Below are positions 1-16,885 of a stretch of DNA of 16,885 nucleotides, piece after piece. The DNA is taken from IMG/VR virus record IMGVR_UViG_3300037511_000197, one strand, 5' to 3'. Both the position numbers and the translations under genes were made by a program. The notes under the pieces are model-generated. The model saw only the letters and a list, made by a program, of their open reading frames with translations, was not told the origin of the DNA and ran no database searches. Each line of letters begins with the position of its first letter. The first letter of the stretch is position 1. The stretch is from a virus.

Positions 1-127
1 TCGTCGCCCGGCCCGTCCGCCGGGATGTGGCGCCTCACCGCGCGGCGCCCGTCTCTCGAGCCGGGCCCTCGCCGAACGAGAGGCCCTGTACGTGTTCCGG
101 TACGGGCTGCGACCCGTCCGCGGTGAG
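1..127. repeat. Terminal direct repeat, copy 1 (identical to 16759..16885); most likely circular-assembly overlap
   Basis: Base-by-base comparison shows 127/127 identity with the last 127 nt of the window. Confidence 0.95.
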
Positions 128-499
128 TACCTCGCTGCGGTCCGCCCGGCTGATCGGCTGCCCCTCCGGCCCGATGTAGCGGCCGCCCTCGGGGCGCGCG
201 TCGAGCTCCGCGGCGACGTACAGGGCGACGGAGATGCCGTGGTCCCACATGCCCGGGAGCATCCGCATCGCCGTGACCCTGTTGTGCGTCTCGCCGTACG
301 TGGCCAGGCTCAACCCGGCGCACTCGAGCTCTCCGGCGAACATCACCTCGGCGACCCGGTGTTCCTCGGTGTCTGCGTCCCGGGCGAACGTGGTCTGTAG
401 GGCGATGCTCCCCGGCATCGGCAGGTCCGGGTTGTCGGCGTACATCTGGGCGAGAGCGTGAATCGCGGCGATTTTCGCCGCTCTACTGTGCTGCGTCAT
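35..499 (-). CDS. Hypothetical protein, 154 aa (first gene of the leftward arm)
   Basis: The ATG (rc of 497..499) sits 7 nt downstream of a -10-like hexamer. The TGA stop (35..37) overlaps the GTG of the next minus-strand gene across the junction (GTGA). No family recognised. Confidence 0.75.
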   Translation of the reverse strand: MTQHSRAAKIAAIHALAQMYADNPDLPMPGSIALQTTFARDADTEEHRVAEVMFAGELECAGLSLATYGETHNRVTAMRMLPGMWDHGISVALYVAAELDARPEGGRYIGPEGQPISRADRSEVLTADGSQPVPEHVQGLSFGEGPARETGAAR

Positions 500-546
500 G
501 CGGCCAACCTTGACCGATCCCGGACCTCCATGTCAAGCTCTGGGAC
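500..546. promoter_or_regulatory. Divergent, overlapping promoter pair for two apparently leaderless genes
   Basis: Plus strand: TTGACC (510..515), 18 nt, CAAGCT (534..539), 7 nt, ATG 547. Minus strand: TTGACA (rc of 531..536), 18 nt, CAAGGT (rc of 507..512), 7 nt, ATG (rc of 497..499). Each -35 overlaps the other promoter's -10, through the inverted repeat CTTGAC/GTCAAG. No SD lies before either ATG. Confidence 0.5.
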
Positions 547-780
547 ATGACGATCACACAGACGGCAATCGCCATCGGGCCGGACCTCGGTACCGTCCCG
601 TGGGCCGCCGAAACGCTCAACCTCTCGCAGCGACACGTCCGTCGCCTCCTGCGAGACGGCAAGCTCAAGACCGTACGCCCGCGCCGCGGCTCGACCGAGA
701 GCCAGAACCGCTGCACGCTCGTGTTCGTCGACGAGGTGCTCGAGTACAAGCGCGCACGTCAGGTGGTGGCCGGTGAGTGA
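547..780 (+). CDS. Helix-turn-helix DNA-binding protein, excisionase/MerR-like (HTH_17-type), 77 aa
   Basis: The motif VPWAAETLNLSQRHVRRLLRDGKLKTVRP...LVFVDEVLEY is typical of Xis-family winged HTH proteins. It is the first gene of the rightward arm. Confidence 0.7.
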   Translation: MTITQTAIAIGPDLGTVPWAAETLNLSQRHVRRLLRDGKLKTVRPRRGSTESQNRCTLVFVDEVLEYKRARQVVAGE

Positions 781-1051
781 CGACGATCCCATCGAGGTTC
801 CCCAGTTCTACGACTGCGAGCGCTGCGGCCGATTCCTGTTCCCCGTCCGGGCTGTGTTCCTGTACGGCGAATCCGAGGGCGTCATCCTGTGGTCGGGCGG
901 CCCGTACGGCGTCGAGTGCGCCAAGGTCATCGCCCGCGAGCGGTGGAAGCGCGGCCAGATGACATACCGAGGGCTCAACAAGCACGGCCGCCCGCACCGG
1001 CCGTACCTGTTCCGCGGGTTCGCGTTCGGTGGCGGCCGTGCCGGCGCTTGA
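773..1051 (+). CDS. Hypothetical protein, 92 aa, with CxxC...C motif
   Basis: The GTG start overlaps the upstream stop (GTGAGTGA). High third-position GC. Motif YDCERCGRF...GVECAK. Confidence 0.65.
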   Translation: MSDDDPIEVPQFYDCERCGRFLFPVRAVFLYGESEGVILWSGGPYGVECAKVIARERWKRGQMTYRGLNKHGRPHRPYLFRGFAFGGGRAGA

Positions 1052-1178
1052 CCGCTCGACGCTGCAGCGGCCGCGGTGCGCGCGCTGCCGGCAGCTGCAC
1101 GGCGCCCTGGTCGCGTGCCCGCCGATCGGCGTGTGGCTGATGGCGTGGTCCGAACGGGTGAACGGGCGGCGCCGCTAA
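1038..1178 (+). CDS. Possible small protein, about 46 aa (alternative GTG at 1029), RPRCARCRQLHGALVACPP...
   Basis: Not in the ORF track because it is under 60 aa. My hand translation gives about 44/46 codons ending in G/C. It overlaps the upstream stop and ends at TAA 1176..1178. Confidence 0.35.
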   Translation: MPALDRSTLQRPRCARCRQLHGALVACPPIGVWLMAWSERVNGRRR

Positions 1179-1778
1179 ATCACGAACGGCCAGCATCCGA
1201 GGTTGCAATCCTCGGGCCGGCCGATCATGATGACGCTGCTCAAAAACCCAAGGTGAAGGCTACCGGATAAGTGCCCACCACTCGAACCGCAAGGACCGGA
1301 CTCGCAACCCGGTGAGTGACGAACCCCAGAGCAGGTAGTAACTGGGGGCCCCTGAGCTGGGGCGCAAAACGTCCGACGGCAATCCGTCCGTTCCCTAACA
1401 AGGTGAAAACGGTCATTTGGAGTCGGTCGCCACGCGCCCGTTGACCCCCGGAGCAACCCAGGGGCACACACGGCAGGCCCAGGACGCCACCCGCAGAGGG
1501 TGCGCGTACGGAGAGCACCGGCACCCCTCGAGCTGTAGTCCCACGGCGCTCTCTGGCCGCCGCGGGACTCATGGTGGGCCCGGGGGGTGCCGGCCGTACG
1601 CGGAAGAGCCGCCGACACATCCCGCCCTGGCGCGGCCGTAATGGGCCGCGCGGTGAGCTCTGCAACCGACCGACCGACCGTCGAGCCACCCCCACCCCTG
1701 CACGGCCACGCTTCCCTCGTGACCGTGCAGGGGTGGGGTGCTTCCCTCACTCACTCCCATCGAGCAGGAGAAACGCCC
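1179..1778 (+). other. ORF-poor, lower-GC, hairpin-dense non-coding block (candidate structured RNA, cos or ori region)
   Basis: No ORF here has protein-like composition or the high GC3 of neighbouring genes. It holds many stems: 1187..1223, 1324..1347, 1348..1363, 1375..1388, 1488..1502, the composite 1503..1602, 1630..1651 and 1690..1738. It also holds (ACCG)x4 at 1665..1680 and the 9-mer CAAGGTGAA twice exactly 150 nt apart (1249, 1399). Confidence 0.6.
1690..1738 (+). terminator. Strong GC-rich hairpin (16-bp perfect stem plus 4 bp inner stem), U-tail-less terminator or attenuator candidate
   Basis: CCCCACCCCTGCACGG (1690..1705) pairs with CCGTGCAGGGGTGGGG (1723..1738). An inner CACG/CGTG stem leaves a 7-nt loop, CTTCCCT. 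It lies 28 nt upstream of the AGGAGA RBS of gene 1779. No T-run follows. Confidence 0.45.
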
Positions 1779-2342
1779 ATGGAAATCCAGCTGCACGAGG
1801 ATCTCGAAGCCGCCCTATCCGCCGCCCTCCGATTCGCGCTCCGGATCGAGGCGTATGACGTCGCTGGACACCTCGCCCACGCCCTGCACGCCCACACGAC
1901 CGCCCAGAACGCCCAGCACGCCCACCGCCCGTACGGCGGGCCCGGACCCCTGTGCGGCCACGGGTACATCGCGGACGGCCAGGCATGCCCCCAGGGGTGC
2001 CCCGAACCTCCCACCGAACGACTCGTGCGCGTCCCCATGGTCGGCCGGACCCGCGATGAGGCTCCTAGGACGGCTCACCCGCTGTGTATCTGCCCACGCA
2101 ACGGCGCCGGCCGGATCGGCACCGATCCGGGCTGCCCGATCCACCAGCCGGGCGCCGCAGGCCTGCACGCCGTGCCCACCGAACGCATCGAACCTCCCGC
2201 CGAGTGGCACCGTCACGCCATCGAGGTCGATGCGGGCCAGCCGTACCGCAAATGGGAGCCCGGTCCCGTCCATCCGGGCCCCGAGGAGGCCTGCCGACTG
2301 CACCCCGCTCAGCAGGCCGTCAGCGAGCAGCCGGAAGCCTGA
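1779..2342 (+). CDS. Hypothetical Cys/His-rich protein, 187 aa
   Basis: AGGAGA (1766..1771) lies 7 nt before ATG 1779. GC3 rises sharply after 1779 compared with the upstream part of the long ORF 1587..2342. It contains CICP-x10-PGCPIH. Confidence 0.7.
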   Translation: MEIQLHEDLEAALSAALRFALRIEAYDVAGHLAHALHAHTTAQNAQHAHRPYGGPGPLCGHGYIADGQACPQGCPEPPTERLVRVPMVGRTRDEAPRTAHPLCICPRNGAGRIGTDPGCPIHQPGAAGLHAVPTERIEPPAEWHRHAIEVDAGQPYRKWEPGPVHPGPEEACRLHPAQQAVSEQPEA

Positions 2343-2352
2343 TACTTACCGT

Positions 2353-2676
2353 GTGGGGGGTTGGGAGCAGGGCAGCACCCGGGCATGGCGACGCACCCGT
2401 GCTCGGGTGCTGCTCCGCGACGCCGGGAAGGGCTGCAGGGCGCACGCTGAGGGCCCCAACGGCGACCAGGGCCCCACGTGGTGCGACCTCGCCGGGCGAG
2501 GCGCACACCGCTGCACGGGGCGTGGAGAGCACGCCCACCACACCCGCGGCCGCGCGGTCACGGGTGACGACGAACGCCACATCATCGCGGCATGCGGCCC
2601 GTGCAACCTGCACATCGGCGAACCGCAGCTATCAGGGGGAGATCCACCATGCACACCAGTCACGGCCTGGACATGA
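2353..2676 (+). CDS. HNH endonuclease, about 107 aa
   Basis: WRRTRARVLLRD...C...C...AHHTRGRAVTGDDERHIIAACGPCNLHIG matches the phage HNH beta-beta-alpha-metal layout. GTG 2353 is my best guess for the start. It lies upstream of terS/terL, as in HNH-assisted cos-packaging phages. Confidence 0.8.
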   Translation: MGGWEQGSTRAWRRTRARVLLRDAGKGCRAHAEGPNGDQGPTWCDLAGRGAHRCTGRGEHAHHTRGRAVTGDDERHIIAACGPCNLHIGEPQLSGGDPPCTPVTAWT

Positions 2677-3479
2677 TCGACATACACGCCCGCGGGTACG
2701 CCCTGCTCGAGCTCGAGTGCACACGATGCGGATGGACTGAGGAGCAAGACCCGGGCGGCCCTACGCTGAGCACCGTCATGGCGCACGCCATGCGCCACGT
2801 ACAGGAGGCGCACCGCCCGCCCGCTGACGTGGCCGTGGTGCGCCCGGACGACATCGAGCAGCGCACGTACCGGCGCGATGCTGAGCACAAGTGTCAGGAG
2901 TGGCAGCCCCGGCAACACCCAGGCTCCGCCACGTTGTACCGGTGCTCACTGGACCTTGGCCACGACGGGGCGCATCGGGCGTACGTAGATGGTGGACTCG
3001 TCGCGGGGTGGCCGCGGCGGCCCGACCCGTGGCGCGGGTACGGCGTGGGCGACACGGTGCGCTGGCACGGGATGCGCTGGATGATCGTCAAGCTCGAGTG
3101 CAAGACCAGCGTCGGCGACCAGGAAGAGACCACCGCAACGATCACGTTCGCCGACGAGCTGCGCGGCACGGCTGGTCTCCCGGACCAGCGTGTCGGGCTC
3201 GAGCGGCTCGAGCTCATCGAGCCGGCCGATTTTTCCCGGGCCGGCACCCCTGGGACACCCGCGCCCTGTTCTTTCTCTCCCCCCGGGCCGATCTCGAGCG
3301 ATTCTTCCGGGGCAGTCACGGAAGGTAGCGATCTCCGCTGTTCGTGCCCGCCGCCGGCCGATGACGTCTGGCCGGCACCGGGGTGCCCCGTGCACGGCGA
3401 GCCGGGCGCGCCCCGCCACACGCTGAACCACCCAGGCAGCGACCGATGGACAGGCGGGGATCGCAAGGACGAGCCCTGA
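2649..3479 (+). CDS. Hypothetical protein, 276 aa (alternative start ATG 2673 in an ATGA overlap)
   Basis: GGGGGAG (2635..2641) lies 7 nt before ATG 2649. The C-terminus carries CSCP-x9-PGCPVH, paralogous to the motif in gene 1779..2342. Confidence 0.7.
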   Translation: MHTSHGLDMIDIHARGYALLELECTRCGWTEEQDPGGPTLSTVMAHAMRHVQEAHRPPADVAVVRPDDIEQRTYRRDAEHKCQEWQPRQHPGSATLYRCSLDLGHDGAHRAYVDGGLVAGWPRRPDPWRGYGVGDTVRWHGMRWMIVKLECKTSVGDQEETTATITFADELRGTAGLPDQRVGLERLELIEPADFSRAGTPGTPAPCSFSPPGPISSDSSGAVTEGSDLRCSCPPPADDVWPAPGCPVHGEPGAPRHTLNHPGSDRWTGGDRKDEP

Positions 3480-3898
3480 TGGCCGAGCTCGAGCAGTTCA
3501 CCTCGCTGCGCGCGGCGCTGGTCGCGGCGCTCGAGGACGCGCCGTACCTCCCGCGGGACCGGGCGGCCGTGGCGCTGGCGCTGCGGTACGCCGACCTGCT
3601 CGACGACGCGCAAGATCGAGTGGAGCAGGCCGACGACGACGACGAGAGCCGGGCGTACGGCCGGTACGTCGCCGTGGTGGCGAAGATCGGCCCCCGGCTC
3701 GAGGCGGTCCTCGACCGGATGGGCATGACGCCCGGCGCGCGGCCGGCCGTACCCGGAGGGAGCCCGCATGGCAGCGCACCTGACCCCCGTGCCGTCGCCC
3801 TCGAGCAGCTGCAGCAATCCGCCGGAGCCCCTGCCCCTGGGATCGATCCGGCCGCGTTTGTGGACCCGGCCGTTGAGGAGGCTGACGCCGGAGACTAG
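3479..3898 (+). CDS. terS: Terminase small subunit, 139 aa
   Basis: It sits directly before terL with a TGATG start overlap. LRYADLLDDA...VAKIGPRLEAVLDRMGMTPGAR resembles actinophage TerS sequences. Confidence 0.65.
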   Translation: MAELEQFTSLRAALVAALEDAPYLPRDRAAVALALRYADLLDDAQDRVEQADDDDESRAYGRYVAVVAKIGPRLEAVLDRMGMTPGARPAVPGGSPHGSAPDPRAVALEQLQQSAGAPAPGIDPAAFVDPAVEEADAGD

Positions 3899-5342
3899 CT
3901 ACGGCTACGCCGTCATCGTGTTCGCTGCGCTCGTGCTGGGCGAGCCCCTCGACCCGTGGCAGCAGTGGCTCGTGATCCACCTCGGGGAGTTGCTCCCGGA
4001 CGGGCGGCCGCGGTTCCGTCAGGTGCTCGTGGTGGTCGCGCGGCAGCAGGGCAAGACGCACCTGTGCAAGGTGCTGTCGCTGTTCTGGCTGTTCGTCGAG
4101 AAGTGGCCGATGGTGTTCGGCACCTCGACGAACCTCGAGCAGGCCGCCGAGTCGTGGCAGGCCGCCGTGGACATGGCGAAGGAGTGCGAGCCGCTCGCCG
4201 GCCAGCTGCCGCGCAACGCGGTGCGGCTGGCCAACGGGCAGCAGACGTTCCGGACCGTCCACCGCACCGTGTACAAGATCGGCGCCGTCAACCGCAAGGG
4301 CGGCCGCGGCAAGAGCATCGACCGGATGATCGGCGACGAGCTCCGCGAGCACCAGTCGTGGGACGGCTACCTAGCCGCGTTCGGTGCCATGAACGCCCGC
4401 CCGTACGGGCAGGCCGTGTTCATCACCAACCAGGGCGACGCGAAGAGCGTCGTGCTGACCTCGCTGCGCGACAACGCCCTCGCGTACGCGACGACGGGGG
4501 AGGGGGACGAGCGTCTCGGGATCTTCGAGTGGTCGGCGCCGGAGGGTACGCACCCGATGGACGTGCACGGGTGGGCGGCCGCCATGCCGCAGCTGGGCCG
4601 GCGCACCGACTACGACTCGGTGCGCTCCCTGGCGCTGCGGGTGAGCAAACCCGGCGCCGACCCGGAAGAGCTCGCCGGGTTCCTCACCGAGTACCTGTGC
4701 ATGGCCGTGCCGTCGCTCAAGCCCGCGCTGTCCCCGGTCGCGTGGGCCCGCGGCCGGGTGCCCGCGCCGCTGGACCTCGAGCAGCGCGGCGCCCTGGCCG
4801 CGTGCCTCGACGTGTCCCCGGACCTGCAGCACGCGACCCTCGCCGTCGGCGCGTACGACGGGGCGAAGGTCCGCGGTGAGCTCGTGCACGCCTGGTCGGG
4901 TCCGGACGCCCTCACAGCGCTGCGCGCGGAGCTGCCGGAGTGGATCGCCCGCGTGCGCCCGGCGGTGCTCGGATGGTTCCCGGGCGGCCCGGCCGCGGCG
5001 CTGGACGCCGACCTGCGCGACCGGCGCAAGGAAGGCCGCCGCGGGTGGCCACCCGCCGGGGTGCGCATGGTGGAGATCACCACGGACGCCGCGGCGGTGT
5101 GCATGGGGTTCGCGTCGGCGCTGGACGCCAACCTTTTCCTACACTCGGGGCAGGAGTTGCTCGACGAGCAGGCCCGGCAGGCCACCACGCGCGCGCAGGG
5201 CCCGGACCGCTGGGTGTTCGCCCGCGGCGGTGACGCGCACTGCGACAGCGTGTACGCCGTGGCGGGCGTCGTCCACCTCGTACGCACCCAGCCGAAGCGG
5301 CGCCGGGTCAACCCGGGCGTACGTGTCGCACCCGGGGGCTAG
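3768..5342 (+). CDS. terL: Terminase large subunit, 524 aa
   Basis: Walker A-like VVVARQQGKT and Walker B-like IDRMIGDELREH. The N-terminal RPRLWTRPLRRLTPETSYGYAVIVFA is typical of TerL. GGAGGGA (3755..3761) lies 6 nt before the ATG. Confidence 0.9.
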   Translation: MAAHLTPVPSPSSSCSNPPEPLPLGSIRPRLWTRPLRRLTPETSYGYAVIVFAALVLGEPLDPWQQWLVIHLGELLPDGRPRFRQVLVVVARQQGKTHLCKVLSLFWLFVEKWPMVFGTSTNLEQAAESWQAAVDMAKECEPLAGQLPRNAVRLANGQQTFRTVHRTVYKIGAVNRKGGRGKSIDRMIGDELREHQSWDGYLAAFGAMNARPYGQAVFITNQGDAKSVVLTSLRDNALAYATTGEGDERLGIFEWSAPEGTHPMDVHGWAAAMPQLGRRTDYDSVRSLALRVSKPGADPEELAGFLTEYLCMAVPSLKPALSPVAWARGRVPAPLDLEQRGALAACLDVSPDLQHATLAVGAYDGAKVRGELVHAWSGPDALTALRAELPEWIARVRPAVLGWFPGGPAAALDADLRDRRKEGRRGWPPAGVRMVEITTDAAAVCMGFASALDANLFLHSGQELLDEQARQATTRAQGPDRWVFARGGDAHCDSVYAVAGVVHLVRTQPKRRRVNPGVRVAPGG

Positions 5343-5395
5343 GATGCCCGCCGCGCCAGGCTGAACGGACGGTAACGACAACCGTTTCCAGGACG

Positions 5396-5401
5396 TACAC
5401 T
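5396..5401 (+). promoter_or_regulatory. -10-like hexamer TACACT placed 7 nt upstream of ATG 5409 (possible leaderless start of the head gene)
   Basis: It matches TANNNT and has the same 7-nt hexamer-to-ATG geometry as the two promoters at 500..546. No SD lies upstream of 5409. I found no convincing -35. Confidence 0.3.
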
Positions 5402-5408
5402 GCCGATC

Positions 5409-8402
5409 ATGGGATGGATCGCGGCAGCGTGGGACACGGTTACGCGCGCTCTCTCCCCGTCTCCGCCGTTCGTGCTCGAGCTCGAGCCGGCCGCCACGTT
5501 CGCCTCGACGGAGAGCGCACCGCGGCCGATCGATCAGGTGCTCGCCGCCATGTCCGGGCTGAGCAACACCCGCGTGGGCCGCACGGAGGCGCTGCAGGTC
5601 GCCGCCGTGCAGCGCGGCCGCAACGAGCTGTGCGCGATCGGCACGCTCCCGCTGCGGCTGTTCAACGGGCTGAACATCGTGCAGCACCCGCTCTTCCGGC
5701 AGACCGACCCGGACGTCCCCAACATCATCACGATGGCCCAGACGATCGAAGACCTGATCTTCGAGGGCGCCGCGTGGTGGCGGGTGATCTCCCGCGACTT
5801 CGACCTGTACCCCGTCGCCGCCCGGTACGTGCCGTACGGCAAGGTCCAGCTACGGCCGCCGGCCGACCAGGTGCGCGCCCCCAACCCGACCGGTCTGCCC
5901 GCCCCTGGCAAGTACGTGTGGATCGACGGCGAGCAGGTCCCTATCGCGGACATGATCCGTTTCGACTCCCCGAACCCGGGGCTGCTCACCGCGTGCGCTC
6001 GCAGCGTGCGGCGCGCGTTGCTGCTCGACCAGCTGGCCGCCATGTACGCCGAGAGCCCCCGCCCGCTGGACTACTTCACCACCCGCAGCGGCACGCTCGA
6101 CGTCGAGCCGATGAGCGAGACCGACCAGGACGTCTTCCTCGCCGAGTGGGAAGCCGCACGCCGGATGCGCGCGACCGGTTGGATACCGGAGAACGTCGAG
6201 CGGGTGGACGTGTCCACGCCCAGCCCCGCCGACTTGCAGCTCGTACAGCTGCAGCAGCAGGTGTCTCTCGAGATCGCGAACGGGCTGGGCGTCGACCCTG
6301 AAGACCTGGGCGTGTCGACCACGTCGCGCACGTACTTCAACGCCCAGGACCGCCGTCAGGAGAAGGTCAACCGGACGTACGCCCCGTACATGCGCGCGAT
6401 CACTGACCGGCTCACCATGGGCGACGTCACCCGCCGCGGCTACGAGGTGCGCTTCGATCTCAGCGACTACCTGCGCGCCGACCCGGCGACGCAAATTCTC
6501 TACTGGGAAGGGCTGCAGCGCATGCGCGTCGCCTCGACGGAATGGATCGCCGACCAGGCTGGCATCTCGCAGGACCGGATGCCGGCCCCGGACGCCGCGC
6601 CGCCCGCGCCGGCCGCGCTGCCCGCCGGGCAGAGCTCGCAGCGCATCTCCGTGCAGCTGGACGCCGGACCCCGGACGTTCACCGTGGACGCACCCACGCA
6701 GCGGTTCTCCGCCGACGTCGAGCGGCGCACCATTTCCGGCCTGGCGCTGCCCTACGGCAAGGTGGCCCGCAAGTACGGCATCTCGTACCGGTTCCTGCCC
6801 GGCTCCCTCGAGTGGTCGGACGTGTCGCGCGTCAAGCACCTCAAGGACCACATCACCCCGATCGGGGTGGCGAAGTCCATCACGTCGACCGCGGAGGGGC
6901 TCGAGGTCACCCTCGGCGTGAGCGACGGTATCGAGGGCAGCCGCGAGAAGGCCGAACGTGATCAGCTGCTCTTCGACGCCGCGGAGGGGCTGTACGACGG
7001 GCTGTCGGTGGGCGTGGACTTCCAGGTCACCGACGACCCGGACACCACGGACGCCGTCTACAACGAGACCGACGGCGTGTACGACGTGCGCCGTGCGTCG
7101 CTGCAGGAAGTCAGCACCACCCCGCTGCCCGCATTCGCAGACGCCCGCGTGACCAAGGTGGCCGCGAGCCGAGATGGAGGAAACATGCCCTGCCCCAATT
7201 GCGGTCACCAGCACGCCCCGGGGGTGTCGTGCCACACCGCGGCCCAGCGGGCCCAGGAGGCGGCTGCCCAGTTCCACCAGCCGACCACCCCGGCGCCCGG
7301 CACCCCGTCGCCCGCGCCGACGCCCACGCCCGCCCCGGCGCCGTCCGGTCCGGAGCAGGTCACCCCGCAGGCCCGGTTCGCCGCGACAGAGGTCCGCGAG
7401 CCCGCGCCGTACGTCTTCGACCGCACCGGGCACCTGCGCGCCGGTACCCACGACTTCTCCACTGACCTGTTCAACGGGTGGAGCAAGGGCGACCTCGCGG
7501 CCAAGGACCGCGCGTCGACGTTCGTGCGGGAGGCATTCGCGGTCACCCCCGCCAACGTGGCCAGCCTCAACCCGACGATCAACCGGCCCGACATGTACGT
7601 CGACCAGCTGGACTACACGTCGCCGATCTGGGAGGCCATCAACAAGGGCACCCTGACCAACCAGACCCCGTTCACGGTGCCGAAGTTCTCGGCATCGTCC
7701 GGCCTGGTCGCCGACCACGTCACCGGTACCGAGCCGACCCCCGGCGCGTTCTCCGCGACCGTGCAGACCATCACCCCGACCGGCGTGTCCGGCAAGGTGG
7801 AGGTGACCCGCGAGGCGTGGGACCAGGGCGGCAACCCGCAGATGTCCGGGCTCATCTGGCGGCAGATGGTCCGCGGCTACCGCGAAGCCCTCGAGGCGTA
7901 CGCCGTCGCCCAGCTGGTCGCCGTCGCCGCATCGATGACGGACATCGTCATCACCACCGCGGCCGCCGACTCGGCGCTCGATCAGGCGCTCGCCGCGGCG
8001 CTCGTCCCGCTGCGCTACATCCGCGGCGGTGACCGGTTCACTGACGTGTTCACGCAGGTCGACCTCTACTCGGCGCTCGCGAAGGCCAAGGACACCGCCG
8101 GGCGGCCGCTGTACCCGGAGATCAACCCGCAGAACGCGGCCGGTACGCAGAACGACGGGTCCGGCCTGATCCAGGCCCGCGGCAAGAACTTCTGGCCGGC
8201 ATGGGCCACCGCGGCGACCAGCATCAACGCCTCGAGCTCGTACATGTTCAACCGCGACGTCGTGTGCGGCTGGGCGTCGGCGCCGCAGCGCATCGACATC
8301 GAGTGGCGCGTGGCGTGGGTCGACATCGGCATCTGGGGCTACAAGGCATTCGCGGTCACGGACTACACCGGCACCCGCGAGCTCGTCTACGACCCGGTGT
8401 GA
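5409..8402 (+). CDS. Portal / HK97-family prohead protease / major capsid protein fusion ORF, 997 aa
   Basis: Residues 1 to about 390 are portal-like (RTEALQVAAVQRGRNELCAIGTLPLRLF, DLIFEGAAWWRV). Residues about 425-585 are protease-like (RTISGLALPYGKVAR, VKHLKDH, DGLSVGVDF, EVSTTPLPAFADARV). Residues 593-650 hold CPNCGH..C.H plus a Pro/Thr/Ala linker. Residues about 650-997 look like an HK97-fold MCP. The reading frame is uninterrupted. Confidence 0.8.
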   Translation: MGWIAAAWDTVTRALSPSPPFVLELEPAATFASTESAPRPIDQVLAAMSGLSNTRVGRTEALQVAAVQRGRNELCAIGTLPLRLFNGLNIVQHPLFRQTDPDVPNIITMAQTIEDLIFEGAAWWRVISRDFDLYPVAARYVPYGKVQLRPPADQVRAPNPTGLPAPGKYVWIDGEQVPIADMIRFDSPNPGLLTACARSVRRALLLDQLAAMYAESPRPLDYFTTRSGTLDVEPMSETDQDVFLAEWEAARRMRATGWIPENVERVDVSTPSPADLQLVQLQQQVSLEIANGLGVDPEDLGVSTTSRTYFNAQDRRQEKVNRTYAPYMRAITDRLTMGDVTRRGYEVRFDLSDYLRADPATQILYWEGLQRMRVASTEWIADQAGISQDRMPAPDAAPPAPAALPAGQSSQRISVQLDAGPRTFTVDAPTQRFSADVERRTISGLALPYGKVARKYGISYRFLPGSLEWSDVSRVKHLKDHITPIGVAKSITSTAEGLEVTLGVSDGIEGSREKAERDQLLFDAAEGLYDGLSVGVDFQVTDDPDTTDAVYNETDGVYDVRRASLQEVSTTPLPAFADARVTKVAASRDGGNMPCPNCGHQHAPGVSCHTAAQRAQEAAAQFHQPTTPAPGTPSPAPTPTPAPAPSGPEQVTPQARFAATEVREPAPYVFDRTGHLRAGTHDFSTDLFNGWSKGDLAAKDRASTFVREAFAVTPANVASLNPTINRPDMYVDQLDYTSPIWEAINKGTLTNQTPFTVPKFSASSGLVADHVTGTEPTPGAFSATVQTITPTGVSGKVEVTREAWDQGGNPQMSGLIWRQMVRGYREALEAYAVAQLVAVAASMTDIVITTAAADSALDQALAAALVPLRYIRGGDRFTDVFTQVDLYSALAKAKDTAGRPLYPEINPQNAAGTQNDGSGLIQARGKNFWPAWATAATSINASSSYMFNRDVVCGWASAPQRIDIEWRVAWVDIGIWGYKAFAVTDYTGTRELVYDPV

Positions 8403-8408
8403 TCCCAA

Positions 8409-8461
8409 CCTGCGGGACCGGCGGGGGGCTGATGATGTTGGACCCCCGCCGGACCTGCAGG
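8409..8461 (+). terminator. Hairpin directly after the capsid ORF (terminator or attenuator candidate)
   Basis: CCGGCGGGGG (8418..8427) pairs with CCCCCGCCGG (8443..8452). An imperfect outer stem CCTGCGGGA/ACCTGCAGG extends it. TATT follows. Confidence 0.5.
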
Positions 8462-8510
8462 TATTCCCGACCGTCAATACGTCCCGCCAAGATCAGATCG
8501 AGGTGTGTCA

Positions 8511-8927
8511 ATGGCTACCAAGGAAGAGCTCGAGGCTCAAGTCTCGAGGCTGCAGACCGACAACGAACGGCTGCGCGGGCAGCTCGCCGCCGCCGGCAAC
8601 CGCCCGGCCGCCAACGTCCCGGCCGCCCTGCCGTTCCTCACTGAGGGGCAGCGGCAGGAGCTGCTCACGTTCGGCCAGACCACCCGCGCCGGGGGCGGCG
8701 CCGCCCTGTCGCTGAGCGAGGCCCGGGAGCTGTTCCCGGACGTCGACCTCTCCGACGCCACCGACGCCGCCCTCGCGGCCGACGAGCGGTTGCGTACCGA
8801 GGTGCTCGAGCGCGCGAGCATCCGCGGCGTCACCCACGTGTGGCCATCCATCGAACCGGGCGTGCTCGACCCGGCCGCCGTCGGCCTGCCGGGCATCTCC
8901 GGCCCCGGCCCGGACGCCCAGGCCTGA
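8511..8927 (+). CDS. Hypothetical protein, 138 aa, with an N-terminal coiled-coil-like segment (head-associated by position)
   Basis: GAGG (8500..8503) lies 7 nt before ATG 8511 (the ORF track starts at GTG 8505). EELEAQVSRLQTDNERLRGQL is heptad-like. No family recognised. Confidence 0.7.
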   Translation: MATKEELEAQVSRLQTDNERLRGQLAAAGNRPAANVPAALPFLTEGQRQELLTFGQTTRAGGGAALSLSEARELFPDVDLSDATDAALAADERLRTEVLERASIRGVTHVWPSIEPGVLDPAAVGLPGISGPGPDAQA

Positions 8928-8930
8928 GTC

Positions 8931-9527
8931 ATGCCGTGGGCACCGGACTACGTCACCACCGCGGAGTACGCCGCGTGGGCCCGGGTGGGCGACACCGCCG
9001 ATGACGCGGTGATCACCGGCCTGCTCACCGCGGCGTCCCGCGCGGTCGACCGTCGGTGCAACCGACAGTTCGGGCAGCTGTCCACGCCCGCCGCGCGCGT
9101 CTACCGGCAGGCCCCCGTGTACGACCGGCGGTCAGGGCTGTGGCTGCTCGCCGTCGACGACTTCGCCACCATCACCGGGGCGACCATCGCCCAGGGCACC
9201 GGCAGCGCCGTGGCGTACGCCTCGAGCGGCGCTACGGCGTGGCCGGACAACGCACCGGCCGACGGCAAGCCATGGACGCACCTCGCGTTCACCAGCTGCC
9301 CCACGCTGCCCGTCACCCCGACGATCCAGTGGGGCTGGGCGGCCGTGCCCGCCCAGGTACCCGCCGCGGTGAAGCTGCAGACCTCCCGGTTCGCGGCGCG
9401 CCGCGACTCGCCGTACGGGGTGGCCGGCTCACCCGCGGACGGCAGCGAGACCCGGCTGCTCGCCCGCCTCGACCCGGACGTTGCGGTGATGCTCACCGGG
9501 CTGGGCCGGCAGAGGCGGCCCGGATGA
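8931..9527 (+). CDS. Head-to-tail adaptor (gp6-like connector), 198 aa
   Basis: The N-terminal YVTTAEYAAWARVGDTADDAVITGLLTAASRAVDRRCNRQF and the C-terminal VKLQTSRFAARRDSPYGVAG...DPDV match the usual adaptor pattern. Its position after the capsid gene fits. Confidence 0.7.
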   Translation: MPWAPDYVTTAEYAAWARVGDTADDAVITGLLTAASRAVDRRCNRQFGQLSTPAARVYRQAPVYDRRSGLWLLAVDDFATITGATIAQGTGSAVAYASSGATAWPDNAPADGKPWTHLAFTSCPTLPVTPTIQWGWAAVPAQVPAAVKLQTSRFAARRDSPYGVAGSPADGSETRLLARLDPDVAVMLTGLGRQRRPG

Positions 9528-9925
9528 TCCTCGCCGACGTCATCGACCAGCTTGAGGCGCGCCTCAAGACGATCACCGGGCTGCGGGTGTACCCCTGGGG
9601 AACCTCGAAGATCACGCCGGTCGGCTGCGTGCTGACCATGCCGGAACGCATCTCAGTGCGGTCGGTCGGCGGCCGCGGCTCCCGGATCGAGGGGCTCGCC
9701 GTGGTGGTCGCCGTGGGCCGCACCACCGCGCGCACCGCGCCGCGGACGCTGTCGCCGTACGTGTCCACCGAAGGCGCACAGTCGATCAAGTACGTCCTCG
9801 AGACCGGTACCTACACGGCGTTCGATGCCGTCGAGGTCGACACGATCGAGATCAACGAGATGACCTTGGCGGGCGTGGACTACCTCGGCGCCATGATCAA
9901 CACCAACATCGTCGGGAAGGACTGA
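9524..9925 (+). CDS. Neck or tail-terminator-like protein, 133 aa (function by position only)
   Basis: ATGA overlap with the upstream gene. It lies between the adaptor and the major tail protein. Confidence 0.55.
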   Translation: MILADVIDQLEARLKTITGLRVYPWGTSKITPVGCVLTMPERISVRSVGGRGSRIEGLAVVVAVGRTTARTAPRTLSPYVSTEGAQSIKYVLETGTYTAFDAVEVDTIEINEMTLAGVDYLGAMINTNIVGKD

Positions 9926-9928
9926 GCC

Positions 9929-10330
9929 ATGGCCTTCGTGCATGGACGCAACACGGTGGTCAAGGTGGCCACGAAGGACATCTCGCCGTACAGCAAGACG
10001 AGCACCCTCGAGATCACCCCGGACGTCCACGAAACGACCGGGTACGGGTCCACCAACAAGACCAAGCAGGGCGGCCTGATCGACGGGAAGTTCTCCGTGT
10101 CGGGCACCTACGACAACACCGCCTCGACCGGCCCCGGTGCGTCGCTGCGGCCGCTGGTCGGCACCACGGCCGCCGTCATCCGCCAGATGGAGGGCACGGG
10201 CACCGGCAAGCCCCAGGACGCGTTCAGCGCGGTCGTCGGCAAGTACGTCGAGACGGCACCGGTCGACGACATGGTCACGTGGTCCTGCGACTTCGAGATC
10301 ACCGGTACCGTCAACACGACCGTCCAGTAA
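9929..10330 (+). CDS. Major tail (tube) protein, 133 aa
   Basis: HGRNTVVKV...DVHETTGYGS...GLIDGKFSVSGTYD...VDDMVTWSCDFEITG is the common tail-tube pattern. It sits immediately upstream of the chaperone and tape measure genes. Confidence 0.75.
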   Translation: MAFVHGRNTVVKVATKDISPYSKTSTLEITPDVHETTGYGSTNKTKQGGLIDGKFSVSGTYDNTASTGPGASLRPLVGTTAAVIRQMEGTGTGKPQDAFSAVVGKYVETAPVDDMVTWSCDFEITGTVNTTVQ

Positions 10331-10346
10331 CCACCAGGGGGAATCC

Positions 10347-10694
10347 GTGACCGAGGACATCAAGGCGAAGCTGCTCGGACCGCGCATCGTGGGCGAAGGC
10401 GACGAACGCCCGCACATCGACATCGAGGGCATCGGCCGGCTGTACCTGCGGCCGCTGAACCGGGCGGCCGCGCTGCGGCTGCGCACCGTCGACGACCTGG
10501 CCGAGAAGGACAACCTCCTGATCCACCTCGGCGTGGCCGAACCGGCGCTGTCCCTCGATGAGGTGCGGGCGTGGGCGGAAGTCGCCACCGCGGGGGAGTT
10601 GTCCGCGGTGAGCGAGGCTATCGCCACCATTTCCGGGATGACGAAGGGCAGCGCCAAGGAGGCCACCAAAAGCGCTCCTCGACGACGGCGATGA
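10347..10694 (+). CDS. Tail assembly chaperone (G-like), 115 aa
   Basis: AGGGGGAA RBS, GTG 10347, and a position between the major tail protein and the tape measure. The downstream frame continues open to the next gene. Confidence 0.7.
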   Translation: MTEDIKAKLLGPRIVGEGDERPHIDIEGIGRLYLRPLNRAAALRLRTVDDLAEKDNLLIHLGVAEPALSLDEVRAWAEVATAGELSAVSEAIATISGMTKGSAKEATKSAPRRRR

Positions 10695-10848
10695 TCTCGG
10701 CTTCGAGTGCTTCCTCGCCGAGAAACTCGGCATGATGATCTCGGAATTGCGCGAGCGAATGCAGGAATCCGAATTCGTGGTGTGGTCGCGCTATTACGCG
10801 TTGAAGACCCAACGCGAAGAGCTCGAGCGGTTGAAGGCGGGAGTGTGA
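10347..10848 (+). CDS. Tail assembly chaperone, frameshifted long form (GT-like); the shift to the +1 frame must occur within 10642..10692
   Basis: The +1 frame is open from 10642 (after TGA 10639) to TGA 10846..10848, 1 nt before the next start codon. The -1 frame stops after about 20 codons. The candidate slip site is ACC AAA AGC (A-run 10668..10671), followed by three rare CGA codons. Confidence 0.55.
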
Positions 10849-10849
10849 C

Positions 10850-11272
10850 GTGCCGGAACAGGTGAGCATCACCGGGCTGCGGGAATTCCAGCGGCAGCTA
10901 CGCGACATGGACACCGCGCTTCCCAAGCGAATCCGGCTGGTGCTCAACGACGCCGCCCAGGTGGTCATCGAGTACGCCCGGCCGCGCATCCCGCGCCGTA
11001 CGGGCCGCGCCGCCGGCAGCATTAAGGCCCGCTCCACGCAGCGCACCGCGGGCGTCGCGATCGGCGGCCGCCGCGCCGGCTACTACCCGTGGCTCGACTT
11101 CGGCGGCCAGGGCAAGCGCAAGGGCCGCCCGCCGGCCCGCCCGTTCATCAAGGAAGGCCGCTACCTGTACCCGGCGCTGCGGGTCAAGCGCGACGAGCTG
11201 ACCGAGATCATGTCGACGGGGCTGGCGGGGCTGGCCAAGGAAGCGGGATTGGAGGTGACCGGGGATGGCTAA
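10850..11272 (+). CDS. HK97 gp10-like head-tail joining or tail completion protein, 140 aa
   Basis: ITGLREFQRQLRDMD...IPRRTGRAAGSIKA...YYPWLDFGG...ARPFIKEGRY resembles the HK97 gp10 family pattern. GTG start. Confidence 0.6.
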   Translation: MPEQVSITGLREFQRQLRDMDTALPKRIRLVLNDAAQVVIEYARPRIPRRTGRAAGSIKARSTQRTAGVAIGGRRAGYYPWLDFGGQGKRKGRPPARPFIKEGRYLYPALRVKRDELTEIMSTGLAGLAKEAGLEVTGDG

Positions 11273-12251
11273 CCAGGTGACCCTGACGTTCGCGGGGGAG
11301 AGCACCAACCTCGAACAGACTTTCGATCGGGTGGGCGAATCGTCGAAGCGGGTCGGCGAGCACGCCAAGGAAGCCGGAGACGGGTTCAGCAAGGCTGGTG
11401 AGGCGGCCGACGAGGTCGACACTAAGGCCATGGGGTTCCGCGACACCCTGACCGGTGTGCAGGACTCCATGTCCGGACTGGCCATGCTCAGCAAGGGGCC
11501 CAGCTTCGAGGGTTTCCTCACCCTGGGTGCAGGTATCGGCGACCTGGGCAGCGGCTTTTACAACTTCCTCATCCCGGCGCTGGAAAAGACGAAACTCGCC
11601 ACGGTCGCCTCGACGGTGGCGAGCAAGGCCGCCGCCATCGGGACGAAGGCGTGGGCGGCCGCGCAGTGGCTGATGAGCGGTGCGCTGTGGGCGTCGCCGA
11701 TCACGTGGATCGTGGTGGCCATCATCGCGCTGATCGCCGTCATCGTGCTGATCGCGACCAAGACGGACTGGTTCCAACGGGCGTGGCGCGCCTCCTGGCG
11801 GTGGATCAAGGACGCAGCGTCGGACGTGTGGGAGTGGTTGAAGAAGGTGCCGGGGTGGATCGGCCACGCGTTCTCCAAGGTCGCCGACTTCCTCACCGCG
11901 CCGTTCCGGGCCGCGTTCAACTTCATCGCCCGCGCGTGGAACAACACCGTCGGCGGGCTGTCCTGGTCGGTGCCCAGCTGGGTGCCGTTCATCGGCGGCA
12001 ACTCGATCTCCGTGCCGCACCTGCGCACGTTCGACGTCGGCGGGTACGTCCCCGGGCACCCCGGTACCCCGGTGCTCGCCATGCTGCAGGCAGGCGAGCG
12101 GGTGCAGCCCCGCACCTCGAGCGGCAGCGGGGGGGTGCTGCGGCTGGGCTCCGACGGCACCCGCATGGGCGATTGGATCTTGGACGTGATCGCCGACGCC
12201 ATGCGTGGCCGCGGTGGCGACCCGGCGCAACTCGGCATCGAGCTGGGCTGA
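11265..12251 (+). CDS. Tape measure protein, unusually short (328 aa)
   Basis: It sits after the chaperone genes. It has an Ala/Gly-rich helical N-terminus and an internal hydrophobic segment (ITWIVVAIIALIAVIVLIA). Confidence 0.7.
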   Translation: MANQVTLTFAGESTNLEQTFDRVGESSKRVGEHAKEAGDGFSKAGEAADEVDTKAMGFRDTLTGVQDSMSGLAMLSKGPSFEGFLTLGAGIGDLGSGFYNFLIPALEKTKLATVASTVASKAAAIGTKAWAAAQWLMSGALWASPITWIVVAIIALIAVIVLIATKTDWFQRAWRASWRWIKDAASDVWEWLKKVPGWIGHAFSKVADFLTAPFRAAFNFIARAWNNTVGGLSWSVPSWVPFIGGNSISVPHLRTFDVGGYVPGHPGTPVLAMLQAGERVQPRTSSGSGGVLRLGSDGTRMGDWILDVIADAMRGRGGDPAQLGIELG

Positions 12252-12254
12252 CCC

Positions 12255-14390
12255 GTGGGTAACTTCCATGACGTGTTCCCGCAGGTGTTCCTCGACGGTG
12301 TGAACTGGACCGACGTGCGGACCGAGGTCGACCAGGAAACAGCCGCCGTCACGACCGAGTCGGGCATGGCCGAAGAGGGCAAACTGAAGCCTTCCAAGAT
12401 CACGTGGACGTTCCTCGACCCGGGCGACAAGTGGCGGCCCAGCTCGCCGACGTCGCCGCTGTACGGCTCGTCGGGCCGGCGCATGCTCGCCGCGGTCGCC
12501 GCCGACGGCGGCCTGATGGCGGTCGGGGAGGCCTCCCGGTACAAGCCGGACAGCACCCTGGGGTTCGCCGCCGGCCCGCCGCAGCGCGGGCACCGCTGGG
12601 TGGACTTCGAGGCTGAGGGGATGCTGCGGCGGATCAACACGTGGACGTCCAACATCCGCTCGCCGCTGTATCGGCACATCACCGGGTACACGAACCTGCG
12701 CGGCTACTGGCCGCTCGAGGACGGCCGCAGCGCGACCCAGTCGACGAACGCGACCCGCGGCGGCCGCCCCGGCTACCTACAGGGGATCACGCTGGGCGTC
12801 GACGGCCCCCTGGGTGCCGAGAGCGCCGGGCAGGTCGCCTCGAGCGGCACCGCCCTGGCGTCGGGGTGGTTCAACACCATGAGCGCCACGGCCGGCTATC
12901 AGGTGCATTTCGTGGCCCGGCTCAAGCAGATCCCGGTGTCGGCCACCGCCGAGACCCTGTTCCGCTGGTCGACCTCGAGCGGGCTGGACATGCAATGGGA
13001 GGTCAGCAGCACGACGTACGGGCTGCGGGTGGTCGCGGCCGACGGTACGACGCTGCTCGCCTCCGGCACGACGTTCGGCACAGGGGCGTCACCGGACATC
13101 TTCATCCAATTCCGGTTCAAGTGCTACCAATCCGGCGCCAATGTCATCGTCGAGGCCGGATGGAACGCCCAGGGTGACGCCGCTCCGCTGTGGGGCAACA
13201 CGTTCACCATCACCAACGCGTCCGTCGGCCGCCCGGTGTGGTGGCGGGTGGTCAACAACCCCAACACCGTCGAGATGGTGTTCGGGCACGTGTTCGCCGT
13301 GACCGGAGTCAGCGACAACCTGCAGTCCAACGACATGCAACGCGCGTTCGACGGCTACGTCGGCGAGCGGGCGGCCGCCCGATTCCAACGGCTCTGCCGG
13401 CAGCACAACATCCCGTGGCAGCAGATCGGCAACACCAGCGACACGCAGCTGATGGGCCGGCAGCGCTCCGACACCCTGATCAACCTGCTCAAAGAGATCA
13501 TGGTGACGGACTCGTGCCTGATCTTCGACCGCACCGGTAACAGCGGGCTGCTCCTGCGCACCCGCCGCGCCCTGTACCAGCAAACTCCGAAGTTGGCCCT
13601 GGTGTACGGCACGCACATCGCCGACCCGCTGACCGAGGTGTTCGACGACCAGGGCGTCACGAACATCGTGACCGTCAAGCAGGTCAACGGCAGCGAGTAC
13701 ACGGCGTCGCTGGACACCGGCCCGATGTCCACCCAGCCGCCGCCCAACGGCGTGTCCGAGCAGCCGGCCAGCTACGACGTCAACGTCTACGACGAGCAAT
13801 CCCAGCTGCAGGACCTCACCGAGTGGTACCTCGCCAAGGGCACCGTCTCCGGCTCGCGCTGGCCGCAGGTAACCCTCGACCTCGACCGGCCGGGGCTGGA
13901 CGGGCCGACGTTCTGGACGCCCGCATCCGAGCTGATGGCCGGCGACCGGGTCACCATCAGCGGCCGCACCCCCGACCTGATCGACCTGCTCGTCATCGGC
14001 ATCCGGCACGTGATCAAGACGAACTACAGGCGCACGTGCATCCTGACGTGCATCCCGTACGACCCGTATCGGGTGGGCGTCTACAACAACGGCGCCGCCG
14101 GGCACCGCTACGCCGCCCTCGACACCGTGCTGACGACCAACCTCGCCGCCGGATCGGGCGGCACCTACTCCACCACCCACGGCACCCTGTACGTGTCCGG
14201 CACGAGCACGTGGGGGACGAACACCCCGTACGACGCCACCGTCGGCGGGGAGCGGGTCACCGTCAACAGCGTGTTCACCTCGGGCAGCGGGCAGGGGCTC
14301 AACGTCACCCGCAGCGTCAACGGCGTGGTCAAGACCCACGCGGCCGGTGAATCCGTCCAGCTGTTCGACGCCGTCCGGTACGGCCTGTAG
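12255..14390 (+). CDS. Minor tail protein, 711 aa (distal-tail/Dit-like N-terminus with probable LamG-like insertion and tip region)
   Basis: It sits directly after the tape measure gene. ITWTFLDPGDKWRPSSPTSPLYG is typical of actinophage distal tail proteins. The GYWPLEDG motif is LamG-like. Confidence 0.7.
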   Translation: MGNFHDVFPQVFLDGVNWTDVRTEVDQETAAVTTESGMAEEGKLKPSKITWTFLDPGDKWRPSSPTSPLYGSSGRRMLAAVAADGGLMAVGEASRYKPDSTLGFAAGPPQRGHRWVDFEAEGMLRRINTWTSNIRSPLYRHITGYTNLRGYWPLEDGRSATQSTNATRGGRPGYLQGITLGVDGPLGAESAGQVASSGTALASGWFNTMSATAGYQVHFVARLKQIPVSATAETLFRWSTSSGLDMQWEVSSTTYGLRVVAADGTTLLASGTTFGTGASPDIFIQFRFKCYQSGANVIVEAGWNAQGDAAPLWGNTFTITNASVGRPVWWRVVNNPNTVEMVFGHVFAVTGVSDNLQSNDMQRAFDGYVGERAAARFQRLCRQHNIPWQQIGNTSDTQLMGRQRSDTLINLLKEIMVTDSCLIFDRTGNSGLLLRTRRALYQQTPKLALVYGTHIADPLTEVFDDQGVTNIVTVKQVNGSEYTASLDTGPMSTQPPPNGVSEQPASYDVNVYDEQSQLQDLTEWYLAKGTVSGSRWPQVTLDLDRPGLDGPTFWTPASELMAGDRVTISGRTPDLIDLLVIGIRHVIKTNYRRTCILTCIPYDPYRVGVYNNGAAGHRYAALDTVLTTNLAAGSGGTYSTTHGTLYVSGTSTWGTNTPYDATVGGERVTVNSVFTSGSGQGLNVTRSVNGVVKTHAAGESVQLFDAVRYGL

Positions 14391-14402
14391 AGAGGCACCA
14401 CC

Positions 14403-14864
14403 ATGCCCAACGTCGGCGATTACGTCACCCCGTACCCAGCCGCGGTCAAGGACGAGAACCCGGACAACGGCACCGCCGTGACCGTGGCCACCACGACCGC
14501 CAACGGCACCACCGTCAACGGCGCCGCGTTCGTCGCGCCCCCGTCGGGCCGTGTCTGGGTGTGGTGCACAGTCGTGTTTCAGACCCTCGTGTCGGGCACC
14601 GGACAGATGTACTTCGGGCCGCAGGTCCGCTCCGGCAACTCCGTTGGCGCCGGCACCGTGGTCTGGGCACCGACCCAAGACCCGGGCGCGAAGATCGGCT
14701 CCAACGTCGCCCAGGTGATCGCCGGCACGGCCGGCACCATGGTCGACGGCCTCACCCCCGGCGCCACGTACAACGTCACCTCCGTCTGGTTCGGCGTAGG
14801 CCTGGGTGGTACACCTCAGCTGTCGTACTTCTCGCGGGCGTGCGGAGCACACCCGCTCGACTGA
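14403..14864 (+). CDS. Minor tail or receptor-binding candidate, 153 aa
   Basis: GAGAGG RBS. It is the last gene of the tail block and looks beta-rich with Gly/Thr/Val-rich composition. No family recognised. Confidence 0.55.
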   Translation: MPNVGDYVTPYPAAVKDENPDNGTAVTVATTTANGTTVNGAAFVAPPSGRVWVWCTVVFQTLVSGTGQMYFGPQVRSGNSVGAGTVVWAPTQDPGAKIGSNVAQVIAGTAGTMVDGLTPGATYNVTSVWFGVGLGGTPQLSYFSRACGAHPLD

Positions 14865-15031
14865 TGTGGAGGCACCCCGTGACCGAGCCGACCGAACCGC
14901 AGACCCCCGCCCCCGACCCGACCCCCCTGCCGCGCCCGACCGAGCCGGACGCCCCGGAGGGCGGCACCGACGACACCCGCCCGGGCCCCGGCACCCGCGG
15001 CCCGGGCAGCGGCAACCCCCGCTCCCGGTGA
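14864..15031 (+). CDS. Possible Pro-rich small protein, 55 aa
   Basis: The TGATG overlap with the upstream stop suggests coupling. Nearly all codons end in G/C. The low-complexity sequence PTEPQTPAPDPTPLPRPTEPDAPEGG means the coding call is tentative. Confidence 0.35.
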   Translation: MWRHPVTEPTEPQTPAPDPTPLPRPTEPDAPEGGTDDTRPGPGTRGPGSGNPRSR

Positions 15032-15123
15032 CCCCGGCCGCAGTTGCCAGAGTGCGCGCTGAGCAGCCGAAACGGTCACACCCCCGTGGGACAATGGGGG
15101 TCGATCGTAAGGGGAAATCGCCT

Positions 15124-15516
15124 GTGAAACAGCCGCTCAACGCACCGTTCTACGCCCTGGTCGCAACCGGCTTTTTCGTCGTCGCCGCGGTGCTGCTCGT
15201 GATCTTCGCCGACCCTGAGAACCAGGGCACCGCGATGATCCTGGGCATCATCGCCTCCACCCTGCCGTCCCTGGTCGCCGCGCTGTACTCCGAACGCACC
15301 GCGCGCGACGTCCGTAACGGGGTGGCACGCGAGCAGGCCAAGCAGGGCGCCGCGGAAGCCATCGAGGACGCCGGGGTGCTGACCCGTTCCGGGCCCGTGG
15401 TCACCACCGAGCTGCGAGCCCTGCAACGGCTGCTCGAGGCCAACACCGCGGCGACCACCATCAACACGGCCGCCCAGGACGTCGCATCCGAGCACTGGAA
15501 GGCCGACCAGCCGTGA
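15124..15516 (+). CDS. Holin-like membrane protein (two TM segments); alternative start ATG 15094
   Basis: AAGGGGA (15109..15115) lies 8 nt before GTG 15124. Hydrophobic segments are FYALVATGFFVVAAVLLVIF and AMILGIIASTLPSLVAAL, with a charged C-terminal tail. GTGA overlap with the endolysin gene. Confidence 0.65.
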   Translation: MKQPLNAPFYALVATGFFVVAAVLLVIFADPENQGTAMILGIIASTLPSLVAALYSERTARDVRNGVAREQAKQGAAEAIEDAGVLTRSGPVVTTELRALQRLLEANTAATTINTAAQDVASEHWKADQP

Positions 15517-16241
15517 GCGCGTGGAAGGTCATCCCGTGCCTGCTCGCCCTGCGCGAGGAGTTCGACCTCATCGCTCCGGACCGCGACCGGGGTTCGGACG
15601 GCACCATCGCCGACAGCAACCACACGAGCCGCTCCGACCACACCCCGGACGAGGACAGCGACTACCTGCGCGGCCGCGACAGCGACCGCGTCAACGAGGT
15701 CCACGCCCTCGACGTCGACACGTCCGGGCCGTGGCCGGTCCCGTTCCCCGTGCTGTTCGCCGAGATCATCGACCGTGAGCAGCGACGCTGGCACGACCCG
15801 AACGACCGATGCCGGCTCGAGTACGCGATCTTCAACCGGCTGATCTACGAACGCGACAACGACTTCAGGCCGGTCACGTACACCGGCACCAGCGACCCGC
15901 ACACCGGGCACGCCCACTTCAGCGCCCGGTACCTGACCGACACCGAGAACGACATCAGCCCATGGGGCGTACAGGAGGCTGTCGACGTGACACCCGAACA
16001 GGTAGAAACCGCGGTGCTCAAGGTGCTGCGCAGCACCGACGGGCAGGCCGCGATCCGCGAGGCCGCGGGCGACGGCGTGCTCGAACGCCCGTTCCCGGCG
16101 CCCGCGGGGGTGGAGGATGCGGACGGCAAGTGGTGGTACGGCAGCTTCGACCAGCAGGCGTACGCGCGGCTGCTCGAGCTCAAGAAGAGCGTCGACACGC
16201 TGCTCGAGCGGACCACACCGCCACCTCCGGCTGGGCAGTAG
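15513..16241 (+). CDS. Endolysin, LAS/peptidase M15-like metallopeptidase domain, 242 aa
   Basis: DGTIADSNHTSRSDHTPDEDSD ... VHALDVD ... DPHTGHAHFS fits an H-x(n)-D plus H-x-H zinc-ligand layout. It is coupled to the holin and is the last gene of the rightward arm. Confidence 0.65.
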   Translation: MSAWKVIPCLLALREEFDLIAPDRDRGSDGTIADSNHTSRSDHTPDEDSDYLRGRDSDRVNEVHALDVDTSGPWPVPFPVLFAEIIDREQRRWHDPNDRCRLEYAIFNRLIYERDNDFRPVTYTGTSDPHTGHAHFSARYLTDTENDISPWGVQEAVDVTPEQVETAVLKVLRSTDGQAAIREAAGDGVLERPFPAPAGVEDADGKWWYGSFDQQAYARLLELKKSVDTLLERTTPPPPAGQ

Positions 16242-16251
16242 GCTCGACGAC

Positions 16252-16283
16252 GAACGGCCCGGACCAGCTGGTCCGGGCCGTTC
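16252..16283. terminator. Bidirectional terminator hairpin between the convergent arms
   Basis: Perfect 32-nt palindrome GAACGGCCCGGACCAG|CTGGTCCGGGCCGTTC, 10 nt after the endolysin stop. Confidence 0.65.
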
Positions 16284-16396
16284 GCCATCAACGGGGGAAA
16301 TCCGATGACTAGCGGGCAGCGTACCGCCTGCCACGCTCCCGTAGGGGCCAAGCGCCCCGTACCCGCGGCCACCCGACCCGCGCCAGCACCCACGGC

Positions 16397-16423
16397 ACGT
16401 CCCGCGGCGGGACGTCCCGCGGC
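16397..16423. repeat. Tandem 12-mer ACGTCCCGCGGC x2 (15-nt period) forming overlapping palindromes
   Basis: The copies lie at 16397..16408 and 16412..16423. CGTCCCGC-G-GCGGGACG and GGGACGTCCC are self-complementary. It lies in the 3' untranslated stretch of the leftward operon. Confidence 0.6.
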
Positions 16424-16448
16424 CGCACGAGCCGCTCGAGCGCGGGCG

Positions 16449-16796
16449 TCACCGCAGGCACGGCGGGGGACCGCCCTGGGGGCACGGGACCGGGATGGTG
16501 CTGGGCGTGACCATCGGCCCGGACGCCCGGCCGGCGGCCGCGCCGACCACGATCACGAGCAGGACCACCAGCGCCGCCATCACGAGCAGAGCGCCGATCG
16601 CGACGAGCCCTGCCGAGACCCGGTACCGCTGCGGCTGGCGCACCTCATACGTGCAGCCGCACGCGCGTCCGGTGGCCACCCACCCGGCCATGCATCCCGT
16701 GTCGGTGTGCGTGCCCTCCCACGGCCAGTGGCCGCACCGCGGGCACCGCACCCGCTGCTCGTCGCCCGGCCCGTCCGCCGGGATGTGGCGCCTCAC
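16449..16796 (-). CDS. Membrane-anchored Cys-rich (zinc-ribbon-like) protein, 115 aa
   Basis: The GTG start overlaps the stop of the 154-aa gene across the circular junction. N-terminal CPRCGHW...GC...CGC, then the TM helix VSAGLVAIGALLVMAALVVLLVIVVGAAAG. Minus-strand third-position GC is about 95% versus about 75% for the antisense plus frame. Confidence 0.75.
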   Translation of the reverse strand: MRRHIPADGPGDEQRVRCPRCGHWPWEGTHTDTGCMAGWVATGRACGCTYEVRQPQRYRVSAGLVAIGALLVMAALVVLLVIVVGAAAGRASGPMVTPSTIPVPCPQGGPPPCLR

Positions 16797-16885
16797 CGCG
16801 CGGCGCCCGTCTCTCGAGCCGGGCCCTCGCCGAACGAGAGGCCCTGTACGTGTTCCGGTACGGGCTGCGACCCGTCCGCGGTGAG
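16759..16885. repeat. Terminal direct repeat, copy 2 (identical to 1..127)
   Basis: Same comparison as copy 1. It contains the 5' end of the minus-strand gene 16449..16796 and the 3' end of the gene annotated at 35..499. Confidence 0.95.

What the first reader, a model, noticed from the sequence alone, without database searches (positions are those of the whole stretch)
1179..1778. About 600 nt of ORF-poor, hairpin-dense DNA in a genome with almost no other spacer
Genes elsewhere overlap or are a few nt apart. This block, about 3.6% of the genome, has lower GC at its 5' side and no ORF with protein-like composition.

Structures seen:
- A composite structure: CGCGTACGG (1503..1511) plus CCGGCACCCC (1518..1527) pair with GGGGTGCCGG (1584..1593) plus CCGTACGCG (1594..1602). 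That is 19 bp with a 6-nt bulge.
- This stem encloses an 11-bp hairpin (1538..1548 / 1558..1568, one mismatch).
- Mutually exclusive pairings occur around 1324..1363 (CCCCAG / CTGGGG / GCCCC / GGGGC) and around 1488..1511.
- An 8-bp GC hairpin lies at 1630..1651.
- (ACCG)x4 lies at 1665..1680.
- A 20-bp terminal hairpin (1690..1738) has the loop CTTCCCT, and GCTTCCCTC recurs immediately after the stem (1710..1718 and 1740..1748).
- A possible promoter, TTGCAA-17-CATGAT (1203..1231), could drive a roughly 500-nt RNA ending at that hairpin.

Candidate roles are a cis-acting antitermination or processing RNA ahead of the packaging and head operon, a standalone phage ncRNA, or the cos site or replication origin. 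I could not match it to any RNA family I know.
Basis: partly seen in the sequence, partly recalled or inferred. Interest (0 to 1): 0.7.

Follow-up and report, generated by a model that had tools for sequence, protein, structure and literature searches.

The report
New large structured RNA in actinophages
The 600-nt "empty" stretch is the gene for a previously undescribed, roughly 500-nt, intricately folded non-coding RNA found in small soil actinophages and in two actinomycete plasmids; large ornate RNAs like this are rare, and what this one does is unknown.

Summary
Window 1179-1778 has no conserved ORF and is the most structured part of the genome (MFE z about -6; next best window -2.8).

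It is as conserved across relatives as the large terminase gene. I collected 29 distinct full-length homologues from viral and soil metagenome contigs, plus two shorter, divergent ones in actinomycete plasmid-like DNA (Micromonospora, Prauserella).

On a 106-pair consensus structure:
- 89% of cells pair, against 36-44% when the partners are slid.
- 69 pairs show compensatory changes.
- A pseudoknot (1474-1476/1627-1629) and a lone long-range pair (1473-1691) covary and tie the terminal hairpin to the core.

A promoter-like TTGnnn-16..19-nAnnnT sits in register in 27 of 29 homologues. G-U pairs outnumber A-C pairs, which points to the + strand.

Rfam 15 (4227 families) and the literature searches gave no match.

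The cos site is elsewhere, at about window 3266, where related contigs begin.

A divergent gene family (1779-2342) usually follows the RNA. One lineage carries the RNA inverted and with no gene after it, and the plasmids lack that gene, so a stand-alone RNA is favoured over a leader.

Function is inferred only. Most likely it is an early-expressed RNA that engages a host factor, for establishment, replication priming or counter-defence.

The parts
1185..1225 (+). Inverted repeat (1185-1192 / 1218-1225) flanking the -35 hexamer. Candidate operator, or a DNA/RNA hairpin at the promoter.
   Evidence: Helix 1: all 8 pairs show changes on both sides and 86% of cells pair. A palindromic protein-binding site would covary in the same way.
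1203..1231 (+). Promoter-like element TTGCAA-17 nt-CATGAT. The predicted transcription start is about 1237-1240.
   Evidence: 27 of 29 homologues have TTGnnn-16..19-nAnnnT in the same alignment register. The E. coli-consensus scanner does not call it, so the support is conservation, not a consensus score.
1238..1414 (+). 5' domain of the RNA. It includes the conserved GCUACCGGA loop, hairpin 1324-1329/1342-1347 with a UAGUAAC-containing loop, and hairpin 1348-1353/1358-1363.
   Evidence: Alignment A2. Helices 2 and 3 have 4/6 and 6/6 pairs with compensatory changes.
1415..1740 (+). Pseudoknotted core domain.

- Closing helix 1422-1431/1606-1616.
- 1434-1439/1482-1487, enclosing 1440-1471.
- 1488-1492/1498-1502, with an invariant GCAGA loop.
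- 1503-1511/1594-1602 plus 1518-1525/1586-1593, carrying a variable tip.
- GUAAU-loop hairpin 1630-1651.
- Terminal hairpin 1687-1707/1721-1740.
   Evidence: RNAalifold. Pair counts: 88.9% of cells pair against 36-44% when slid; 69 of 106 pairs change on both sides; 0 of 500 shuffles reach the observed values. CM R1, built on 1415-1504, finds the plasmid copies.
1473..1476 (+). Junction nucleotides with long-range partners. 1474-1476 pair with 1627-1629 (pseudoknot). 1473 pairs with 1691 in the 5' arm of the terminal hairpin.
   Evidence: Top hit of an all-against-all covariation scan. In one search, 98.3% of cells pair against 7-48% when slid. Pair types: AU10/CG9/GC6/UA4; AU20/UA8/UG1; GC17/AU6/UA2/CG1/GU1.
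1606..1629 (+). The most conserved block, GAGCCGCCGACACAUCCCGCCCUGG. It forms the 3' strand of the closing helix and the 3' strand of the pseudoknot.
   Evidence: Nearly invariant in 29 sequences. It was the search pattern.
1741..1778 (+). C-rich 3' tail carrying the ribosome-binding site (AGGAG 1766-1770) of the next gene.
   Evidence: The consensus tail CACCAAC.CUCCCAUCGAGAAG is conserved in most relatives. No U-tract follows the hairpin.
1779..2342 (+). 'Gene X', a very divergent protein family that usually follows the RNA. Function unknown.
   Evidence: HMM hits directly or one small ORF after the RNA in 20 of the 29 distinct RNA-bearing sequences. No Pfam, NCBIfam, PDB or Foldseek match. 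Only 15 relatives among 5.8 billion proteins.

Best explanation
Window about 1238-1740 (+ strand) is a gene for a new class of large, pseudoknotted, structured non-coding RNA, roughly 500 nt long.

**Shown**
- It lies downstream of a promoter-like element at 1203-1231 that is conserved in register across homologues.
- It folds into a 5' domain and a compact multi-helix core.
- The terminal 20-bp hairpin is part of the fold rather than a simple terminator, because nucleotide 1691 in its 5' arm covaries with 1473 in the core.
- It is a portable module. It sits after a small HTH gene in a clade of roughly 17-kb cos-type actinophages, can lie in either orientation relative to the structural genes, and occurs in two actinomycete plasmid-like elements next to repeat-rich DNA.

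**Inferred**
- The RNA works as a folded molecule in its own right, not as a leader, a cos site or a coding sequence.
- The phages and plasmids share no detectable protein, so it probably engages a host component.
- The gene lies in the early region, about 1.5-2 kb from the right end of the packaged DNA. In the Prauserella plasmid it lies next to candidate oriT or origin repeats.
- The most likely role is therefore establishment of the incoming element: priming or activating replication with host enzymes, or neutralising or redirecting a host factor. Gene X may be a phage-specific partner.
For: **Conservation.** nhmmer finds the region at E = 1e-73 to 1e-146 in relatives whose flanking early genes are not alignable at nucleotide level. 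Its column entropy is close to TerL's, 0.81 against 0.71.

**Structure.**
- 55 of 77 RNAalifold pairs are compensatory.
- On the 106-pair core, 88.9% of cells pair against 36-44% when slid, and 0 of 500 shuffles reach the observed values.
- A pseudoknot and a lone long-range pair covary.

**Strand and promoter.**
- G-U pairs number 181 and A-C pairs 78. Conserved G-U pairs would be C-A mismatches on the other strand.
- Promoter hexamers are in register in 27 of 29 homologues.

**Not coding:**

**Not a leader in every lineage.**
- In L006 the HTH+RNA module is inverted and followed by only a 60-aa ORF.
- L054, an independent 99%-identical assembly, lacks that ORF, and the strand then runs into a convergent gene.

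**Plasmid copies.**
- L033 (Micromonospora): nhmmer E = 1e-25, CM E = 3e-12. It lies beside ParA and a TraG-like coupling protein.
- L059 (Prauserella pPcorDSM45821a): CM E = 1.4e-6. It lies in an unannotated gap, followed by an AT-rich palindrome and GGACCG repeats. The plasmid also carries a coupling protein and a TrwC relaxase.

**No known family:**. No cultured phage carries it.
Against: - No expression data. The promoter is inferred from conservation only, and the consensus scanner does not call it.
- No U-tract follows the hairpin, so transcription probably reads on into gene X.
- The spacing from hairpin to start codon is constant at about 40-47 nt, and the tail is conserved. Gene X follows the RNA in most phage members. 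Both are what a cis-regulatory leader would look like.
- The trans-acting and host-factor steps are pure inference. Nothing here separates replication from counter-defence or any other role.
- Only two plasmid examples exist. Their repeats could be iterons or oriT, and the 406-aa protein after them has no recognisable family.
- Structured single-stranded DNA would show the same covariation and the same G-T tolerance.
Confidence: 0.58

Rival explanations
1. It is a cis-acting 5' leader of gene X and the genes behind it. A very large sensor or attenuator domain decides whether the 1687-1740 hairpin forms, for example through competition between the invariant CCCGCCC (1621-1627) or the core and the arms of the hairpin. 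That sets read-through or translation of gene X.
For: - Gene X is directly downstream, or one small ORF away, in 20 of the 29 distinct RNA-bearing sequences.
- The hairpin-to-start-codon distance is constant and the tail carrying the RBS is conserved.
- There is no U-tract terminator.
- Nucleotide 1691 of the hairpin arm pairs with the core, so hairpin and core are structurally coupled.
- CCCGCCC is complementary to GGG(U/C)GGG in the 3' arm of the hairpin (seen directly in the sequence).
Against: - L006 and L054 keep the RNA without gene X, and L054 has no downstream gene at all.
- The plasmid copies have no gene X.
- About 450 nt of conserved pseudoknotted structure is far larger than any known riboswitch or attenuator (my own knowledge).
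- The proposed alternative pairing involves invariant bases, so covariation cannot test it.
Confidence: 0.2
2. It is a replication element of the ColE1 RNA II type. A roughly 500-nt transcript made by host RNA polymerase folds, forms a persistent hybrid near its G-rich 3' end, and is processed into the primer for host DNA polymerase. The region would then be the replication origin of a phage with no recognisable replication genes.
For: - Its size and promoter-driven layout resemble RNA II (my own knowledge).
- No replication protein was recognised in the 16.8-kb genome.
- The module tolerates inversion.
- In both plasmid-like elements the RNA is followed by repeats, GGACCG in L059 and TTCCGCA/TGCGGA-type repeats in L033, in replication or partition neighbourhoods.
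- The 3' arm of the terminal hairpin is always G-rich: GGGGUGGGG in the phages and a run of 11 G in L059.
Against: - There is no AT-rich unwinding region and no visible antisense control RNA.
- Cumulative GC skew falls almost monotonically across the window, with no sign change marking this region as an origin.
- L059 may have its own initiator and iterons, which would make an RNA primer unnecessary.
- The invariant junction nucleotides and the pseudoknot go beyond what RNA II-type primers show (my own knowledge).
- Absence of rep genes is weak evidence in a genome made mostly of unknown proteins.
Confidence: 0.15
3. The folded species is single-stranded DNA rather than RNA. It would be a single-strand origin or ssDNA-promoter-type element, like sso of rolling-circle plasmids or Frpo of conjugative plasmids, recognised after strand transfer or during rolling-circle replication.
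For: - It occurs in plasmids with a relaxase and a coupling protein, next to a candidate oriT palindrome.
- It is strand-specific.
- Covariation cannot tell RNA from ssDNA.
Against: - Double-strand promoter hexamers are conserved immediately upstream in 27 of 29 homologues.
- The carriers are cos-type dsDNA phages with terminase packaging.
- No HUH Rep protein was found.
- A pseudoknot and a lone tertiary pair are unlike the long imperfect hairpins of sso and Frpo elements (my own knowledge).
Confidence: 0.04
4. It is the cos or pac site, or an unrecognised protein-coding gene.
For: - It is a large non-coding-looking block upstream of the packaging genes.
- A 191-codon ORF exists on the minus strand (1175-1750).
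Against: - Eight of 10 related contigs start at the same CTGTYYTCTCTC sequence, which corresponds to window 3266. That sequence lies in a conserved block at 3223-3344.
- No ORF is conserved in any frame.
- Substitutions have no codon periodicity.
- GC3 in the region is flat.
Confidence: 0.01

Closest known systems
GOLLD and ROOL (large ornate RNAs often carried by phages and prophages; Rfam families)
   Same: - A large RNA of several hundred nucleotides.
- Many covarying helices, with highly conserved junctions and tertiary contacts.
- Carried by phage genomes.
- Function unknown.
   Different: - No covariance-model match.
- The hosts are high-GC actinomycetes, not Firmicutes or lake and rumen bacteria.
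- There are no neighbouring tRNA genes.
- It is also found on plasmids.
- It is usually followed by a dedicated protein gene.
ColE1 RNA II (plasmid primer RNA)
   Same: - A transcript of about 500-550 nt from a host-type promoter on a small replicon.
- The structure matters.
- The sequence near its 3' end is G-rich.
   Different: - No sequence or structural homology.
- No antisense RNA I counterpart is visible.
- Pseudoknotted core.
- Primer function is untested.
phi29 pRNA (packaging RNA)
   Same: A phage-encoded structural RNA from an early promoter in a small phage genome.
   Different: - pRNA is about 170 nt and works with a terminal-protein packaging system (my own knowledge).
- This phage has TerS, TerL and cos.
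- The RNA also occurs in plasmids that have no capsid genes.
HK022 put RNA and other processive antitermination RNAs (EAR, conAn-type)
   Same: In most members the RNA sits at the start of a long same-strand operon, on a phage or a conjugative element.
   Different: - Those RNAs are short, with one or two stem-loops (my own knowledge).
- Here the RNA is about 500 nt.
- In L006/L054 it is not upstream of any operon.
P4 CI RNA and P1/P7 C4 RNA (RNA immunity factors)
   Same: An RNA encoded in the early or immunity region of a small phage, next to regulatory genes.
   Different: - Those are short antisense-acting RNAs with complementary target sites (my own knowledge).
- A short-word BLAST of the RNA against both strands of nine of these genomes found no repeated or complementary site above chance level.

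Membership tests
Any Rfam 15 family (including GOLLD, ROOL, OLE, HEARO, raiA, RNase P, tmRNA, 6S, group I/II introns, T-box, riboswitches) | Match to the family covariance model at or near its gathering score | tested here: not met
   There were no hits at gathering score in the window or in L032/L033. At E <= 10, the region gave only generic hairpin (miRNA-type) hits far below threshold. Eleven other members gave nothing relevant at E <= 1.
GOLLD/ROOL-like large ornate phage RNAs (as a kind, not by homology) | More than 400 nt, many covarying helices, tertiary contacts, carried by phages | tested here: met
   Carriers encode terminase, portal and capsid.
GOLLD/ROOL-like large ornate phage RNAs | Frequent adjacency to tRNA genes | tested here: not met
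   ARAGORN finds no tRNA in the window.
cos site | Coincides with the physical genome ends | tested here: not met
   Eight of 10 related contigs begin at CTGTYYTCTCTC, which corresponds to window 3266. A conserved block lies at 3223-3344. Ends were inferred from contig starts, not mapped physically.
Intrinsic terminator (for hairpin 1690-1738) | GC-rich stem followed by a U-tract | tested here: not met
   The stem is present, but no T-run follows it in the window. The aligned tails of the relatives show none either.
Processive antitermination leader RNA | Always at the 5' end of the long operon it protects | tested here: not met
   In L006 and L054 the RNA points away from the structural genes and is followed by 0-1 small ORF.
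Riboswitch or cis-regulatory leader | Consistent association with a homologous downstream gene | tested here: inconclusive
   Gene X follows in 20 of the 29 distinct RNA-bearing sequences. It is absent in L006/L054 and in both plasmid copies.
ColE1 RNA II-type primer | R-loop formation and RNase H processing at an origin; antisense RNA I control | not testable with these tools
   Only the size, the promoter and the G-rich 3' arm are comparable. No antisense promoter was sought systematically.
Protein-coding gene | Conserved open frame and codon-periodic substitution | tested here: not met
   GC3 is flat.
sigma-70/sigma-A promoter (1203-1231) | -35 and -10 hexamers at 16-19 nt spacing | tested here: inconclusive
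   The window scores 8 of 12 against the E. coli consensus and is not called. TTGnnn-16..19-nAnnnT is in register in 27 of 29 homologues. No transcription start data.

The most novel reading that the evidence does not exclude
This is a new class of large RNA with its own biochemical activity or higher-order assembly, shared horizontally between phages and plasmids of actinomycetes. It could be a ribozyme, a self-assembling RNA particle, or an RNA that captures or inhibits a host defence or polymerase complex. It would be used in the first minutes after DNA entry. It would be the first such RNA known from Actinomycetota mobile elements.
Probability: 0.3. Interest if true: 0.9.

Novelty: categorically new. 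Interest (0 to 1): 0.78.

Why it matters
Bacterial RNAs of several hundred nucleotides with many conserved helices, invariant junctions and pseudoknots are few. Nearly all that have been understood are ribozymes or cores of major ribonucleoproteins. The unexplained ones (OLE, GOLLD, ROOL, raiA) are actively studied (searches list that literature).

This element adds a new class from a different setting: tiny, uncultured, high-GC soil phages with almost no annotated early genes, and actinomycete plasmids.

It is as conserved as the terminase gene while its neighbours turn over, and it crosses the phage-plasmid boundary. Both facts suggest it does something important with host machinery.

There is a concrete way in. 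pPcorDSM45821a comes from a cultured strain, Prauserella coralliicola DSM 45821, and a Micromonospora isolate carries another copy. The RNA can therefore be studied without first isolating the phages. Its compact core of about 330 nt is a good target for chemical probing and cryo-EM.

Tried and rejected
**Searches for a known identity**
- Rfam at gathering score and at permissive E-values, on the window and on 13 other loci: nothing.
- tRNA/tmRNA scan: none.
- BLAST against 50,697 phage genomes, near and distant modes: no homologue of the RNA.
- BLAST against PLSDB with the window RNA found only chance hits. The Micromonospora copy as query found the Prauserella plasmid. That plasmid's copy as query found only itself.
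- Three literature searches found no description. The top hit concerned protein covariation and was irrelevant.

**An error I corrected**
- I first concluded that the downstream genes are unrelated, because tblastn with the window's protein found nothing. That was wrong.
- Reading the downstream ORFs and building an HMM showed a very divergent shared family.

**Function of gene X (all negative)**
- Pfam, PHROGs and NCBIfam.
- PDB sequence profile.
- AlphaFold2 model with pLDDT 76.5, then Foldseek against PDB: no match at E <= 0.001.

**cos-like motif in the RNA**
- GGACACCCCGCCC|CTG at the cos site resembles the invariant GACACAUCCCGCCCUG of the RNA.
- An unbiased short-word comparison of the RNA against the rest of nine genomes does not single it out, so I treat it as unproven.

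**Other**
- The Nocardia hit L032 to the 22-mer is probably chance: nhmmer and the CM do not support it, and about one chance match is expected.
- A full-length covariance model was not attempted, because calibration time limits models to about 190 positions. A 90-position model was used instead.
Full report
**What the window is.**
The window is 70% GC. Its first and last 127 bases are identical, so it is a complete, circularly assembled genome of 16,758 bp. The gene order is as follows.
- A leftward pair of genes, 35-499 and, across the junction, 16449-16796.
- A rightward series starting with a small HTH_17 gene (547-780) and two small ORFs (773-1051, 1029-1178).
- The gap under study.
- An unknown gene at 1779-2342, then TerS (3383-3898) and TerL (3768-5342).
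- A 997-aa ORF combining portal, prohead protease and major capsid domains (5409-8402), then head-tail and tail genes.

The nearest cultured phages are small Arthrobacter, Microbacterium and Gordonia phages, at only about 30% amino-acid identity. Megablast of the whole window against 50,697 phage records found nothing.

- From 1179 to 1778 the GC3 signal that marks genes elsewhere is flat.
- The next gene starts at ATG 1779, behind AGGAG at 1766-1770.
- The 600 nt fold much better than dinucleotide shuffles: z = -5.3 on the + strand and -6.3 on the - strand.
- Among 67 windows of 250 nt along the genome, 1501-1750 is the outlier. Its z is -6.0; the next best is -2.8, and the mean is -0.32 with sd 1.43.

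**It is conserved where its neighbours are not.**
- A TerL-seeded search of viral contigs returned 21 related loci, mostly from contigs of 15-19 kb.
- In those that include the early region, the flanking early genes are not alignable at the DNA level. The gap region aligns at about 70-73% over nearly its full length.
- I scanned three collections with its most conserved 22-mer. Viral contigs gave 11 hits, genomes 2 and metagenomes 25. nhmmer then confirmed 29 distinct full-length homologues.
- Across nine genomes the mean column entropy of the region (0.81) is close to that of TerL (0.71). It lacks the codon periodicity seen in TerL: 0.93/0.98/0.99 against 0.65/0.58/0.88.
- No reading frame is conserved, and lengths differ by non-multiples of three. 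It is not a protein gene.

**It is a structured RNA, read from the + strand.**
- RNAalifold on the 29 sequences predicts 77 pairs, 55 with compensatory double changes.
- For a 106-pair core (helices of at least 4 pairs), 88.9% of cells form standard pairs. That compares with 36-44% when the 3' partners are slid by 1-3 columns.
- 69 pairs change on both sides. None of 500 column shuffles reaches the observed values.
- Well-supported helices, in window coordinates, are:
  - 1324-1329/1342-1347
  - 1348-1353/1358-1363
  - a long-range closing helix 1422-1431/1606-1616
  - 1434-1439/1482-1487
  - 1488-1492/1498-1502, with an invariant GCAGA loop
  - 1630-1639/1643-1651, with a GUAAU loop
  - the terminal hairpin 1687-1707/1721-1740.
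- An all-against-all covariation scan put a pair outside this nested structure at the top.
  - Nucleotides 1474-1476, in the invariant ACGGnnGGCCCA, pair with 1627-1629, in CCCGCCCnnG. This forms a pseudoknot.
  - 1473 pairs with 1691 in the 5' arm of the terminal hairpin, using four Watson-Crick types plus a G-U wobble.
  - Counted on their own, these four pairs are 98.3% paired, against 7-48% when slid.
  - The terminal hairpin is therefore docked on the core and belongs to the fold.
- G-U pairs (181) outnumber A-C pairs (78). Several conserved G-U pairs would be C-A mismatches on the other strand.
- Upstream, 27 of 29 homologues carry TTGnnn-16..19-nAnnnT in the same register. Two flavours occur: TTGAC(A/G)-16-TAnnCT, and TTGCAA-17-CA(C/T)GAT as in the window at 1203-1231.
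  - The E. coli-consensus scanner does not call the window's version, and it finds no U-tract terminator.
  - The promoter therefore rests on conservation.
  - The -35 hexamer sits between the arms of a covarying inverted repeat (1185-1192/1218-1225). This could be an operator.

**What it is not.**
- Rfam 15 gives nothing for the window or for 13 other loci.
- There is no tRNA or tmRNA.
- No cultured phage carries it.
- Literature searches found no description.
- It is not the cos site.
  - Eight of 10 independent related contigs begin at the same CTGTYYTCTCTC sequence. This corresponds to window 3266, inside a conserved block at 3223-3344 just upstream of TerS.
  - In the packaged linear genome the RNA gene therefore lies about 1.5-2 kb from the right end.

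**Context: usually a partner gene, but not always.**
- I first thought the downstream genes were unrelated. Reading them showed a shared, very divergent family, 'gene X'. Its features are:
  - an N-terminal helical part with a GRY-type motif;
  - a VPxIGxTRDEQPR segment;
  - in most members, a SHAPxxC...C..I.W...GW.H...H domain.
- An HMM finds gene X directly after the RNA, or one small ORF later, in 20 of the 29 distinct RNA-bearing sequences.
- Gene X has no Pfam, NCBIfam, PDB or Foldseek relative, and only 15 relatives among 5.8 billion proteins.
- The spacing from the hairpin to its start codon is constant, and the tail is conserved. Read-through and some coupling are therefore likely.
- Against a pure leader role:
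  - In L006 the HTH+RNA module is inverted relative to the structural genes and is followed by only a 60-aa ORF.
  - L054, an independent assembly 99% identical to L006, lacks even that ORF. The strand then runs into the end of a convergent gene.
  - No gene X is detectable in that lineage.

**It crosses into plasmids.**
- The genome scan hit a 23.8-kb Micromonospora contig (L033). A shorter, divergent copy (nhmmer E = 1e-25, CM E = 2.9e-12) lies beside a ParA-type ATPase and a TraG-like coupling protein. Short repeats follow it.
- That copy led to Prauserella coralliicola plasmid pPcorDSM45821a, which is circular and 14,853 bp long. The element (CM E = 1.4e-6) occupies an unannotated gap.
  - It is followed by an AT-rich 10-bp palindrome and at least eight GGACCG repeats, then a 406-aa unknown ORF.
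  - Further along the same strand lies a TrwC-type relaxase, and a coupling protein is encoded elsewhere.
- I found no protein shared between these elements and the phages. The window-protein tblastn included L033 but predated L059. The gene X HMM search covered both.
- Some relatives with TerL at or below 55% identity lack the RNA, so its distribution is patchy, as expected of a mobile module.

**Interpretation.**
- *Shown:* a conserved, pseudoknotted fold of about 500 nt on the + strand; a promoter-like element in register; module-like mobility between phages and plasmids.
- *Inferred:* the functional species is RNA, and it acts as a folded molecule rather than only as a leader.
- Carriers that share no protein keep the same RNA, which points to a host partner.
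- Its position in the early region, and next to candidate oriT or origin repeats in a plasmid, points to establishment of the incoming DNA.
- I cannot separate priming or activation of replication from neutralising or redirecting a host factor.
- My estimates are:
  - about 0.9 that this is a genuine structured RNA gene of a new class;
  - about 0.55-0.6 that it is a stand-alone functional RNA in the sense above;
  - 0.2 for a cis-regulatory leader of gene X;
  - 0.15 for a ColE1-like primer or origin;
  - a few percent for single-stranded DNA.
  - The primer and trans-acting readings overlap.

Noticed in passing
window 5409-8402 (+): A single 997-aa ORF combines portal (Phage_portal), prohead protease (Peptidase_S78) and major capsid (Phage_capsid_4) domains. 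The full-length fusion is conserved at 45-54% identity in relatives (L003, L007, L060). Cultured small actinophages have portal as a separate gene and only capsid-protease fusions.
   Followed up: partly
window 3223-3344, cut near 3265/3266: Likely cos site. Eight of 10 related contigs start exactly at CTGTYYTCTCTCTCCCC. The block TTTTTCCCGG...GGACACCC(C)GCCC|CTGTT.TCTCTCCCC is conserved upstream of TerS. L061's contig ends 11 nt past the junction, which hints at a cohesive end of about 11 nt.
   Followed up: partly
window 3252-3268 compared with 1614-1629: The sequence left of the presumed cos cut (GGACAC-CCCGCCCTG in relatives) resembles the RNA's invariant GACACAUCCCGCCCUG. An unbiased short-word comparison of the RNA against the rest of nine genomes did not single it out, so it may be coincidence.
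   Followed up: yes
window 1-127 and 16759-16885: The first and last 127 bases are identical. This is an assembly overlap showing a complete circular or concatemer-derived genome of 16,758 bp. The window ends are not the physical ends.
   Followed up: yes
window 1779-2342 (+) and its homologues: 'Gene X' is a very rare, fast-evolving family, with 15 relatives among 5.8 billion proteins. It has a TPR-like N-terminus and, in most members, a Cys/His-rich C-terminal domain. The window's copy and its closest relatives (P0013-P0015) replace that domain with HPLCICPRN...DPGCPIH.
   Followed up: partly
L006 4444-4655 compared with L054: Two 99%-identical genomes from different samples differ by a 212-nt indel that removes the only ORF downstream of the inverted RNA module.
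   Followed up: yes
L059 (CM009982.1) 12240-12480: Just after the plasmid copy of the RNA lie an AT-rich perfect palindrome (GGCTGTATAA CTGA TTATACAGCC) and at least eight GGACCG repeats. These could be an origin with iterons, or oriT. The record has no annotation here.
   Followed up: no
L053, the 39-codon ORF starting 46 nt after the terminal hairpin of its RNA (RNA at 6954-7591): A 39-aa ORF with a DnaJ-like CxxCxGxG...CxxCxGxG zinc-finger pattern sits between the RNA and gene X in this relative.
   Followed up: no
window 1880-1924: Three imperfect copies of CGCCC(T/A)G(C/A)ACGCCCA lie inside gene X and encode a His/Ala-rich stretch (HALHAHTTAQNAQHAH).
   Followed up: no
L014, L016, L017, L020, L021: More distant relatives (TerL at or below 55% identity) that include the region upstream of TerL have no detectable copy of the RNA. 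L020 is part of a 36-kb contig and may be an integrated form.
   Followed up: partly

What the first reader, a model, noticed from the sequence alone, without database searches (positions are those of the whole stretch)
5409..8402. Portal, prohead protease and major capsid protein encoded in one uninterrupted 997-codon ORF
Seen in sequence:
- A single frame runs from a portal-like N-terminus, through an HK97-type protease core, a CPNCGHQHAPGVSCH mini zinc-ribbon (7191..7235) and a Pro/Thr/Ala linker, into an HK97-fold capsid domain.
- The strongest SD-like element inside the ORF, GGAGG at 7176..7180, lies 4 nt before an in-frame ATG at 7185. This sits exactly at the protease/capsid boundary.
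- A weaker AGGA+ATG (6571/6579) sits at the portal/protease boundary.

Protease-MCP fusions are known in small actinophages. Putting the portal in the same polypeptide is stoichiometrically paradoxical: 12 portal copies per head against hundreds of capsid subunits.

Nested in-frame initiation, like lambda C/Nu3, could give three products at different ratios. Alternatively the protease could cut the polyprotein apart. Either way it would be an unusual head-assembly solution for a minimal genome.
Basis: partly seen in the sequence, partly recalled or inferred. Interest (0 to 1): 0.85.

Follow-up and report, generated by a model that had tools for sequence, protein, structure and literature searches.

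The report
Portal-protease-capsid fusion gene, nested capsid start
A tiny soil phage encodes its portal, head protease and major capsid protein in one 997-codon gene, and a strongly conserved internal ribosome-binding site and start codon indicate that the capsid protein is also made on its own, which would remove the apparent copy-number paradox.

Summary
Window 5409..8402 is one uninterrupted 997-codon ORF. It carries a portal domain, an S78 prohead protease, a CCHC zinc knuckle, a Pro/Thr/Ala linker and an HK97-fold capsid domain. All three Pfam families score above their curated cut-offs.

It is not an assembly error. All 80 relatives fetched from IMG/VR (38-59% identity) keep the whole match in one ORF. 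Prophages of Micromonospora, Actinoplanes and Streptomyces carry it too.

One nested start is very well supported by comparison. The window's GGAGG+ATG (7176/7185) aligns with an in-frame ATG or GTG behind a strong Shine-Dalgarno in all 81 sequences. Only 2.5% of other in-frame start codons have one as strong.

The full-length start has no Shine-Dalgarno. A conserved TANNNT hexamer abuts it, which suggests a leaderless mRNA.

The same nested start sits inside the "protease-capsid fusion" genes of the three cultured Arthrobacter and Microbacterium phages I checked, where the portal is a separate gene.

Fused and split portal arrangements are interleaved among relatives, so they look interchangeable.

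Verdict: real, widespread, not found in the literature I could search, and a new variant of known fusion and nested-gene themes. No protein product has been observed.

The parts
5396..5401 (+). TACACT, a -10-like hexamer (TANNNT) 7 nt upstream of the full-length start codon. Inferred promoter giving a leaderless or near-leaderless mRNA.
   Evidence: the context gTACACTnCCGaTC-ATG recurs in relatives, and 94% of 71 starts have aSD duplex dG above -5; a TANNNT ends 6-9 nt before the start in 57/70 relatives, against 0.3% of random positions. The transcription start itself is not shown.
5409..8402 (+). Full-length ORF of 997 codons plus stop: portal, protease, zinc knuckle, linker and capsid protein.
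   Evidence: One search finds the identical protein on another contig. One search finds one ORF in 80 of 80 relatives.
5409..6593 (+). Portal domain (aa 1-395), HK97-family portal fold.
   Evidence: Pfam PF04860, 55.7 bits against a cut-off of 39.1. PDB 3kdr by sequence, E 1.2e-11. Foldseek: 3kdr at TM 0.73 and the HK97 portal 8fql at 0.69.
6594..6698 (+). Disordered Pro/Ala-rich linker 1 (aa 396-430) between portal and protease. It contains the non-conserved ATG at 6579's downstream flank.
   Evidence: pLDDT below 50 over aa 396-430. The region varies in length and sequence in alignment A1.
6699..7151 (+). Prohead serine protease domain (aa 431-581), Peptidase_S78.
   Evidence: Pfam PF04586, 23.3 bits against a cut-off of 21. 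PHROG 80. His481, Ser533 (in the GLSVG motif) and Glu567 are invariant in 45 homologues.
7176..7180 (+). GGAGG Shine-Dalgarno for the nested start. It is encoded by GAT-GGA-GGA and so uses the rarest Gly codon.
   Evidence: The aSD duplex dG of -12.1 is the second strongest of 21 gene starts in the window. GGA makes up 7.5% of Gly codons. GGAGG or AGGAG lies within 20 nt of the start in 64 of 81 relatives.
7185..8402 (+). Nested in-frame ORF of 405 aa, from Met593 to the stop: zinc knuckle, linker and capsid protein. Inferred to be the bulk capsid precursor.
   Evidence: All 81 sequences have an in-frame ATG (66) or GTG (15) here. The mean aSD duplex dG of the 74 start codons near the boundary is -10.2, and 85% reach -9 or lower. 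For 4934 other in-frame start codons the mean is -3.1 and 2.5% reach -9. SD-to-start spacing is 4-8 nt in 79 of 81.
7191..7235 (+). CPNCGHQHAPGVSCH, a CCHC-type zinc knuckle at the N-terminus of the nested product.
   Evidence: Cys595, Cys598, His602 and Cys608 are conserved in at least 90% of 45 homologues. Some relatives lack the knuckle (L017, L024, L039, L046, L065) but keep the start codon. Metal binding was not tested.
7263..7397 (+). Disordered Pro/Thr/Ala linker 2 (aa 619-663). In relatives it is longer and partly helical.
   Evidence: pLDDT below 50 over aa 619-663. The alignment shows it is variable.
7398..8399 (+). HK97-fold major capsid protein domain (aa 664-997).
   Evidence: Pfam PF25209, 43 bits against a cut-off of 27. 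PHROG 2263. Foldseek hits to phage Ziko, Bxb1 and HK97 capsid proteins.
6579..6581 (+). Judged to be a chance occurrence.
   Evidence: aSD duplex dG is -4.0, and Met occupies this alignment column in 1 of 81 sequences.

Best explanation
The window is the complete genome of a very small tailed phage of high-GC actinobacteria, about 16.76 kb. Its head genes are compressed into one reading frame that is read in two ways.

(1) The full-length product. Translation from ATG 5409 gives a 997-aa chain: portal, prohead protease, zinc knuckle, linker and capsid protein. This start has no Shine-Dalgarno. A -10-like hexamer lies directly in front of it, so the mRNA is probably leaderless.

(2) The nested product. 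Ribosomes also start inside the same frame at ATG 7185, behind one of the strongest Shine-Dalgarno sites in the genome. This gives a 405-aa capsid precursor without portal or protease.

The bulk of the capsid subunits would come from the nested start. The full-length chain would supply the portal and the protease in equal, smaller numbers. The design is the nested protease/scaffold arrangement of lambda C/Nu3, extended at both ends.

I infer, but have not shown, two further steps. The protease would cut the disordered linkers during head maturation, freeing the portal and trimming the capsid precursor. The protease would lie inside the shell, because the portal's C-terminal end faces the capsid interior.

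Shown here: the ORF, the three domains, and the conservation of the fusion, the nested start and the -10-like element.

Inferred: use of the two starts, their ratio, the leaderless transcript and the cleavages.
For: The fusion is real:
- Single ORF and constant codon phase.
- 80 of 80 relatives at 38-59% identity keep one ORF.
- The top 120 of 872 database homologues are all 970-1095 aa.

The domains.

The nested start:
- ATG or GTG with a strong SD at the protease/capsid boundary in 81 of 81 sequences, against 2.5% of other in-frame starts.
- The site is kept where the encoded residues differ (GG, GE, EG, KE) and where the zinc knuckle is lost.
- It uses the rare GGA codon.
- SD-to-start spacing is 4-8 nt.
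- Its SD is the second strongest of 21 gene starts in the window.
- The same site is the strongest internal SD+start in each of four two-domain protease-capsid genes: Arthrobacter phages Arielagos and Decurro, Microbacterium phage BurtonThePup, and the split metagenomic relative L088.
- A gene caller independently chose this start on a truncated contig.

The full-length start: no SD in 94% of relatives, and a TANNNT 6-9 nt upstream in 81% against 0.3% of random positions.

Precedent: nested protease/scaffold genes in lambda, HSV-1 and HFTV1. Ribo-seq and LC-MS/MS show the internal start for HFTV1 (bioRxiv 10.64898/2026.09.13.751334).
Against: - No protein, ribosome-profiling or transcript data exist for this family, so both products and their ratio are inferred from sequence conservation only.
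- Leaderless translation can be efficient in actinobacteria (my own knowledge). The missing SD therefore does not prove that the full-length chain is scarce.
- If protease comes only from the full-length chain, either very few protease copies suffice or portal domains are made in excess. Neither is known.
- The S78 score is only just above its cut-off in the window protein (23.3 against 21).
- Cleavage sites were not identified.
Confidence: 0.75

Rival explanations
1. Pure polyprotein. Only the 997-aa chain is translated. The embedded protease cuts it into equimolar portal, protease and capsid protein, and the surplus portal and protease are wasted or degraded.
For: - A catalytically plausible S78 domain lies between two disordered, cleavable linkers.
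- Self-processing protease fusions are known, for example P2 gpO as described in the paper read.
- Fused and split portal arrangements interchange easily, so the fusion must somehow be undone or tolerated.
Against: - It does not explain why an SD plus ATG/GTG is kept at the protease/capsid boundary in 81 of 81 sequences, using rare codons, even where the local protein sequence changes.
- It does not explain why the same site exists in two-domain genes of cultured phages.
- It would require roughly 20-fold or greater overproduction of portal.
Confidence: 0.12
2. Artefact. A sequencing or assembly error removed a stop codon or a frameshift, and the phage really has separate portal and protease-capsid genes, like cultured relatives.
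For: - Cultured relatives have the portal stop overlapping the next start by 4 nt (ATGA), so a single indel could fuse the two genes.
- Split relatives exist within the same capsid family.
Against: - The identical protein occurs on 3 contigs.
- 80 of 80 independent IMG/VR relatives have one ORF, as do RefSeq genomes of Micromonospora, Actinoplanes and Streptomyces.
- Codon phase is continuous through a 35-residue linker that has no counterpart in an ATGA overlap.
Confidence: 0.01
3. The internal Shine-Dalgarno is a translational pause or frameshift stimulator, as in dnaX or prfB. It would produce a portal-protease product that lacks the capsid domain. It would not be an initiation site.
For: - Internal SD-like sequences can stimulate frameshifting (established for dnaX and prfB; my own knowledge).
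- A portal-protease product without capsid protein would be a tidy solution.
Against: - The element conserved downstream of the SD is the ATG/GTG codon itself, at 4-8 nt, which is initiation spacing.
- The bases between SD and start vary freely and form no conserved slippery heptamer.
- I did not check the other two frames for a short conserved ORF.
Confidence: 0.04

Closest known systems
Protease-major capsid fusion genes of small actinophages (Arthrobacter cluster AN such as Decurro gp7 and Maggie gp7, Microbacterium cluster EE gp5, Rhodococcus RRH1). Described in Klyczek et al. 2017, PMC5513430.
   Same: - An S78 protease lies N-terminal to an HK97-fold capsid protein in one ORF.
- Siphovirus genomes of about 15-17 kb, with the portal function immediately upstream.
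- The protease domains are about 30-39% identical.
- The same nested SD+ATG sits at the protease/capsid boundary.
   Different: - In those phages the portal is a separate gene whose stop overlaps the fusion gene's start (ATGA). Here it is joined in frame through a linker of about 35 residues.
- The capsid domain of this family is not BLAST-detectable in any cultured phage.
- The papers I read or found treat the gene as a single fusion protein. I found no mention of a nested start.
Nested protease/scaffold genes: lambda C/Nu3, HSV-1 UL26/UL26.5, HFTV1 gp17/gp17.5.
   Same: An in-frame internal initiation site downstream of the protease domain gives an abundant C-terminal assembly protein. The full-length chain gives the scarce protease. 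One search shows this experimentally for HFTV1.
   Different: - Here the nested product is the capsid protein itself, with a short N-terminal extension, and is not a separate scaffold.
- The outer product also carries the portal.
- I saw no sequence relationship beyond the protease fold class.
Portal fusions with a C-terminal partner (portal-MuF fusion, Arthrobacter cluster AK gene 6; PMC5513430).
   Same: The portal tolerates an extra domain fused to its C-terminal side.
   Different: The partner there is a MuF-like head protein. It is neither protease nor capsid protein.
HK97 gp5 (delta-domain scaffold fused to the capsid protein) with the gp4 protease.
   Same: An HK97-type portal, an S78-type protease and an HK97-fold capsid protein whose N-terminal extension is presumably removed.
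   Different: HK97 has three separate genes. Its delta domain is about 100 helical residues. Here the extension is a zinc knuckle plus a low-complexity linker.

Membership tests
Phage portal protein (Pfam PF04860, HK97-family portals) | The sequence matches the family profile above the curated cut-off. | tested here: met
   55.7 bits against a cut-off of 39.1, aa 76-367, covering profile positions 13-303 of 321. PHROG 12 also matches.
Phage portal protein (Pfam PF04860, HK97-family portals) | Portal fold. | tested here: met
   The AF2 domain has pLDDT of about 85-95. Foldseek gives 3kdr at E 5e-16 and TM 0.73, and the HK97 portals 8fql and 8cez.
Phage portal protein (Pfam PF04860, HK97-family portals) | Forms a dodecamer at one capsid vertex. 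| not testable with these tools
   This needs cryo-EM or biochemistry.
Caudovirus prohead serine protease (Pfam PF04586, MEROPS S78) | The sequence matches the family profile above the curated cut-off. | tested here: met
   23.3 bits against a cut-off of 21, which is marginal, over aa 438-586. PHROG 80 matches at 1.4e-6. PF04586 is also precomputed on several homologues.
Caudovirus prohead serine protease (Pfam PF04586, MEROPS S78) | Catalytic His and Ser are conserved. | tested here: inconclusive
   His481 and Ser533 (motif GLSVG) are invariant in 45 homologues. I did not align them residue by residue to an experimentally defined active site.
HK97-fold major capsid protein (Pfam PF25209) | Profile match above the cut-off, and HK97 fold. 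| tested here: met
   43 bits against a cut-off of 27. Foldseek matches the capsid proteins of phages Ziko, Bxb1 and HK97 at TM about 0.5.
Nested (in-frame overlapping) head-assembly genes of the lambda C/Nu3 type | An in-frame internal start codon with its own ribosome-binding site, downstream of the protease domain. | tested here: met
   GGAGG lies 4 nt before ATG 7185. The site is conserved in 81 of 81 sequences, against a 2.5% background.
Nested (in-frame overlapping) head-assembly genes of the lambda C/Nu3 type | Two primary translation products are observed, with the shorter in excess. | not testable with these tools
   This needs Ribo-seq, N-terminal proteomics or immunoblots.
Nested (in-frame overlapping) head-assembly genes of the lambda C/Nu3 type | The nested product is a scaffolding protein. 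| tested here: not met
   The nested product is the capsid protein itself, with a 70-residue extension. The gene works like C/Nu3 but is not a member of that gene pair.
Leaderless actinobacterial mRNA | A -10 hexamer (TANNNT) placed so that transcription starts at or next to the start codon, with no Shine-Dalgarno. | tested here: met
   TACACT lies at 5396..5401, 7 nt before the ATG. The arrangement is conserved in 57 of 70 relatives against 0.3% of random positions. 94% of the starts lack an SD.
Leaderless actinobacterial mRNA | The mapped 5' end coincides with the start codon. | not testable with these tools
   This needs 5' RACE or dRNA-seq.
Protease-capsid fusion genes of small actinophages | Protease and capsid domains lie in one ORF, with the portal encoded by a separate upstream gene. 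| tested here: not met
   The first half is met. The portal is not separate in the window or in 80 of 80 fetched relatives. Split relatives do exist in the same capsid family.

The most novel reading that the evidence does not exclude
The full-length portal-protease-capsid chain may act as a covalent assembly nucleator. Twelve copies would form the portal ring. Each would hold one protease inside the nascent shell and one tethered capsid subunit, seeding polymerisation of the separately translated capsid protein. One gene would then fix three things at once: one portal per head, the protease dose, and the site where the shell starts. The frequent switching between fused and split arrangements would show that this tether can be replaced by translational coupling.
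Probability: 0.2. Interest if true: 0.8.

Novelty: new variant of a known kind. Interest (0 to 1): 0.62.

Why it matters
How a phage head receives exactly one portal and a small, controlled dose of protease is still argued for most tailed phages and herpesviruses. This family joins the portal, the protease and the capsid protein physically in one chain. It also appears to make the capsid protein separately from a nested start. That offers a natural construct for testing portal-nucleated assembly and protease delivery.

There is a practical consequence for annotation. Hundreds of database entries named 'phage portal protein' or 'prohead protease' (about 1000 aa), and the 'capsid and protease fusion' genes of cultured Arthrobacter and Microbacterium phages, probably hide a second, unannotated capsid gene.

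The family also shows that gene fusion and fission at the portal/protease junction happen readily. That warns against reading stoichiometry from ORF structure alone.

Tried and rejected
- Near-identical DNA search against cultured phages found nothing. No cultured phage covers 80% or more of the protein.
- The second nested start at 6579 is rejected. It is weak and Met is unique to the window. About 27% of relatives have some start with a moderate SD somewhere in linker 1. By my rough estimate that is about what chance gives, and the positions are not conserved.
- Met372 (ATG 6522) has an SD-like context in 17 relatives. The column is a hydrophobic Met/Leu position and the SD-likeness comes from Trp-Glu/Lys-Gly codons, so I judged it incidental.
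- Inverted repeats upstream of the full-length start are only weakly enriched: stems of 7 or more in 16% against 7%. The 75-nt leader region does not fold unusually (z -1.09). I make no claim about them.
- The E. coli-type promoter and terminator scan found nothing useful in 5200..8600, as expected for an actinobacterial phage.
- P0194 and P0197 looked like natural stand-alone capsid genes beginning at the nested start. P0194 turned out to come from a truncated 1.36-kb contig whose upstream 54 nt are open in frame. It is not evidence of a natural split. I did not check P0197's contig.
- Full-text searches for portal-protease or portal-capsid fusions, and for nested starts in protease-capsid genes, found no description. 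The library lacks most subscription journals, so this is not proof of absence.
Full report
**1. The observation**

The window has an ORF at 5409..8402 on the + strand, 997 codons long. It starts at the first start codon after the preceding in-frame stop and translates without interruption.

The window is about 70% G+C, so long ORFs alone mean little. The antisense strand has an 875-codon ORF over the same region. However, third-position G+C stays at 0.85-0.98 in this one frame from 5401 to 8370, including both low-complexity linkers.

- GGAGG at 7176..7180 and ATG at 7185.
- CPNCGHQHAPGVSCH at 7191..7235.
- AGGA at 6571 and ATG at 6579.

**2. The three folds**

Pfam finds three families, each above its curated cut-off:
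- Phage_portal, aa 76-367, 55.7 bits against 39.1.
- Peptidase_S78, aa 438-586, 23.3 bits against 21.
- Phage_capsid_4, aa 739-988, 43 bits against 27.

PHROGs agrees. Its family 2263, labelled 'major head protein', spans protease plus capsid. A profile of 45 homologues hits the solved HK97-family portal 3kdr.

An AlphaFold2 model built on that alignment has a mean pLDDT of 72.8. It has three confident domains, and the segments 396-430, 582-593 and 619-663 are disordered.

Foldseek against the PDB returns HK97-family portals (3kdr at TM 0.73; 8fql) and HK97-fold capsid proteins from Ziko, Bxb1 and HK97.

His481, Ser533 (in the GLSVG motif) and Glu567 of the protease domain are invariant in 45 homologues. 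Cys595, Cys598, His602 and Cys608 of the zinc knuckle are at least 90% conserved.

**3. The surroundings**

The two ends of the window repeat 127 bp exactly. This is the signature of a circularly closed assembly, so the window is a complete genome of about 16.76 kb.

The gene order is that of a minimal siphovirus:
- small terminase, 3479..3898
- large terminase, 3873..5342
- the fusion gene
- a 138-aa coiled-coil protein
- head-tail adaptor
- tail terminator
- major tail protein
- a gp10-like neck protein
- a short tape measure protein
- a 711-aa tail protein

**4. It is not an artefact, and it is not rare**

- The database search returned 872 homologues. The best 120 are all 970-1095 aa at 50-62% identity. 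Most lie on contigs of about 17 kb, but some lie on large contigs of Micromonospora, Actinoplanes and Streptomyces genomes.
- In M. carbonacea the gene sits in a prophage of about 21 kb with a serine integrase and an HTH repressor.
- IMG/VR holds 389 relatives. I fetched 80, at 38-59% identity. In every one the match to the 997-aa protein lies in a single uninterrupted ORF.

**5. The nested start**

I aligned the 81 ORFs. The residue aligned with window Met593 is Met or Val almost everywhere, including relatives that have lost the zinc knuckle.

At the DNA level:
- All 81 sequences have an in-frame ATG (66) or GTG (15) at the protease/capsid boundary.
- It is preceded by a strong Shine-Dalgarno, typically aCAGGAGGa. 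The mean predicted duplex energy with the 16S 3' end is -10.2 kcal/mol, and 85% of the sites reach -9 or lower.
- For the other 4934 in-frame ATG/GTG/TTG codons of the same ORFs, the mean is -3.1 and only 2.5% reach -9.
- The motif uses GGA, the rarest glycine codon in these genes at 7.5%.
- It persists where the encoded residues differ.
- It lies 4-8 nt from the start codon in 79 of 81 sequences.
- In the window it is the second strongest ribosome-binding site of 21 gene starts.

This is strong comparative evidence for an internal initiation site. In the window it would give a 405-aa zinc-knuckle/linker/capsid protein.

**6. The full-length start**

In 94% of 71 relatives the first start codon has essentially no Shine-Dalgarno (mean -1.4). 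Instead it is preceded by a conserved gTACACTnCCGaTC. A TANNNT hexamer ends 6-9 nt before the start codon in 57 of 70 relatives, against 0.3% of random positions in the same loci.

By established knowledge of actinobacterial promoters, this is the layout of a leaderless transcript. I infer that the full-length chain is translated from the 5' end of its own mRNA. The transcript start itself is not shown.

**7. Relation to cultured phages**

The closest cultured relatives, at about 30% identity, are phages of 15-17 kb infecting Arthrobacter (cluster AN), Microbacterium (cluster EE), Gordonia and Curtobacterium. In three that I examined (Arielagos, Decurro and BurtonThePup) the portal gene is separate, and its stop overlaps the start of a 'major capsid and protease fusion' gene by 4 nt. 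In Gordonia phage Emperor the two genes are not adjacent.

That two-domain fusion is described in the literature (PMC5513430). Only the protease part of the window protein is BLAST-detectable in cultured phages.

In Arielagos gp5, Decurro gp7 and BurtonThePup gp5, an ATG at the protease/capsid boundary carries the strongest internal Shine-Dalgarno in the gene. In Decurro and BurtonThePup it is the only internal start reaching the threshold I listed. Gordonia phage Emperor lacks it. So the nested capsid start seems to be older and more widespread than the portal fusion. I found no mention of it.

**8. Fused and split forms interchange**

I searched all 1.84 billion cluster representatives with the nested product. 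The search found 414 clusters. I classified the best 150 plus two reference proteins:
- 62 carry portal, protease and capsid domains.
- 64 carry protease and capsid domains, and begin 10-30 residues before the protease domain.
- 25 are capsid-only, mostly fragments.

One split relative, L088, has a 374-aa portal gene that overlaps the protease-capsid gene by 14 nt in another frame. It also keeps the nested start.

On a neighbour-joining tree of 109 complete representatives the two architectures need 27 changes. Nearest neighbours share architecture in 64 of 109 cases, against 54 ± 6 for shuffled labels. Reciprocal nearest pairs at 61-67% identity differ in architecture.

The tree is crude. Even so, fusion and fission at this junction have clearly happened many times. 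This argues that the two arrangements are functionally equivalent.

**9. Mechanism**

The best-supported reading is a two-product gene. A scarce, or at least separately controlled, full-length chain supplies portal and protease in a 1:1 ratio. An abundant nested product supplies the shell.

This is the logic of lambda C/Nu3, HSV-1 UL26/UL26.5 and HFTV1 gp17/gp17.5. For HFTV1 the internal start was shown by Ribo-seq and LC-MS/MS. Here the nested product is the capsid protein itself, and the outer product also carries the portal.

In known portal structures the C-terminal side faces the capsid interior (established knowledge; 8fql is among the hits). A C-terminal protease would therefore be delivered inside the shell. 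The disordered linkers are plausible cleavage substrates (inference).

By analogy with other HK97-fold capsids (my own knowledge), a 16.8-kb genome suggests a T=4 head. That needs roughly 235 capsid subunits for 12 portal subunits, a ratio the nested start could provide.

**10. Rivals**

- A pure polyprotein does not explain the conserved SD and start codon.
- An assembly artefact is excluded.
- A frameshift-stimulating role for the internal SD is unlikely. The conserved element downstream is the start codon, at initiation spacing, and no slippery site is conserved.

**11. Novelty and score**

No cultured phage in the 2025 collection has the triple fusion. Full-text searches found no description of a portal-protease or portal-capsid fusion, nor of the nested start in protease-capsid genes.

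Public annotations call these proteins 'phage portal protein' or 'prohead protease'.

The parts and the principles are known: protease-capsid fusion, portal C-terminal fusions, nested head genes, and leaderless mRNAs. I therefore rate it a new variant of a known kind.

It is interesting because it is a widespread, natural covalent link between the three central head-assembly proteins. It is also interesting because the comparative signal makes a clear, testable prediction.

Noticed in passing
window 5396-5408, and the matching positions in L002-L081: The full-length ORF start has no Shine-Dalgarno. It is preceded by a conserved gTACACTnCCGaTC. A TANNNT hexamer ends 6-9 nt before the start codon in 57 of 70 relatives, against 0.3% of random positions. 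This is probably a promoter for a leaderless mRNA between the terminase gene and the head gene.
   Followed up: yes
L082 3317-4945 (Arielagos gp5), L083 3704-5287 (Decurro gp7), L086 2465-4051 (BurtonThePup gp5): The 'major capsid and protease fusion protein' genes of cultured Arthrobacter cluster AN and Microbacterium cluster EE phages each contain an in-frame ATG with a good Shine-Dalgarno at the protease/capsid boundary (aa 176, 160 and 166). The capsid protein is probably also translated on its own, and this second product is not annotated.
   Followed up: partly
representatives P0121-P0269; L088 4890-7704: Within this capsid family, portal-fused and portal-separate architectures are interleaved. 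The neighbour-joining tree needs 27 parsimony changes, and fused/split pairs occur at 61-67% identity. Fusion and fission at the portal/protease junction look frequent.
   Followed up: partly
window 1-127 and 16759-16885: There is an exact 127-bp direct terminal repeat. This is the usual sign of a circularly closed assembly with k=127, so the window is a complete genome of about 16,758 bp.
   Followed up: partly
window 8511-8927 (+): The 138-aa protein directly after the fusion gene starts with a coiled-coil-like segment (MATKEELEAQVSRLQTDNERLRGQL) and matches no family. It could be a scaffold, decoration or connector protein.
   Followed up: no
window 6522-6524 (Met372): This is an in-frame ATG near the end of the portal domain with an SD-like context (dG -8.5). 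The column is Met in 47 and Leu in 22 of 81 sequences, and 17 relatives have a start with a strong SD there. It is probably a by-product of Trp-Glu/Lys-Gly codons, but a minor protease-capsid product cannot be excluded.
   Followed up: partly
L017, L024, L029, L051, L066, L073 (and protein P0106), at the position aligned with window 7185-7235: Several relatives, including Micromonospora prophages, have replaced the zinc knuckle with an acidic segment (for example GMPDEQESTET). They keep the Met and its Shine-Dalgarno, so the zinc knuckle is dispensable and the start is not.
   Followed up: partly
window 10347-10694 and 10732-10848 (+): A 115-aa ORF and a 38-aa ORF lie between the major tail protein and the neck/tape-measure genes. 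That is the usual place of tail assembly chaperones made by programmed frameshifting.
   Followed up: no
window 11265-12251 (+): The tape measure protein is very short (328 aa) and has the strongest Shine-Dalgarno in the genome (dG -15.9). Its best PHROG hit is an endolysin family, with tape-measure families next.
   Followed up: no
window 5850-8477 (-): An 875-codon antisense ORF overlaps the fusion gene. It is the kind of spurious long ORF that a 70% G+C genome produces, and the codon-position signal supports the + strand frame.
   Followed up: partly
L085 1636-3565: The relative in Micromonospora carbonacea is an integrated prophage with a serine integrase (Resolvase + Recombinase) and a divergent HTH_3 repressor. 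No integrase was detected in the window, which has only an HTH_17/excisionase-like gene at 547-780.
   Followed up: partly
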